From Ignavibacteriota bacterium (GTDB lineage Bacteria; Bacteroidota; Ignavibacteria; UBA10030; CAVZMI01), in assembly GCA_963776275.1 (NCBI GenBank), contig CAVZMI010000020.1:32001-96000 (forward strand): a stretch of DNA of 64,000 bases, read 5' to 3'. The notes under the pieces are model-generated. The model was not told the DNA's origin, did not search any database, and saw only the letters and a program-made list of their open reading frames with translations. Positions 1 to 64,000 of this stretch are shown here, piece after piece. The number at the start of each line of letters is the position of its first letter. Position 1 is the first letter of the stretch. The position numbers were made by a program, and so were the translations under genes.

Positions 1-823
1 CGAGCGCGATGCTTTTTATAATCCATTGAGCATTTATGCCGATAATGTCATTGGGAAAATACCGTTCCTGAATTCGGTTCCGTTTTATGCTCCTCTTGAA
101 AAAGGACAATACAGAATCCTGCCGATCGTTCCGCGTCTCATGGGATACCTGAGTGAGCAAGGTTTTATCGATGCGGGTGCTTTTTCGTTGATGGATTATT
201 TCCGTCAGGAAGAACGACTCGAACTTATGGGATGGTGTATCGCATCGCGTGATCAGGTGAAGAGCGTCATGCTGTTCTCTAAGGAAGGCTGGCGCGGTTT
301 GGAGGGAAAAACAATCGGGATCACCGGCGATACGGCTACCTCGGTCAAGCTTTTAAAGGTTCTGCTTGAAAAGAAATATGGCGTCCATGCAAAATTCGAA
401 CGCCTCCACAGCGGCGTCAACGATTATTCTCCTTATGATGCTATTCTGCTAATAGGCGATGAAGCGCTTCACCGAAATAAATATGGCCTACCCGGGTTTG
501 AACTCGTGTTCGATCTGGCGTCAGAATGGTACGATTGGCAAAAATATCCATTTGTTTTCGCAGTTTGGGGAATGAAAAAAGATCTCCCCGAGAAAGCAAA
601 GGAAGAACTCCGTATGATGATTGGTCAAGCACTTGAAAAATCGGAAGAGAATTTTATTTCTGCTGCCGGCCTTCATGGAAGGGCAATCGGCCTGACCGAT
701 AAAGAGACACAGGAATTTCTTGAAGGATTCAACTATCGTCTCGGTGAACGTGAAAAGAAGGCGATGTGGATTTTCAGACATCTTCTCGAAGAGATTGAAT
801 ATCCGGTCACATACGAAGAGTGA
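1..823 (+). CDS. mqnA: Chorismate dehydratase MqnA domain, 5'-partial; probably the C-terminal part of an MqnE-MqnA fusion
   Basis: GKIPFLNSVP N-terminal motif, LLIGDEAL and DLASEW...PFVFAVW are typical of MqnA; the frame is open from base 2 (ERDAFYNP-LSIY); adjacent to mqnC. Confidence 0.85.
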   Translation, partial: ERDAFYNPLSIYADNVIGKIPFLNSVPFYAPLEKGQYRILPIVPRLMGYLSEQGFIDAGAFSLMDYFRQEERLELMGWCIASRDQVKSVMLFSKEGWRGLEGKTIGITGDTATSVKLLKVLLEKKYGVHAKFERLHSGVNDYSPYDAILLIGDEALHRNKYGLPGFELVFDLASEWYDWQKYPFVFAVWGMKKDLPEKAKEELRMMIGQALEKSEENFISAAGLHGRAIGLTDKETQEFLEGFNYRLGEREKKAMWIFRHLLEEIEYPVTYEE

Positions 824-1920
824 CAATGCAATTATCAGAACTCCATACAAAAATCCGTGCAGGAGAGCGCATTACCCGCGACGAGGGTCTGTACCTTCTC
901 CAAAAAGGGGAGCTCCTTGATCTCGGGGCTCTGGCCGGCGAGATACGGTTTAAAAAAAATCCCAATCCCTGGGTGACTTTTATCCTCGATACAAATCCGA
1001 ATTATTCCAATGTCTGCACGGTCGACTGTATTTTCTGCGCGTTCTATCGTCATCAGGAGGATGAGGATGCCTATACGTATTCCGTCGATCACCTGGTTGA
1101 AAAATTTAAGGAAGCCGCAGCGAAGGGGGCGACAACGGTATTACTTCAGGGCGGAGTTCATCCTTCACTCCCTTTCGAGTACTATCTCGAGCTGGTCAGA
1201 CGGACACGTGAAGAAGTTCCCGATGTTCATCCTCATTTCTTTTCGACTTCAGAAATCATCGGTATGGGACAGATTTCCGGATTGAGCATAACAGCAGTTC
1301 TCGAAAAATTGAAAGAAGCCGGAATGAATTCTCTTCCCGGCGGCGGAGCCGAAATTCTTTCAGACCGGGTTAAAAAGAAAATTAGCAGTCTGAAAGGCAC
1401 GTCGGCAGACTGGCTCAACGTTATGCGTGAGGCGCATCGACTGGGATATAAGTCGACAGCAACCATGATGTACGGCCATCTGGAGACCGATGAGGATATT
1501 ATCGAACATCTTGAAGTCATCCGTCAGCTGCAGGACGAATATCACGGCTTCACCGCGTTTGTTCCCTGGAGTTTTAAACCTGGAAACACGCCGCTGGAAA
1601 AAATCATTCCACACTACGCGACACCGATTAGGTATTTGCAGATAATCGCCATCTCGCGAATTTACCTGGATAATTTCGCGCATATCCAGGCATCATGGTT
1701 TTCGGAGGGCAAGAAGACCGGCCAGATCGCTCTGCATTTCGGAGCCGACGATTTCGGCGGAACGCTTCAGGAAGAGAATGTCCATGCAGCGGCAAATTTC
1801 ATCAATACAACCGATACGGAAGAATGCCTTTCAATGATACGCGAGGCCGGTTTCATCCCCGTGCAGCGGTCGACGTTGTATGAAACAATTCGAATTTTTG
1901 AAGAAGCACAAGTTGCATAA
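820..1920 (+). CDS. mqnC: Dehypoxanthine futalosine cyclase (radical SAM)
   Basis: CxxxCxxC (CTVDCIFC), LLQGG, SLPGGGAEIL, HIQASW, GADDFGGT, C-terminal QRSTLYE. Confidence 0.88.
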   Translation: MTMQLSELHTKIRAGERITRDEGLYLLQKGELLDLGALAGEIRFKKNPNPWVTFILDTNPNYSNVCTVDCIFCAFYRHQEDEDAYTYSVDHLVEKFKEAAAKGATTVLLQGGVHPSLPFEYYLELVRRTREEVPDVHPHFFSTSEIIGMGQISGLSITAVLEKLKEAGMNSLPGGGAEILSDRVKKKISSLKGTSADWLNVMREAHRLGYKSTATMMYGHLETDEDIIEHLEVIRQLQDEYHGFTAFVPWSFKPGNTPLEKIIPHYATPIRYLQIIAISRIYLDNFAHIQASWFSEGKKTGQIALHFGADDFGGTLQEENVHAAANFINTTDTEECLSMIREAGFIPVQRSTLYETIRIFEEAQVA

Positions 1921-1929
1921 TCCTGTAAA

Positions 1930-2958
1930 ATGAAAACTCGATTCCTGAAAACATCGACGGTTCATCGCCGGCGGAGCATTGCCATTGCATCACAATTGAT
2001 CCGCGAGGGAAAGCTTGTTGCTTTTCCGACGGAGACCGTCTATGGTCTCGGCGCGAATGTCTACAATACCCGTGCAATCAGGAATATTTTTCGAGTCAAA
2101 GGTCGTCCGCAGGACAATCCGTTGATCGTACATATCCGGTCAATCGATCAGGTTGCACTATTAGTTCGATCGATTCCTGTAATGTTTTTTGCTCTTGCCA
2201 GACGCTTTTTCCCCGGTCCGCTTACTCTGGTTATGAAAAAATCAGCCGTAATTCCGGATATCGTGACTGCCGGACTTTCCACGGTCGCAATCCGTATGCC
2301 CGATCATTCGATTGCCAGGCAGCTCCTTAAACATTCATGTGTACCTATCGTAGCTCCGTCGGCGAATCTTTCCGGGAAGCCAAGTCCTACATCAGCCGAA
2401 CATGTTCGTGACGATCTCGACGGAAAAATCGACGCCATCCTTGATGGCGGGCGATGTAAAATCGGAGTTGAATCGACAGTTCTCGATATTACACACAGAA
2501 TCCCGGTTATCCTCAGGCCGGGAGGTGTCACCCGTGAAGAAATCGAAAATGTACTGCGATGCCGCGTTAGAGTCGCCCGGACGACACGGAAACGTCCGTC
2601 ATCCCCCGGAATGAAATATACTCATTATGCTCCCGACGCCGGGGTCATTCTCTTTGAAGGAGAAAGATCGGCGGTGCTTCACGCAATGAAACAAGCGGCT
2701 TTTAGACTGAAAAAAAAGCATGTTGTTGTCGGAATAATGGCAAGCGCTGATTTTGAATGCTCGTTCAAAGGCTTGAATTTCTTTTCTCTTGGTAAGTCAG
2801 GAGCGTTCAGTGCGGCACAACTATTGTACGATGGGTTCCGGACGCTTGACCGTAAGGGCATCGCAGTAATTCTCTGTCAGGGTTTTACCGATACACATAT
2901 CGGGAGCGCACTGATGAACCGGATGAGAAAGGCAGCATGGAGAAGAATCAGGGTATAA
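1930..2958 (+). CDS. tsaC: L-threonylcarbamoyladenylate synthase (Sua5/TsaC2)
   Basis: VAFPTETVYGLGAN, KGRPQDNPLIVH, APSANLSG, SPGMKYTHYAP plus SUA5 C-terminal domain. Confidence 0.95.
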   Translation: MKTRFLKTSTVHRRRSIAIASQLIREGKLVAFPTETVYGLGANVYNTRAIRNIFRVKGRPQDNPLIVHIRSIDQVALLVRSIPVMFFALARRFFPGPLTLVMKKSAVIPDIVTAGLSTVAIRMPDHSIARQLLKHSCVPIVAPSANLSGKPSPTSAEHVRDDLDGKIDAILDGGRCKIGVESTVLDITHRIPVILRPGGVTREEIENVLRCRVRVARTTRKRPSSPGMKYTHYAPDAGVILFEGERSAVLHAMKQAAFRLKKKHVVVGIMASADFECSFKGLNFFSLGKSGAFSAAQLLYDGFRTLDRKGIAVILCQGFTDTHIGSALMNRMRKAAWRRIRV

Positions 2959-3005
2959 TATGACATCCGAGGAAATTTATAATTTTTGATTCATGATCTA
3001 TGAGT

Positions 3006-3838
3006 TTAATAGAGTACGATCTTGGGAAGTATTGGAATGAGCTTTTTATTGAAGGCAAGTTGATAGAGTCGTTCTAATCCTTCCTTCCCTTTTTCACCCA
3101 TATCGATTGTCAGCTCGCTGACATACATCTTTACAAATTTTTCGCCGAGATCACGGCCGATGCCGCGTCCCCACTGCAATGCATATGGAATTGATTCATT
3201 CTGATGGGTGTATCCGTAATGAATGCTCTCCTTAAGTCCTTTTGAAATTTGCCGTGCCGTATCTTCACCCAAATCTTTTCGTACCACGTCAAGTCCCAGC
3301 GGCAGAGGCAATCCGTCGGTTTCTCTTTCCCACAATTCTCCAAAATCGAGGATTTTGTTAAATCCTTTGGCCTTATATGTAATTTGCCCTTCATGAATCA
3401 GCACACCTGCATCATACGTACCATCTTTCACCGTATCCATAATACGATCGAAAGGGATATCGACGTTAGATATTTCATTTGTGAATATTTTCAAGAGCAG
3501 GGTTGCAGTAGTGAGTGGACCGGGGTGGCTATTCTTTTCCCTCTTAACTCCTCGAGCATTGAATATTTCGTAGAAACAAGAACCGGTCCATATCCTTCTC
3601 CCATACTCGCACCGGTTGCCATTATCCAGTAACGATCCTGGACATACGGGAAAGCATGTGCCGAGATCGCGGTAACTTCAAGCTCCCCTTTCATCGCACG
3701 CTTATTGAGTGATTGTATATCTTCAAGTATATGCTTGATATCGAAATCGTCGATCTTTACCTTCCCCCTTGCCAACCCGTAAAACATAAAAGCATCGTCG
3801 GGATCAGGACTGTGCCCTAGTGTCAGAATACGTGCCAT
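3006..3838 (-). CDS. mqnD: 1,4-dihydroxy-6-naphthoate synthase, split by a 1-nt frameshift near 3522 (probable sequencing error)
   Basis: LGHSPDPDDAFMFYGL in the first ORF; LIHEGQITY and LPLPLG in the second; adding one base to the G4 run restores ATPGPLTTATLL. Confidence 0.88.
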
Positions 3839-3916
3839 GTGTTCATCCATTATAATTATTATCTTTCAAGATACGAAACATTTGACACTCAAACAAAAAT
3901 CATCGATATTTTCATT

Positions 3917-4195
3917 ATGCGATCAAATCGAAAAGAGATACTCAAAATACTTCAGACAATACCCGGTGTCGGCAAATCAATTTCCGTCGATCTTTATAAC
4001 CTCGGCATCCGCTCTGTGCACGATCTGCAAAAGAAAAAACCCGAGAGGCTCTTTGAAAAACACTGTACACAAAAGGGAGTGCTTGTTGACCGGTGCATGT
4101 TATACGTTCTGCGCTGTGCCGTCTACTATGCATCGACAAAAAATCCAAAACCTGAGTTGTTACGATGGTGGAACTGGAAGGATACCCTTAGATGA
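3917..4195 (+). CDS. Helix-hairpin-helix protein, Cdd1/mitomycin-resistance McrB-like
   Basis: LQTIPGVGKSI HhH motif, DRCMLYVLRCAVYYA, C-terminal WWNWKD. Confidence 0.75.
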   Translation: MRSNRKEILKILQTIPGVGKSISVDLYNLGIRSVHDLQKKKPERLFEKHCTQKGVLVDRCMLYVLRCAVYYASTKNPKPELLRWWNWKDTLR

Positions 4196-5397
4196 AAAAA
4201 ATTCAGAAAAAATCGCTCTCTCTCGCAACTCGGGCGATTCATGGAAAAGAGTGCTACCCTTATACAGGACCGGTGTCTCAACCGATATATCAAACCTCCA
4301 CATACCGCTTTGAAAATTCTCGGTATCCAATCCGGTACGCAAGAGGAGACCGTGATGTCTATGTGTACACGCGGTACCATAATCCTACAGTAAAGAATGT
4401 TGAAGAAAAAATTGCTTTAATGGAAGGGGGCGAAGAGGCGGCCCTGTTCACTTCCGGCATGGCGGCAATCTCTACTGCAATCCTCTCCGTCGTACATGCC
4501 GGCGACGAGATCGTTAGTACTCAAGCGTTGTACGGCGGAACATACCGTTTTTTTCGTGATATTCTTCCTCACCACGATATCTCGGTAAAATACGTACCGC
4601 ATGATCAGCTGGAATCTCTCGGATCACTGATTACATCAAAGACGAAGCTTGTCTATCTCGAAACACCGACAAATCCGACCCTCAATATAGTCGATGTGAA
4701 ACGAGCCGTTGCTCTGGTCAAAAAAATCGAGAGGAGATTGCACATTCATATCGTGACGATGATCGACAACACGTTCGCTTCAATATATAATCAGGATCCT
4801 TTTACACTGGGTGTCGATGTCATCGTTGAAAGCGCAACAAAATATCTAGGAGGACATTCCGATCTTCTTGCGGGAGTTGTTATCGGATCGAAGAAATTTC
4901 TTCGTATCGTACGTCACAATGCAAAGTACTACGGTGGCTGTGCCGATCCGTTCATGGCGTATCTTTTATTCAGAAGTTTAAAGACGTACGCACTCCGCTT
5001 GCAGCGTCAGAATGAAAACGCATATACGCTTGCGCGGGCTCTCGAAAAGCATTCAAAGGTGAAGCGTATATTTTACCCGGGAATTCCTTCGCACCCGCAA
5101 CATGCAATTGCAAAGAAACAGATGTTGGGTTTCGGTGGTATGGTTACGATTGAAGTAATAAAGGGGATCAGGGGTGCCGTCAAACTTTGTAACAATTTGC
5201 ATATAGCCGTAAATGCGATGAGTCTCGGCAGCGTAGAAACGCTCGTCAGCATCCCGGTGTATTCATCGCACGTCAATATGTCCGGTGAAGAACTTAAGCA
5301 ACAAGGGGTATCACCGGGTATGGTACGGATATCCGTCGGGGTTGAAGGAATTAACGATATAATAGCAGATTTTCGCCAGGCCTTGAAAAAGGTTTAA
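4192..5397 (+). CDS. PLP-dependent Cys/Met metabolism enzyme (methionine gamma-lyase / cystathionine gamma-synthase family)
   Basis: PIYQTSTY, YTRYHNPT, FTSGMAAI, ETPTNP, DNTF, SATKYLGGHSD (PLP lysine), SLGSVETL. Confidence 0.92.
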   Translation: MKKIQKKSLSLATRAIHGKECYPYTGPVSQPIYQTSTYRFENSRYPIRYARGDRDVYVYTRYHNPTVKNVEEKIALMEGGEEAALFTSGMAAISTAILSVVHAGDEIVSTQALYGGTYRFFRDILPHHDISVKYVPHDQLESLGSLITSKTKLVYLETPTNPTLNIVDVKRAVALVKKIERRLHIHIVTMIDNTFASIYNQDPFTLGVDVIVESATKYLGGHSDLLAGVVIGSKKFLRIVRHNAKYYGGCADPFMAYLLFRSLKTYALRLQRQNENAYTLARALEKHSKVKRIFYPGIPSHPQHAIAKKQMLGFGGMVTIEVIKGIRGAVKLCNNLHIAVNAMSLGSVETLVSIPVYSSHVNMSGEELKQQGVSPGMVRISVGVEGINDIIADFRQALKKV

Positions 5398-5647
5398 AAC
5401 CTGATTGGAAAAGAAAGGGTTTATTGAAAAAGGCAGTTATTAGGCATAATCAAACGCTGTTTTTGTGTTAGATGTGCCAGATACGCCCTGCCGCTATATA
5501 TAAATGTACCATGCTGATATGGGGCACAGCCAGGCCAATGTAACCCGGCTGTTCAAATAAATGGAGGCGGAGATTGATTTTCTGCACGAACTTCTGTACA
5601 ATCGTGTGGATATAATATTCTGTCTCACGATCATGTGAGGAGGATTT

Positions 5648-6247
5648 ATGGGTTCACCTCTTCAAGCTGAGGGAAATCCATCAGTAAAAAAAGTAAAAAC
5701 GTACGAGATGTATGTCGTACCGATAAAACAATCACTCTATCGGCGCTTTTTCTCTCAAAAATTTCTGATCACTTCTGAGACAAATCCATTCGGCACAATG
5801 GTGCTCAATTTCCGTAGCATTGATTTTCACGCTACTAACGGAGAATCTTTTTCTCTCATTGTCCGATGGGAAAAACTGAGACCTCATTTCAAGTTGATGC
5901 AACACGGAAAAGAAAATCCTGCTGCTCATACTGATCCTACGGTCAAATCAAGCCGGCAATTCATTCTGATCGACGATTCAACGGGTTCGAAGTGTGTTCT
6001 TCGCGCCGCTGGTCCGCTGGCAAGCTTATGGGGGTTGGAAGGAGAAAATGAATCGATTATAGCACAATTCAGCCGCCATCATCGTCTTTTTCCGAAGAGT
6101 GTTTCTGAAAAAAGACTCTCTTCAATCACTTCATTTGAAAAAGTCGCCGCACGACAAATCGATTCTGCCGAAGATCCGGCACAGCTGCCAATTCTGCCGA
6201 TTTTCGCGCAGATGATACTCTTCTCGCTTGAATCACACGGTGCATGA
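5648..6247 (+). CDS. Hypothetical protein
   Basis: 199-aa ORF with strong RBS (GAGGAGG) 4 nt before the ATG, followed by a terminator; no family recognised. Confidence 0.6.
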   Translation: MGSPLQAEGNPSVKKVKTYEMYVVPIKQSLYRRFFSQKFLITSETNPFGTMVLNFRSIDFHATNGESFSLIVRWEKLRPHFKLMQHGKENPAAHTDPTVKSSRQFILIDDSTGSKCVLRAAGPLASLWGLEGENESIIAQFSRHHRLFPKSVSEKRLSSITSFEKVAARQIDSAEDPAQLPILPIFAQMILFSLESHGA

Positions 6248-6294
6248 GGCGGTAGCCCGGCAGTTATATAAATATTTCATTCAATCAAAAAACG

Positions 6295-6330
6295 AAAACG
6301 CCCGTTCACCCATTGTGAGACGGGCGTTTT
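6295..6330. terminator. Bidirectional intrinsic terminator
   Basis: AAAACGCCCGT-TCAC...GTGA-G-ACGGGCGTTTT hairpin between convergent genes. Confidence 0.8.
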
Positions 6331-6348
6331 GTATGGATCTCATCACGT

Positions 6349-6579
6349 TTATTCGACAACGTGTTCAACGGCCTCTGCAAGCGCATGTTGGAAGTTGACG
6401 ATATCGTTGTTGAAGACGGTCATGAAAGCTCGCTCACGTTCCCGGTCTTTGTTGAAGCGGGATTGAGAAATCACGAGATACTTCTTCCCGTTTTTTGCTT
6501 CCTTCACATCGAAGAAAAATGTGCTGGTGTTTGCTTTCACCATAGTGGTGAATACCTGCTGTTTCGTTTCCTGTTCCAT
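6349..6579 (-). CDS. PUR-alpha-like ssDNA/RNA-binding protein (DUF3276 family)
   Basis: VFTTMVKA...TFFFDVKE...KYLVISQSR...F...L pattern of a single PUR repeat; RBS AAAGGA. Confidence 0.82.
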   Translation of the reverse strand: MEQETKQQVFTTMVKANTSTFFFDVKEAKNGKKYLVISQSRFNKDRERERAFMTVFNNDIVNFQHALAEAVEHVVE

Positions 6580-6741
6580 CGTTTGATCCTTTCGTTTTAC
6601 AGTTGCGTAATTGACTTAGTACCGCTCCAACGAGCATTCTAAATTGATTCTATGTTATTATGTATGTTGGATCGTGTACCTTGCCCTTTTAATAGTTAGA
6701 AATGGTTAAGGGGCACTTTAAAATATCCATCTCTAATATAG

Positions 6742-6760
6742 AGAACGAATTCAGGTTACA
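6742..6760 (-). promoter_or_regulatory. Putative operator/promoter element TGTAACCT-N3-TTCGTTCT, copy 1
   Basis: 16/19 identical to 8578-8596; same orientation; upstream of the PUR gene. Confidence 0.55.
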
Positions 6761-6819
6761 CTATTTCCGGAATAAAATATGATCACTGCGATCGCAGAAT
6801 AGATCCGAAGAATGGAGAG

Positions 6820-7329
6820 TTAAAAGTACCTGGACGGGTATTCGAGGGAAGAAAGCTTCAGGCGGAGAGCTTCGTTACTAACATCATATCTCATACGGAG
6901 AATTGAGAGATCGCTTTCTTTTACCGCCATGGTACGGAGATCATTGCTCGGCATGAGAAGTTCGGCAGCAAATAGATCCGCTTCGCGGTTGAAGCGCCTG
7001 ATTTCATCTTGAGTGGAACGTGCTTCCGGTGGATGTTTTAAAAGAATATGACCGAGCTCATGTGCAAGCGAAAAACGCTGTCGGCGGGGATGGTGTTTGC
7101 CGTTGATACCGATAAGCTTTTTATCAAGGCTGACAATGCCCGAGAGCTCCGGGGGAAGTGTCGTTAACAATATCACCTGGTAGCCGCAAAGTGAGGCGAT
7201 GGTTTCAATTGGAACAGGAAGCTGTTTATGTCCTGTAACCTGCTCAAGACGCCCGAGTACGCTCCGAGCCAGGGTAATACAGTGACTCTCACGGTTCAAG
7301 ACCGTCGGTCGCACGTTTGATATATTCAT
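6820..7329 (-). CDS. ImmA/IrrE-family Zn metallo-endopeptidase (alternative start TTG at 7299)
   Basis: PVPIETIA, RQRFSLAHELGHILL (HExxH), EADLFAAELLMP, C-terminal YDVSNEALRLKL; no GAF domain. Confidence 0.9.
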   Translation of the reverse strand: MNISNVRPTVLNRESHCITLARSVLGRLEQVTGHKQLPVPIETIASLCGYQVILLTTLPPELSGIVSLDKKLIGINGKHHPRRQRFSLAHELGHILLKHPPEARSTQDEIRRFNREADLFAAELLMPSNDLRTMAVKESDLSILRMRYDVSNEALRLKLSSLEYPSRYF

Positions 7330-7912
7330 TTATCTGCTCTTGCCGGTCCGGTGAAATGTGAATATCAGCCTTCACAAAAAGTTCGCGAACTGCTTTTTGC
7401 ATTTCTTTCGATTTATGCCGGTTTTGCTTCGCATCATACCGGGCAAGCGTCGAAGCCAGCGAAGGATTCAGGTTTGCACATCGAATGGAATTTTTTATCA
7501 GCACGACCGCTGCCTGCGACGGAAGCGAAAGATAATGCAACAATAAATTCATGGCATTTGCGGGGATCTCCAGGGGCGAGAGCGTATCGCGGCAGAGACG
7601 GGTCAATTGCGATACCGCAATACCAGCCTTTTTTGCCATCGACGCGAGCACAACCGATTCCTTTTTCCGCGCATGAGTAATAACCTCGCGTGTAATATAC
7701 TCTCCAAGCGTGAGTGCTCCTTTTGTCGCCTGCGCGGCTTTCCGTTCATCAAGGATAGCAACAAGCCGATTATGCAGCTGCTCCAATTTCTGTGCGGAAA
7801 TTCTCTCTACAGGAGCCCGTTTCATCACAACCTTTTCAATCAAGCCCCTTGTCGTGATTCTCCCATCAAGGTATGCAAGCTGCAAAATGAGATCTATTGA
7901 GTCTCGTTTCAT
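7289..7912 (-). CDS. Putative XRE/Cro-C1 HTH regulator, possibly an anti-sigma factor
   Basis: TLGEYI...SMAKKAGIAVSQLTRLCRD resembles an XRE HTH; ATGA overlap with the sigma gene. Confidence 0.6.
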   Translation of the reverse strand: MKRDSIDLILQLAYLDGRITTRGLIEKVVMKRAPVERISAQKLEQLHNRLVAILDERKAAQATKGALTLGEYITREVITHARKKESVVLASMAKKAGIAVSQLTRLCRDTLSPLEIPANAMNLLLHYLSLPSQAAVVLIKNSIRCANLNPSLASTLARYDAKQNRHKSKEMQKAVRELFVKADIHISPDRQEQINEYIKRATDGLEP

Positions 7913-8559
7913 ACGTTCTCTGTTATAAATGGAATATGATGCTTTTCAAATTCTTCCCTGAGTTTTTGAATAAATTTACTTTTCACTCTCAGATGGTATA
8001 TTTTCAACTGTTTTGCCGGTCTATCGACATAAGGGGCAATCTCTTCGTACGGAATATCGAGTGCCCGGCATCGAAGCAGCACCCGCTCCCAGGTTTCCAT
8101 CGATTGTAGCGTTTCGACAACCAATTGCAGCGGCCGGCTCCCTAATTCACTTGTATCCCCTTCCCCATCTATGAAATCTTGAATTACAATATCTGCAATC
8201 TCCCGTGCTGCCGTGAAGGCCTCATCATCCCCCCTCGCTCCTTCCGAAAACACCTCCATTTTCATCCCATGCAAATCCTGCTGCCTCAGAAAATCCCTCG
8301 CACGATTCCGCAGAATTGTAAAAACCCACCGCGCAAAATCTTCATCAGAGTTCCTGAATGAAAAGAGCGAAATACGCTGGACTACAGCCAGCAGGACATC
8401 GCTAACAATTTCCTCAGCATCTTCACGGAGAATGTGAAATGTCCCTACCAGATGCTCAAAAAGCCTGTGCTGATACACCTGCATCAGATGAGTGCATCCG
8501 GAACGATCCCCCGCTTTCAGTTCTTCGACAATTTGCCGGTTTGATATCTGTTGACCCAA
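7909..8559 (-). CDS. ECF-type sigma-70 factor
   Basis: Region 2: DAEEIVSDV...FARWVFTILRNRARDFLR; region 4: LQSMETWERVLL...IPYEEIA. Confidence 0.82.
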   Translation of the reverse strand: MGQQISNRQIVEELKAGDRSGCTHLMQVYQHRLFEHLVGTFHILREDAEEIVSDVLLAVVQRISLFSFRNSDEDFARWVFTILRNRARDFLRQQDLHGMKMEVFSEGARGDDEAFTAAREIADIVIQDFIDGEGDTSELGSRPLQLVVETLQSMETWERVLLRCRALDIPYEEIAPYVDRPAKQLKIYHLRVKSKFIQKLREEFEKHHIPFITENV

Positions 8560-8577
8560 ATCTGCCCTATAGAAGAT

Positions 8578-8596
8578 AGAACGAAAAGAGGTTACA
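8578..8596 (-). promoter_or_regulatory. Putative operator/promoter element TGTAACCT-N3-TTCGTTCT, copy 2
   Basis: Ends 18 nt upstream of the ECF sigma TTG start; 16/19 identical to 6742-6760. Confidence 0.55.
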
Positions 8597-8818
8597 ATTA
8601 TCTTGTCATGGGGAAAAATGCGGGGGTTACAGGAAATGTTAATAATTTTAGTATAAGACGGGGCAATTCTACAAAGTACTTTTTACTCCTATTTTCTACT
8701 CTACATCTTCTCCGGCGCCGTAAATATGAATCGCACTTCTAAAATCGGAAATCCCGAAGGGTCGTAGACATCAATCAAAAATCAGAAATTCTATAGCCCT
8801 GAAGACTTTATCTTCTCG

Positions 8819-10451
8819 TTACATCTTTTCTGGGGCTGTTATTCCCAGAATCCCCAGCCCGTTCGCCAGCACCGTCTTTGTTGCCAGAGACAATGCCAAT
8901 CTTGCCTTCGATACCTCTTTATTCTCGGTCACCACCCGGCAATGATGATAAAATTGGTGAAACTCAGTCGCTACATCATGTAAATAATCGCATAAATGGT
9001 GAGGCTCGAGCATAACGGTACAGAGCAATATAATATTCGGGAAATCGATTAGCATTTTCATCAGTGATACCTCGGACTCGTGCTGCAGAAGCGATAAATC
9101 AGGCGAACCAGTAATATCCGCACCTTCAGATTCGGCAAACCGGAGGATACTGGCAATACGGGCGTGCGCGTACTGCAGATAATAGACGGGATTTTTATCG
9201 GATTGTTCTTTAGCAAGCTCTAAATCGAACTCCAAATGACTCGAAACGCTTCGCATAACGAGGAAATACCTTACGACATCTTTCCCAACTTCCTCTATCA
9301 AATCATCGAGCGTTACAACGTCGGCTGTCCGTTTCGACATCTTCACCTGCTCGCCGCCGCGTGTAAGCGTGACGAACTGATGAATCAGCACCCGCACTTT
9401 CGACTGATCGTATCCGAGTGCTTTAATCCCCGCCAGAACATCCGGCACTGTCGCAACGTGGTCCGATCCGAAAATATCAACGATCAGCTCGAAACCGCGC
9501 ATAAACTTATTGCGGTGGTATGCAATATCGGGCAGACGGTATGTCGGTTCGCCTGTGCTTTTTACGATCACACGGTCTTGATCGAGGCCGAGTGCCGTTG
9601 TCTTAAACCACACAGCGCCGTCGAGATCATATGCGAGCCCTCTTTTGCGGAATTCTTCAATGACTTCATTAATGGCGCCAGAAGAGTAAAGTGAATCTTC
9701 ATTGAAGAAGACATCAAACTTCACGCCGATTTTATTTAATGTCTCTTTGATTTTTTTAAAAAGAAATGTTTCGGCATATTCCTTGAAATACGTTCTATCC
9801 TCGACTCCCTTCAGGCTGTCCTTCTTCTCATTAAAAATCTTCTGTGCGATCTCTTTGATATACCCTCCCATATATCCATCTTCTGGCATGGGGAATGATT
9901 CATCAAATATCTGCATATAGCGTGCATAGACCGAATCGGCCAGCATACGCATCTGACGGCCTGCGTTATTAAAATAGTATTCACGGGTGACTCGGTACCC
10001 TGCCCATGTAAGAATGTTCGAGATCGTGTCGCCGATGGCAGCCTGCCGGCCGTGCCCGAGATGAAGCAGTCCTGTTGGATTTGCACTGACAAATTCCACC
10101 TGTGTTTTCTTGTCTTCTCCGATCCGGACATGACCATACTCCCCGCCTGCCTTAAGAATTTCATGCAGCCGGTATGAAAAAAATTTAGGTGTGAAATGAA
10201 AATTGAGAAAGCCCCGGACCGGCAATATCGATTTTATCAACGAATGAACGATCGACATCGAGTGCATTAACAATTTCCGATGCGACCTGACGTGGATTTC
10301 TCTTCAGCTGTTTGGAGAGCATCATAGCGATATTAGTCGTGAAGTCGCCGTGCTCGGGATTCTTTGGATGTTCGAAGGTAAGTGCTGCGGAGCCGAAATA
10401 CCCCAGCAACTTGAGTGCGGCCTCAAGCTTTTCGTTCAAATACTTCTTCAT
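8819..10451 (-). CDS. argS: Arginine--tRNA ligase, 1-nt frameshift near 10213 (probable sequencing error)
   Basis: HGDFTTNIAM and IAGPG in the first ORF; GFLNF, VEFVSANPTGLLHLGHGR, KMSKR and YYLQYAHARI in the second; normally an essential gene. Confidence 0.95.
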
Positions 10452-10457
10452 GAAAAC

Positions 10458-10877
10458 CTATGCTACCGCTTTTTTCCGAGGAGTTAATTTTTTCGAGCGC
10501 TGCTTTGACGCTTGTTTAGCGCCGTCATCATCGCCGACATGCTCGATGGGTGCATCGCCCCATAGACGCTCGAGGTTATAAAATCTTCTGACATCTTTAT
10601 GGAACACGTGGACGACAACATCGACAAAATCGAGCAGAATCCAGCTCCGGTTTGTGTAGCCCTCTTCGTGCCATGGACGATCACCCAGTTTTGCCATCCC
10701 TTCACTAATTGCATCGGCAACCGCCTTCACTTGAGTGTCGGAGTCGGCAGTACACACAACGAAATAATCTGTTATCGTGGTGAGCTTGCGCAGATCCATG
10801 ATAAGGACATCATACGCCTTTTTTGTCAAGGCAAGCTGAGCGACTTTCTTTGCTTCTGTTTTGGGTATCAATTGCAC
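10458..10877 (-). CDS. rsfS: Ribosome silencing factor
   Basis: KKAYDV, DYFVVCT, WILLDFVDVVVHVF, RRFYNLERLWGDA. Confidence 0.95.
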   Translation of the reverse strand: MQLIPKTEAKKVAQLALTKKAYDVLIMDLRKLTTITDYFVVCTADSDTQVKAVADAISEGMAKLGDRPWHEEGYTNRSWILLDFVDVVVHVFHKDVRRFYNLERLWGDAPIEHVGDDDGAKQASKQRSKKLTPRKKAVA

Positions 10878-10889
10878 CTCTTGAATTAG

Positions 10890-11483
10890 TTATTGAGAAA
10901 GATCCCCGCTCCGTCCAGGCGAGTCTGACTTTAGTCGGACGAGACGGGGGGCGAGCCCGCGCTGACGAAGGGGATTGAGTTGGCGATAATCTTTTCCTAC
11001 TACAACCGAAAAATCAACGAGTTCGCGATTGTTCTTCTTACGGATAATTCGTGTCGGGGAAATATTGATAGCATCGGCGATTTTCTTCGCAGCCGTCATA
11101 TCGTCGATCCAATCGATCACCATCGATCGGGTAAGTGTGGATGTTTCATAGTTACCGATCTCCACGACATCATATCCCAGTGAACGCAAATGATCAGTTA
11201 CTTTCATGGCGATACCCGGTGCACTGCATCCATTCAATACACTTATCTGAATTCGGCGTCCGGTATCATTGACGCCGAGACGGTCCGGTGCAGACCCGTT
11301 GGAAAACCACGAGAGAATACGTCCGTTAAAAATATAGAAAAGGAGAGCGCTCGCCGCGAGAATCACTCCGAGGATTCGTAAAGTCCGCTTCGCTGGAATA
11401 AGTAGCGTCCATTGTCCGCGCCGGTGGTGCGAGCTTTCTCTTGCAGAGGCTGATGATGCTGTTGTTCGTTCGTTCGAGGCCAA
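10890..11483 (-). CDS. LytR C-terminal domain membrane protein
   Basis: One TM helix, then IQISVLNGCSAPGIA...GYDVVEIGNY...FSVVVGKDY; TTG start at 11483 with AAGGGG upstream. Confidence 0.78.
   Translation of the reverse strand: MASNERTTASSASARESSHHRRGQWTLLIPAKRTLRILGVILAASALLFYIFNGRILSWFSNGSAPDRLGVNDTGRRIQISVLNGCSAPGIAMKVTDHLRSLGYDVVEIGNYETSTLTRSMVIDWIDDMTAAKKIADAINISPTRIIRKKNNRELVDFSVVVGKDYRQLNPLRQRGLAPRLVRLKSDSPGRSGDLSQ
10911..10947. repeat. REP-like palindrome inside the 3' end of the LytR_C gene
   Basis: CCGTC...GTCTGACT-TT-AGTCGGAC...GACGG. Confidence 0.5.
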
Positions 11484-11562
11484 ATTTTCCCGGGTGATCC
11501 CCCTTATAAAAAAATTAACCGAGCACGTCCCCCAGCAATCTGTCCACCGTCCTCCCCTCCGG

Positions 11563-11610
11563 CTTGTCCGCCGAATCCCCACCCCGACAAAGTCGGGGGA
11601 AGTAGGCGGA
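11563..11610. repeat. REP-like nested palindrome
   Basis: TCCGCC...GGCGGA arms enclosing CCCCGAC-AAA-GTCGGGG. Confidence 0.6.
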
Positions 11611-11694
11611 AACAAAACGAAGGCGGAAACGTTGATGAAGACAGAAACTGGGACTGTAACCCGGTTTAGACATCAACAGGAATTTTGTTTAAAA

Positions 11695-12198
11695 TTAATA
11701 TTCGTCTCCAAAAAGCGGATTGTAAAAACGAGATCGATATCCTCCATAAAAACCGCTATGATACCCATAGGGATTTTGATTGAACTGAACCTGAATGTGG
11801 AAGTCGTCCCACGGTGTATAGTTAATCTGGGCCCGATTCAGAATGAGTCCGCTGAATTGATTTTTTAATCCCTGGGGCATCGAGCCGTAGGGTGACATCA
11901 TCAAACTGATATCTGCCTGCACATTCAGTCTGTCCGAAAATTTATAACTCATGCTGTTGGTGTACATATTGACACCCAGCGTCTGATTCCCCATACTCAT
12001 GTACGACATCGTGATGCTGTGTTGCATCTGAAAATTTTCCGGATTGAACCAACCGAAGAGATCGAACGAGCTGTAATCATTCCGGAGTATCGATCCGGAC
12101 ACGCTCGGATGTTCCTGGTTGACCTGGGATTTAAATTGCGCATGCGCAACACCACAAAACAGCCCTGCTAACGCTACAAGCATCGCATACCGTTTCAT
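11695..12198 (-). CDS. Hypothetical secreted protein
   Basis: Signal peptide MKRYAMLVALAGLFCGVAHA/Q; RBS GGAG. Confidence 0.75.
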   Translation of the reverse strand: MKRYAMLVALAGLFCGVAHAQFKSQVNQEHPSVSGSILRNDYSSFDLFGWFNPENFQMQHSITMSYMSMGNQTLGVNMYTNSMSYKFSDRLNVQADISLMMSPYGSMPQGLKNQFSGLILNRAQINYTPWDDFHIQVQFNQNPYGYHSGFYGGYRSRFYNPLFGDEY

Positions 12199-12384
12199 TC
12201 TTCACTCCCTTACTCTACGGTGATGATACAGAAATTCACTTTGAATGTCAAGTCTCCGTTATCAACCTTATAAGTTTTCCTTGAAGACACGCATCCATTT
12301 CCCCTTAGACGAACCGGAGGTAAAAAAGTATTAATCTGGCACTCAAAGAGCCACTTTCTCCATTCACCATACATCACTCTCAAT

Positions 12385-13152
12385 TCACAATATCGCCTGT
12401 TTCCGGGCATTAAAAAACTGCTGGGCTTCTTCGAGCTGCTCAAATGTATTCACCCCCAGAATTTCATTAAAATCGCCGGTTTTCATAGCCGCCACTTTGA
12501 GTCCGGAAGTCCAAAAATATTTAAACACATCTGTCAAATAATACTCGTTTTGTGCATTATGTGGTGAAATATGTTTCAATGCATCGAAAAGGACAGAGCG
12601 CTGAAAAATATAAATCCCCGAATTGATTTCACGAATTTTTTTTGTTTCCTCATCTGCATCCCGCTCCTCGACTATACCCTCGACCAATCCTTTTTCCGAA
12701 CGGACAATCCGACCATAACTTTTCGGATCGTCGATATCTGCAGTGAGAATTGTAGCGACAGCCCGTTCACGCCGATGGTACTCCTGCAGCCGCTCGATTG
12801 TTGCTTGTGTCAACAGAGGAGCATCTCCCGATAGAACTATCACGTCGCCTGAAAAGTTACGCAGAGCACTTTCGGTTTGCATCACCGCATGCCCGGTCCC
12901 CAATTGATCCCTTTGCTCGGCAAATTCTACCCGGCCTGGAAAAGTCTTCTGTAAATATTCAACGACGGTCTTGTACTGATATCCAACCACAACGATTGTT
13001 CTGGCGCTCTTTAGTCTGAGGGCAAGTTCGACAACATGTCCGATCAACGGCTTTCCATCAACCTCATACATGACCTTCGCCTTCTCCGGATTTTTCATCC
13101 GGGTTCCCTTCCCCGCGGCCATAATCACGACTGCTACCCGATGCGAATCCAC
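12385..13152 (-). CDS. GlmU-like nucleotidyltransferase (uridyltransferase domain only)
   Basis: MAAGKGTRMK, QLGTGHAV, LSGDAPL, YGRIVR, EINSGIY, EYYLTD; no hexapeptide acetyltransferase domain. Confidence 0.88.
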   Translation of the reverse strand: MDSHRVAVVIMAAGKGTRMKNPEKAKVMYEVDGKPLIGHVVELALRLKSARTIVVVGYQYKTVVEYLQKTFPGRVEFAEQRDQLGTGHAVMQTESALRNFSGDVIVLSGDAPLLTQATIERLQEYHRRERAVATILTADIDDPKSYGRIVRSEKGLVEGIVEERDADEETKKIREINSGIYIFQRSVLFDALKHISPHNAQNEYYLTDVFKYFWTSGLKVAAMKTGDFNEILGVNTFEQLEEAQQFFNARKQAIL

Positions 13153-13536
13153 CTATTCCAGTGTCTCCATGGAATGTCCGTGAACGAGTTCTTTAATTGC
13201 ATTCTTTTTATCTACAAGCACAACGACCGGACGATGCTGCTGGGCTTCGATCTCCGGATATCCGGCAAATGTCATGATAATAATTTCATCACCGACCGTT
13301 CCGAGCCGTGCAGCTGCTCCGTTCAAACCGATTACATGAGATCCGCGTTTTGCTTCGATTACATAGGTTTCAAACCGCTGACCGTTATTCAGGTTTACTA
13401 CCTGTACTTTTTCGTACGGAAGAATATCGGCAGCTTCCATCAACTCGGCATCAATGCTCAAGCTTCCTTCATAGTATAGATCCGCTTGTGTCACAGTTGC
13501 GCGATGAATCTTCGATTTACACATAGAACGTACCAC
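13153..13536 (-). CDS. panD: Aspartate 1-decarboxylase
   Basis: [14 protein letters not shown] cleavage site, [17 protein letters not shown]. Confidence 0.97.
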
Positions 13537-13550
13537 TGAATTGACTCCTT

Positions 13551-14405
13551 CTATGAAATGTGAATAAGGGTATTATCAATTAATCGTGTCGTACCAAAAC
13601 GAACAGCCAATGCGATTATATAGTTTCCCCCTTTTTCGAGCCGTGAAATTCCTTCAAGTCTATCATCCTCGGCTATTGTAATATAATCAATCTTCGCCAG
13701 CGGAGCCAGAGTGATGATCTCTTCCATATCCCGGCGGATAAGTACTGTATCGCGTTCTCCATCGCGGATCATCTGCTCGGCTCGATCAAGAGATTTCCGG
13801 AGAAGCGGAGCCTGGTTCCGTTCCTCAAAATTCAAATAGACGTTCCGCGAGCTCATCGCGAGTCCATCGGCTTCACGGATGATCGGTGTGATTACCATCC
13901 GAACATCCAGCGCCAGATCGTTTACCATCTGTCTGAGAATAATCGCCTGCTGGATGTCTTTCTGTCCGAATACGGCAACATGCGGTTTGACAATATTGAA
14001 CAGTTTCAGGACTACCGTTGCCACGCCACGAAAGTGTGTCGGACGAATTTTCCCCTCCCACACCGCCGATAGCTGTTCCACCTGCACAAAAGTCCGAAAT
14101 CCATTTGGATACATTTCATTGACTGCTGGAACAAACAGTATATCGATACCTGCACCCTCTGCCAGCGATGTGTCGTGCACAATGTCTCGTGGATAACGTT
14201 CAAAATCTTCCGCCGGACCAAATTGCGTTGGGTTGACGAATATTGACATTATGATAATGTCGGCCTGTTTCTGCGCCGCACGAACCAGACTCAGGTGCCC
14301 TTCATGCAGATATCCCATTGTTGGCACAAAACCGATCCGCTTTCCCGAGAGGCGGATGCGTTCGGCTTCGGATTGCATGTCAACTATTGTAGTGATGGTT
14401 CGCAT
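13551..14405 (-). CDS. panC: Pantoate--beta-alanine ligase
   Basis: [37 protein letters not shown]. Confidence 0.97.
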
Positions 14406-14564
14406 ACGTGTACGGAGTTATTTTAAAAAAATCACTAAAGCCCCCTCTACTCTGCGTCCTCTGTACTCGGGAACCACTGTGAAGTTCTCCGTGGTTATAT
14501 TTTATCACCGATTAAATGGAGGGATACTAAGAATCCACGACGGATACAGAGTAGAATATTCTAT

Positions 14565-15407
14565 CTATCCGATCATGAGGGATATCAGCTGAGAGACTTT
14601 TTCTTTCATGTCACGACGGTGAACAATCATATCGAGGAATCCGTGTTCAAGGAGAAACTCCGAACGTTGAAATCCTTTTGGCAGATCTTTCCCTATTGTC
14701 TGACGAATCACTCGTGGTCCGGCAAACCCGATGAGCGCGCCAGGTTCGGCTATATTCACATCACCAAGCATCGAATAACTCGCCGTGACACCACCGGTCG
14801 TCGGATCGGTCATGATCGAAATAAAGGGGATGCGTGCTTCCGCCAATCGTGCGAGACGCGAGCTCGTTTTCGCCATTTGCATCAGCGAATACGCCCCCTC
14901 CATCATTCGTGCCCCACCTGAGGACGATACGATAACGAGCGGGACTTTTGTCTTCCATGATTTATCTATTGCACGCGCCACTTTTTCACCGACAACGGAT
15001 CCCATGCTGCCGCCAATAAATCCGAAATCCATCGCACCAAAAACGACTGCCTGGCCGTTAATTTTCCCGGTTCCGGTGCGGATGGCGTCCATCATTCCCG
15101 ATTTATTAATTGTATCCGTAATGCGATCCTTATATCGTTTCGTATCGGAAAAATCCAGAGGATCGTTCGAACGCATCTTTTTATCCATTTCTTTGAACGA
15201 TCCTTTATCAAGCAGTACGGCAATGTATTCCTCACTCCCGATACGGAAATGGTAGTTGCATTTAACGCAGGTGTGGAAATTCTCTTCCAGCTGCTTCCGA
15301 TGGATCATCTCGCCGCAACCATCGCACTTCGTCCACATTCCATCGGGAATGTCTTTTTTAATACTGTCGGCGGAGATGTTTTCTTTTGAACGTCTGAACC
15401 AGGCCAT
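14565..15407 (-). CDS. accD: Acetyl-CoA carboxylase carboxyltransferase beta subunit
   Basis: WTKCDGC zinc finger, [37 protein letters not shown]. Confidence 0.97.
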
Positions 15408-15422
15408 CGTTATGTTCCTTTT

Positions 15423-16115
15423 TTACACCCCGGAACTCTCCCGGGGGATGAATTCACGAAGATACTTGGGTTCGAGAGATGAACGATCCGCTCTTTCACC
15501 AGCGTTATACCGTTGGACTCCGAGGGTAACAATCGATGCGGGACTGCATCGTGAATACTCAGCGTACCAACGACGTTTCAGCTCTTCTTGTTCGAACGCC
15601 ATATTCTGAGCATCACCGACAAGCATAACATCCAGATGATCCTTTGCCCATCGGGTTATTCCCTCATACGGTCCGATCACCGCCGGTTTGATCTCTTCAG
15701 GCCATAGATCCTGAGTCATCCGGTATACTGCACAATATGCCTCATCACGATGTGCATCAAGCAAAGAAAGAACGCTGGCACCTGAAAGGGCGCTCCCCCC
15801 CCGGGAAATATTATAGGCAAGCGCCTGAAGAGTCGGCACGGGGATTAAGGGAATATCCGCCGCAAATGAGAGCCCTTTTGCCACACTGAGTCCGATTCGC
15901 AAGCCTGTAAACGATCCTGGTCCGATAGAAACTGCAATAACATCAAACTGATTGACACGCACGTCCGCTTGTTTCATAACTTCTTCGATTAGCGGTACCA
16001 ACTGTTCCGAATGAATATTCGGTATATCAAGCACACGTTCGATCGGTGCTGTTCCCTCGCGAAGCAGCGCTACACCGCAAATAGTCGTTGCAGTCTCAAT
16101 GCCGAGTGCAATCAT
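15423..16115 (-). CDS. tsaB: tRNA t6A biosynthesis protein TsaB
   Basis: LGIETAT, GPGSFTGLRIG, LEPKYLR. Confidence 0.93.
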   Translation of the reverse strand: MIALGIETATTICGVALLREGTAPIERVLDIPNIHSEQLVPLIEEVMKQADVRVNQFDVIAVSIGPGSFTGLRIGLSVAKGLSFAADIPLIPVPTLQALAYNISRGGSALSGASVLSLLDAHRDEAYCAVYRMTQDLWPEEIKPAVIGPYEGITRWAKDHLDVMLVGDAQNMAFEQEELKRRWYAEYSRCSPASIVTLGVQRYNAGERADRSSLEPKYLREFIPRESSGV

Positions 16116-16546
16116 CCGGTACTTTGCTCCAGATGTATTTCACGCCGATCGATTCCTTTTACGACGCGAAAAGTGACTGAATATCGATCGAGGGGAAGAA
16201 GCCGTTCTGCTTTTTCAGCCCATTCTATCAGACTTACCCCTTCATCGTCAAGATATTCTTCAATGCCGAGCGCGCGTAATTCTTTAAAAGAACTAATTCG
16301 ATACAGATCAATATGAAAAACCGGAATTCCCGAGTGCTGCCGGTACTCATTGATCAGAGTGAATGTCGGACTCGTCACATGCTCCTTCGCACCGAGACCG
16401 GCACATACACCCTTAACAAATTGTGTTTTCCCGCTACCAAGTTCACCGTAGAGGGCGACAACATCTCCGGGTTCGAGATCGATAGAAAATTTTCGACCAA
16501 GCGCTATTGTTTCTTCCTCACTCGATGTCATAACAATCTCGTTCAT
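16112..16546 (-). CDS. tsaE: tRNA t6A ATPase TsaE
   Basis: GELGSGKT, VTSPTFTLINEY, HIDLYRI, LIEW. Confidence 0.95.
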   Translation of the reverse strand: MNEIVMTSSEEETIALGRKFSIDLEPGDVVALYGELGSGKTQFVKGVCAGLGAKEHVTSPTFTLINEYRQHSGIPVFHIDLYRISSFKELRALGIEEYLDDEGVSLIEWAEKAERLLPLDRYSVTFRVVKGIDRREIHLEQSTG

Positions 16547-16550
16547 CTCG

Positions 16551-18119
16551 TTACCTGGGTTCCATCCAAACAACCGGCAGTATCATTTCTTCCATCGATA
16601 TCCCGCCGTGCTGAAAGCTGTCCATATACTGAGTCAGATGTTTATGATACTCCGTGGGATACACAAAGAAATAATCTTCTTTCGCAATAACATAGTTTGT
16701 TGTTACAGCACGCTGGGGTAGTCGGAACTCCTTTGGATTTTTTATAAAGAGTGCTCCTTTTTCCTCAACTTTGAGATTTCGTCCAAATTTATATCGCAGA
16801 CTTGTCGATGCATCCCTGTCACCAATGACTTTTGTGCCGTGGAGGCTTCGGACACTTCCATGATCGGTTGTCAGGACAATCCGAACATTCTCCTTCTGGG
16901 AAAGGGTTTTCAGCATCCCCAGAAGCGATGAGTGCATAAACCACGATCGGGTAAGCGAGCGATAGGCCGGTTCGTCGGGCGCAATCTCTTTTAAAATTTC
17001 CGAATCAGATCGGCCGTGGGCAAGCATGTCAATAAAGTTGACAACGATCAGTGTCAACGGATTCCGTGTATACGAAAGAATATTATTCTCGATGCTACGT
17101 CCATATTCGGCATCGAGGATCTTAACATATTTTGCTTCGGGTTTTAAAAAGATTCGTTTTCTTTCAAGGAGCTTCTCGAAAAGTTGATGCTCATATCGAT
17201 TAAAACTATTTTCATCCTCATCCCCGTCGGATGTCCAGTACTCGCTGTACCGTTGTTGGATATCAAGCGGAAAAAGACCGCTGAAGATTGCATTACGGGC
17301 GTATGGAGTCGCCGTTGGCAGGATGGAGAAGTAATACTCCTTGTTTATCGTGTACCATTCCCGTAAGACTTCTTCCATGATCATCCATTGATCAAGCCTG
17401 AGACAATCGATTACGAAAAAAAAGATCGATTTACCGGTATTGAGCTTTGGAAGAAGAAACCGTTCTGCGATATTGACGGATAAAGGAGGGCTTGTTTCTG
17501 GTTTTTCGAGCCAGTTTTGGTAATTTCGCTCTATAAATCTGGCAAATTCTACGTTACAGTCGCGTTTCTGATTGTAAAGCAACTGGTAAAGTCCTAACTC
17601 AGGATGTTTATCGAGTTCAAGCTCCCAGTTCGTCATTCTCACATGTAGATCGATCCACTCCTGATGAGTAAGCGGGTTCATCAATGCCAGCGATATCTGT
17701 CTGAATTCCTCTGTATAATCTTTCGAGACATATTCTCCAGTAATTTTTTTCCCCTCAAGAATTTTCTTACACGTCAACAGTACCTGACTCGGATTGACCG
17801 GTTTTGTGAGATAATCGCTGATTTTCCCGCCTATTGCATCTTCCATCAGAGATTCTTCTTCATTTTTTGTAATCATAACAACTGGAAGTCCGGGAAAAGC
17901 AGATTTAATCTCTGATAAAGTCTGCAATCCCCCTTTCCCAGGCATCATCTCATCCAGAAGAATGAGTTCGAATCCGCCCTTATTAACCAGTGCAATCGCG
18001 TCGTCTCCATTTGTCGCCGTTTCAACCTCAAACCCTCTTTGTTCCAGAAAGAGAATATGTGGATGAAGAAGCTCGATTTCATCGTCAACCCAGAGTATTT
18101 TACCTTTATTTTCTTCCAT
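16551..18119 (-). CDS. porX: T9SS response regulator PorX (REC + PglZ domain)
   Basis: WVDDEIELL, LLDEMMPG, ITKNEEE, ILPTATPYARNAIFSG, TTDHG, FQHGGISMEEM; upstream of tsaE as in Bacteroidota. Confidence 0.9.
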   Translation of the reverse strand: MEENKGKILWVDDEIELLHPHILFLEQRGFEVETATNGDDAIALVNKGGFELILLDEMMPGKGGLQTLSEIKSAFPGLPVVMITKNEEESLMEDAIGGKISDYLTKPVNPSQVLLTCKKILEGKKITGEYVSKDYTEEFRQISLALMNPLTHQEWIDLHVRMTNWELELDKHPELGLYQLLYNQKRDCNVEFARFIERNYQNWLEKPETSPPLSVNIAERFLLPKLNTGKSIFFFVIDCLRLDQWMIMEEVLREWYTINKEYYFSILPTATPYARNAIFSGLFPLDIQQRYSEYWTSDGDEDENSFNRYEHQLFEKLLERKRIFLKPEAKYVKILDAEYGRSIENNILSYTRNPLTLIVVNFIDMLAHGRSDSEILKEIAPDEPAYRSLTRSWFMHSSLLGMLKTLSQKENVRIVLTTDHGSVRSLHGTKVIGDRDASTSLRYKFGRNLKVEEKGALFIKNPKEFRLPQRAVTTNYVIAKEDYFFVYPTEYHKHLTQYMDSFQHGGISMEEMILPVVWMEPR

Positions 18120-18303
18120 TTCTTCGTCTTATCGATTTTAAAGCATGTTAACATAACCAATTCCCGTATAAGAAGCAACCGACAGAAGTCGGCATCTTGC
18201 AATTGCATCGGAAAAAACGTATAATTTTAACATGTCTCGTCAAATACAGCATCAAATCCTACCTGCAAACCACGGTACAATATATCCTATTAAATAAAAC
18301 TCT

Positions 18304-20415
18304 ATGAATATTCAGGAAACGATCTCGGCTTTATCAAAATTAGCGTACAATCTTTGGTGAGCCTGGAATCCTGAAGCACAGAAGATATTCGAAGTGCTTT
18401 CTCCATATCTATGGGAACGAACAAATCATAATGCGGTCGCCGTGCTGAAAAGCATTTCACCTCAGGAATTGCAGGCCCGATTATACGAACCCGATTTTAC
18501 AATACGTGTCGACACGATATTGAATGAATTTGCCAAATATATGCAGAAAACGAAAAACTGGTGCACGGATATGGAAGGTCAGAATTCGCATCAGCCTGTA
18601 GCTTATTTCAGTGCGGAATTTGGATTACACGAATCACTGCCGATTTATTCGGGCGGACTCGGTATCCTTGCCGGCGATTTTGCCAAATCGGCCAGTGATC
18701 TTGGAATCCCATTTGTTGGAATCAGTCTGTTTTATCGATATGGATATTTCCAGCAGCGGATTGGTCCGGACGGCTGGCAGCAGGAAGATTATGCGGCTGC
18801 AGATCCGATGCTATTACCTCTGGAGCTGGTCACTGATCCCAAGGGTTCTACATTGGTCTGCAATGTGGAAATCAATCATGCGACGATTGCTTTCCATGCC
18901 TGGCGTCTCAATGTAGGACGGGCAGTGATTTATCTCCTTGATACAAACCGGCCGGAAAATGAAGAACGATTCCGCGATATCACAGCACGTGTGTACGGCG
19001 GCGATGCCACCATCCGCATCTCGCAGGAAATCGTTTTGGGAATCGGGGGAATACGATTACTACGAGCAATAGGTGTCACACCCTCAATTTACCATTTAAA
19101 TGAAGGACATTCCGCATTCCTGACACTCGAACTACTGCGCGAAAAACTTGCCTCTGGAAACACAATCGGGGATGCCGAGACGCATGTGCGCAAAAGAACG
19201 CTCTTTACGACACATACTGCCGTTTCAGCAGGTCACGATCGATTTTCTCCTTCGTTATTGGAATATATGTTTGAACGTTTTTCCCGAACCATACCAATCT
19301 CAATGCATCAGCTCCTGGGATATGGCCGGGCAAATCCGGATGACCAGAATGAAGGATTCTGCATGACCATTCTTGCACTAAAAATGTGCTCGAATGCAAA
19401 CGGCGTAAGTAAACTTCACGGCGCAGTTAGTCGTGAAATGTGGAGACATCTCTATTCTAACATGACGGCCGAGCAAATCCCGATCATTCACGTCACAAAT
19501 GGTATTCATACGGGTGGTTGGGCTTCGGAAAAAGCTCATGAGTTCTGGAACAAACGACTGGGATTCGATTGGACCGCACGATTGATGGAACCCGAGTACT
19601 GGAAACAGCTTTATGATGAGAAATATGCTAACGACGGTGAATTATGGGCACTCCGATATGCACTCCGCCGTGAACTTATTGAATTTACACGCTATCGTCT
19701 TCGCCGTCAACATCTCAGACACGGGAGCGACCGGATTACAATGTACGATTCGATACTCTGTCCCGATACGCTTACGATCTGTTTTGCTCGTCGGTTTGCC
19801 ACGTACAAACGGGCTCCTTTACTCTTTCGGAACCTGGATCGCATAATTGCAATCATTACCGATTCTCGTCAACCGGTTCAGGTAATCTTTGCAGGGAAAG
19901 CACATCCCCGTGACGATGATGGAAAAAGATTTCTCAAATATATTATTGAGATGACTCGCCATCCTCAGTTGTTCGGGAAAGTTGTTTTTATCGAAGACTA
20001 TGATATTAATGTCGCCCGATATATGGTGGCCGGAGCCGATGTATGGTTGAATACTCCGAGGCGTCCGCTTGAAGCCAGCGGTACCAGTGGAATGAAAATT
20101 GGAATTCATGGAGGTCTTCATGTGAGTACCATGGATGGATGGTGGCGGGAAGGATTCGATGGATCAAACGGATGGGCAATAGGGAATGATGCCACATCCG
20201 ATAATCCCGATCAACAGGATGCGCTCGATGCAAGTTCGTTGATCACGCTGCTTGAACAGGAGATCGTCCCGCTATTTTACCAGCGCAATGACGACGGAAT
20301 TCCTCACGGGTGGATCCAGCGCATTCGACATGCCATGGGGACTTTGATTTCGGTGTACAGCTCCGACAGAATGGTTGTAGAGTATGGACGACGACTTTAT
20401 TGCCACATGAAATAA
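18304..20415 (+). CDS. glgP: Alpha-glucan (glycogen) phosphorylase; in-frame TGA at 18358-18360 (probable sequencing error)
   Basis: LAYNLW*AWN matches the conserved NLWW(S/T)W; YFSAEFG, YSGGLGILAGD, HLNEGH, ARRFATYKRA, EASGTSGMK. Confidence 0.93.
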
Positions 20416-20434
20416 TAAGGCGAAGGATGGATCA

Positions 20435-21271
20435 TTGATACGAAAGATAATTCTCTGGAGTATTTCAATTTTCATCACTGCTCTTGTTGCATATTACCAG
20501 CTGGTCACGGGCCCCACCTATCCGGTCTCGGGAACCACAATAATTGCCGGAAAAATAATTCCATATAGATTTGAACGGAGTCATGACATCTCGGGCAATG
20601 CCGTCGTAACAATCTTTACCGGCGATACCGTGATCAGAGGTCGATTGGAATGGAAAAGATTTAAGACAGATGATGAATGGACAAGCATTGAGATGAAATA
20701 TTCAAACGATACATTAAAGGCTGAACTCCCCGTGCAACCACCTGCAGGAAAGCTGCAATATAGGGTCTTTCTTAATTCATCAGAAGCGACAGTTCAAATT
20801 CCTGCTATTGATTCCGTCATCATACGATTTAAAGGAATTGTCCCCATTGGTATTCTTTTATTTCACATCATCGTGATTTTTGGGGCGATGCTCCTGTCGA
20901 CACGGACAGGATTAGAATTTTTCAATCCGGAACCCAATATCCGCCTGCTTACATACTGTACGATAGGATTTCTTTTTATCGGTGGTGCAATCCTCGGTCC
21001 GCTCGTTCAATACTATGCTTTTGGAGTCTTTTGGTCAGGATGGCCGGTCGGGACTGATTTGACCGACAACAAGACGGTGATTGCTATGGTTGGATGGATT
21101 GTTGTTGGGGCGCTCCTACCACGCCTCCAGAAACCGAAGACCTGGGCTCTTGGAGCTGCGATTCTTCTGATAATTGTCTATTTGATTCCGCACAGTCTAT
21201 TGGGATCGGAACTCAATTATGCGGCACTCAACAAGCTTCACCCAAAGGCAGATAGCACCCTTATCCGTTAA
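20435..21271 (+). CDS. Hypothetical integral membrane protein
   Basis: N-terminal TM, soluble domain, four C-terminal TM helices; GPTYP and DLTDNKT motifs. Confidence 0.75.
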   Translation: MIRKIILWSISIFITALVAYYQLVTGPTYPVSGTTIIAGKIIPYRFERSHDISGNAVVTIFTGDTVIRGRLEWKRFKTDDEWTSIEMKYSNDTLKAELPVQPPAGKLQYRVFLNSSEATVQIPAIDSVIIRFKGIVPIGILLFHIIVIFGAMLLSTRTGLEFFNPEPNIRLLTYCTIGFLFIGGAILGPLVQYYAFGVFWSGWPVGTDLTDNKTVIAMVGWIVVGALLPRLQKPKTWALGAAILLIIVYLIPHSLLGSELNYAALNKLHPKADSTLIR

Positions 21272-21428
21272 GCTCTACATCGAATACTACAAAATCGCCT
21301 ATACTGGCGGAAAAGAGTTCTATGTTGGTTTTAGTGCAATCCGAGTCTAATATAATAACATGACTTGCAAATAATATCGACATTTCGTATCATGGACAGA
21401 TAAATCACCCCATTTTGTCGGGGAGAGC

Positions 21429-22493
21429 ATGGTAGCAAAAACGTCAAGTGAACGTCTGAAACAGGCTGGTGACCTTTTCAGACAAAAAGAATACGATAAG
21501 GCTCTTGAAGAACTCGATCTTCTATTAAATGACGATCCGAACAATATGTACGCCCGCGCTGCCCGAGAGAAAGTACGCACAGCCCGCGATCTAGCCCACG
21601 AACTCGGCATAACGGAACGACGTCAGGATATCGAAGCCAAACGGCGCATGGCGATCGGACAATCGCAGCGTGTTGAACACCAGAAACTCCTCGCGAAGAT
21701 CGAAGAAGAAGGACGAAGACGCCGAGAAGAGGAGTTGAAAAAACATCAGGCCGATGAAGAACGCCGACTTCGCGAAGAACGATTCCACCGATATCAGACT
21801 GCTTTAATTGAAGCATGGTCAGACGGCCTCCTCTCTGAAATTGAAACCCAACATCTTGCAGAGCTGCGTGTACGATTCAAGATCTCCGATCAGGTTCATA
21901 CGACGATGCAGCGGAGTGTGCAACTTGATGCATACATCAAGGCACTGCGTGAAGCGTGTGAGGAAGGCCGATGTTCAATCAGTAAGCCCGATACATTTGA
22001 AGAGATCAGAGTGCAATACGGTGTTACTCTTGAAGAACACCTAAGCGTTGCGGGTGCGATTGCATGGCAGCTGAAGGTTCATGAAACGAAAGGAGCAGTG
22101 GTCATTGTCGATGATGACCCGCTTGTTTTGCGGATGACACGTATGAATTTTGAACAAGCCGGATATATTGTTGAGACCTTCAACGACTGTGAAGAGGCGT
22201 TTATCTTTGTTAAAACGCATCGTCCGGATCTAATCATATCAGATGTTATTTTTACCCCTCCAAAGATTAATGGATTCGAATTTCTCCAGCGCATTCGCAG
22301 CGATCCCCGACTGGTTGCCGTGCCATTTGTTTGTATAAGTGCAATGGCCGATCGCCCCCGGATTCTTGCCGGCATGAAGCTTGGAATCGACGATTATTTT
22401 GCAAAACCAATTGATTTTGCACTTCTTCTCGCCTCGGCCGAAGGAAAAATTCGGCATTTTCACGAACTCATCAACTTGCGATACGGCAGTTAA
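21429..22493 (+). CDS. Response regulator: TPR-like + coiled coil + two TerB-like repeats + C-terminal REC
   Basis: IVDDD, PDLIISDV, DDYFAKP in the REC domain; N-terminal YDKALEEL...DPNN. Confidence 0.8.
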   Translation: MVAKTSSERLKQAGDLFRQKEYDKALEELDLLLNDDPNNMYARAAREKVRTARDLAHELGITERRQDIEAKRRMAIGQSQRVEHQKLLAKIEEEGRRRREEELKKHQADEERRLREERFHRYQTALIEAWSDGLLSEIETQHLAELRVRFKISDQVHTTMQRSVQLDAYIKALREACEEGRCSISKPDTFEEIRVQYGVTLEEHLSVAGAIAWQLKVHETKGAVVIVDDDPLVLRMTRMNFEQAGYIVETFNDCEEAFIFVKTHRPDLIISDVIFTPPKINGFEFLQRIRSDPRLVAVPFVCISAMADRPRILAGMKLGIDDYFAKPIDFALLLASAEGKIRHFHELINLRYGS

Positions 22494-22593
22494 CCAGAGG
22501 ATTTTTTTACTCCTCTGCTCCCTGGTCCCTATTTGCACCACCACAACTACCCATCATAACGGACTTTCAATATCCCAACAACTAGAAAAACAC

Positions 22594-22622
22594 TTGCAAT
22601 TGTTATAAAAAAAAACTATGTT
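22594..22622 (+). promoter_or_regulatory. Sigma70-type promoter of the csp gene, implying a 5' UTR of about 220 nt
   Basis: TTGCAA-N17-TATGTT. Confidence 0.55.
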
Positions 22623-22848
22623 ATTACTGCAAATGACAGTACACCGTGTTTGCGCTTAATACACAATCGCTTTTAAAGTAACTGGTTCGAACAGAGTGGT
22701 TTCGAAGTTCGTCCAGCTGTTTGCGTGATCGTCGCGGTTTTTTGGGGGGAATACCACAAGAAGCACGCATCGTGACGTATTGCGTTATTAAGAGGCAACA
22801 AAGGCTGTACAATTTTCGAAATAATTTTGTTCGAAAGGGTGATGTTCC

Positions 22849-23049
22849 ATGGAACGAGGAACAGTTAAGTGGTTCAATGCCGCTAAAGGTTATGGCTTTA
22901 TTCAACGTCCTTCAGGCGAGGATGTATTTGTCCACTTCAAGGCAATCAACTCCGAAGGCTACAAAACTCTCAACGAAGGAGATCAGGTAGAATTTGAGGT
23001 TGAGCAGGGTCCGAAAGGCCTGCAGGCAGCCAACGTCACGAAAGTATAA
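22849..23049 (+). CDS. Cold-shock protein
   Basis: GTVKWFN, KGYGFI (RNP1), VFVHF (RNP2), [10 protein letters not shown]. Confidence 0.97.
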
Positions 23050-23060
23050 ACCTTGCTGCG

Positions 23061-23096
23061 ATGAAAACCCCGGCAGCACCTGCTGGGGTTTTTCAT
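23061..23096 (+). terminator. Intrinsic terminator
   Basis: AAAACCCCGGCAG-CAC-CTGCTGGGGTTTTT. Confidence 0.85.
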
Positions 23097-23124
23097 TATA
23101 GCCAAGCTGAACGGGAGAGCGAGT

Positions 23125-23325
23125 ATGACCGGAACGGTAAAATTCTTCAACGACTCAAAGGGATTTGGCTTTATTACAACAGAACAGGGTGAAGATGTTT
23201 TTTTTCATAGAAGCAGCGTGAAAGAGACCGGTTTCCGAAGTAATCTCTGCCAGGGCGACACTGTCAATTTTGAAATCCGTTCTGATGCCCGAGGAAAACG
23301 GGCCTTCAATATCATCCGCACATAG
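23125..23325 (+). CDS. Cold-shock protein (second, divergent)
   Basis: GTVKFFN, KGFGFI, VFFH. Confidence 0.93.
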   Translation: MTGTVKFFNDSKGFGFITTEQGEDVFFHRSSVKETGFRSNLCQGDTVNFEIRSDARGKRAFNIIRT

Positions 23326-23708
23326 TAATCTCTCATGTCATCGTTCTATCGTTACATCCCTTTCTTCAGTTTTATGAAAAAATACCGATAATTGTATTGG
23401 GAATCATTATTCTGGATCAGAATTTCCTCTTCTGATGAAGAAAAATTAATTCAAAAAATGACTTCTTCGGGCAACTTTCCCAATTTATAAGCGTTATTAT
23501 TTATAGAGGGATTAAAAATAATAAGGAAAAGAATCGTGACGCAATGGTACAGTACAATGCCTCTCTCTTTTCGCGAACAGAGAGAATATGAGCAGGTTCT
23601 TCTAGAAGAGCTTGAGACTCAGTGCTGGTACAGCGTCACCTGGTGTACAGCGACAAAGGCTGAGGTTTTTCTCTGCATACAGTAGGGCCGAAGGGGAGGG
23701 GTACTCTT

Positions 23709-23864
23709 ATGAAGACAATAACATGGACAGCGTTACTTGCAACGGCAATTGTCGTTCCAATTCTCGTAATGATGAAGAAAGAGAAGGAAGGTCTTTTGCC
23801 GATTCAGACGAATGAAAATATCCGTTATGACATCAATGACTATATGGAAAGTCAGGGGTTGTAA
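23709..23864 (+). CDS. Small membrane protein (51 aa), missed by the ORF track
   Basis: MKTITWTALLATAIVVPILVMMKKEKE...IRYDINDYMESQGL; RBS GGGGAGGGG. Confidence 0.65.
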   Translation: MKTITWTALLATAIVVPILVMMKKEKEGLLPIQTNENIRYDINDYMESQGL

Positions 23865-23908
23865 ACGGTAGTATAAAAGTCAGGGGTCGCGCTGGTTTGG
23901 GGGAAGAA

Positions 23909-25243
23909 TCACTTTAAATAATATTTGAGAGGATTTGGAAAGATCCTGCATTCTTCTGCGACACGAAAATTATTCACTATGCCTTCGTCTCGAAGTTTAT
24001 AGAGACGCGGAACCATTTTATCGCGTATTTCAAGAGGTGTTAACGGGTTTATAAAGATACTCGTCCCCCCCTCGAATCCCGCAGGCACATTGACCCGCCA
24101 TTTCAGCATGATATACCATGGCATTTTATACACAGCATCGATGGGCGTATAATACCATTCTTCATTGCATGAAATCTGGCTCCCCATCGCTGCATGACAT
24201 GCATGCACCAGATTGCTCATCCCGCGAATTTCATCGTCACTATGTTCATACGGCCGGCAGTTGTACGATTTTGAAAAAATTTCGATCGTCGGATATCGGT
24301 GTCCGATTCCAACCGTTGCTATAGCAAAATCGTTTTCTGCAAAGACAAGATTTAGCTGTGCCCCGAAATTTGCACCATTTTCGTTGAATACATTTGGATC
24401 CTCGCGCACCATGCGTATCTGCTGGCTAATCGATTCTCCCCATTCATCCAGCGCCACAAGCTGTTTATGAAGATGATCGAATGATGCACCCGCAGGCCGA
24501 AGCCAGTTTTGAAACACACTGATATAACGGATATACCGGTTGTTCTCAAATAATTTCCGCATTGCATCGATGGTAAATCGAAAATATTGATAATGTTCTT
24601 CCCGCGTCATTTCACCGGAAGAAAATAATTCTGAATCCCACTGCGTATTCGGTTTATAATGCCGTCGTGCAATAATCATTTCATGTCCGCCGCCGAAGAA
24701 TGCATCCGCCATTGCCAGTTTCTCATCAAGCGGCATCGAATCTATATACTGTTCGCTTTTTCCCGACATCTTCATTTTGTAGGAAAGGATATTCAGAATA
24801 TGATTCAGTCCGCTTGGATTGGCAATGTACTCATCGCGTGCGGCTTTATTCTCGGCTGTCAGTCTGTAACTGTAATTTTTTCTCCAGTAATCAATGGTGA
24901 CAATTTCAAAAAGGTTTGATACGCGGCGAAATTCTGCGACCGAATTGAAATACTGATCGGGAGAAAGATGCGGCCGATAGAGATAATTGCTGTTTTCGAG
25001 CACCAGTCGTGCTTTTTCTGGAGGCGTCTCGAAATAACGGGACTGGCAAAAGCTGCAGTAGTCTTCTATTTCTTTATGTTCGATACGCTTCGCGTTTGCG
25101 GGTATTTCATTAGACAGAGGTTTACTCCCGCGTCCGGGGACAGACCAGACCTCGGTCCCTGCGAACGGATTGATTTGCTTCACCGTTCCATCAGGCATGA
25201 TTGTATAAAAATTGTTCTGCATAGTCCCGATTTCCCTTTTCAA
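23909..25243 (-). CDS. DUF4921 family protein (GalT/HIT-like)
   Basis: MPDGTVKQINPF, TPPEKAR, FQNWLRPAGASFDHLHKQ, AGFEGGT. Confidence 0.82.
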   Translation of the reverse strand: MKREIGTMQNNFYTIMPDGTVKQINPFAGTEVWSVPGRGSKPLSNEIPANAKRIEHKEIEDYCSFCQSRYFETPPEKARLVLENSNYLYRPHLSPDQYFNSVAEFRRVSNLFEIVTIDYWRKNYSYRLTAENKAARDEYIANPSGLNHILNILSYKMKMSGKSEQYIDSMPLDEKLAMADAFFGGGHEMIIARRHYKPNTQWDSELFSSGEMTREEHYQYFRFTIDAMRKLFENNRYIRYISVFQNWLRPAGASFDHLHKQLVALDEWGESISQQIRMVREDPNVFNENGANFGAQLNLVFAENDFAIATVGIGHRYPTIEIFSKSYNCRPYEHSDDEIRGMSNLVHACHAAMGSQISCNEEWYYTPIDAVYKMPWYIMLKWRVNVPAGFEGGTSIFINPLTPLEIRDKMVPRLYKLRDEGIVNNFRVAEECRIFPNPLKYYLK

Positions 25244-25274
25244 ATAGCTCTCACGATTTGTCCGGCAGCAAATC

Positions 25275-26683
25275 CTATTTCGGTTTCACTACTGCTGCCA
25301 GTAATTCATCAACCTTCGCAGGCGTGTCAGCCTCAGCATAAAATCGAATAAGCGGTTCTGTACCTGATGCCCGAACGAGAACCCATCCCCCATCGACAAA
25401 AAATTTGTACCCATCTTTATCCTGACGCGCCCGGACCGTATATCCAGCGACGGATTGTACTCCCTTTTTATAGATGGCCATGATCCGGTTTTTTTCTTTC
25501 AGTGTCAGGTGTACATCAATGCGATTGAAATAATGTTCCCCGTACTCATCGAATAATTCCTGAACAAGTTCGCCTAATTTCTTCTTCCTCTTTGCCATAA
25601 TCTCGCACAGAAGCAGACCGATGTACGTCCCATCCCGCTCCGGAAGATGTCCTTTGACACCGAGCCCACCGCTCTCTTCACCGGCAATCAGGATATCGCG
25701 CTCGATCATGAGCCGGCAGAGATACTTGAAACCGACCTTGGTCTCATGAAGCCGCAAACCATATTTTAAACACATCGCATCAACCATTTGGGTTACCGAG
25801 AAGGATTTTGCGACTTCACCGGTCATCTTTTTTCTTCAATGAAATATTTTAGGAGAAGACAAAACATACGATGCGAATCAACAAAATTCCCCCGCTCATC
25901 GACGGCACCGATCCGGTCTGCATCACCGTCGGTTGCTATACCTATATCATAGCTGCCGGATTTCATCGCTTCTATTAATGGAGCCAGATTCTGTGGAAGA
26001 GGCTCGGGATTCACCCCACCGAAAGAGGGATTGAATTCCTGACGCAGCGTCGATATCCCCGGAATGATTTTTCCCATCACCCCCTGTCCCGCTCCGTGCA
26101 TTGCATCGTACAGAATCCGGATGTTCGATGATGTAATGAGATCGCAATTGATTTTCGACTTGATATCGGCAATGTAGAGTTCATGAAAATCCCGGACGAC
26201 GACTTTCTTCTTCTTGACAAGCGTTTCAAGAGGCAGTGCCTGTGCAAACACTGCGGATTTCTTCTTCAGGATAGGGCTCAACCTTGCTTCGACCTTCTCG
26301 ACTTCTTCCGGAAATGCCGGGCCGCCAAAATCTCCTTTGATCTTGAATCCGTTGTATCGGGCAGGGTTATGACTGGCCGTAATAACAATGCCACCGGCCG
26401 CGTTGAGTTTCCTCACCGCAAGCGATACAGCTGGCGTGGATGTAATTCCCGATCCTAGAAGCGCTTTAATATTTGCAGTTCCTAGTACTCTGGCCGTGAT
26501 TTCGGCAAACTCTCGGGAGAGAAACCGCGAGTCGTAGCCGATCACAACACCGTTCTTTATCTTTTTATGCCGGCGGAAATATTCGGCCGTTGCACGAGCA
26601 ACAGCAGCCACGTTTTCAAATGTAAAGTCATCGGCAATCAATCCTCTCCAGCCATCGGTACCGAATGTAATCGTCAAAGCCAT
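25275..26683 (-). CDS. Phosphoglucomutase/phosphomannomutase, frameshift in a homopolymer near 25830
   Basis: FGTDGWRG, ITASHNP, DGDADR, VGFKY, GEESGG, RASGTEP. Confidence 0.92.
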
Positions 26684-26721
26684 ACAGATTCCTTCTACTT
26701 CACACCCGAACATTTAATGAA

Positions 26722-28014
<1,293 letters not shown>

Positions 28015-28309
28015 TTATCCCTGTAGTAAGGTTGTTTCTCAGCTTTTGTTATTCTGAGATTGAAAAATCAGCTTGTAATAAAATCAAAAAGCGGTTGAAA
28101 ATCAATGAGAGAAATTTTTTCTGAAAGGTGAGAATATGAATCTGTGCGCGGATGGTCGTTTTTTCAGGATATTCATTCATTATGAATGTTATACAATTTC
28201 TTTTTCCATGCTTTTCCAACTGATCCGCTCAGTAACAGCCCGAAAAACTTCTTCAATATCGAGACGCTTCAGGAAATTTCTCACGTAATGCACGGACAAT
28301 CGGTGCCGG

Positions 28310-29783
28310 TCATCGACGCCACCGATCGACAAAATTTGACCAGACATTCTCTGCTGGATAGCCGGTAAGCATATAAAACGGATGTCCGTTGTTCTGTGCT
28401 CCGGGCCCGGTTTGAAAAATAAAAACTGCATAGCCCTGTTGAAGATTATAATACCATGTTTCACTTCTTCCCGGCTGGCATTCGAGTTCCGCCGGAGGAC
28501 CGGCAACAATGTATGTCATCCCCATCGGCGTACGCCATCCGTCAGCAATGCCTGTAAAATATTCATTCGCCTGACGAACACGACCGTAGAATTCTTGACG
28601 ACGAGCCGGATCGAGTTTTGTATTCCAAAACTGTTCGAGCCGTTGGGCGCGTTCTTCTTTATTCGCCGGCGCTCTTAACGAATCATATTCATCCCGCTCC
28701 GTAATATATTGCAGCGGACCTATGAGATCGTCACTATCGACAACATCCGGAAAGTATTCTGAATGAATGGTAAGAACTCTGCCGATATGGAGAGTATCCG
28801 TTTTCCCCTCTTTTTTCTTCGCCACTTCCGTTAACAATTGATATCGGCCGGGCGGTGGGACTATAAATGAATTAAACAATTGTGTCGGCGATCCTACTGT
28901 AATAACAATTGTATCGGAACGAGCAAATTCATTATCGAGTTTGGGTAAAAACAATTCCTGTAGAGGGATGTTCAGTCCTCCCGGAGCAGCAATGGTATCA
29001 GGACGGACAAATCCTTGATCGTATCTGGGTGTGAATAAATACTTCGGATTGAAGAAGGATTTGTATGAATATGGTGAACTCTGATGTTGTCGATCATAAT
29101 CAATATGAAACGGTACAATTCTGGTACTCACATGAAGAGTGTCGATGTCGAGAGAATCGTAGACTTCCATAAATGTCGAGAACGACCGGAATTTTCCGAT
29201 ATCGGATGGAAACATCGGCGTGATTGTTTTAATTCCCTGGTCTCTCCGTGATTCTTTGAAGAAGAACAATATCGCTTGCTTCAAGCTGACCAACCACCGG
29301 ATGGACATTCACTTCTTTCCGCTCTTCTTGCTGCTGCTGTGAATGTTCGTCAAGAATTGTCACCGCAAGCGTATATTTCCCCGTCGGAAGAACGAATACC
29401 CGGAGAGTCGCTTCACTCTCATTGGATACTGTACGTTCATAGTCTTTGACCGAAACCGTTTTTGACCACTCCTGCATCGCGATTTGCTTCTCATCGGATG
29501 TAAGTACTCGTACACTGACAGAATATGATGCAATAAATGTATTCCCCGCTTTCTGAAATTTCAGATTCTTGAAGGGAATCTGGAACAGAATATCAAGACG
29601 CGGTTTTCCATCCGCGACAAAATTCACAGCATCAAATGAAATCAACGGAAGCGTCGTACGTTCGATGGCTGCCGAGTAGAAACAGGTGGCTATCCGGTTC
29701 GACGAACTGCAGCCGGCAAGAAGAAAAATAACGGCGAGTACGAAGAGAAATGTACGGGGCATACCTTGTTCACCGATTTTCAT
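28310..29783 (-). CDS. GWxTD-domain lipoprotein, frameshift near 29243
   Basis: Lipobox LAGC; PLQYIT...FW...EFYGRVRQANEYF...GWRTPMG...GPP; deleting one base joins RITE to DQGIK. Confidence 0.75.
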
Positions 29784-29966
29784 ACAGGAATAATACTGAG
29801 AGAGGTTTGGAAAAGCAAGTATTAAAAACAACCATCCTCACGATTTATCACTCATGGAGTCTACCAACCTATAAAAATCAATAAAGAATACAAATTAGCG
29901 GTTTTACGATACTAGACTCATAAATCATCAATCCTCAATCATCATCCCGAAATCCCTAAAGCATTT

Positions 29967-32212
29967 TCAAAAACTCTTGTGCCTCTCGAACCAGTTGCAC
30001 AATTCAATCCGATCTTCAATTCGATTCTTCTCCGTCTCCTGTGAGGTATAATTTAACGCCCGCCAGTAATGAAGTTTAGCTTTTTCCCATTCCCTTGTAT
30101 GCTCAAAAACAACGGCACGTAATACTTCATTACTGTAATTCAGCGTGGAATCCCGGAAAATAAATTCCTCGGCGGAGATCACATTTCGCGCATCGATATA
30201 ATTGTGTGCGTTCACATATAAACGAAGCACAATATATCGATACAACGATCCGGTTTCTGTATCGCTCTGCGGGTCGAGAAGCAATTTCCTTAGAATATTG
30301 ATTCGGATCGAATCTTCATTCTCACGGTAAAACCGCCGCATCACGGAGTATTGACCCGGCCGGGCAAGCCATGTCAATCGTATTACTGCAAGCTCGTTAT
30401 ACGATCGAAGGATGTGATTCGTAATCAACGATATATAATATCGACATGCCTGTGCGCTGTCTCCTTTCATCATGTATGCATCTCCGATCATCAGATCGGC
30501 CATCGGCATAATTGGCGGCCGGTGTTTACTCGGAGACGAAGTCGTCACGCTATCGTACTCTTCACCGCGAAATTCCGATTGCATATATCCCAATAAAGCA
30601 TCGTCGCTTCCCGTTTCATCGTAAGCGTGCCTGTAGAACGCTGCGGCTGCCGCATAGTTCTTCTCGCGGATTTTTTTCCCAGCATCATTCATCCATTCCG
30701 CTGTCACACGGGCACAGGTTTTTTTGAATACCGGAGGCCTCCTAAAAAAATATCGCACATGTGCTTCGTCTGAATCGGAAATTTTTATCTGCGATAGAAA
30801 ATCATCCCATTCTGCAATAAGGCTCTGCAGCGATCGCCCGTAGCCCGTCTCAAAGCTGCCGCCCAGATAGGTCCGCTTGAACCGTTCAATCCCGTAATGA
30901 TCGAGCAGATATTGCACAAATGAACCGCAGACGATATAACTTTTAGCGGGAGCCTGTGTGATAAATCCGGAATAAGAAAGAAGCTTTTCTATATTAAAAT
31001 CGACGCCGAATTCCTTCATTGCCGCCGCATAATAATGAAGCGTCCGTTCGCCCCTATCTCCCCCGAGCGCCACTGCAAGTCCTTCGACCAATCCCATCCG
31101 CGGACTGATCCCGAGAAAAGGCATGCCAAACCGGCCAGCGATGACATGAACCAGCTCATGCTTCAAAGTTTCTTCAAGCGAGGCGGCACTAATGTGGACT
31201 TCCCTCATCCATGGTTTAGCAATATCTGTCGTTGCCGTACCGAGAAGTCGTTGTTTGACTTCGGCAGATGAATAGATATACGATTGGATTTTCGTCAGCG
31301 GCACTGTTCGGAGCTCGCCGATAATCTGCATATAGCGATACTCGTGTTCACCTGCAATCCGGTTAATTTCTTTCTCCGAGTATGTTGAAGGAGAGTAATA
31401 GATATCAAAATGCTGTGTTGAATATTTTGCCCCGAGAATTTTTTGCACATAGGATGTCGACGACTCGAAAGAGAGCTCGTGCCTGAAATAATAAGATCCT
31501 GCCAGGATAAAAATCAGTATAACGGCTGCGACAGCAGTGCCGGTTTTTTCACCATGACGGCGATTCCCCTGATTTTCTGCCAGACATTTTCCCTGCATAG
31601 TGTCGAAGAAGCAATCGCAATACCACTTAGTAGAAAAATCATCGCCGCACAAAGAGTCAGAATCCGGAAAAGAATGAAGGCCGGTGTAATAGGAAGAAAC
31701 TCGTCATATGAAAATCCGGGGAAATATCCAAAGAGCACGTTGTACGCGTACAGCTGGGGTTCAAAATATGTATGAATAAGGGGGGAAATAAAGATGGCGG
31801 CAATAAGAACACCATAGAGCGTCTTCGAATGCGCCACAAGCAGTCCAATCAATCCGGCAAGCGCAACACTAAAAAGTATTGTTACGCATGGGATGAGGAA
31901 CACGAACGCCATTCCCTGGAGAATATTACAGTTTTTAACAAACAGCGCATTCACCATCATGACGGCGACAGGGACAAGCAAAACGAGTACGTTTTGCACT
32001 GCTGCGTTTAAAAGAAAACGCGTGTATTCAGCCGGTAATATGCGCTCAGCACCCGAAAATTTTTTTCTGAACAGCGAGAGTGTGAATAATCCACCTCCAA
32101 TTCCCACCACAATTCCCATGAAGGCCGAAAACTCATATCCGATGGTATTAAATAATGGAACAGGGATGAGCAACAATGCTATAAGCAGGTAAATACAAAG
32201 AATAATTTTCAT
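29967..32212 (-). CDS. Membrane protein with peptidase MA-like (HExxH) domain and TPR-like C-terminus; frameshift in an A-run near 31545
   Basis: Multiple TM helices, GYFPGFSYDE; TLKHELVH...GLVEGLAVA. Confidence 0.72.
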
Positions 32213-32219
32213 GAAATCG

Positions 32220-33482
32220 TCAATATTCCTCGCTGCTCTCTCGTCGGATCCGCGCACCGAGTGTCTGCAGTTTTTTTTCAATCGCTTCATATCCGCGGTC
32301 GATGTGGTATACGCGCAGCACCTCTGTCTCCCCTTCGGCAATAAGTCCGCCAAGAATTAACGATGCCGAGGCACGCAAATCGGTTGACATTACTTTCGCT
32401 CCTTTGAGGTGCTGTACACCCTTCACAACGGCCGTATTTTCATTGAGCTCAATCGATGCGCCAAGGCGGATAAGTTCCGGGACATGTTTGAACCGATCGA
32501 AATAGATTGATTCCGTCACAACACTCGATCCTCCGGCAATGGTCATGAGCGCAATCCATTGCGCCTGGAGATCTGTTGGAAAGCCGGGGTAGATTGCAGT
32601 TGTGACATCGACCGGACGGATAGTCTCCGGTGCATCGAGTTCCACCCATGTGTCGCCTATCCTCAGAGTTGCACCTGCATCTTCGAGTCTTGTCAGAAGT
32701 GCCGAGAGATGATCAGGCGAACAACTCTCAACTCTAATTGTTCCCTTAGTGATCATTCCTGCAAGAAGAAATGTCCCGGCTTCAATACGGTCTGGAATTG
32801 TGATTTCATCGGCCGGATGTAATTCATCGACACCTTCGATTTCCAGACGCGACGAGCCGATGCCGTGGATCTTTGAACCCATTTTCACGAGAAATTTGGC
32901 CAGCTCGGTTATCTCCGGTTCGATTGCAGCATTCTCGATGATGCTGGTTCCCTTTGCCAGCACCGCTGCCATCAGTATATTCCCGGTCGCTCCTACGCTC
33001 GATATATCAAAAACAATCCTTGCACCTTTTAACTTTTTTGTTTTTGCTATAATATATCCTGCTTCTAGATTGACATCGGCGCCGAGTCTGCGCATCCCTT
33101 CGATATGCAGATTTACCGGCCGCGGTCCCCACGCACAACCGCCGGGCAACGATACCTTCGCATATCCGTATCGTGCGACAAGCGGACCAAGCACATAAAT
33201 TGAAGCGCGCATTTTTTTTACGTGTTCATACGGTGCTTCGAAAGAATTCACGCGGAACGTATTCACCGTCAGCGAGTGAGACTCACGCTGGAATGTTACT
33301 CCCATCGTCTGGAGAAGTTTCTGCATAGTGGAAACATCTCTAAGAATCGGAGTGTTCTCCAGCCGGTACTTCCCGCTTGCCAATAATGTCGCGGGCATTA
33401 ACGCAAGCGAAGCATTCTTCGCACCGCTGATCCTGACGGTACCCTGTAACCGGGCACCGCCGTCAATGACGAATTTATCCAT
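32220..33482 (-). CDS. murA: UDP-N-acetylglucosamine 1-carboxyvinyltransferase
   Basis: SGAKNA, MRASIYVLGPL, LPGGC, SVGATGN, PDRIEAGT, YPGFPTDLQ. Confidence 0.98.
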   Translation of the reverse strand: MDKFVIDGGARLQGTVRISGAKNASLALMPATLLASGKYRLENTPILRDVSTMQKLLQTMGVTFQRESHSLTVNTFRVNSFEAPYEHVKKMRASIYVLGPLVARYGYAKVSLPGGCAWGPRPVNLHIEGMRRLGADVNLEAGYIIAKTKKLKGARIVFDISSVGATGNILMAAVLAKGTSIIENAAIEPEITELAKFLVKMGSKIHGIGSSRLEIEGVDELHPADEITIPDRIEAGTFLLAGMITKGTIRVESCSPDHLSALLTRLEDAGATLRIGDTWVELDAPETIRPVDVTTAIYPGFPTDLQAQWIALMTIAGGSSVVTESIYFDRFKHVPELIRLGASIELNENTAVVKGVQHLKGAKVMSTDLRASASLILGGLIAEGETEVLRVYHIDRGYEAIEKKLQTLGARIRRESSEEY

Positions 33483-33709
33483 GACTCTTTAAAAGATTTT
33501 AAATGGCGTGCGCTAAGGAAAAAGTAAAAATTAAAAAGGAAAAAAGGGGGGTGCGGCTTTTCCTTTTTTCTTACTTCTTCTAATTTTTACTTATAATTTT
33601 CTTCTTAAGGTACACAAAAGAGCCCAAGAGGTCAAGCGAAAGCTCTTTAAACGAGCCTTTTTCCCTTTTTAATTTTTCCTTTTTAATTTTTCCTTCGTAT
33701 ATTATTGAT

Positions 33710-34099
33710 ATGGAACTCAGAACGCGAAAAAAGCTGGTCGTCGTCGGTGATAAAGTCCTTATCGCACCGGATAAAGAGCAGGAGCGGACAGCCCATGGCC
33801 TGTATCTCCCTCCGGGCGTGAAAGAGAAGGAAAAAATACAAACGGGGTTTATCGTGAAAGTCGGCCCCGGATACCCGGTTGCTAATCCAAATTTCATCGA
33901 TCAGGAACCCTGGTCCACAACGCCGAAAGATCCGGTCAAGTACATTCCTCTTCAAGCCGAAGAAGGTGACTATGCGATTTTTCTTCGTGATGCTGCCGTT
34001 GAGATTGAGTATGAAGGGAAAGAGTATCTTATCGTAAACCAATCGTCCATTCTTATGCTTATCCGCCCCGGAGAGATCGAAGGATTTACAGAATCTTAG
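33710..34099 (+). CDS. Stand-alone GroES-family co-chaperone
   Basis: VGDKVLI, TAHGLYLP, VKVGPG, EIEYEGKEYLIV; no groEL nearby. Confidence 0.85.
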   Translation: MELRTRKKLVVVGDKVLIAPDKEQERTAHGLYLPPGVKEKEKIQTGFIVKVGPGYPVANPNFIDQEPWSTTPKDPVKYIPLQAEEGDYAIFLRDAAVEIEYEGKEYLIVNQSSILMLIRPGEIEGFTES

Positions 34100-34212
34100 T
34101 GATTAGATTTAATCCAATTCTAAAAGTGTACACCCGTCAACTTTTTCCTTGCGTACCAGTCTCTCTTTTTATATCTTTTTAAGGAAGAACTACAAACAAT
34201 GAGGAAATAAGC

Positions 34213-35112
34213 ATGGATCGAAGATCGTTTCTCAGAACCGGATTGACAGCCGGCACTGCGCTTGCCCTGAGCAGATACGGCGGCCTTTTTGCACAGTCTC
34301 AAAATAATTATGATCTGGTCGCCGTGAAGGGCGGCGAACCGGACGTCATGTTTGATAAAGCCATCGAAGTATACGGCGGCATGAAATCCTTCGTCAGGAA
34401 AGGACAGAAGGTTGTTGTGAAGCCCAACATCGGATGGGATGTCGTTCCTGAACGGGCGGGCAATACAAATCCGCAACTTGTCGGACGAATCATTGAGCAC
34501 TGTTTCCAGGCCGGCGCAAAAGAAGTCTACGTGTTTGATAATACGTGCGACGATTGGAAACGATGCTACGCTGACAGCGGAATTGAAAAAATAGCCAAAG
34601 AAAAAAAAGCGACAGTCGTCCCGGGCAATTCCGAAAGCTACTACCATTCCATTACCGTGGAAAAAGGAAAGCAGTTGAAACAAACATCCGTCCACGAGCT
34701 GATCCTCAATTCGGATGTCTTCATCAACGTCCCGGTGCTGAAACATCATAGTTCAACCAGGCTGACTGCCGGCATGAAGAACTTGATGGGAATTGTGTGG
34801 GACAGGGGGTACTGGCATCAGAATGACCTGCATCAATGTATTGCCGATTGTGCAACACGATGCAAACCAACGTTGAATGTTGTCGATGCCTATAATGTGA
34901 TGATGAAAAACGGTCCGCGTGGAGTATCGAAAGCCGACGTGGTATTGATGAAGTCGTTGATTATCTCCACCGATATCGTGGCAGCCGACGCCGCTGGCGC
35001 AAAATTATTCGGCATCGAACCGGACGAAGTTGCGTACATTAAATATGCCGATGAGATGAGCGCCGGACGAAAGGATCTGAGCAAACTCAATGTCAGACGG
35101 ATAGCGATCTAG
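34213..35112 (+). CDS. DUF362-domain protein with Tat signal
   Basis: MDRRSFL, VVVKPNIGWD, INVPVLKHH, MKNLMG. Confidence 0.85.
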   Translation: MDRRSFLRTGLTAGTALALSRYGGLFAQSQNNYDLVAVKGGEPDVMFDKAIEVYGGMKSFVRKGQKVVVKPNIGWDVVPERAGNTNPQLVGRIIEHCFQAGAKEVYVFDNTCDDWKRCYADSGIEKIAKEKKATVVPGNSESYYHSITVEKGKQLKQTSVHELILNSDVFINVPVLKHHSSTRLTAGMKNLMGIVWDRGYWHQNDLHQCIADCATRCKPTLNVVDAYNVMMKNGPRGVSKADVVLMKSLIISTDIVAADAAGAKLFGIEPDEVAYIKYADEMSAGRKDLSKLNVRRIAI

Positions 35113-35116
35113 TTCT

Positions 35117-36679
35117 ATGAATCTTGCGTGGCTGAAAAAGCTAAGAATTGTCGTATCGCTTCTGTTTTTCGTGGCAACGACGTTACTATTCATCGATTTC
35201 GCACACTTACTCTCAGCGGCACTTTTTACTCCGATAAACTACCTTGAGTTTATTCCTTCGCTTTTGAAATTCCTCGCCCTCGGGACACTGGCATCCGCCG
35301 GATTTCTTGTCGTTCTTCTGCTCACCCTGCTATTCGGAAGAGTATATTGCTCGACCGTATGTCCTCTTGGAACGCTTCAGGACTTTATCTCGTATTTCTC
35401 GCTGAAGTGGAGAAAGAAAAAGAAGTATAAGTATTCACAGCCGCTGAATACTCTTCGATATTTGATTCTCGTTCTGGTAACCGTTCTCTTTGCCGGCGGG
35501 ATAATTCTCGCCATCAACATCCTCGACCCGTTCAGCGGCTTCGGAAGAATTACCGCGCTGCTTTTCAAACCGGCGGTTGTCGGAATTAATAATGTGGCGG
35601 CGGCGATCTTCAATAGCCTGAATATATATTGGATCTACCCGGCCGAAATTAAAGGAGTTCACATCACGTCGTTTATTCTCCCCATTGTAACGATTAGTGT
35701 CATTGCTTGGTTAGCGGTGACAAAAGGACGATTATATTGCAATTCTCTTTGTCCGGTCGGTTCGTTGCTTGGATTCATTTCAAACTATTCTCTCTTCAAA
35801 ATAAAAATCGACCTCTCAACATGTGACAATTGTGGAAAATGCGGCACAGTCTGTAAGGCATCGTGTATCGATGTAAAGAAAAAGGGAGTCGATTTTTCAC
35901 GCTGTATAAACTGTTTCAATTGTCTTGCAATTTGTCCCTACAACAGCCTGAACTACGTATACTCATTTGAGAAAAAAAAGGTACCGTCGAAACCGCAGGA
36001 TGCGCTTCAACGACGAAATCTTCTCCTTGGTCTTACTGCATATCTTCTCGGATATGCCGGAATTGCATATGGGCAAACGAAAGTCAAGGTTTATACAAAC
36101 AACACCGTTCCGGTCTTCAAGAAACTGGCGGTAAGTCCTCCGGGTTCAGTCGGCATCACCCGGTTGAACGACACCTGCACAGCATGCAATATCTGCGTGA
36201 GCGCGTGTCCGAGCCAGGTGCTTCAGCCTTCATGGTTCGAGTATGGAGTCATAGGGATATTCCAACCGCGGCTCGATGCCGGAGCCGGCTACTGCGCGTA
36301 TGATTGCACCATCTGTGGAGAAGTGTGCCCGACCGGTGCAATTCTTCCCTTAGCTCTCGAAGAGAAAAAGCTGACCCAACTCGGAAAAACAAAATTCATA
36401 AGGGAAAATTGTATTGTTGAGACTCAAAAGACAGAATGCGGTGCCTGCTCGGAGCGTTGTCCCACAAAAGCAGTGCATATGATCCCGTACAACGGACTGT
36501 TTCTGCCCGAGGTGAGAGACCAATATTGCATCGGGTGCGGGGCCTGCGAATATTCATGTCCTACTGTACCGTACAAAGCAATTTACGTCGAAGGAAACGC
36601 CATCCATCAAAAAGCGGAAAAGCCAATAGAAGAGAAACTCGAACAGAAAATCGAGAACAAGAGCGAATTTCCTTTTTAA
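35117..36679 (+). CDS. Membrane polyferredoxin (NapH/NapG-like fusion)
   Basis: GRVYCSTVCPLG, RLYCNSLCPVG and several CxxCxxCxxxCP motifs. Confidence 0.85.
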   Translation: MNLAWLKKLRIVVSLLFFVATTLLFIDFAHLLSAALFTPINYLEFIPSLLKFLALGTLASAGFLVVLLLTLLFGRVYCSTVCPLGTLQDFISYFSLKWRKKKKYKYSQPLNTLRYLILVLVTVLFAGGIILAINILDPFSGFGRITALLFKPAVVGINNVAAAIFNSLNIYWIYPAEIKGVHITSFILPIVTISVIAWLAVTKGRLYCNSLCPVGSLLGFISNYSLFKIKIDLSTCDNCGKCGTVCKASCIDVKKKGVDFSRCINCFNCLAICPYNSLNYVYSFEKKKVPSKPQDALQRRNLLLGLTAYLLGYAGIAYGQTKVKVYTNNTVPVFKKLAVSPPGSVGITRLNDTCTACNICVSACPSQVLQPSWFEYGVIGIFQPRLDAGAGYCAYDCTICGEVCPTGAILPLALEEKKLTQLGKTKFIRENCIVETQKTECGACSERCPTKAVHMIPYNGLFLPEVRDQYCIGCGACEYSCPTVPYKAIYVEGNAIHQKAEKPIEEKLEQKIENKSEFPF

Positions 36680-36723
36680 TTCAACATTTTCATGAAGGAT
36701 TAAAATCCTTGAGAGATTAGATT

Positions 36724-36768
36724 AATCATAGTCCTGGCCCTAAGACCGGGGCTATGATTTTTCTTTTT
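36724..36768 (+). terminator. Intrinsic terminator
   Basis: AATCATAGTCCTGG...CCGGGGCTATGATT followed by a T-rich tail. Confidence 0.75.
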
Positions 36769-37035
36769 TCCTATAAGTTTTTGCCCCCCCCATCATCTCC
36801 CGTGCTACCTCTAGAGTTGTCCACCGTCTTTTTCTTATCTCATTTGCCATTGACTAAAAACTCATGTACATTCGGTCGAGCCACCTATTTTCATCTATTA
36901 TTATACACCTGTTGATATATTTGAATTATTTTATAAATAGAAAGTAATTTCCTTAGGAATTGAAAGAGAAATGTGATTGCACATTAAGTGTGGTTGAAGG
37001 ATATCCATTTTTGATAATTATATAGGTATATCCAT

Positions 37036-38097
37036 ATGAAAAAAATAACTGTTCTTATTGTCTTTCTACTTTCTCTCAGCAATACTCACAGCAATCCCGT
37101 CATGGTGCCACAGGCATTTATTTCAGAATTTGCGTTTGAGAGCGATACTCACTGGACATTAGAGATTATGTTCAGGTTTGGTGATGAATATAACCATAGT
37201 GATTTCGATAGTATATGTGTAGCAACATCGCATGGAAGTTCGCGAATACGGTTGGATCACATACAAGATAGCACTTCATTGTTCGTCATAACCTCTGATA
37301 GTCTCATGAGCCCACTATCGATCAATAGTGAGGGAGATCAGATTATAGTATATTCATATCCCCCTGAATATGATGGGATGGCGCTCGTTGATTACATTTC
37401 ATTTGGAAATGTTCCGGGTTCATCTATTGATGTATTGCCGCCCGGATATTCTATTTGCCGATTGAAATATTATCTTTTTTGCAAAGATAAAAGTCCTACC
37501 ATCGGGTTTGCAAATGATACGGCAGGAACGTGCGGAACGCTGAAAGGATATCTTCTCGACAAAAACGACGCTATCGTGACAGGAGGAAATTTTGAAATAG
37601 ACAATCCGTTCGTTTTTAGTGACGATAGCACATATTCAACCCGGATCTTTTCCAGAAAATTTAACATCAGTGCCATAACGAAATTTATTTCCCTCGAATC
37701 TCTTACATCTTTGAGAATAGATTCCTTATTTATCGATATGGATCCTGACTCACTTCTTGAAGAGAACATACATTGTAAGGATTATATTGTTGGGATTCTG
37801 AAAAATACTATCAACCAGAGTCTCCCTTTAGAAATTATGAACTATCCAAATCCGTTCAATTCCAGCACTACATTCTCTGTTCGAATTCCGGCCGATGTAC
37901 ACTACCGGACGGCATTCATTCACATTTATTCAATCGATGGTAAAAGAATATATACACTTCCTGTATCGGAGCATTCACTCATGCAATGGAATGGACAAAC
38001 AACCAACGGCGAACCAGCAGCTACCGGAGTGTATTATTATCAGCTCCTTTTGAATAATATCGTTTACAAAAGCGGTTCAATGATTCTCCTTAAATGA
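37036..38097 (+). CDS. Secreted protein with T9SS type A sorting domain
   Basis: Signal peptide; C-terminal NYPNPFNSST...WNG...TGVYYY...MILLK. Confidence 0.8.
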   Translation: MKKITVLIVFLLSLSNTHSNPVMVPQAFISEFAFESDTHWTLEIMFRFGDEYNHSDFDSICVATSHGSSRIRLDHIQDSTSLFVITSDSLMSPLSINSEGDQIIVYSYPPEYDGMALVDYISFGNVPGSSIDVLPPGYSICRLKYYLFCKDKSPTIGFANDTAGTCGTLKGYLLDKNDAIVTGGNFEIDNPFVFSDDSTYSTRIFSRKFNISAITKFISLESLTSLRIDSLFIDMDPDSLLEENIHCKDYIVGILKNTINQSLPLEIMNYPNPFNSSTTFSVRIPADVHYRTAFIHIYSIDGKRIYTLPVSEHSLMQWNGQTTNGEPAATGVYYYQLLLNNIVYKSGSMILLK

Positions 38098-38106
38098 TGA
38101 GGGACT

Positions 38107-38674
38107 ATGCGCCTGATCGTGCTCTTTCATCTTGCGTTGACTCCGTGCGTGTTAAGTCAGGAGATAGAATTTTTCAAGGAGAGCATTTCTTTCCAGCTTA
38201 CCTGCGAGTCTTTTTTTGTCGATGGGTACTATTGGTTCTCGAACGTATCGGATAAAAATGTAGAAAAGTTAATTTTCTATCCGTTTGGCAACACAACGAG
38301 CACTGAAGTCATCGATTCTGTTGAAGTCTTCAATATGACAAAAGGATTTACTCAACAGGTTACGAAAAGAACAGAAGGTGGTATTTATTTTATTGCGACC
38401 CTGGCCGCCCGGGATACGGTTGTCTATCGCGTCATGTACCGCCAAAAATTATTCTACGATAGCGTCAGATATATACTACGCTCAACTCGACAGTGGAGAA
38501 AACCACTTGAATCAGCAGAATACACGTTGCGGGTCCAGTTCTCCGATCGATGTCCTATCATCTACATATCGACCGGATACTCTGTATTCTATACAAGGTG
38601 AAAAAATTTACTACTGGAAGAGAAAGAATTTCTTACCTGACAATGATTTAGTATTTCACTATACGCCGCACTAA
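38107..38674 (+). CDS. Hypothetical secreted protein, frameshift near 38535
   Basis: Signal peptide; YILRSTRQWRKPLESA continues in the other frame to YYWKRKNFLPDNDL. Confidence 0.6.
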
Positions 38675-38781
38675 TTTTTTACTTACTATAGGCGAGTACA
38701 ACACAATCTTACGGTATAAACCCAAATAAGCATACTCTATCGAAAAAATAGTCGTACTACCAAATCACCATTGTGGGATCC

Positions 38782-39345
38782 ATGAAAATCACCCGAACAC
38801 TCTATGTCACCAATCGAAATAAGTGGCGTGAATGGTTGAGAAAGCATTACAAGTCCGAAAAGGATATCTGGCTTATTTATTATCGGAAGGAATCGGGTAA
38901 GCCGCGTATTTCCTACAACGACGCGGTCGAAGAAGCGCTCTGCTTCGGCTGGATAGACAGCACGATCAAGAAACTCGACCATGAACGCTTTGCTCAGAGG
39001 TTCTCGCCACGAAACCCGAAAAGCGGGTATTCTCAAGCGAACAAGATCCGTCTTCGCACCCTCATTCGCCGCCGGAAAGTACGCAAAGAAGTACTGGCAA
39101 CTCTTGGAAATATTTTATTCGATCATTTCGTCTTCCCGCCCGATATCATGAAAGCCATCAAAGCCAATAGGCGTGCATGGACCAACTTCAGGAAGTTCTC
39201 GGAACCATACAAAGAAATCCGGATCGGGTTCATCGACGCATCAAGAAAACGGCCCGAGATATTTCAAAAGCGTCTTGACTATTTTATCAGAATGACCGAG
39301 AAGAACAAGCAGTTCGGATTTGGCGGCATCAGCCGTCATTTTTAG
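38782..39345 (+). CDS. YdeI/OmdA-associated family protein
   Basis: WREWLRKH, AVEEALCFGWIDS, RFSPRNPKS, KRPE. Confidence 0.88.
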   Translation: MKITRTLYVTNRNKWREWLRKHYKSEKDIWLIYYRKESGKPRISYNDAVEEALCFGWIDSTIKKLDHERFAQRFSPRNPKSGYSQANKIRLRTLIRRRKVRKEVLATLGNILFDHFVFPPDIMKAIKANRRAWTNFRKFSEPYKEIRIGFIDASRKRPEIFQKRLDYFIRMTEKNKQFGFGGISRHF

Positions 39346-39362
39346 GAGGGCTGTCTTAAACA

Positions 39363-39428
39363 TCCCGCGAGGGTTGAAACCCCTCGGGGAGTTGTTCTAT
39401 CGCCGACCACGGACTGAAGTCCGTGGCT
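39363..39428. repeat. Two REP-like palindromes
   Basis: CGAGGGTT-GA-AACCCCTCG and CCACGGACT-GA-AGTCCGTGG. Confidence 0.65.
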
Positions 39429-39555
39429 ATAATTGAATCCTGTATAATTAAACCCACTGCAACTTGCCGGCCATCCCACCGTATCTAAAATAGGGACTTT
39501 TCCTTATATCCGGAGTCTAATTACTATATTCAACCATACATAGCATTTCCATCCA

Positions 39556-40654
39556 ATGACTATGAAAAAGAAAATAGTTCTATCCACTGCCGCCCTTGTT
39601 GTTATCGGCGGCGCATCACTACTTTTCTTCGGCAGTAAAAAATCATCGAGCGACAGCGAACTCCAGAAAGTGAAGGTTGTCAAAGGAACCATTATCGATA
39701 AGGCCCTTGCAGTCGGGACAATCGAGCCGGAAAATGAAATATCCGTAAAATCGAAAGTTTCGGGAGTCGTCAGCCGCATATTCACCGACGTGGGTGTGTA
39801 CGTAAAAATCGGCCAGCCGTTACTCGAAGTTAGACCCGATCCTACACCACTCGAACTCGCCGATGCAAAACGGCAGGTCCAGACTCAGTGCTGTGGATCT
39901 AGACAATCTGAAAAAGGAACAAGTGCGCCAGAAAAGTTTGTTTAATAGCAAACTGATATCGGACAAAGAGTACGAGGATTTTCAGAAGCAATATGAAGAA
40001 TCCGAACTGCGCTTGAAGATATCATCTGAAAAATTGGCGTTGATGGAAAGCGGAAAAGTGAAAATAGGAGATACAGAGATAGAATCCATCGTGAAAGCTC
40101 CAATTTCAGGTTTCGTACTCAACCGGACGATCGAAGTCGGCGATCCGGTCACTCCATTGACGTCGTACCAGGAAGGAACCGTGCTGATGAAAATGGCAAA
40201 TATGGAGCGGCTTCTTTTTAAAGGTACAGTCGATGAAATCGATGTCGGTAAAATGAAAGAAGGAATGGAAGTCGAAATCAAAATCGGCGCACTGCCGAAC
40301 GATACCGTGCGTGGAACACTCCGCAAGATCTGGCTGAAGGCAGAAAAAAAGGATAATGCAACAGTATTTCCGATCGAAATTCTTATTCCCGATGGTAAAA
40401 ATACTGTTCTACGCGCCGGCTATTCTGCCAATGCAAATATTATCATTCAGAAGAAAGTAAATGTCCTTACGATTCCAGAGCGGACGGTGATATTCAGCAA
40501 TGACTCGGCTTTTGTGAAAGTCTACATCGGGCCGAACAAAGAAGAACAACGATATATAAAAACAGGGCTCAGCGATGCCATCAGCATTGAAGTCATCAGC
40601 GGATTAAAAGAGGGGGATGAAGTGTTTGAAAAACCGGTGAAGAAGATCGACTGA
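39556..40654 (+). CDS. MacA-like periplasmic adaptor, frameshift near 39883
   Basis: GTIEP...VKSKVSG, VKAPISG, VDEIDVG, IKTGLSD, GLKEGD. Confidence 0.85.
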
Positions 40655-41886
40655 TGGATACGCTCAGAACGATCGTCTCCGAATTCATTGTAGATCTCCG
40701 CGCACAGAAGCTTCGTTCTTTTCTGACAATGTTTGGAATAATCTGGGGAACTGTAGCTATCGTGGTGCTAGTCGCATTCGGAATTGGTTTTAAAAAACAG
40801 ACTGCGGCTAATATGCACGGGATGGGTGAAAGTATTGCCGTGATGTTCCCGGGGAAAACAACGAAACCATGGGCCGGATATGGAATCGGCAGGCCGATAT
40901 CATTCATCGAAGACGATACCAAACTTCTGGCATCACAGGTGCCGAACATCGCTGCCGTCAGTCCGGAATACGGACGTTACACCGTTGCACGAATCGGCGA
41001 GAATATTTTAAATCCGCTCGTTTCCGGAGTCAACCCCATTTACGGCGACATGCGCAATATAATCCCGGAACCGGGCGGCAGATTTATTAATGACCTCGAT
41101 ATCCAGGAACGCCGCAGGATCGCCGTTATCGGAGATAAAGTTAAAGAATTCCTTTTCGGCGATCAGAAGGCGATCGGGAAGATAGTATATATCGGCAGCG
41201 TTCCGTTCACAGTCGTCGGTGTCATGCAGAAGAAAACACAGCCTTCATCGTACAATAGAAGAGATCAGGATCGCATCTTTATCCCTATGTCGACATTTGC
41301 TTCGATCTACGGCTCTATTCATCTAAACAACATCATTTATCAGATTAAGGATCCGCGGCTCGGCGAGGAAACGGTAAAAGAAGTGCGGGAGGTGCTCGGC
41401 AAGCGATACAAATTCGATCCAACCGACAAGAGTGCCGTCTGGATCTGGGATACGACGGAATTCGACCGTTTTTCGTTCTATCTGTTCCTCGGTATCAATA
41501 TTTTTTTAGGACTCATCGGTAGTTTCACACTCGGCGTTGCCGGTCTGGGTGTGGCGAATATCATGTTCATCGTTGTCCAGGAACGCATCAAGGAAATCGG
41601 CGTGAAGCGGGCGGTCGGCGCTACAAAAACGAATATATTATTTCAATTCTTTTCCGAGACATTTTTCATTGTCTTTACCGGTTCGGCAGTCGGATTCCTC
41701 ATCTCATACGGAATCATCTTCCTGCTCGGATTTCTGCCGATCAAAGACTATGTCGGCACACCCGAATTCTCGCTGGAGGTTGTCGGTGTAACTGTCTGTG
41801 TTCTGATTGCGGTCGGACTTCTTTCAGGTTTGATGCCTGCACGCCGGGCATCCAACGTTGATGTAGTCGAATGTTTACGCACATAA
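40654..41886 (+). CDS. ABC transporter permease (MacB/FtsX family)
   Basis: KLRSFLTMFGI, GRFIN, GVANIM...ERIKEIGVKRAVGA, PARRAS. Confidence 0.92.
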   Translation: MDTLRTIVSEFIVDLRAQKLRSFLTMFGIIWGTVAIVVLVAFGIGFKKQTAANMHGMGESIAVMFPGKTTKPWAGYGIGRPISFIEDDTKLLASQVPNIAAVSPEYGRYTVARIGENILNPLVSGVNPIYGDMRNIIPEPGGRFINDLDIQERRRIAVIGDKVKEFLFGDQKAIGKIVYIGSVPFTVVGVMQKKTQPSSYNRRDQDRIFIPMSTFASIYGSIHLNNIIYQIKDPRLGEETVKEVREVLGKRYKFDPTDKSAVWIWDTTEFDRFSFYLFLGINIFLGLIGSFTLGVAGLGVANIMFIVVQERIKEIGVKRAVGATKTNILFQFFSETFFIVFTGSAVGFLISYGIIFLLGFLPIKDYVGTPEFSLEVVGVTVCVLIAVGLLSGLMPARRASNVDVVECLRT

Positions 41887-41892
41887 ACCAAT

Positions 41893-43134
41893 ATGTTACT
41901 TGAACTTCTAAAAGATTTCCTGTCCGATCTCCGGGCACATCGTACAAGGGCAACACTCACGCTGCTTGCCGTCATGTGGGGCACAATTGCCGTTGTACTT
42001 CTGCTATCGTTCGGCAGAGGATTAGGAACCCAGATGCTTAAAGGCCTGACGAATGCGGGTAACCGTATCCTCGTAATGTACGGAGGAGAAACGGGGCTTG
42101 TCTATCAGGGATTGCCCAAAGGAAGAAACATCCGTTTTACGGAAGACGATATCGATCTCATCAGCAAGACCGTAAGTGGCATCGGAATGATTTCCCCCCA
42201 ATACCGGAACACGGCCACGCTCACCTACGGAAAATATTCGACAAGTACCGAATGTGAGGGTGTCAATCCCGGATTTGAAGAAATGCGGCGGATGTATCCG
42301 GCCGGAGGGGGACGATTTCTGAACGACCTTGACGTCGGTCAGCAACGGCGCGTTTTATTCCTCGGTGTAGAAATTGCAAAAGACCTTCTCAAGGGTGAAT
42401 ATCCGATCGGAAAGATTGTAATGGTCGATGGTGTGCCGTTTACAATCATCGGGATTATGCAGAAGAAAATTCAAACAGCGATGAACAACGGACCCGATAC
42501 ACGACGCGCAATCATTCCGTACACAACATTCAGGACATCGTATGGGAACCGTCACGTTAATTCCATTGTCATTCAACCTACCGATCCCGGCCGGCAGGAA
42601 ATAGTGAAGAGCTCAATCTACGAAGTCCTTGGCAGAAAATATAGATTCGATCCGAAGGATGAACGCGCGCTTTTCATCTGGGACTTTATCGAAGCCGAAA
42701 AAATAAGCCAGAAAATCGGCGTCGGCGTTTCCATCTTTCTGTTTGCAATCGGATTCCTTACACTTGTCATCGCGGGCGTGGGAGTTGCCAATGTTATGTA
42801 TGTAGTCGTCAAAGAACGCACTCGAGAAATCGGCATCAAGATGGCTATTGGTGCAAGGCGCAGTTATATTTTACTGCAATTTATTTTCGAATCATTGTTG
42901 CTCTCGCTATCGGGCGGTACGGTCGGAATTCTGTTCTGCTATGTTGTCGTTTCCATTTTCAGGATGATTCCTGCAGAAGAAGGAGCGATGCAGTTTGTCG
43001 GACGGCCGATACTGTCTCCCTCTCTCATACTGATCACCGTCGGTATTCTGACCGCTATCGGACTCGCAGCCGGCTTATTCCCTGCACGTAAAGCCGCAAG
43101 TGTGGATCCGGTCGAATCGATACGATACGAGTAA
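41893..43134 (+). CDS. ABC transporter permease (MacB/FtsX family)
   Basis: GVANVM...ERTREIGIKMAIGA, PARKAASVDPVESIRYE. Confidence 0.92.
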   Translation: MLLELLKDFLSDLRAHRTRATLTLLAVMWGTIAVVLLLSFGRGLGTQMLKGLTNAGNRILVMYGGETGLVYQGLPKGRNIRFTEDDIDLISKTVSGIGMISPQYRNTATLTYGKYSTSTECEGVNPGFEEMRRMYPAGGGRFLNDLDVGQQRRVLFLGVEIAKDLLKGEYPIGKIVMVDGVPFTIIGIMQKKIQTAMNNGPDTRRAIIPYTTFRTSYGNRHVNSIVIQPTDPGRQEIVKSSIYEVLGRKYRFDPKDERALFIWDFIEAEKISQKIGVGVSIFLFAIGFLTLVIAGVGVANVMYVVVKERTREIGIKMAIGARRSYILLQFIFESLLLSLSGGTVGILFCYVVVSIFRMIPAEEGAMQFVGRPILSPSLILITVGILTAIGLAAGLFPARKAASVDPVESIRYE

Positions 43135-43407
43135 ACCGCTTTTCTTAATCCTTCACCCTCTTTTATATACTTACTTTCTAACGTACAACTTTCATAATGA
43201 AAGGCGATAGCAGATTCCCGGTGGGTAATTTGTTCTCATTATCATGTAAGTAATGAAGCAAGGACAACCTCATTTATTACTCTTTGTTTAGTTTTCTAAC
43301 TTCTCTGTCTTTTCCATCACAACAATTATCAACCGGAACTAAACTCCTCAGCAAAATATTTTGTTACCAAATTATAGAGCAACACATTCACATTAATGGA
43401 ATTTATC

Positions 43408-43833
43408 ATGAACGACTCACTCATACAGCAGATACGAAAGGAAGTGACATCACTAGGTGTGAAAGAACTGCGCACACCTGAAGAAGTGGATACAGTCATT
43501 CCTAATACACAAGGCACGATGCTTCTATTTGTTAACTCGGCTTGCAGATGTGCTGCCGGGGTGGCCAGACCGGGTCTGGCACGCGCACTTGACCATCCGG
43601 TCCGGCCCGATCATGTTGTCTCGGTTTTTGCAGGACTGGATATAGACGCGACAGCACGTGCACGGCACTATTTGGGGGACAAATCTTCTTCATCTCCCTC
43701 ATTCGCGCTTTTACGGGACGGAAAGCTTGTGAAGATGATCAGGCGTTTCCGGATCGAACGCCATACCCCCAATGAAATCGCGAAAGAACTCATTGAAGTA
43801 TTTGAACAGTATTGCAGTCCGGTGCAAAAGTAA
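43408..43833 (+). CDS. BrxA/BrxB-family bacilliredoxin
   Basis: NSACRCAAGVARP (CxC), VFAGLD, SSPSFALL. Confidence 0.85.
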   Translation: MNDSLIQQIRKEVTSLGVKELRTPEEVDTVIPNTQGTMLLFVNSACRCAAGVARPGLARALDHPVRPDHVVSVFAGLDIDATARARHYLGDKSSSSPSFALLRDGKLVKMIRRFRIERHTPNEIAKELIEVFEQYCSPVQK

Positions 43834-44157
43834 ATATACACGTGGTAGGGGGAAAAAGGAACTCTCAGATGAATATGTCTCGTTTTCCTCTTTTTCCCCC
43901 GCCAAAGTGTAACTTTTTTGTAAAAACCTTTGTTATGTAATATGAAACCGGGTTTTATTGATTGACCGGTAAATTTGTAACAGCTTCTTCAAACATACCT
44001 TAAAACACAGGGGAGAGAGAAAAAACTGCTGAAACGGTCTCTCTCCCTCCTTTTTTATCTCGAAAGCTATATAAAAACTAATAACCATTGCCCTTTTTTT
44101 ATTCAGTAGTTTTACGTATTATTATGGTTCGAGTTGATCATTGAAAAGGAGTCGGCA

Positions 44158-45120
44158 ATGTACAGGCCACAGATCACGGTCATTGATTGTACTATCCGCG
44201 ACGGCGGATTGATGAATAAATCCCAGTTCACGCTGGATTGCGTCCAGGCAGTTTACAAAGCCGCCTGTGAAGCAGGAATCCATATCGTGGAGTTGGGTTA
44301 CCGCAACAGCAGAAAAATGTTCGATCCGGCGGAATACGGCGCCTGGCGTTTCTGCGACGACGAGATGATTAAAAAGGTCGTGGGAGATAAAAAGTACCAA
44401 GACACAAAGATTGCAGTCATGATGGACGCTCATAAAAGTACCACCGATGATCTCCTCCCAAGGGATAAGAGTCTCGTGGATGTAATCCGGTGCGCAACGT
44501 ACGTGAAAGACATCGACAAATGTATCAAGATCGTCAACGACGCAAATGCGAAAGGGTATGAGACCACCATCAACATTATGTCCATATCCGCCGCACCGGA
44601 GAGGGAGCTTAACGAGGTACTTCAACAAATTAAGGAAGAGACCAAGATCAAGGCTTGCTATATCGTGGATAGTTACGGTAATTTGTATTCCGAAGATATT
44701 GATTACTTCGTCTCGAAATACCAGAAGTTCATGCCCGGCATCGAGGTCGGAGTCCATATGCACAACAACCAGCAACTCGCGTTCGCGAATACAATTGAGG
44801 GCATCATCCGTGGTGCAAATTATCTGGACGGAACTCTCTACGGTTTGGGGCGAGGTGCCGGTAATTGCTGTCTGGAGCTTCTGCTTGGATTCCTGAAAAA
44901 TCCCAAGTTCAATATACGGCCGATCCTTGATGTCATCGCGACCACTATTCTTCCACTGCAGAAGGGAATCTCCTGGGGCTATTCTGTCCCCTACATGATA
45001 ACAGGCATCATGAACAGGCATCCCGAGGAGGCCATCAAGCATATGGCGCTTCCTGAGAATGACCCGGCAAAATATAATTTTCGAGCCTTCTTTGAAAAAA
45101 TGCTGGATCAGGGACAATAG
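44158..45120 (+). CDS. DRE-TIM metallolyase, 4-hydroxy-2-oxovalerate aldolase-like
   Basis: DCTIRDGG, VDSYG, HMHNNQQLAFANT, GRGAGN. Confidence 0.85.
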   Translation: MYRPQITVIDCTIRDGGLMNKSQFTLDCVQAVYKAACEAGIHIVELGYRNSRKMFDPAEYGAWRFCDDEMIKKVVGDKKYQDTKIAVMMDAHKSTTDDLLPRDKSLVDVIRCATYVKDIDKCIKIVNDANAKGYETTINIMSISAAPERELNEVLQQIKEETKIKACYIVDSYGNLYSEDIDYFVSKYQKFMPGIEVGVHMHNNQQLAFANTIEGIIRGANYLDGTLYGLGRGAGNCCLELLLGFLKNPKFNIRPILDVIATTILPLQKGISWGYSVPYMITGIMNRHPEEAIKHMALPENDPAKYNFRAFFEKMLDQGQ

Positions 45121-45303
45121 ACATCGTTAAAAATGGAAAAAAAGAATTAGACATATCAGCGGACAGCAAATCGATAGCTAATCTTGCCTCAGACTGCCGT
45201 TGTTTATTGGTTTTAGATTTCGTACCATTCATTTGTACTCCCAAACTGCACCCGGAGATCGAGGCTGAATTAAATTACATAGAAAATAACTAAAGGAGGC
45301 TTT

Positions 45304-46347
45304 ATGAAATGGATCAATGCTTGTTTGATATTTTTAGCTATAGGAACGGTCATTTTCTTCATGGGATGTAAGAAGGGCAGCGAAAGCAGTCCGGTTTCCT
45401 ATATCGACGGGTATACTGTCGACCTTACTGAAGGGAAAGGAACTACCTACACCGGCGATTTTTTCCCCATACGCGAAGGCTACATTTGCAATTATTCCGG
45501 CTCTGCAAAAGTATACGTTAAGATGGTGATTCCGGGGTATAATCCTATTGAGAATACTTCGGATGCGCCGGCAGTCGGCATGCTCAAGGTTCTTGCCCTG
45601 AGAAATATCCCTCTACCGAGTGGGACGATACCGCTCTACCCCATTGTCGATATGACAGACATGTCGGGACAGGTAGTGAATGACACCAGCCGTTTCTTCA
45701 TGAAAGACACGCAGGCTGTATATGTCAAGGCACTGAGATTAAGCAACGGAGAGTATATGGAAGTGAGTAATCCCCTTTATATAAAATCTCGTCTTGTTGT
45801 CGGTGATTCTTGGGAAACAGCTCCCCGGTTGGATATGACAAAACTTATTGCAAGTGAAACCGGCGATAATGGAACCATATCAAATGTCACTCTCGATGCG
45901 AGAGCAAAATTCTTTGTTGTCGGCAAGGAAAATATTTCTCTGCCGATCGGAACACGTAATGCAATGAGAATGGAACAGGCAAACGATATTTCTATGACCG
46001 GTACGATTATCTCGGAAGGTACGACAATCGACATGAATATGACCGCACAATTGGCAACCGTATACCATCTGATTCCAGACACAGGCATTGTACACCAGAA
46101 TACAACCGGCCCACTAGAGATGAAGTTGACCGCAGAAGGACAGACCGTCACCGTCACAATCAATATCAATCAGTGCGAGCTGAAGCTCACGGGGCTGGGC
46201 GGAGACCTCAACGCCAATATCTATTCAGGTCTCGGTAAGAGTACAATTTCTAAGGGATTGCCGTCATTCAATACACCGATCCAAGAGAAGTTGTGGAAAA
46301 TATCTCAGGCGATTGCACGGACGCTAACGAAGAATCTGAGTCTATAG
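45304..46347 (+). CDS. Hypothetical lipoprotein
   Basis: Lipobox FMGC; RBS AAGGAGG. Confidence 0.75.
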   Translation: MKWINACLIFLAIGTVIFFMGCKKGSESSPVSYIDGYTVDLTEGKGTTYTGDFFPIREGYICNYSGSAKVYVKMVIPGYNPIENTSDAPAVGMLKVLALRNIPLPSGTIPLYPIVDMTDMSGQVVNDTSRFFMKDTQAVYVKALRLSNGEYMEVSNPLYIKSRLVVGDSWETAPRLDMTKLIASETGDNGTISNVTLDARAKFFVVGKENISLPIGTRNAMRMEQANDISMTGTIISEGTTIDMNMTAQLATVYHLIPDTGIVHQNTTGPLEMKLTAEGQTVTVTININQCELKLTGLGGDLNANIYSGLGKSTISKGLPSFNTPIQEKLWKISQAIARTLTKNLSL

Positions 46348-46416
46348 AGGTCATCCCGGCACAGAACAGTCTTTGAACCATGATGGACACAATAATTATC
46401 ATAGAAAGAGAATATA

Positions 46417-47037
46417 ATGAATACACTCTCGATGACCGAGAACAAAGTCCTGATGTCACAGGCACGTGAATCACTCCGCGGTAAGTGGGGATTGGCGGTT
46501 GGAACGTTCGTCGTATATGTGGCCATAGCGATAGTAATTAATATTATTCCCTTCCTGGGAATAATTCTTTCGATCTTTATTATCAGTCCGCTGGTTTTCG
46601 GTATCACGATGTTTTCCTTAGCTATTTCCAGAAACCAGAATGCGGAATTCTCTCAACTTTTCAAAGGATTTGAAAAGTACGGCACATGCGTGGGTGCATA
46701 CCTGCTTCAATTCATTTTCGTTTTTCTCTGGACGCTGCTTCTTATTATTCCCGGGATCATCGCGGCGCTATCGTATGCTCTTACGTTTTTCATTATTATC
46801 GATAATAATTCCATCGTACCTCTGGAAGCAATCACGAAGAGTAAAGAAATGATGCGTGGTAACAAAGGGAAACTTTTTTGCTTATATTTTCGATTTTTGG
46901 GATGGGGCATACTGTGCATCTTTACGCTCGGTATAGGTATGTTATGGCTCGCTCCGTATATGATGGTAAGTGCTGCAAAATTTTATGATGATGTGAAAGC
47001 CCAGCAACCTGTTCCATTACAGGCGGCCGCCGGTTAA
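46417..47037 (+). CDS. DUF975 family membrane protein
   Basis: ARESLRGKWG, FLWTLLLIIPGII...SY, SKEMMRGNK, LWLAPY...FYDD. Confidence 0.88.
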   Translation: MNTLSMTENKVLMSQARESLRGKWGLAVGTFVVYVAIAIVINIIPFLGIILSIFIISPLVFGITMFSLAISRNQNAEFSQLFKGFEKYGTCVGAYLLQFIFVFLWTLLLIIPGIIAALSYALTFFIIIDNNSIVPLEAITKSKEMMRGNKGKLFCLYFRFLGWGILCIFTLGIGMLWLAPYMMVSAAKFYDDVKAQQPVPLQAAAG

Positions 47038-47162
47038 CGACTCGCTTTTAATTATGGTGAGCGTCTGTGTCGTCGTGATATCGGATCTTTCCGGAAAAGA
47101 ATTGGAAGCCGTTTTGACTACGTCCGGATATTCTAAAAATGTGGATATTGGAGTATCAATTG

Positions 47163-48212
47163 ATGAAACGGTTTTTCCGAAACATATTTCTTCTCCTCTT
47201 AACGTTCGCACTGTTGAACACGATGATTTACTCCACACAGCTGATCCCGGCCGATAATACATCAATACAATATTTTGGAAGATGGGATTTCTCCGATTCT
47301 CTTCACCCGAGGCACTCATGGCCGGGTGTCTATCTATTTGCGGAATTCACCGGAAAGCGCATCGGCGTTCGAATATCAGATCATATAAACTATTATAATG
47401 TTTATATCGACGGCAGACTTCATACTGTCCTTCACGGAAATAAAACTGGCGAGGCAGATTACATACTCGCCGATAGTCTTGAAGACACACATCACACATT
47501 TCTCCTGAGCAAACGCAACATTGCATTCGATGCTGTTTTCTCTTTATCGGGGTTGTTGCTTGACGACGGTGAAATACTCCTTCCGCCTCCACCGAAACCG
47601 ACGAGGAAAATTGAATTCATCGGAGATTCGTTCACTGCCGCCGAGAGTAACGAGGCGACCGTGCAACAATTGGCGTGGGAAGATCGATTTCCCGTAACGA
47701 ATATTGACAAGGGATTTGCACCGGTTATTGCCCGGCATTATAACGCACAATATCAAACTATCTGCCGGTCGGGCATCGGCATGGTGTGCGATTGGCAGGG
47801 AAAGACCGACCATACAATGCCGATGATATTCGACCGTACATTGATGGAGGTGCCGGAACCAAAATGGGATTTCTCACGATGGATTCCCGATCTCGTTGTA
47901 GTCTCCCTTGGCCTTAACGACTTCTCCGGACTCAAAGACAAGAATGGAAATGTGTCGGAAGAAAAGTCCGCATTCTTTCGAAAAGGGTATCATGATTTTT
48001 TAGCGACGTTACGTGCGGTTTACCCCGGCGTCAGAATACTTGCCGTCCCCCCTTTTCCCGAATGGACTCGCATGAACGTCCGGCAGGTCGTCGCTGAAGA
48101 AAAACAAAACGGCAAGAAAGACATCTCTTATGCGCAGTATGATGAATTCCCGGGCGGATATGTTGCCAATGGGCATCCGACCGTGGAAACACATCAGAAA
48201 ATGGCAAATTAA
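47163..48212 (+). CDS. CE2-like SGNH/GDSL acetyl esterase; homology appears to continue past the TAA at 48210 to 48260
   Basis: IQYFGRW, WPG, RKIEFIGDSFT, SGIG, LGLND, GHP. Confidence 0.82.
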   Translation: MKRFFRNIFLLLLTFALLNTMIYSTQLIPADNTSIQYFGRWDFSDSLHPRHSWPGVYLFAEFTGKRIGVRISDHINYYNVYIDGRLHTVLHGNKTGEADYILADSLEDTHHTFLLSKRNIAFDAVFSLSGLLLDDGEILLPPPPKPTRKIEFIGDSFTAAESNEATVQQLAWEDRFPVTNIDKGFAPVIARHYNAQYQTICRSGIGMVCDWQGKTDHTMPMIFDRTLMEVPEPKWDFSRWIPDLVVVSLGLNDFSGLKDKNGNVSEEKSAFFRKGYHDFLATLRAVYPGVRILAVPPFPEWTRMNVRQVVAEEKQNGKKDISYAQYDEFPGGYVANGHPTVETHQKMAN

Positions 48213-48441
48213 ATAATCACGGCTATCGATTCGTTGAACATTTTCCCCAATCAAAATTGATATTTCTATAACTTTTTATTATGCACAAATCGTAATAAGA
48301 GCGCGGGAGGCTGAAGCGTTTGCAGAACTGGCTTCAGCCCATGTGCTGTTTTGAAGAATTCATAGTGGCTGCAGGGAAAAAATAATACTTCGTGATCGAA
48401 ACAGCTGCCCGGCCGGAAGCAATCCCATAAATCGGGAGTTT

Positions 48442-49437
48442 TTGATGTTTAACAACTGGATCAATCCTTACGAAATAGGCCATCTTATCAGAAGGATCCG
48501 GCGCGAACCACAGGTTGTTTTAAAAATAATCACAAGGCTCCCATTTCCTAAATCTCGGAAAGTAAAGGCGACCTGGGCACACACCCAAAGCCCGCCGACA
48601 AACTGGTGGGATGTGCCCGCTGTCAGGAAACGTTGGAACCGCCTTATTTCGGGCGATAGCCAAATCGATAGTTATGAATACATGTGCCGGAAGTATTGGG
48701 CTCATAAAAAATCATTACGTGCTTTAGTCCTTGGATGCGGTGAAGGTTCAAGAGTACTGCGATGGGCTGAAACGCATAAATTTGATTGTATCGATGCGTA
48801 TGATCTCTCGGAAAGCCGAATCCAGAGCGCGGTTGATCTCGCCGGTAAAAAGGGATATGGTAATGTTATTAATTTTTATGTCGAAGACGTTTTTAAAATT
48901 AAGGCACCGGAAAATTTTTATAATGTGATAATATGCGAGGGATCCTTGCACCATTTCTCACCCCTCGATACAATCCTATCCAGGGTGAATTACTTTCTCA
49001 AACCCGACGGGGATTTTGTTGTCAATGAATTCGTAGGCCCGACACGATTTCAATGGACAAATAGGCAGATGGAAATTGTAAATGCACTTTTAGCAATTTT
49101 CCCGACCCAATATAAAACGTTATGGAACAGCCGCTACACCAAACTTGAGCTGATCAGGCCCGGCAAACTGAGTATGATTTTAAAAGATCCGTCAGAGGCG
49201 ATCGAATCATCAAGGATATTACCTCTTTTGAAAAATATTTTTAATGTGGTAGAAATTAAGGGATATGGTGGAACAATCCTGCATCTTTTACTTAGCGGTA
49301 TTGCTCATCATTTTTTATCATCCGATGCCGAAGGACAGCGCTTATTGGATATTTGTTTTGTCATTGAAGATATGTCGTTAGAAAGCGGAGAGATTCAAGA
49401 TGATTTCGTTTTTGCGGTCTGCAAAAAACGCTTATAG
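48442..49437 (+). CDS. Class I SAM-dependent methyltransferase
   Basis: LVLGCGEG motif I, YDLS, SLHH, LKPDG, NEFVGP, DPSEAI. Confidence 0.85.
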   Translation: MMFNNWINPYEIGHLIRRIRREPQVVLKIITRLPFPKSRKVKATWAHTQSPPTNWWDVPAVRKRWNRLISGDSQIDSYEYMCRKYWAHKKSLRALVLGCGEGSRVLRWAETHKFDCIDAYDLSESRIQSAVDLAGKKGYGNVINFYVEDVFKIKAPENFYNVIICEGSLHHFSPLDTILSRVNYFLKPDGDFVVNEFVGPTRFQWTNRQMEIVNALLAIFPTQYKTLWNSRYTKLELIRPGKLSMILKDPSEAIESSRILPLLKNIFNVVEIKGYGGTILHLLLSGIAHHFLSSDAEGQRLLDICFVIEDMSLESGEIQDDFVFAVCKKRL

Positions 49438-49516
49438 GTGGTGGAAGATCAATTTAATGGACTTAAATCAATGTCGGCGATCTAAACGGGATGAATAAAA
49501 GAAAGGAAATCCTGTC

Positions 49517-51319
49517 ATGGAAGTCTTTAACTCGGTTAAGCAGGGGGGCAAGGATCTGGTAAGTGTAAGAGCATACAAGGGGGATGCTACGACTTTATTG
49601 GCTTTTGACCTGGATCAGTCGCTGCTTGAAAACTTTGTGGGGTTCAGCGTACGTGTGACTCAGGGAAACCGGGAACCTTATCCCCTGACAAACAAGCTAT
49701 CCTTCGCGCCGGCGATTCTGAAAAAAAACGGAATTGACGACAGAGAAAAACTCAGCACGGTCTATTCTCCTTATCAGAAATTCAGATGGGTGCATGTGCC
49801 TTCTTCGGAACATTATATCGACAATCCATATTTTGGACCGTATACATACGAAGTAACGCCACGTTACCTGGTTAATGATATTTTGAAAGAACCGGACCCC
49901 AACCTCACCGTGAGTGTGACAATTGATGTGAGTCCTTTTCGCGACGGTGAAATTCAGGTGGGGTTTACACGCGCATTCATATCATCGCAGGCATACGCAT
50001 ACCACTTTGCGAACAACGGCAAGGTAAGGCCAAATAAAACGGATTTGATTTTCGATATCAAAAAAATCTCGGGTACGGCAAAACGATGGAATCCACAAAG
50101 CAAAAAGGAGGAAGACACACCATACACGTACGAGGAACAACACGAGTACCTCGGCTGGCAGGCACGCGACCGTGTGATGGAATTCCTGGATGAAACATTG
50201 AACAACAACGAGCTTAAGCTGGATGTGTTTGCTTTCGACCTGGATGAACCGGTCGTCGTTCAGAAACTTATTGAGCTGGCCAAACAGGGTCGCTTGCGCA
50301 TCATCCTTGATGATTCCAAAGATCATGTGAAAACAGGATGCTCCGAAGAACAGTTTCAGAAACTATTTGAAAAAGAATCTAAGGACGCCAATGCTATTGT
50401 CAGAGGACACTATCAAAGCCTCTCCCACAGTAAAGTGTTTATCCAGCGTTCCGTCGCCAACGCGGTGAAAGTTCTGACGGGCTCCACAAACTTTACGACG
50501 AACGGCATGTACATCAATGCCAACCATGTAATCATATTCAACAACAAAAATACCGCACAATTATATGCGGATGTATTTGATGCGTCGTTTAGCAAACAGC
50601 TGATGGGCGACTTTAATAAAACAAAATTTTCCAAGACCGATTTTCTTGTTGCAGAACAACAGCTGCCTGACATGACCATTCGTTTTTCACCTCATCCCAA
50701 AGCAGCGGCCGATAAATCTTTTGGTTCCATCAGTAAGCGAATAAAGGGGGCAAAAACCGACGTGCTGTTTGCGATTATGAACGACCGCAGTAAAAGCGAT
50801 ATACTCGATGCCGTACGTGAACAGGTAAAAAGTGATAAGGTTTTCACGTACGGTATAACAGATACCGCTACGGATGTAACATTATATAAACCAAACAGCA
50901 AGCGCGGTGTGCGGGTGGCGGGCAAAGGTACTGAAACCGCCCTGCCGCCTCCGTTTAATGCAGTCGCGAAAATACCTGGAATTAGTATCCATCACAAATT
51001 CATCGTGGTTGATTTTAAAGGAATGAACAGCGTCGTGTACTGCGGCTCGAGCAACCTTGCATATGGTCCCGAACAGAAAAATGGCGATAATCTCCTAGAG
51101 ATCCGGGATGAAGATGTAGTAACCGCGTTTGCCGTAGAAGCTATACGGCTGGTCGATCATTTCCACTGGCGCAATAAGAAAGAGAAAGCTAATAAGAAAA
51201 AAGAGCCTCTGTACCTTAACGATAACAAGGATCCGAAGAAGATTTGGTATAAGAGTTATTATAATAGTGACGACTTGCTGTACCTTGAACGCACCCTGCT
51301 CATTAATCCGAAAAAATAG
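49517..51319 (+). CDS. Phospholipase D-superfamily protein with two HKD motifs (nuclease or lipase)
   Basis: SHSKVFIQ...TGSTNFT (Asp replaced) and HHKFIVVD...CGSSNL; no signal peptide. Confidence 0.85.
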   Translation: MEVFNSVKQGGKDLVSVRAYKGDATTLLAFDLDQSLLENFVGFSVRVTQGNREPYPLTNKLSFAPAILKKNGIDDREKLSTVYSPYQKFRWVHVPSSEHYIDNPYFGPYTYEVTPRYLVNDILKEPDPNLTVSVTIDVSPFRDGEIQVGFTRAFISSQAYAYHFANNGKVRPNKTDLIFDIKKISGTAKRWNPQSKKEEDTPYTYEEQHEYLGWQARDRVMEFLDETLNNNELKLDVFAFDLDEPVVVQKLIELAKQGRLRIILDDSKDHVKTGCSEEQFQKLFEKESKDANAIVRGHYQSLSHSKVFIQRSVANAVKVLTGSTNFTTNGMYINANHVIIFNNKNTAQLYADVFDASFSKQLMGDFNKTKFSKTDFLVAEQQLPDMTIRFSPHPKAAADKSFGSISKRIKGAKTDVLFAIMNDRSKSDILDAVREQVKSDKVFTYGITDTATDVTLYKPNSKRGVRVAGKGTETALPPPFNAVAKIPGISIHHKFIVVDFKGMNSVVYCGSSNLAYGPEQKNGDNLLEIRDEDVVTAFAVEAIRLVDHFHWRNKKEKANKKKEPLYLNDNKDPKKIWYKSYYNSDDLLYLERTLLINPKK

Positions 51320-51373
51320 AGTAATCGGTGCAAGGATGTGAAGGTTTATCGTACTGTATAGGTATTTTAAGGA

Positions 51374-51480
51374 GGCTCTTCTCCCAACTGAGTGAGTAAA
51401 AAAGTGATAGTTAGAGCTCATATTTTAGGCATCTGGCTTCCTGTGTTAAACGTTACCGGTTACTTGAGAAAGAGAAGAAC
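51374..51480. ncRNA. Putative structured element, copy A (107-nt rod hairpin)
   Basis: Self-complementary ends CTCTTCTC/GAGAAGAA; homologous to 51647-51758. Confidence 0.5.
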
Positions 51481-51501
51481 AAATTAATATTTTACTTTTT
51501 C

Positions 51502-51638
51502 AATGTTGCCTCGACTCGCTTTCTAATATGCTTTCTATATCCGCTCGGCACCCTGGCTGTTGATAATTTAAAGTTTCAATAGCCAGTTCCCCGAGCGGAC
51601 TTAAACAGCTATTTCAACAGCTAGTCGAGGGGAACATT
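51502..51638. ncRNA. Putative structured element M (137-nt rod with central bubble)
   Basis: Nested stems AATGTT/AACATT, CCTCGACT/AGTCGAGG, TCCGCTCGG/CCGAGCGGA, CTGGCTGTTGA/TCAATAGCCAG. Confidence 0.55.
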
Positions 51639-51646
51639 ATTAAAAG

Positions 51647-51758
51647 GGCTCTTCTCCTAACTGAGTGAGTAAAAAAAGCGATAGTTAGAGCTCATATTTT
51701 AAGCAACCGGCTTCCAGTGCTAAATATAACCGTTACCCACTTGAGAAGGAGAAGAGCC
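51647..51758. ncRNA. Putative structured element, copy B (112-nt rod hairpin)
   Basis: Perfect 11-bp closing stem GGCTCTTCTCC/GGAGAAGAGCC; inner ATATTT/AAATAT and AGCA/TGCT stems. Confidence 0.5.
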
Positions 51759-51759
51759 T

Positions 51760-51798
51760 AAAAAAGAATCCCGCTCGTTTGAGCGGGATTCTTTTTTT
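51760..51798. terminator. Bidirectional intrinsic terminator
   Basis: AAAAAAGAATCCCGCTC-GTTT-GAGCGGGATTCTTTTTTT. Confidence 0.9.
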
Positions 51799-51827
51799 GG
51801 GAAAGCGATTGAATTCAATGGATCAGA

Positions 51828-54410
51828 TCAGGAATGTGACCGTTCCTCCTCTAATATCAAATGTGGCAGAGCCGGTTCGATAGGTGATCCCTCATGATCG
51901 ATCCTGAACTGTGTCGTAGCACCCTGTAATTCTGTGGCAATAGCAACCAGCGATGCGGCTACATTACCAACTTCAGCGGCCTGTGAAGAAACTTCGCCGG
52001 TAGTCGATGAGACTTGCTCCGTTGCCGACGAATTCTCCTCGCTGATAGCCGCCACGTTCTCAATAGTATCCATTGTTTTCTCAATATTCGCTGTTACGAC
52101 GGTCGTAGAAGAAAGGTTCTTCTTGATCACTGCAGAGACACGCTCAACGGCACTCGTGAGGTTGTTCATCACCTCTGAAACCGAGGCATTTGCTTTGACC
52201 ATGGCTTCGGCCTGTTGCTGCGTGGAAACGGCTGCATTAAGAAGCTGTTCCAAGGCCTGGCCGGAACCTGAAGCCAGAGTGCTTCCCTCCCGAACCCGCT
52301 GAATTGCTACTTCCATCGAACTGGTGGTACTTGTGATATTTTCCTGGACAGTACGGATGATTGTGGCAATTTCCTTGGTGGCGACTTCAGACTTCTCAGC
52401 CAGTTTACGAACTTCACTGGCGACAACGGCAAAGCCCCTTCCGTGCTCACCGGCACGAGCAGCTTCAATAGCCGCATTGAGTGCCAGAAGATTGGTCTGG
52501 GCAGCAATATCTTCGATGGTTATCAGGATATCGCCGATTCTCTGTGAGTAGGTATCCATCTGACCGATAGTGGTCGCAGAGTTGCCTACTGCCGTCTGTA
52601 TATTATTCATCTGCTGAAGCGTTTGACTTATTGCCTCCGCACCACGCTGGGCGAGATTAACAGACTGAGTGGCAGCGGCATTAACGTACTGTATGGATTG
52701 GGACGTTACCGTAATGACTTCGGAGATTTTATTTGCAGCAGTGAAAACGCTTTCCGTAGCCCGGGCCTGGTCTTTAGTTCCCTGTACGATGTCATCGACG
52801 GACTTGGCAATATTTTGAATACTGGTGTTGGCATGCGACACCGCAGCAGCTTCATTGTTTGCGGTTTTCGCTATTGTCTTTACCGTCTCGGCAATTTGTT
52901 GTGTGGCTTCGCTCGTTTGCCGGGCAACCGCAGCCAATTTCTGACTGACATTCATCAGTACATGAGCATGATCGGAGATCATTGCCATCATACCACGCAG
53001 ACTGTTCGGCTCACCATTAATAGTGGCCACAGGAACACCGGCAGACACGGCACGGTTAATGTACGGCACTAATTCACGATCAAATATGTCGGTTACTATA
53101 GCATTGTAACCCGATGCAACCAGTTTTTCAATCAATGGCTCGCGGAGCTTAACGTCGGCTCTTCTATTCGTTTCGGGAATCATCCATTCTGCCGTAGCGT
53201 TAAAAGACCGAAGTTCGGCGTTGGCGGCAAGTGCACCCGCACGCACAGGATCCCAGAAAGCGCTCTCATCACGTCCTAGTACAGCGATTCGTATAGGTTG
53301 TACGGCCCGCTTAAGCGGTTTGGCCCTCCGCTCAGAGATAGTTTCGGATTCTATGATACCGCGACCCGGCTGCCAGTATTGATGATAATTATCCTGAGTT
53401 ATGACATCCATCGTTGTCAGCAGACGGGGCGTTGTCGGACGCCAACCGGTGGCCAGATGATTAAACATATGAATAACAGAATCGTGACCTTGAGCAAATG
53501 GATCCTGATTCAGTGTGGCAGTGATGACACCGCGTGCCAGATATTGCATTGTTTCATCAACAAGATCGTGAGATATGATCTTTACACGTCCGGCTGCACC
53601 CGCTTTCTCCACAGCGCGAGCTACACCCGGAGGACTACCGCCCTCAGCAACGTAAATGCCGTCGAGGTGCGGATAGCGCTTCATGAAATCACGTACCAGA
53701 TCATATGCGGTTTCCGGATTGCCGTGAGTTTCTCCAACGTCGATGATTTGAATTCCCGGATATTTTTCATGGAGCATACTATCGAAACCTTTGCGCCTGA
53801 AAATAATCGAGATTTGCGTTAGCGTGTTACCCAACAAAACTACCTGTCCGTGACCGTTGAGCGCCTGCCCCATGGCCTCACCGCAAGTACGGCCCTCCAG
53901 GTAGGCGTCGGCACCGACATAGAACAAACGTTTGCACGGCTCGTCGGTTACAGAATTATAATCCTTTGCGGTCTCCTGAAGATTTATGATGGTGGTGTTA
54001 AACACCTCGATCAATTTATTTACATCGGAAGAAGCGCTTTCAGATACCGGTTGGGAGTGAAGTGTGATCTTCGAAGTCAGGTTGCCCTGTGCCAGGGCCG
54101 CCAGTGCATCCGAGAACGCAAGGCTATCTCTGGAAGAGAGTATTTCTCCCTCGGCTGTCAATTGAGCCAGTGGTCTGGTGATGGTACGCCGGATAAGCCA
54201 GAATAAGGCCAACACGACGACGGCGTCGCCCAATAAGCTCCAGAACAGAAGTGTGCGGGCGTTATGGAGTGCAGCAACCGATTCGGGCAGCAAATCAATT
54301 CTGTCGAGTCTTAAGTAGCCGATCGTACCGATAACAAGAAAAATTATGGCCACACCCAGACTGAAATGCACGCTCTTCTGTAAGATTTTCTTGATCAATT
54401 GATGAAACAA
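51828..54410 (-). CDS. Methyl-accepting chemotaxis protein with an inserted sugar-binding domain
   Basis: Two TM helices, HAMP (ITRPLAQL), [38 protein letters not shown]; TTG start with RBS AGGAGG. Confidence 0.92.
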
Positions 54411-54690
54411 GGTAGCCTCCTTTCTTACATTGTTCGCTTTTACCCTCATGGCAAAGCGATGCGGGTCTAAAAAAAAATCTTCTCCCCGCCGACACAGGAT
54501 ATTTTTCTCTACTGCACGCGCCCACCGGGACGTAGCACCTCTTAAAAGCTACGTTCATTTTATATTTTCATCCCCTGTATCGAAATCTATATTATAAAAT
54601 CTAGAAAACCGTTATCATCTGAATGGAAAATCGATATTCATTACCTTATTACAATTTACAATCCAATAGACACCATCTCAACCATAAATA

Positions 54691-54718
54691 TTATCGGCAT
54701 CGTCGACGGAATTCTTGA
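54691..54718 (-). promoter_or_regulatory. Sigma28 (FliA)-type promoter of the MCP gene
   Basis: TCAAG-N15-GCCGATAA; perfect -10 box, oriented toward the MCP. Confidence 0.65.
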
Positions 54719-54795
54719 GGGATTTGCCCTTATATTCCTGGTGCATCGCGGAAATTGGCGGACGAACAGAGTTCTTGGATTTTTGGCCATAATTA

Positions 54796-54824
54796 TTGCT
54801 TTTCAATTCGCAATTTCTTATACT
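54796..54824 (+). promoter_or_regulatory. Sigma70-type promoter upstream of the cassette-like block
   Basis: TTGCTT-N17-TATACT. Confidence 0.6.
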
Positions 54825-55008
54825 CCTTCGTCGCCTCCCGTGATTTAATCATAATTCCATACCGTGAGGAGGCCACGGATACTTTAATCACACTATGATT
54901 ATTATACCGTTTAAGGCATAATAAACATATTAAGATGTTATGCTAGTTATACGTCATTGCTTTGCATTTTCACAGAGGAATAATCCTTAAATATTTCCGA
55001 GGTGCTCG

Positions 55009-55545
55009 TTGCCCGTTACGATCTTACCTATTGAAGACCTAGAAAAACGTCACAAAGGTTTGACAAGAGCCATTGCCGATTGCTTTCTTGAGGCTGCCGC
55101 TGTTTGCCTTGACAGATATTACGGCTCGCCCCAAATATTCTCGATATTCAATGGTTCAAAACGGATCGATGCAATGGCAAAGTGGAATCCATCTAATGCA
55201 AAAACCAAGGCCGCTTGGGCTAATGAGATTGACGCCACTGAATGGGGTGCCTACGGATTTGCGATTGCCGCAGTGGAATTGTCCGAAGATTTGTATGCGA
55301 TTCATCGTGCTGAAACGAAGACCGGAGCTGACTACTACGTCGCTCCAAAAGGACATTCCTACGATGATCTTGAAAAGGCTCTCAGGCTTGAGGTATCAGG
55401 CACGGCTAGCGACAATTCATCCGTGCTTGATTCTAGACTAAACATGAAGACTGAACAGGCTTCCAGTGGCCATAGTAACCTTCCCGCAATTGCGGCTGTT
55501 GTGGGCTTTCGTCTTAAATTGATTAAATTACGGATGGTCCAATAA
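55009..55545 (+). CDS. Hypothetical protein, probable PD-(D/E)xK-like nuclease fold
   Basis: ATEWGA...TGADYY...RLEVSG (E...D...ExS pattern); RBS GAGGTG. Confidence 0.6.
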   Translation: MPVTILPIEDLEKRHKGLTRAIADCFLEAAAVCLDRYYGSPQIFSIFNGSKRIDAMAKWNPSNAKTKAAWANEIDATEWGAYGFAIAAVELSEDLYAIHRAETKTGADYYVAPKGHSYDDLEKALRLEVSGTASDNSSVLDSRLNMKTEQASSGHSNLPAIAAVVGFRLKLIKLRMVQ

Positions 55546-55546
55546 G

Positions 55547-56659
55547 ATGAACTGGAAAGAATGCCATACCATCAGTGAGAGTTACTCAGCCGATGCTGAG
55601 GTTGCGTTACGGGAAGGTAACTCCAGTAAAGCAATTGAACTCTACTACAAGGCAGCCGAAAGTGAACTGAAGGCGCTCCAGTCTCTAGGTCCGGACAAGG
55701 GCCGCACTCTCGGCATCACTTTAATTAGCGCCGTTTCACTATTCTATAAGGCAAGGCAGTATGACCGAGCCGAATCGCTCGCTTGTCAGTACTTGTCAAC
55801 CCCTCATCTACCACCCTTTGCCACAACCGAAATCCGTACGCTGCTTCAGACGATTTGGAGTGATCAAGTGAGAGCTGAATCTTCTGTAAGTTTTACCTCC
55901 GGCCAAGTATTCGTTTCAGTCAAGGGTGGAGAAGTTGTTCCAGGTGGAGCGCCCCTCGATCTTATTGTCCAAAAAGTGGAGAGCATTCAATCACTTTATT
56001 ATCGCACCACAGAGTTTCTTAATGGGCTTCCACATCGCAAGCGTGGTGGTGCGAGCCTCGAGATTCAACAGACCTGCAGACCTTGGCTCTTCCAAGCACC
56101 TCGTGGAAGCTACCAATTTGCAGTCGCAGTTCAAGAGCCCCCACAGCAAGAAATTTTTCCAAAGTCAAAGATATCGGTGCAGGAGATATCTTCAACCTTC
56201 TTCTCTATTTTGAGAGCCTCTGTCGATGATCCCGACGTTGCCCTTCCAAATTTAGTACCAGATCCCCAGTACAGAGGAACCTTTATGAAGCTGGCCCGGA
56301 ATCTTGCACCAAGCGGCAAGGTTTTCGAAGAACTTGAGATACGCTCCATTGATCAAGCCAAACCGATAACGATTCTCCCAACAACTCGAAAATCCATTGG
56401 CGATGCTCTTCGTCGACAATTTCCTCGACCTAAGCAGATTGAGGAAAAAGAGGAAACAATCTCCGGTATTCTTCGAGCGCTCGATCTTGACCACGACTGG
56501 CTAGAGGTGACAGTTGAGAATGTACATATTCGTATCTTCGAGGCTGGTGAAACGGTAGATGATCTTATCGGGCCGATGGTGAATCGCCTTGTCATCATAC
56601 AGGCTTTACGAAAAACTAATGGGCAACTCGCTCTCGTTGACATACAAGCTGGGGAATGA
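55547..56659 (+). CDS. Hypothetical protein, TPR-like N-terminus plus uncharacterised C-terminal domains
   Basis: Starts 1 nt after the upstream stop; AIELYYKAAESELKA...SAVSLFYKARQYDRAE helical repeats. Confidence 0.7.
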   Translation: MNWKECHTISESYSADAEVALREGNSSKAIELYYKAAESELKALQSLGPDKGRTLGITLISAVSLFYKARQYDRAESLACQYLSTPHLPPFATTEIRTLLQTIWSDQVRAESSVSFTSGQVFVSVKGGEVVPGGAPLDLIVQKVESIQSLYYRTTEFLNGLPHRKRGGASLEIQQTCRPWLFQAPRGSYQFAVAVQEPPQQEIFPKSKISVQEISSTFFSILRASVDDPDVALPNLVPDPQYRGTFMKLARNLAPSGKVFEELEIRSIDQAKPITILPTTRKSIGDALRRQFPRPKQIEEKEETISGILRALDLDHDWLEVTVENVHIRIFEAGETVDDLIGPMVNRLVIIQALRKTNGQLALVDIQAGE

Positions 56660-56682
56660 CAAAGCGCTGCAAAACAACTAAC

Positions 56683-56813
56683 GCATAACAAGCAAAACAC
56701 CGACGCTCCATTTTTTGATATGGATTATTAAGGTCGTTCAATACTTTTGCTTACAAGAAATGGAAATAATAGGTCCGTAAAAGTGTTTCGCTGTTTTGCT
56801 AGACGTGATTTGC
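56683..56813 (+). mobile_element. Degenerate integron attC-like site
   Basis: R'' GCATAAC; inverted arms AAGCAAAACACCGA / TCGCTGTTTTGCTA (12/14); R' decayed to GTGATTT. Confidence 0.55.
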
Positions 56814-56850
56814 TACCTGTTTTATATCCTTACGAATAAAATAGACTAAT

Positions 56851-58020
56851 ATGAATACTCTCGAACAATATAAAAAAATCCTACAAGATTTAAATAGTAT
56901 CCAATTAAGAAATAAAAGTTTCATCGACCAACTTTATTCATCCTCACAAATACGGGCTGCACTCGGATTTGAAAGTTACATCGATAATTTTCTCAAAGAT
57001 CGCGATAAAATGCAAGAAATCTATAGTACATTACCTGCAATTCAAAACTTTCTGAATTCAGCTGCATTCGAGAAAGCGAGACAAGCCACAATCGACATTT
57101 CAAAGTTCACTGACACCATATACATTCAAGAGATGACAAAGCAATTCTCTAATCTATCCGATTTGTGGAATAACCAAATAAAAGTACTTGGTTTTAATAC
57201 AGACTCGATGAAAGAGGCGCAGCTCGGATTGCAATCACATTTTACAAGATTATCTGAAATGTCGATACTTGCAGAACAGACGCTTGCAAATATAGATTGG
57301 AAAATGCTCGGGATAAACCTTGGATTTACTAAAGACGTCCGTGAATTGCTATGCAGTAATGTAACGGAATTCTCTGGCACTTATAGCGCGCTCGTCAAAT
57401 CCTTTCATCAACCAAATTTCAATATTCTTTCATTTCCGCCTGTTGTAACTTCAATACCGCCAATCGAATTTTATAATGACACTAGTCTTTTTGAATCACT
57501 CTCAGTTGAAGATACCGAATCATTTGAAGAAAAGGATACATTAAATTCAGAAATAGTCGAGGATACCGAAAAAAGTGTAGAATGGCTTCTCTCGAAACTT
57601 GATCCAAAACTATTAACAATATGGGTTGGTGCAAAACAAGCCCTTCGATCTAACAATGCCGATCGTATCCGACATTTTGCAGCATCTCTCCGTGAATTAC
57701 ATACTCATATAATGCACAAGTTAGCACCAGATGATGATATTAGAAATTGGTCAGATTTACCTGAGCATTACGACGAGAAAGGCAACCCAAAACGAAGAGC
57801 TCGATTGCTTTACATATGCCGTGAGATCAACCACGAACCGTTCACTCTATTCGTTAAGAAAGATATAGATGCTATTTTATCTTTAATAGAACTTCTTCAA
57901 ATAGGAACACATGATATCGAGGCAAGATTCAGCGACACGCAATTATCTTTAATAAAAATTAGAGCAGAAGGATCATTGAGATTCCTGCTTGAAATAGCGA
58001 TAAAAACCGGCGGTGCATAA
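56851..58020 (+). CDS. Protein with C-terminal domain resembling the predicted pPIWI-associating nuclease (pP_pnuc_1, HEPN-like)
   Basis: GAKQALRSNNADRIRHFAASLRELHTHIMHKLAPD...PKRRARLLYIC; AT-rich; stop codon lies within GCATAAC. Confidence 0.65.
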   Translation: MNTLEQYKKILQDLNSIQLRNKSFIDQLYSSSQIRAALGFESYIDNFLKDRDKMQEIYSTLPAIQNFLNSAAFEKARQATIDISKFTDTIYIQEMTKQFSNLSDLWNNQIKVLGFNTDSMKEAQLGLQSHFTRLSEMSILAEQTLANIDWKMLGINLGFTKDVRELLCSNVTEFSGTYSALVKSFHQPNFNILSFPPVVTSIPPIEFYNDTSLFESLSVEDTESFEEKDTLNSEIVEDTEKSVEWLLSKLDPKLLTIWVGAKQALRSNNADRIRHFAASLRELHTHIMHKLAPDDDIRNWSDLPEHYDEKGNPKRRARLLYICREINHEPFTLFVKKDIDAILSLIELLQIGTHDIEARFSDTQLSLIKIRAEGSLRFLLEIAIKTGGA

Positions 58021-58139
58021 CAGCGATAGCAACAACGCTCTCCCGACTCCCGCTAAAGAAGTGGCGAACATGTTGGCTCTTGACTTTGTACATAGCAGCT
58101 GCTTTTGCCCTTCACAGCATTAAGCAAGCAGGAAAATGG

Positions 58140-59420
58140 ATGAAAAGCATATTCCGGATTTTGGTGTTGACGATTTCTGCATTGACAAGTATAAATGCAT
58201 TGTATGCTCAATGGGTTCTACAAAACAGCGGCACGAACACTATACTCACCGATGTAGTGATGCTCGATACGGCAACGGCGATTGCCGTCGGACAAGACCG
58301 CTCGATTCTCAGAACGTCTGACGCCGGCACGACGTGGATCAATGTAGCTGAATCGCTCTCGTTCGTCGAGCCATGTAACGGTGTCTCCTTTTTTGACACG
58401 GCAAACGGGATTGTCGTGGGAGATCATGGTGTTGTTTTAACAACGTCGAACGGAGGTAAAGGCTGGATCTGGCACCAAGTTCCGGGAGGACAAAAATGTT
58501 TGTCTGCTCTTTATGTCGGACCCAATAGTGTTTACGTCGGCGTCGACTCCGGCTGGATTTACCATTCACTTGACAGCGGAACGACCTGGTCCTCTGAAAA
58601 AATCGGCACCGAGCCCATTCGCTCTCTCTTCGCATGGCGCGGCGAGTACACATTGGGGTTGCCCATCTATGCTCTTACGCCCCATTCACTTTACTCTAAA
58701 ATGGAATTTTCCCCCACTACATGGGAAGAAACAGACCTTTTCTTTCATGGACTCGGGTCGGCAGCATTCAGCGGAGAGTACTGTAATGGCGGGGGAGCAG
58801 GATTCATTGTAGGAGTTCAGGGCGACTTACGCTCCGCACCAACGATCTTACGAAAGTCGATCTCCGACACTGCGTGGAGCGTAGTTTCGATAGACATTCC
58901 ATTTGATTGTACCTTACTCGGCGTCTCAGCTCCTTCAGCCGATGTAATTTACGTCTGCGGCACCGATGGCGTGATTTTAAAATCGACGAATGGAGGAGAT
59001 ACATGGAGCGCCGCTGCAGTGCCGACGACACGAAACCTATACGCTATATATTTCTTTGATGAGCAGCGGGGCTTCGCTGTGGGCGAATATGGAGTGATCC
59101 TTTATACATCAAACGGCGGAATGACTGGTATTCGCGATCAAGAGAGTCATCTCCCGGTGGAATTTGTACTCGAACAGAACTATCCGAATCCATTCAATCC
59201 GACAACGGTAATTAATTATCAATTACCGGCAAATGTTTTTGTGACGTTGAAGGTTTACGATGTACTCGGGAGAGATATAAAAACGTTGGCCAGTGAGCGT
59301 CAGAATGCGGGAACTCATTCCGTGACTTTCAACGCGCGCAATCTACCGAGCGGTATATATTTCTACAGGCTTCAGGCAGGAACTTACAGCGAAACGAAAA
59401 AACTCGTGGTACTCAAGTGA
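58140..59420 (+). CDS. YCF48/BNR-repeat beta-propeller protein with T9SS sorting domain
   Basis: Repeated (T/S)xDxGxTW Asp-boxes; LEQNYPNPFNPTT...SGIYFYRL...KKLVVLK. Confidence 0.9.
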   Translation: MKSIFRILVLTISALTSINALYAQWVLQNSGTNTILTDVVMLDTATAIAVGQDRSILRTSDAGTTWINVAESLSFVEPCNGVSFFDTANGIVVGDHGVVLTTSNGGKGWIWHQVPGGQKCLSALYVGPNSVYVGVDSGWIYHSLDSGTTWSSEKIGTEPIRSLFAWRGEYTLGLPIYALTPHSLYSKMEFSPTTWEETDLFFHGLGSAAFSGEYCNGGGAGFIVGVQGDLRSAPTILRKSISDTAWSVVSIDIPFDCTLLGVSAPSADVIYVCGTDGVILKSTNGGDTWSAAAVPTTRNLYAIYFFDEQRGFAVGEYGVILYTSNGGMTGIRDQESHLPVEFVLEQNYPNPFNPTTVINYQLPANVFVTLKVYDVLGRDIKTLASERQNAGTHSVTFNARNLPSGIYFYRLQAGTYSETKKLVVLK

Positions 59421-59570
59421 GCGGGTCTGCCCGCCGTACTAAAGTACTGCTCCGCTGACGTCCTCCAGACTTAGGCGGGCCTGCCCGCCGTACTAAAGTA
59501 CTGCTCCGCTGAACGTCCTCCAGACTTAGGCAGGCCTACGTGCTGGAGGTACTCCGGCAGGCAGGCGGGC
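59421..59570. repeat. Tandem REP-like repeat (54 + 55 nt plus a partial third unit)
   Basis: Two near-identical units GCGGG(T/C)CTGCCCGCCGTACTAAAGTACTGCTCCGCTG(A)ACGTCCTCCAGACTTAG, then GGCAGGCAGG. Confidence 0.85.
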
Positions 59571-59667
59571 AACTGCAAATAACACGCGTAAAATTGTTGG
59601 CGAAATGTAAACCGGAAGAACATTTTAGCGCTCATCCTATTCCGCCAATCAACAGGTATAGAAAATC

Positions 59668-60171
59668 ATGAAGAGACTGATACTTTTACTCATTTTATCT
59701 GTCGCGGCGATTTCCTGCAACGACCAGGGAACTTCGCCGGCAGAACGATCATTCAATATACTGTTCCGATACGGGGTCATGGCTCGAAACGAGCTTAATA
59801 CCTTTGATGACAAATTTACCAAGGATTTAATTATCGATGGTACGATTACCGTCCAGTTTGTCCTGACCGATAATGAGCTTATACAGATAGAAGCTAAACT
59901 TACCGGGATAGACTTCTTCAATTATCCGGATACATTCACGGTGCAAATTACCGACAGTATTGCCGATTACATAGATCCACACGGCACCTATATTTTCGAG
60001 GTCAAACACGAGGGTAATATCAAAAAGCTTTTTTGGGCAGATGCGATTATGACGCCTTCTGCCGATCCGAAGGCAACGAGGTTACGCGAAGCAATCGCCT
60101 TCATCAGATCAATTATTGAATCGAGACCCGAGTACAAACGTCTCCCACCGGTAAGGGGTGGATATCTGTGA
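59668..60171 (+). CDS. Hypothetical lipoprotein
   Basis: MKRLILLLILSVAAISC lipobox. Confidence 0.75.
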   Translation: MKRLILLLILSVAAISCNDQGTSPAERSFNILFRYGVMARNELNTFDDKFTKDLIIDGTITVQFVLTDNELIQIEAKLTGIDFFNYPDTFTVQITDSIADYIDPHGTYIFEVKHEGNIKKLFWADAIMTPSADPKATRLREAIAFIRSIIESRPEYKRLPPVRGGYL

Positions 60172-60191
60172 GCCATTCTATTATTTTACCG

Positions 60192-61217
60192 CTACCGCCT
60201 CACCCGTCTCGATAATCCTTCTTCCCAACTACTCCATCCGGAATTCATGCCGTACGGCGATTTCCATACGATCGCTTCGATCTGGCGGATCAGACCTTTC
60301 TCAATCTTAAACAACTCGGCAATTTCCCAGGTCCATGGACGGATGACTCCGATGGGAATAGTCGTTCCATTCGTTAACTGCACGTTGTGTACATTCCCCG
60401 CGTGATCGAAAAAGACAAAGGCAAATACTAGGCCCCGCTCCTCGTCCACAACCATGAAGCGGCGGTCACGAATCCTCGTCACGAACCTGAAGAAGCCCGA
60501 TTCAAATTGTTCTTTGCATCCCAGCGCACCGACATCGAACGGTCCGGGATTCAACGACGGATTATTGGTTGTCTGATTGCCGTTTTCGATCCTGTTACAA
60601 TTTGCAGTAAAAGGATAAATTCCCTTGCCGTCGTCTTTTTCCAATCCTGTGAAATACATGTTCGCGGTTTTAATCAGCTCCTCACGCGAGGGGCGCTCAG
60701 CGACAGGAATCGTTTCCAGAAAAACAGGATGCGGCTTTACCAGCTTCTCTATTCTTAATGCGCCTGCCGTGTCGCGAGCTACGATTGTCTCTATTTCGGT
60801 GATAACATTATTTTCTATTTTAAGGCGAAGAGCCAGAATAGCCGGTACATTGTTCTCACGGATTGTACCGATGAAACCAACTTGTCCGCCGAAGCTCGCT
60901 GGAAGCGAGTGTAGGCCGACCTGTCCGGCTTGCGGATCTGCAATATAAAGGCTGTAATATCCTCGGGCGCTTGCAGTATTCCAGAGTCCGTCCCCTACCT
61001 CCAGCCTCTGTCCATTCTCCGTGAATTTAATTTTCTCCGACAGCGGCACACGCGCCGGATCGTGTGCTATTACGGCTTCAAGGTATTTATCCACAAATCC
61101 TTCCAGGCACAAACGATCACAATTCTCAGTTACGGTTATATATGTATCGATCTGACAGATGACGACATTGGAAAACAAAGCTGTCAGTATCGGGAGAAGT
61201 ATATATTTTATTCTCAT
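60192..61217 (-). CDS. Hypothetical secreted protein with two SnoaL/NTF2-like repeats
   Basis: Signal peptide; CDRLCLEGFVDKYL...KFTENG and YFTGLE...CNRIENG...ELFKI...IRQIEA. Confidence 0.7.
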   Translation of the reverse strand: MRIKYILLPILTALFSNVVICQIDTYITVTENCDRLCLEGFVDKYLEAVIAHDPARVPLSEKIKFTENGQRLEVGDGLWNTASARGYYSLYIADPQAGQVGLHSLPASFGGQVGFIGTIRENNVPAILALRLKIENNVITEIETIVARDTAGALRIEKLVKPHPVFLETIPVAERPSREELIKTANMYFTGLEKDDGKGIYPFTANCNRIENGNQTTNNPSLNPGPFDVGALGCKEQFESGFFRFVTRIRDRRFMVVDEERGLVFAFVFFDHAGNVHNVQLTNGTTIPIGVIRPWTWEIAELFKIEKGLIRQIEAIVWKSPYGMNSGWSSWEEGLSRRVRR

Positions 61218-61365
61218 AGTGAAATTTCCTCTAAATGTTGTTATTCCCGAACGGTTTATCAAATATGCTAAATAATTTGTTCAAACACTGTTGAATCGGA
61301 AAAATTTTTGTAACATATTAAGGCAAACAGAAACGACAGGCCAACAAAAATATAGGGCTTAGACT

Positions 61366-62523
61366 ATGGAAGCAAATTCAAATATTGACGCCCGCATAGC
61401 AGAAATCCGAATGGGCGACATCATCATAGAGACCAAGCCGGGCGCCGACGTTATGGTTCAACAAACGCGTCACGAATTTTTATTCGGCACGGCAATTACG
61501 GATGAGCTTGCGGAAAAAGACAAGAACGCCATGTCGCCGGAAAACAGAAAGATGTTTTTGAAAATTCTTGGCGAGAATTTCAACTACGCCGTCCACGAAA
61601 ACGCCTTAAAATGGTACGACTGTGAAATAGAGCAGAATGTAGTCGATTATTATTTAGCGGACAGGATATGGGAGCTTTGCAGCGAGCTTAACATACCGAT
61701 GCGGGGCCACTGTATATTCTGGGAGAAAGACGAACACATCATGCCCTGGTTGAACAAGTTGAATAACGACGAGCTTAGAGCGGCAGTAGTGCGCCGGGCA
61801 ATCGACGTTACAAAACATTTTAAGGGGCGCATAAACGAGTTCGATCTGAATAATGAAATGATTAACGGCAACTTTTTCCGGCGCCGTCTTGGATATGGTA
61901 TTGTAAATGAAATGGCCTGGATGGCCAAAGTCGGAAATCCCGACGCTGTTCTGTTTGTAAATGACTACGGCATTCTCGTCGACGGTGGTTTTAATGCCGA
62001 AACCTATATATATCAAATTAAAAACCTTCTCGCCAGCGGTGTCCCCATCAGAGGCATCGGATGTCAGGGTCACCAGGCCACTTCCGTCAAAACCATCATG
62101 TCGGCTGAACATGTTCAGAAAACCCTCGATCAGCTTTCCAAATTCAATCTGCCGATTAAAATCACCGAATGCCTTTTTGACGCCGACGATGCGGAGTTCC
62201 AGGCTGAAGAACTGCGTAAGATATTTCCAATTTACTTTGCGCACCCCAGCGTTGAAGCCATTTTAATGTGGGGCTTTTGGGAAGGTGCTCACTGGCAGCC
62301 ACAGACAGCCTTGTGGAAAAAAGACTGGACACTTACTCCGCAGGGTCTGGCATATCGCGATCTTGTTTTTAATAAGTGGTGGACTCAAGTTTCCGGTAAG
62401 ACTGAAAAAAACGGAACATTCAAAACCCGTGCGTTTTACGGCGATTACTCAATCACATCAGATGGAAAGACAAAAAAAATTACTCTCAGTAAAAAAGATA
62501 AATCGATAAAGGTGATTTTATAA
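61366..62523 (+). CDS. GH10 endo-1,4-beta-xylanase family
   Basis: HENALKW, RGHCIFW, DLNNE (acid/base), LFVNDY, GIGCQGH, IKITE (nucleophile), WGFW. Confidence 0.9.
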   Translation: MEANSNIDARIAEIRMGDIIIETKPGADVMVQQTRHEFLFGTAITDELAEKDKNAMSPENRKMFLKILGENFNYAVHENALKWYDCEIEQNVVDYYLADRIWELCSELNIPMRGHCIFWEKDEHIMPWLNKLNNDELRAAVVRRAIDVTKHFKGRINEFDLNNEMINGNFFRRRLGYGIVNEMAWMAKVGNPDAVLFVNDYGILVDGGFNAETYIYQIKNLLASGVPIRGIGCQGHQATSVKTIMSAEHVQKTLDQLSKFNLPIKITECLFDADDAEFQAEELRKIFPIYFAHPSVEAILMWGFWEGAHWQPQTALWKKDWTLTPQGLAYRDLVFNKWWTQVSGKTEKNGTFKTRAFYGDYSITSDGKTKKITLSKKDKSIKVIL

Positions 62524-62541
62524 TAGTGCAACCAACCCAAA

Positions 62542-64000
62542 TTATTTTCCACCATAAAAATGACTTATCGTTCTTTTTAAAGCCGGATAAATTTTTTTGT
62601 ACACCGAAAAATATTTCTGGTAATTATTATAGTTTTGTTTATCTGGTTTGATAATTTTCTTAATCCCGGTCATTTCATCTGCAGCTTCCTTGAACGTCCG
62701 GTACCAACCCGCGCCCACTGCGGCTGCAATCGCCGCACCCAGACCCGATGCTTCTGTTTTTTCGGGAAGACAAATATTTTTCCCGGTTATATCAGCTAAA
62801 ATATGGCACCATAATTCACTTGCCGCACCTCCACCCATCGCGACAAAATCATACACTCTGGTACCAATGCTTTTTTCAACGGCGTTTAATGCAAATAACT
62901 GTTCGTACGCAATACCTTCCAGAATAGACCGGTACATATGTCCGCGATTATGAAAGGATGACAGACCGATAAATGCTCCCCTGGCGTTTATATCCCAATA
63001 TGGATTCATAACTCCGCACAGGTATGGCAGGTGAAATAGTCCATCGCTTCCGGCAGAAACATGCTTTGCTTCTTGTTCCAGCTGTTTATAAATATCGGGA
63101 TGTTTTAACGGATTGATGTTCAGTGTCTTTTTTATGAACCAGTCTATCGCGAAGGTACCGGCTCTTAAGCTGCATTCGTAATAATACCCCCTTTCAGAAC
63201 AACTGCACATCGTACGAAAGGCTTTACTTGTTCTGTATTGGGTTCCATAAATACCCGCCACCACAGCCGTACCCAGATTAAGATAGGCACGCTCCGAAAT
63301 AAGTGCATTTGCACCTAATCCGGCAGCCTGTCCGTCCCCGCCGCCGGCTACGATTAATGTATTCGTGCTCAGACCGGTCGACTCAGATGCATTTTTGGAA
63401 AGTCTCCCCAAGATCGTGCCTGGACGATACGCTCCCGGCAATTGATTTTCTTTTAATTCCAGGGCATTTAAAATTAACGGAGACCATATTTTATTTCTCA
63501 GGTCGAATAGTCCGAGTGGATCCGCACTTGCCCAGCTCGTCTTAAATGATTGCGTCAGTTTCCAGACAATATAGGTATGCACATCGCATATCATTCGGAT
63601 TTTTTTAAATAGACCCGGCTCATGCTTTTTCATCCATGCCAAACGATAGACAACGGGTGCATGGTCTGCGGGTTTACCGGTTATCCGGTGAATTCTACTT
63701 TTTCCGATTTTTTTTGAAAATGACTCCACCTCATCCTTGCACCTCTCATCCAGCCAGACGATGGCAGGCCTGAGACAATTTCCATCCTTGTTTAACGGAA
63801 CAAACGTTTCTCTTTGATTGGAAATGGCAAGAGCTGAAATTTTTTCTGGGCCGATTTGGCGGGTTATTCTTCTTAACGCTTTTTGAGTCGAAATCCACCA
63901 GTCGCTCGGGTCCTGTTCATAATAATTGGGCCGTGGTGAAAATAGAGGAATTGCTTCATGAGCGTGTGCAGCAATTTTTCCTTTTTTATCGAATGCAATC
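62542..64000 (-). CDS. FGGY carbohydrate kinase (xylulokinase-like), 5'-partial
   Basis: Frame open from the window edge (EQDPSDWW, ISNQRETF, AIVWLDER); GGGDGQAA, LGT, ILEGIA, GGGA. Confidence 0.88.
   Translation of the reverse strand, partial: IAFDKKGKIAAHAHEAIPLFSPRPNYYEQDPSDWWISTQKALRRITRQIGPEKISALAISNQRETFVPLNKDGNCLRPAIVWLDERCKDEVESFSKKIGKSRIHRITGKPADHAPVVYRLAWMKKHEPGLFKKIRMICDVHTYIVWKLTQSFKTSWASADPLGLFDLRNKIWSPLILNALELKENQLPGAYRPGTILGRLSKNASESTGLSTNTLIVAGGGDGQAAGLGANALISERAYLNLGTAVVAGIYGTQYRTSKAFRTMCSCSERGYYYECSLRAGTFAIDWFIKKTLNINPLKHPDIYKQLEQEAKHVSAGSDGLFHLPYLCGVMNPYWDINARGAFIGLSSFHNRGHMYRSILEGIAYEQLFALNAVEKSIGTRVYDFVAMGGGAASELWCHILADITGKNICLPEKTEASGLGAAIAAAVGAGWYRTFKEAADEMTGIKKIIKPDKQNYNNYQKYFSVYKKIYPALKRTISHFYGGK

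Follow-up and report, generated by a model that had tools for sequence, protein, structure and literature searches.

Within the window, by which we mean the whole 64,000-nucleotide stretch of Ignavibacteriota DNA analyzed here, four co-oriented minus-strand genes spanning positions 6349 to 8559 encode a divergent sigma factor, a 207-aa helix-turn-helix (HTH) protein (the middle protein), an M78 peptidase, and a PUR protein (ORF list; Table 1). We propose, giving the proposal about an even chance of being correct, that the middle protein is an anti-sigma/XRE fusion cut by the peptidase, that this cut frees a self-activating sigma factor, and that the resulting regulon centers on single-stranded DNA (ssDNA). 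The four genes were found where a sequence-only reading had placed them. The sigma and middle-protein genes overlap by 4 nt (7909 to 7912) and the middle-protein and peptidase genes by 41 nt (7289 to 7329), the latter overlap implying translational coupling, and 240 nt separate the peptidase and PUR genes. One flank carries argS, rsfS, and a LytR_C gene and the other a Cys/Met PLP enzyme gene and a 199-aa ORF. As that reading had also stated, integrase and phage genes are absent from the surroundings of the operon (positions 4000 to 12000).

Table 1. Features of the locus, with positions given in the window and the evidence on which each assignment rests.
Feature	Positions	Strand	Evidence
Motif copy P1	8570..8596	-	Sequence reading; PWM match C20:40597(-), score 28.6
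Divergent ECF-type sigma factor, 216 aa, TTG start	7909..8559	-	PF04542
Middle protein, 207 aa	7289..7912	-	Complex prediction, VIA-align, alignment A6
M78 (ImmA/IrrE/CapP-type) zinc peptidase, 169 aa, catalytic domain only	6820..7329	-	PF06114
Motif copy P2, between peptidase and PUR genes	6734..6760	-	Sequence reading; PWM match C20:38761(-), score 28.8
Single-repeat PUR-like protein (DUF3276 subfamily), 76 aa	6349..6579	-	PF11680

Across the 38 loci that encode a sigma factor at least 39% identical to this one, tblastn detected the middle protein in 36, the peptidase in 33, and the PUR gene directly downstream in 24, and gene order was identical in all sigma loci where partners were found. 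Judged by this comparison of gene order, the arrangement is far beyond chance, and the operon first suspected from a single sequence recurs elsewhere in constant order. Of the 36 loci holding the middle protein, 33 also yielded the peptidase, and three of the misses fall at contig ends; at L028, tblastn found no peptidase where there is room for one. Two cases, G010 and L050, keep the sigma and PUR genes and lack both the middle protein and the peptidase. Among 61 relatives, the sigma orthologue was present as a single copy in 10 (E below 1e-60) and the middle protein in 12, with the order sigma-middle protein-peptidase in loci L001 to L009. In a phylum-wide sample of 401 genomes, a middle-protein profile matched 11, all from one order. 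With 318 representatives at E ≤ 1e-3 in a collection of 1.84 billion, this is a small protein family. The four genes are conserved as a set within a single order of Ignavibacteria, comprising uncultured soil and water bacteria. A distant triad (L010, in G060) lies directly upstream of Multi_ubiq and DUF6791 genes. No defense genes were detected among the 39 flanking ORFs scanned, of 94 listed in 12 loci.

The sigma factor scored 32.7 bits against Sigma70_r2 (PF04542; Pfam cutoff, 24) and 39.1 bits against TIGR02937, under the 42.9-bit cutoff of that curated ECF family; a match to NF041236 (1.3e-8, 35 bits) fell far under its cutoff of 100. Region 2 (approximately residues 7 to 96) is followed by an acidic linker with one helix (approximately 97 to 140) and by region 4 (approximately 141 to 206), within which the segment WERVLLRCR is invariant. 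Sigma profile A5 matched region 2 of CnrH, SigE, and SigW at 1.7e-6 and weaker, and the Pfam region 4 models gave no match at E ≤ 0.1. The AF2 model (pLDDT 85.4) aligned with full-length sigmaE, AlgU, and SigW over 197 to 211 columns and with SigH over about 200; the Foldseek match to sigmaE (6jbq_F) had an E value of 5e-5 over 211 columns. According to this model, the 216 aa accommodate two helical domains and one linker, that is, region 4 but not region 1.1 or 3. The earlier label of ECF sigma factor therefore holds for region 2 and for the ECF-like fold but not at the level of the TIGR02937 cutoff. The main text of Casas-Pastor 2021 (PMC7826278) describes HTH proteins near ECF130 and ECF201, and the terms M78, IrrE, XRE, peptidase, and Ignavibacteria do not occur in that main text.

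Three parts can be distinguished in the middle protein: residues 3 to 61 (nt 7730 to 7906), an HTH domain at residues 67 to 141 (nt 7490 to 7714), and C-terminal helices. Residues 1 to 63 matched no Pfam or NCBIfam model, and the whole protein reached no Pfam cutoff (HTH_26, 14.4 bits versus 22). Structure modeling predicted with high confidence that the N-terminal ~60 residues bind sigma regions 2 and 4 in the fashion of a soluble anti-sigma factor. Prediction of the complex from unpaired alignments made in this analysis gave an ipSAE of 0.85 in three runs (best control, 0.00), passing a calibration mark that 116 of 157 solved complexes but just 2 of 215 mismatched pairs attain, although this pass may partly reflect likeness to sigma/anti-sigma complexes that have already been solved. 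At least 95% of the contacts agreed between runs (partner pLDDT, 80), and residues 3 to 61 were predicted to contact sigma residues 14 to 99, 115 to 132, and 144 to 200. The suggestion of the sequence-only reading that this protein may be a soluble anti-sigma factor thus gains a confidently modeled interface, located between sigma regions 2 and 4.

Structural comparison by VIA-align related residues 67 to 141 to the N-terminal domain of CapH (7t5u; Z = 6.6, rmsd 2.4 over 65 residues), P22 c2 (Z = 6.6), the N-terminal domain of DdrO (Z = 6.2), and ImmR (Z = 5.9); a Z score below 8 may indicate a common arrangement, yet nearly all top rows were XRE-type domains. Together with matches of profile positions 53 to 135 to multi-HTH_3 proteins, the five-helix Cro/CI-type fold agrees with the HTH assigned earlier. 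No palindromic operator was found near P1. In the C-terminal helices, the segment L156-A157-R158-Y159 (nt 7436 to 7447) is invariant across the 36 sequences of alignment A6. According to a preprint, CapP cuts CapH between F82 and R83, and CapH R83A is not cleaved (Lau et al. 2022, 10.1101/2022.04.27.489752). The L-A-R-Y segment resembles this hydrophobic-Arg site and by analogy is a candidate site for the peptidase.

The peptidase scored 69 bits against Peptidase_M78 (PF06114; cutoff, 22). Its HELGH motif occupies residues 90 to 94 (nt 7048 to 7062), and H90, E91, H94, E116, and D118 are invariant in all 34 peptidase sequences. The best PADLOC match was capP (4.9e-21, profile positions 14 to 153 of 242) and the best PDB match CapP 7t5t (3.7e-6, residues 88 to 178 of 291), with IrrE (8slm, 3dte) and NF052239 (spr1629 family, 1.6e-11) also matched. 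With 169 aa and a match confined to those positions of the capP model, the protein has no C-terminal GAF-like regulatory domain of the kind carried by IrrE and CapP, in line with its earlier description as GAF-less; ssDNA activation is documented for CapP (Lau et al. 2022).

The PUR protein scored 34.6 bits against DUF3276 (PF11680; cutoff, 23.1) and 18.3 bits against PurA, under the cutoff of that model. Its profile A7 matched PDB entries 3nm7 (3e-13) and 3n8b (2e-12), bacterial PUR proteins that likewise consist of one repeat of about 70 residues, as well as fly and human Pur-alpha (8e-5 to 3e-3). The genome has three DUF3276 genes, and the sigma-linked one is a distinct subfamily among these paralogues. 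A literature search on DUF3276 returned no function for bacterial PUR proteins, the term appearing only in a listing. Thioredoxin and Bax1-I genes lie downstream of the PUR gene in several loci.

The sigma and PUR genes are each preceded by an asymmetric motif, TGT(T/A)ACC-N6-CGTT-N8-TA. Copy P1 consists of TGTAACC (8596 to 8590), CGTTCT (8583 to 8578), and TA (8571 to 8570) ahead of the sigma TTG start at 8559, and copy P2 of TGTAACC (6760 to 6754), CGTTCT (6747 to 6742), and TA (6735 to 6734) about 155 nt before the PUR ATG. The motif preceded the sigma gene in 37 of the 38 loci, and a second copy preceded the PUR gene in 22 of the 24 loci bearing it. In loci read by eye, the sigma start codon was 32 to 38 nt from motif position 1; ORF calls in L022 and L026 put it approximately 100 and 277 nt away, and L022 has an ATG at +36. 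When both strands of L013 to L050 were scanned, all 65 regex matches were on the operon strand. The spacing between TGTWACC and CGTT was 6 nt in 64 of 64 instances, although the regex itself fixed the spacing at 7 after TGTWAC and a looser version (7 to 8) gave one additional match, which was dropped as chance. The two-copy layout is kept in the distant triads L010 to L012, whose sigma factors are approximately 18 to 24% identical and whose upstream block reads TGTCAC-N7-CGTT; the upstream block and sigma region 4 are altered together.

Genome-wide, a PWM scan returned 20 sites scoring at least 15, followed by a gap down to 13.3, and a co-oriented ORF began 23 to 404 nt downstream at every inspected site. 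Strict-pattern matches numbered 18, 14, 9, 3, 4, 4, 2, and 5 in eight genomes with a close version of the operon, compared with 18 in total (maximum, 4 in one genome) across 49 genomes without the middle protein, and a reversed-pattern control gave 0 to 2 matches per strand. Enrichment was restricted to genomes with this sigma factor. From the position, orientation, and co-occurrence of the motif, we read P1 as a putative sigma-dependent, self-activating promoter.

Pfam and NCBIfam annotation of genes downstream of the motif in various genomes identified recA-recX, dprA, rmuC, integron integrases, IS200-type/RAYT transposases, GIY-YIG nucleases, and ferritin, the last of which belongs to the motif-marked set in the present genome. 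Here, many sites precede selfish elements, and five are inside a REP-like repeat. The recA gene carried the motif in all three family f1 genomes and a weak variant in G026, and no motif was detected within 1.5 kb of recA in G009, G031, G032, G041, G046, G240, or G318; at dprA, the sites were 650 to 890 nt upstream with ORFs intervening. The DNA-repair members of the set are lineage-specific. The recombination and nuclease genes in this set (recA-recX, dprA, rmuC, integron integrases, and GIY-YIG nucleases) lend indirect support to the damage-response role proposed from sequence alone. In G002, the PUR gene lies approximately 70 kb from the operon and retains its own motif copy, consistent with PUR being a target; the possibility raised by the sequence-only reading that PUR is an ssDNA sensor for the peptidase is weakened by G010 and L050, which have the sigma and PUR genes without the middle protein or peptidase. 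One XRE-HTH+S24 protein of the CI/noncanonical LexA type is likewise present in this genome and tempers the LexA-independent route that the sequence-only reading had inferred.

We therefore favor a module with four parts (promoter, sigma factor, anti-sigma/XRE fusion, and M78 peptidase), downstream of which lie another promoter and the PUR gene. At rest, the three N-terminal helices of the middle protein would be wedged between sigma regions 2 and 4, as modeled. By analogy with CapP/CapH, IrrE/DdrO, and ImmA/ImmR, the signal would most likely be ssDNA or another consequence of DNA damage, upon which the GAF-less peptidase would cut the middle protein and the sigma factor would be released. The probable cut site is A157|R158, within the helix that follows the HTH. 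Cleavage at such a place would not on its own account for the opening of a clamp formed by the N terminus. Once free, the sigma factor would transcribe its own operon and the PUR gene from the shared motif, as the position, orientation, and co-occurrence of that motif suggest, with lineage-dependent additional targets that may include integron integrases, IS200/RAYT elements, GIY-YIG nucleases, dprA, rmuC, recA-recX, and ferritin. Possible roles of the XRE domain are to let the peptidase recognize its substrate and to add a further level of repression by binding DNA.

Alternatively, the shared motif may be a DdrO/CapH-type operator for the XRE domain of the middle protein, in which case peptidase cleavage would derepress a regulon transcribed by another sigma factor, with the ECF-type sigma as a member or amplifier. 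Known M78/XRE pairs act in this way (CapH/CapP; Lau et al. 2022), the XRE fold is canonical, a 6-nt block spacing is easier to reconcile with a protein-binding site than with a -35/-10 pair, and motif enrichment tracks the whole operon rather than the sigma gene alone in 9 of 10 sigma-orthologue genomes. However, the motif has no dyad, its 65 matches all point along the gene, and its distance from the sigma start is nearly fixed in loci read by eye. In addition, G010 lacks the middle protein yet has the motif before its sigma gene, which argues for a promoter and against an XRE operator; L050 retains the motif before its PUR gene; the distant triads show joint change of the upstream block and sigma region 4; and an operator would leave the strong predicted sigma-binding interface without a role. 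We consider this reading quite improbable. We give still less weight, and regard as very unlikely, the idea that the peptidase and middle protein are not enzyme and substrate. They could, for example, be an immunity or toxin-antitoxin-like pair in which cleavage has been lost, and control of the sigma factor would then come solely from stoichiometric binding or from degradation by general proteases. Some XRE+M78 fusions are named antitoxin or repressor, the peptidase matches NF052239, L028 apparently lacks a peptidase, and neither partner is present in G010 or L050; against this stand the invariance of the catalytic HExxH, E116, and D118, the translational coupling implied by overlapping genes, and the nearly constant presence of the peptidase beside the middle protein.

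The wiring of the favored switch could also be retained with a signal other than DNA damage, such as phage or mobile elements, oxidative or metal stress, or DNA uptake and competence, a variant that we judge rather unlikely. The distant triad before Multi_ubiq and DUF6791 genes shows an apparent likeness to Bub operons, which are reported to be accompanied by CapH and CapP. Ferritin in the regulon and the thioredoxin and Bax1-I genes after PUR point the same way, as does the resemblance of dprA, a comM-like gene, and recA to competence regulons, and the peptidase is without the GAF-like domain of CapP, the enzyme whose ssDNA activation is documented. Conversely, the scanned flanking ORFs held no defense genes, and ssDNA processing, the common thread of the regulon, fits damage as well.

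With respect to promoter geometry, the blocks of the motif are 6 nt apart, not 16 to 17, and so do not fit a normal ECF -35/-10 promoter; AAC-type -35 and CGT-type -10 elements at 16 to 17 bp are not found in the motif under our presumed assignment of the blocks. In L039, the sigma ATG is 32 nt from the motif start and an in-frame stop occupies positions 26 to 28, a positional argument that transcription starts, and hence the -10 element lies, inside the motif. We tentatively suggest, while considering it doubtful, an ECF-like sigma promoter with sigma54 spacing, in which TGTWACC would span approximately -26 to -20 and CGTT approximately -13 to -10. A sigma54 promoter itself was rejected: the spacing is equal, but TGTWAC-N5-TTCG lacks the GG at -24 and the GC at -12 of TGGCAC-N5-TTGC. 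The genome has rpoN, with 5 canonical TGGCAC-N5-TTGC sites versus 18 TGTAAC-N5-TTCGTT sites. If the suggested geometry is correct, the blocks would be one helical turn closer than in any described sigma70-family promoter, and region 4 would contact DNA at approximately -24, perhaps by means of the unusually long acidic linker or the ssDNA-binding PUR protein, which would be coregulated. The entire switch would then amount to an "SOS-like" circuit, gated by a protease and amplifying itself, that governs integrons and genes for ssDNA processing; little is known of such control in this phylum.

M78/XRE pairs are known as protease-repressor switches, and release of ECF sigma factors by cascades of membrane proteases is likewise established. 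The module appears to join both, by combining in one protein a soluble anti-sigma factor and the XRE substrate that a cytoplasmic M78 peptidase would cut. It provides a compact three-protein, two-promoter system, a promoter of unusual geometry, a first functional context for bacterial PUR proteins, and, for Ignavibacteria, a candidate regulator of integron integrases and IS200/RAYT elements.

Of the known systems, CapH/CapP shares with this locus an XRE-HTH protein adjoining an M78 peptidase (capP and 7t5t being the best peptidase matches and the CapH N-terminal domain among the top folds) and, as far as the preprint describes the CapH site, a conserved hydrophobic-Arg pair in the helix after the HTH. 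The sequence-only reading knew of no such system with a sigma factor; a partial correction comes from 24 CBASS systems in which capH and capP adjoin a sigma70-family sigma gene, a feature that the preprint mentions but does not study (Lau et al. 2022) and that we compare by description alone. Our model offers a concrete hypothesis for these unexplained sigma genes beside capH-capP in defense islands. The gene context of the distant triad, before Multi_ubiq and DUF6791, adds to the likeness. In contrast to the 291-aa CapP, the peptidase here has 169 aa and no GAF-like C-terminal domain; the HTH protein has 60 additional N-terminal residues, the predicted sigma clamp, that CapH lacks. The module is also chromosomal, vertically inherited, and not beside a defense system in the loci examined, and its output would be a dispersed, motif-marked regulon and PUR rather than one adjacent operon.

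The IrrE (PprI)/DdrO pair of Deinococcus and ImmA/ImmR of Bacillus ICEBs1 likewise combine an M78 peptidase with an XRE repressor (8slm, 3dte, DdrO 6rnz, and ImmR 7t8i were matched) and have a damage-linked regulon with recA. They act by derepression at a palindromic operator with no sigma factor, whereas here the motif has an asymmetric form and modeling predicts sigma binding by the substrate. The sigmaE-RseA, SigW-RsiW, and AlgU-MucA pairs resemble the locus in the two-domain sigma fold, in the predicted position of the inhibitor between regions 2 and 4, and in autoregulation, suggested here by the motif before the sigma gene. Unlike in those pairs, a soluble anti-sigma factor is joined to an XRE HTH, cleavage would fall to a cytoplasmic, operon-encoded M78 enzyme rather than to a site 1/site 2 membrane protease, and the blocks are approximately 10 bp closer than in ECF promoters. 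In the type III-E CRISPR Craspase-Csx30-CASP-sigma system, a dedicated protease cuts a soluble sigma-binding protein and thereby frees an ECF-like sigma factor; that protease, however, is caspase-like and RNA guided, unrelated to the M78 peptidase in family and trigger, and the system has neither an HTH nor a PUR protein.

The four co-oriented minus-strand ORFs proposed from the sequence alone were all recovered in the ORF listing, encoding in order a sigma factor, a 207-aa middle protein (here Mid: an N-terminal segment predicted to bind sigma, an XRE HTH, and a C-terminal L-A-R-Y stretch), a peptidase, and a PUR-like protein (here PUR). The sigma and mid genes overlap by 4 nt and the mid and peptidase genes by 41 nt, and a 240-nt gap precedes PUR. 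The source genome is 3.70 Mb in 38 contigs (96.4% complete, 5.3% contamination). One flank of the operon carries argS, rsfS, and a LytR_C gene; the other carries a Cys/Met PLP enzyme gene and an unassigned ORF. The latter, a putative 199-aa ORF between the PUR and Cys/Met PLP enzyme genes, had no Pfam or NCBIfam match, and a genome of the same genus (L002) has an ORF at the corresponding position. The argS gene appears to be split into two overlapping frames, which points to a frameshift or misassembly near 10200-10270. Scanning 6100-8900 for sigma70 promoter and terminator consensus sequences gave nothing beyond shuffled sequences, and a repeat search found no operator-like palindrome.

Coordinates of the operon genes and of other loci discussed in the text (window coordinates unless a locus is named)
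Feature	Location	Strand	Details
Sigma factor	7909-8559	-	216 aa, TTG start
Mid	7289-7912	-	207 aa
Peptidase	6820-7329	-	169 aa
PUR-like protein	6349-6579	-	76 aa
Putative ORF	5648-6247	+	199 aa
argS	8819-10451	-	apparently split gene
argS, N-terminal ORF	10185-10451	-	88 aa
argS, second ORF	8819-10273	-	484 aa
Sigma and mid locus	L028:3950-8338		
Reduced module	L095 (G010:C1:21000-23223)		
Distant sigma-XRE-M78 triad	L010:2457-3357 (G060)		motif variant TGTCAC-N7-CGTT
REP-like repeat locus	L059 (G000:C23:248604-250300)		
Y1 transposase gene at L059	L059:504-737, 691-1041		
Integron integrase	L081:1023-1976 (G031)	-	TIGR02249, 433 bits
Integron integrase	L085:1019-1984 (G046)	-	TIGR02249, 450 bits
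XRE-HTH and S24 protein	L071:1477-2148 (G000:C3)	-	223 aa

The check on gene neighborhood conservation suggested by the sequence-only reading gave a positive answer: sigma, mid, peptidase, and PUR recur in the same order among 38 loci recovered with a sigma alignment (A4; identity of at least 39%). With partners sought by tblastn, mid was detected at 36 of these loci, the peptidase at 33, and PUR immediately downstream at 24, and gene order was constant. tblastn found no mid at L041 and L050 and no peptidase at L028, L050, or three loci that stop at contig ends (L018, L022, and L029). At L028, sigma and mid are followed by ample sequence, in which tblastn matched neither peptidase nor PUR. In one genome that is 100% complete (G010) and at L050, sigma is followed directly by PUR, with neither mid nor peptidase, and in G002 PUR lies apart from the operon, ~70 kb away. 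Mid was present in 12 of 61 related genomes (7 of 43 genera), and its profile matched 11 of the 401 genomes in a phylum-wide sample, all of one order. The flanks vary by family and have an ordinary chromosomal look (DinB_2, response regulator, thioredoxin, Bax1-I, Ada, and RmuC). A defense-island setting for the core clade was rejected, none having been seen among the 39 flanking ORFs scanned of 94 listed at 12 loci. Weak sigma relatives (23 to 28% identity) occur on two contigs of Acidobacteriota MAGs (L051 and L052), each with an M78 peptidase match on the opposite strand ~0.8 to 1.1 kb past the end of the sigma match, which hints at related modules outside Bacteroidota. We conclude with high confidence that the anatomy of the module is real and conserved.

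We then consider the encoded proteins. The sigma protein scored above the cutoff for PF04542 and just short of that for TIGR02937 (39.1 versus 42.9 bits), and Pfam region 4 models gave no match. Its AF2 model (35 sequences, pLDDT 85.4) comprises two helical domains and a low-confidence acidic linker with one helix, and Foldseek aligned ~200 columns of it to sigmaE, AlgU, SigW, SigH, and SigL (best E value, 5e-5). Given the PF04542 match, the two-domain model, and the Foldseek matches, we assign the protein as a divergent ECF-type sigma factor; at E values below 1e-60, 10 of 61 related genomes carry one copy each. The peptidase belongs to M78 (PF06114, 69 bits), with best matches that include the PADLOC capP profile (4.9e-21, over profile positions 14-153 of 242 only) and the solved CapP and IrrE structures. 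Residues H90, E91, H94, E116, and D118 are invariant across 34 sequences. Unlike IrrE and CapP, this peptidase lacks a C-terminal GAF-like domain. PUR matched PF11680 at 34.6 bits, and its profile matched PDB entries 3nm7 (3e-13) and 3n8b (2e-12) and also reached fly and human Pur-alpha; the genome has three DUF3276 genes, of which this one falls in a distinct, well-conserved subfamily. In a protein atlas lookup, all clusters were labeled "hypothetical protein."

Mid passed no curated Pfam or NCBIfam cutoff and belongs to a small family, which in a set of 1.84 billion numbers 318 representatives at E ≤ 1e-3, falling to 87 at 1e-10 and to 25 at 1e-30. Its AF2 model is all-helical (pLDDT 77.8) and had no Foldseek match in the PDB at E ≤ 0.001. 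VIA-align wide matched residues 67-141 to Cro/CI-type HTH domains, and the HTH superimposed on the N-terminal domains of CapH, DdrO, and ImmR with Z scores of 5.9 to 6.6 (rmsd, 2.4 to 2.8 over 64 to 66 residues); these are, to our knowledge, the three known M78 substrates. Positions 53-135 of the mid profile also matched proteins made up of tandem HTH_3 repeats. The most conserved stretch of the family, FRPSFRTTLARYD (residues 148-160), ends a long helix at a point where model confidence falls, and within it L156, R158, and Y159 do not vary among 36 sequences.

That Mid might act as a soluble anti-sigma factor gained support from complex prediction, for which home-made, unpaired alignments of sigma (A5) and Mid (A6) were used. 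The pair reached an ipSAE of 0.85 in all three runs (best control, 0.00), a score that may partly reflect likeness to known complexes because sigma/anti-sigma complexes have already been solved. The ipSAE mark comes from a calibration in which 116 of 157 solved complexes passed, as did 2 of 215 mismatched pairs. The runs shared at least 95% of contacts, with a partner pLDDT of 80, and placed Mid residues 3-61 against sigma region 2 (14-99), the linker helix (115-132), and region 4 (144-200). The predicted interface has the geometry of an anti-sigma clamp, and on this prediction we regard binding as moderately well supported.

An identical 18-mer precedes the sigma gene and PUR in the two intergenic regions read. 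Scanning both strands of L013 to L050 with TGT[TA]AC-N7/8-CGTT gave 65 matches, all on the operon strand; one (L027:7786) was dropped as chance, leaving 64 (63 unique) with the consensus cTGT(T/A)ACCt..tTTCGTT(t/c)(c/a)T......TAG(g/a)G. Positions conserved beyond those forced by the expression include C7, T8, T11-13, T20, T26, A27, and G28. The motif precedes sigma at 37 of 38 loci and PUR at 22 of the 24 loci with that gene (absent there at L037 and L046). In the reduced modules, G010 retains it ahead of sigma and L050 ahead of PUR. It has no dyad symmetry. At the loci read by eye, the sigma start codon is 32 to 38 nt from motif position 1; the called sigma ORFs of L022 and L026 start further off, L022 nevertheless having an ATG at +36. 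Positions 28-33 are purine rich and Shine-Dalgarno-like at most loci, and L039 has an ATG at positions 32-34 and an in-frame TAG at 26-28. These features together would place the start of transcription at about position 27 or earlier. With such a start, CGTT(C)T at positions 14-19 is the likely −10 element, and T26-A27 is a plausible −1/+1 pair. ECF promoters typically carry CGT-type elements. TGTWACC would then fall at about −26 to −20, ~10 bp nearer than the ECF −35 element.

The motif could in principle be read as a sigma54 promoter, as an operator of the XRE domain, or as a promoter of the module's own sigma factor. Its block spacing is the same as that of sigma54 promoters (TGGCAC-N5-TTGC versus TGTWAC-N5-TTCG), and the genome has rpoN; the motif lacks the diagnostic GG and GC dinucleotides, however, and on that ground we rejected this reading. 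Canonical sigma54 sites number 5 in the genome, versus 18 TGTAAC-N5-TTCGTT sites. In the eight genomes that hold the close sigma-mid-peptidase operon, counts of the strict pattern TGTWACC-N4-TTCGTT are 18, 14, 9, 3, 4, 4, 2, and 5; over the 49 genomes without mid, the total is 18 (maximum, 4 per genome). A reversed-pattern control gave 0 to 2 per strand. G010, which lacks mid, still has the motif before sigma. The three distant triads, L010 to L012, keep the two-copy arrangement (ahead of sigma and behind the peptidase), and in these both the upstream block (TGTCAC) and sigma region 4 differ. Together, these comparisons favor, with moderate confidence, a sigma-dependent, self-activating promoter over an XRE operator.

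A PWM scan of the genome returned 20 sites scoring at least 15 (next score, 13.3), and at every site inspected a co-oriented ORF begins 23 to 404 nt downstream. Beyond the operon itself and PUR, these sites precede recA-VIT1-recX (score 18, motif 374 nt upstream), ferritin, two 23S_rRNA_IVP four-helix-bundle proteins, GIY-YIG nucleases, four IS200-type Y1 transposases, two integron-integrase-like recombinases, DUF2851, and two proteins without family assignment. In G002, sites precede PUR, IS200-like genes, a GIY-YIG gene, DUF2851, and, as a variant motif, a ComM/YifB-type gene. Also outside the source genome, the motif lies 77 to 80 nt ahead of bona fide integron integrase genes (L081 and L085; TIGR02249 cutoff, 265 bits), and sites precede related recombinases (G031, G046, and G051), rmuC (L016 and L031), and dprA (G002 and G032; 650 to 890 nt away, with intervening ORFs). 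The common thread of the regulon is proteins acting on single-stranded DNA, and its core is the operon and PUR only. We rejected recA as a core target: the motif precedes recA only in the three genomes of one family (3/3), with a weak variant in G026, and no copy was detected in the 1.5 kb around recA in seven further carriers. One of the four Y1 transposase genes, at L059, is of the IS200/RAYT type and seemingly split over two frames. It is flanked, three ahead and two behind, by copies of a 156-nt REP-like repeat unit with two hairpins and an embedded TGTAACC-N6-CGTTCT copy.

Sequence and comparison establish the gene set, its conservation, domain content, the common motif, and the co-occurrence of motif and sigma. 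For the mechanism, we propose that Mid, predicted to clamp sigma, would be cut by the peptidase, probably at A157|R158. This site is suggested by analogy with CapP, whose cut in CapH, at F82|R83, falls in the helix following the HTH and does not occur in the R83A mutant (Lau et al. 2022, 10.1101/2022.04.27.489752). The trigger may be single-stranded DNA or DNA damage, since T-rich ssDNA activates CapP (same reference) and the regulon centers on ssDNA. Our confidence in the cleavage of Mid and in the damage signal, both drawn from analogy, is lower. Of the two roles first entertained for PUR, effector or ssDNA sensor of the peptidase, output is the more likely and sensor the less so, because PUR stays with sigma where the peptidase is missing.

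The sole S24 peptidase gene of the genome, at L071, encodes an XRE-HTH and S24 protein of the CI/non-canonical-LexA type (TIGR00498, 58.7 bits, under the cutoff of 111) and adjoins an rfaE-type heptose kinase gene; given this protein, we do not claim that a LexA-type response is absent. A literature search found no paper on the SOS response or LexA in Ignavibacteria, and one covering ECF sigma, anti-sigma, M78/IrrE/ImmA, and CapH/CapP found no study of a sigma factor controlled via an XRE/M78 pair. M78, IrrE, XRE, and Ignavibacteria go unmentioned in the main text of the paper that reclassified ECF sigma factors (PMC7826278). The initial claim that no known pair includes a sigma factor has to be qualified: the closest published match found is one sentence in Lau et al. 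(2022, 10.1101/2022.04.27.489752), which places a sigma70-family gene next to capH and capP in 24 CBASS systems and which the accessible part of that text does not analyze. A 2026 paper on CapK/CapS, in the part available, lists CapH and CapP with the regulators that respond to damage and control neighboring immune operons, Bub operons among them. Similarly, the distant triad at L010 precedes Multi_ubiq (PF14452) and DUF6791 genes, in what is taken to be a ubiquitination-like defense-type operon. Taken together, the module is best seen as a variant M78/XRE protease switch working via an ECF-type sigma factor. Its candidate regulon is defined, and its promoter architecture is unusual.
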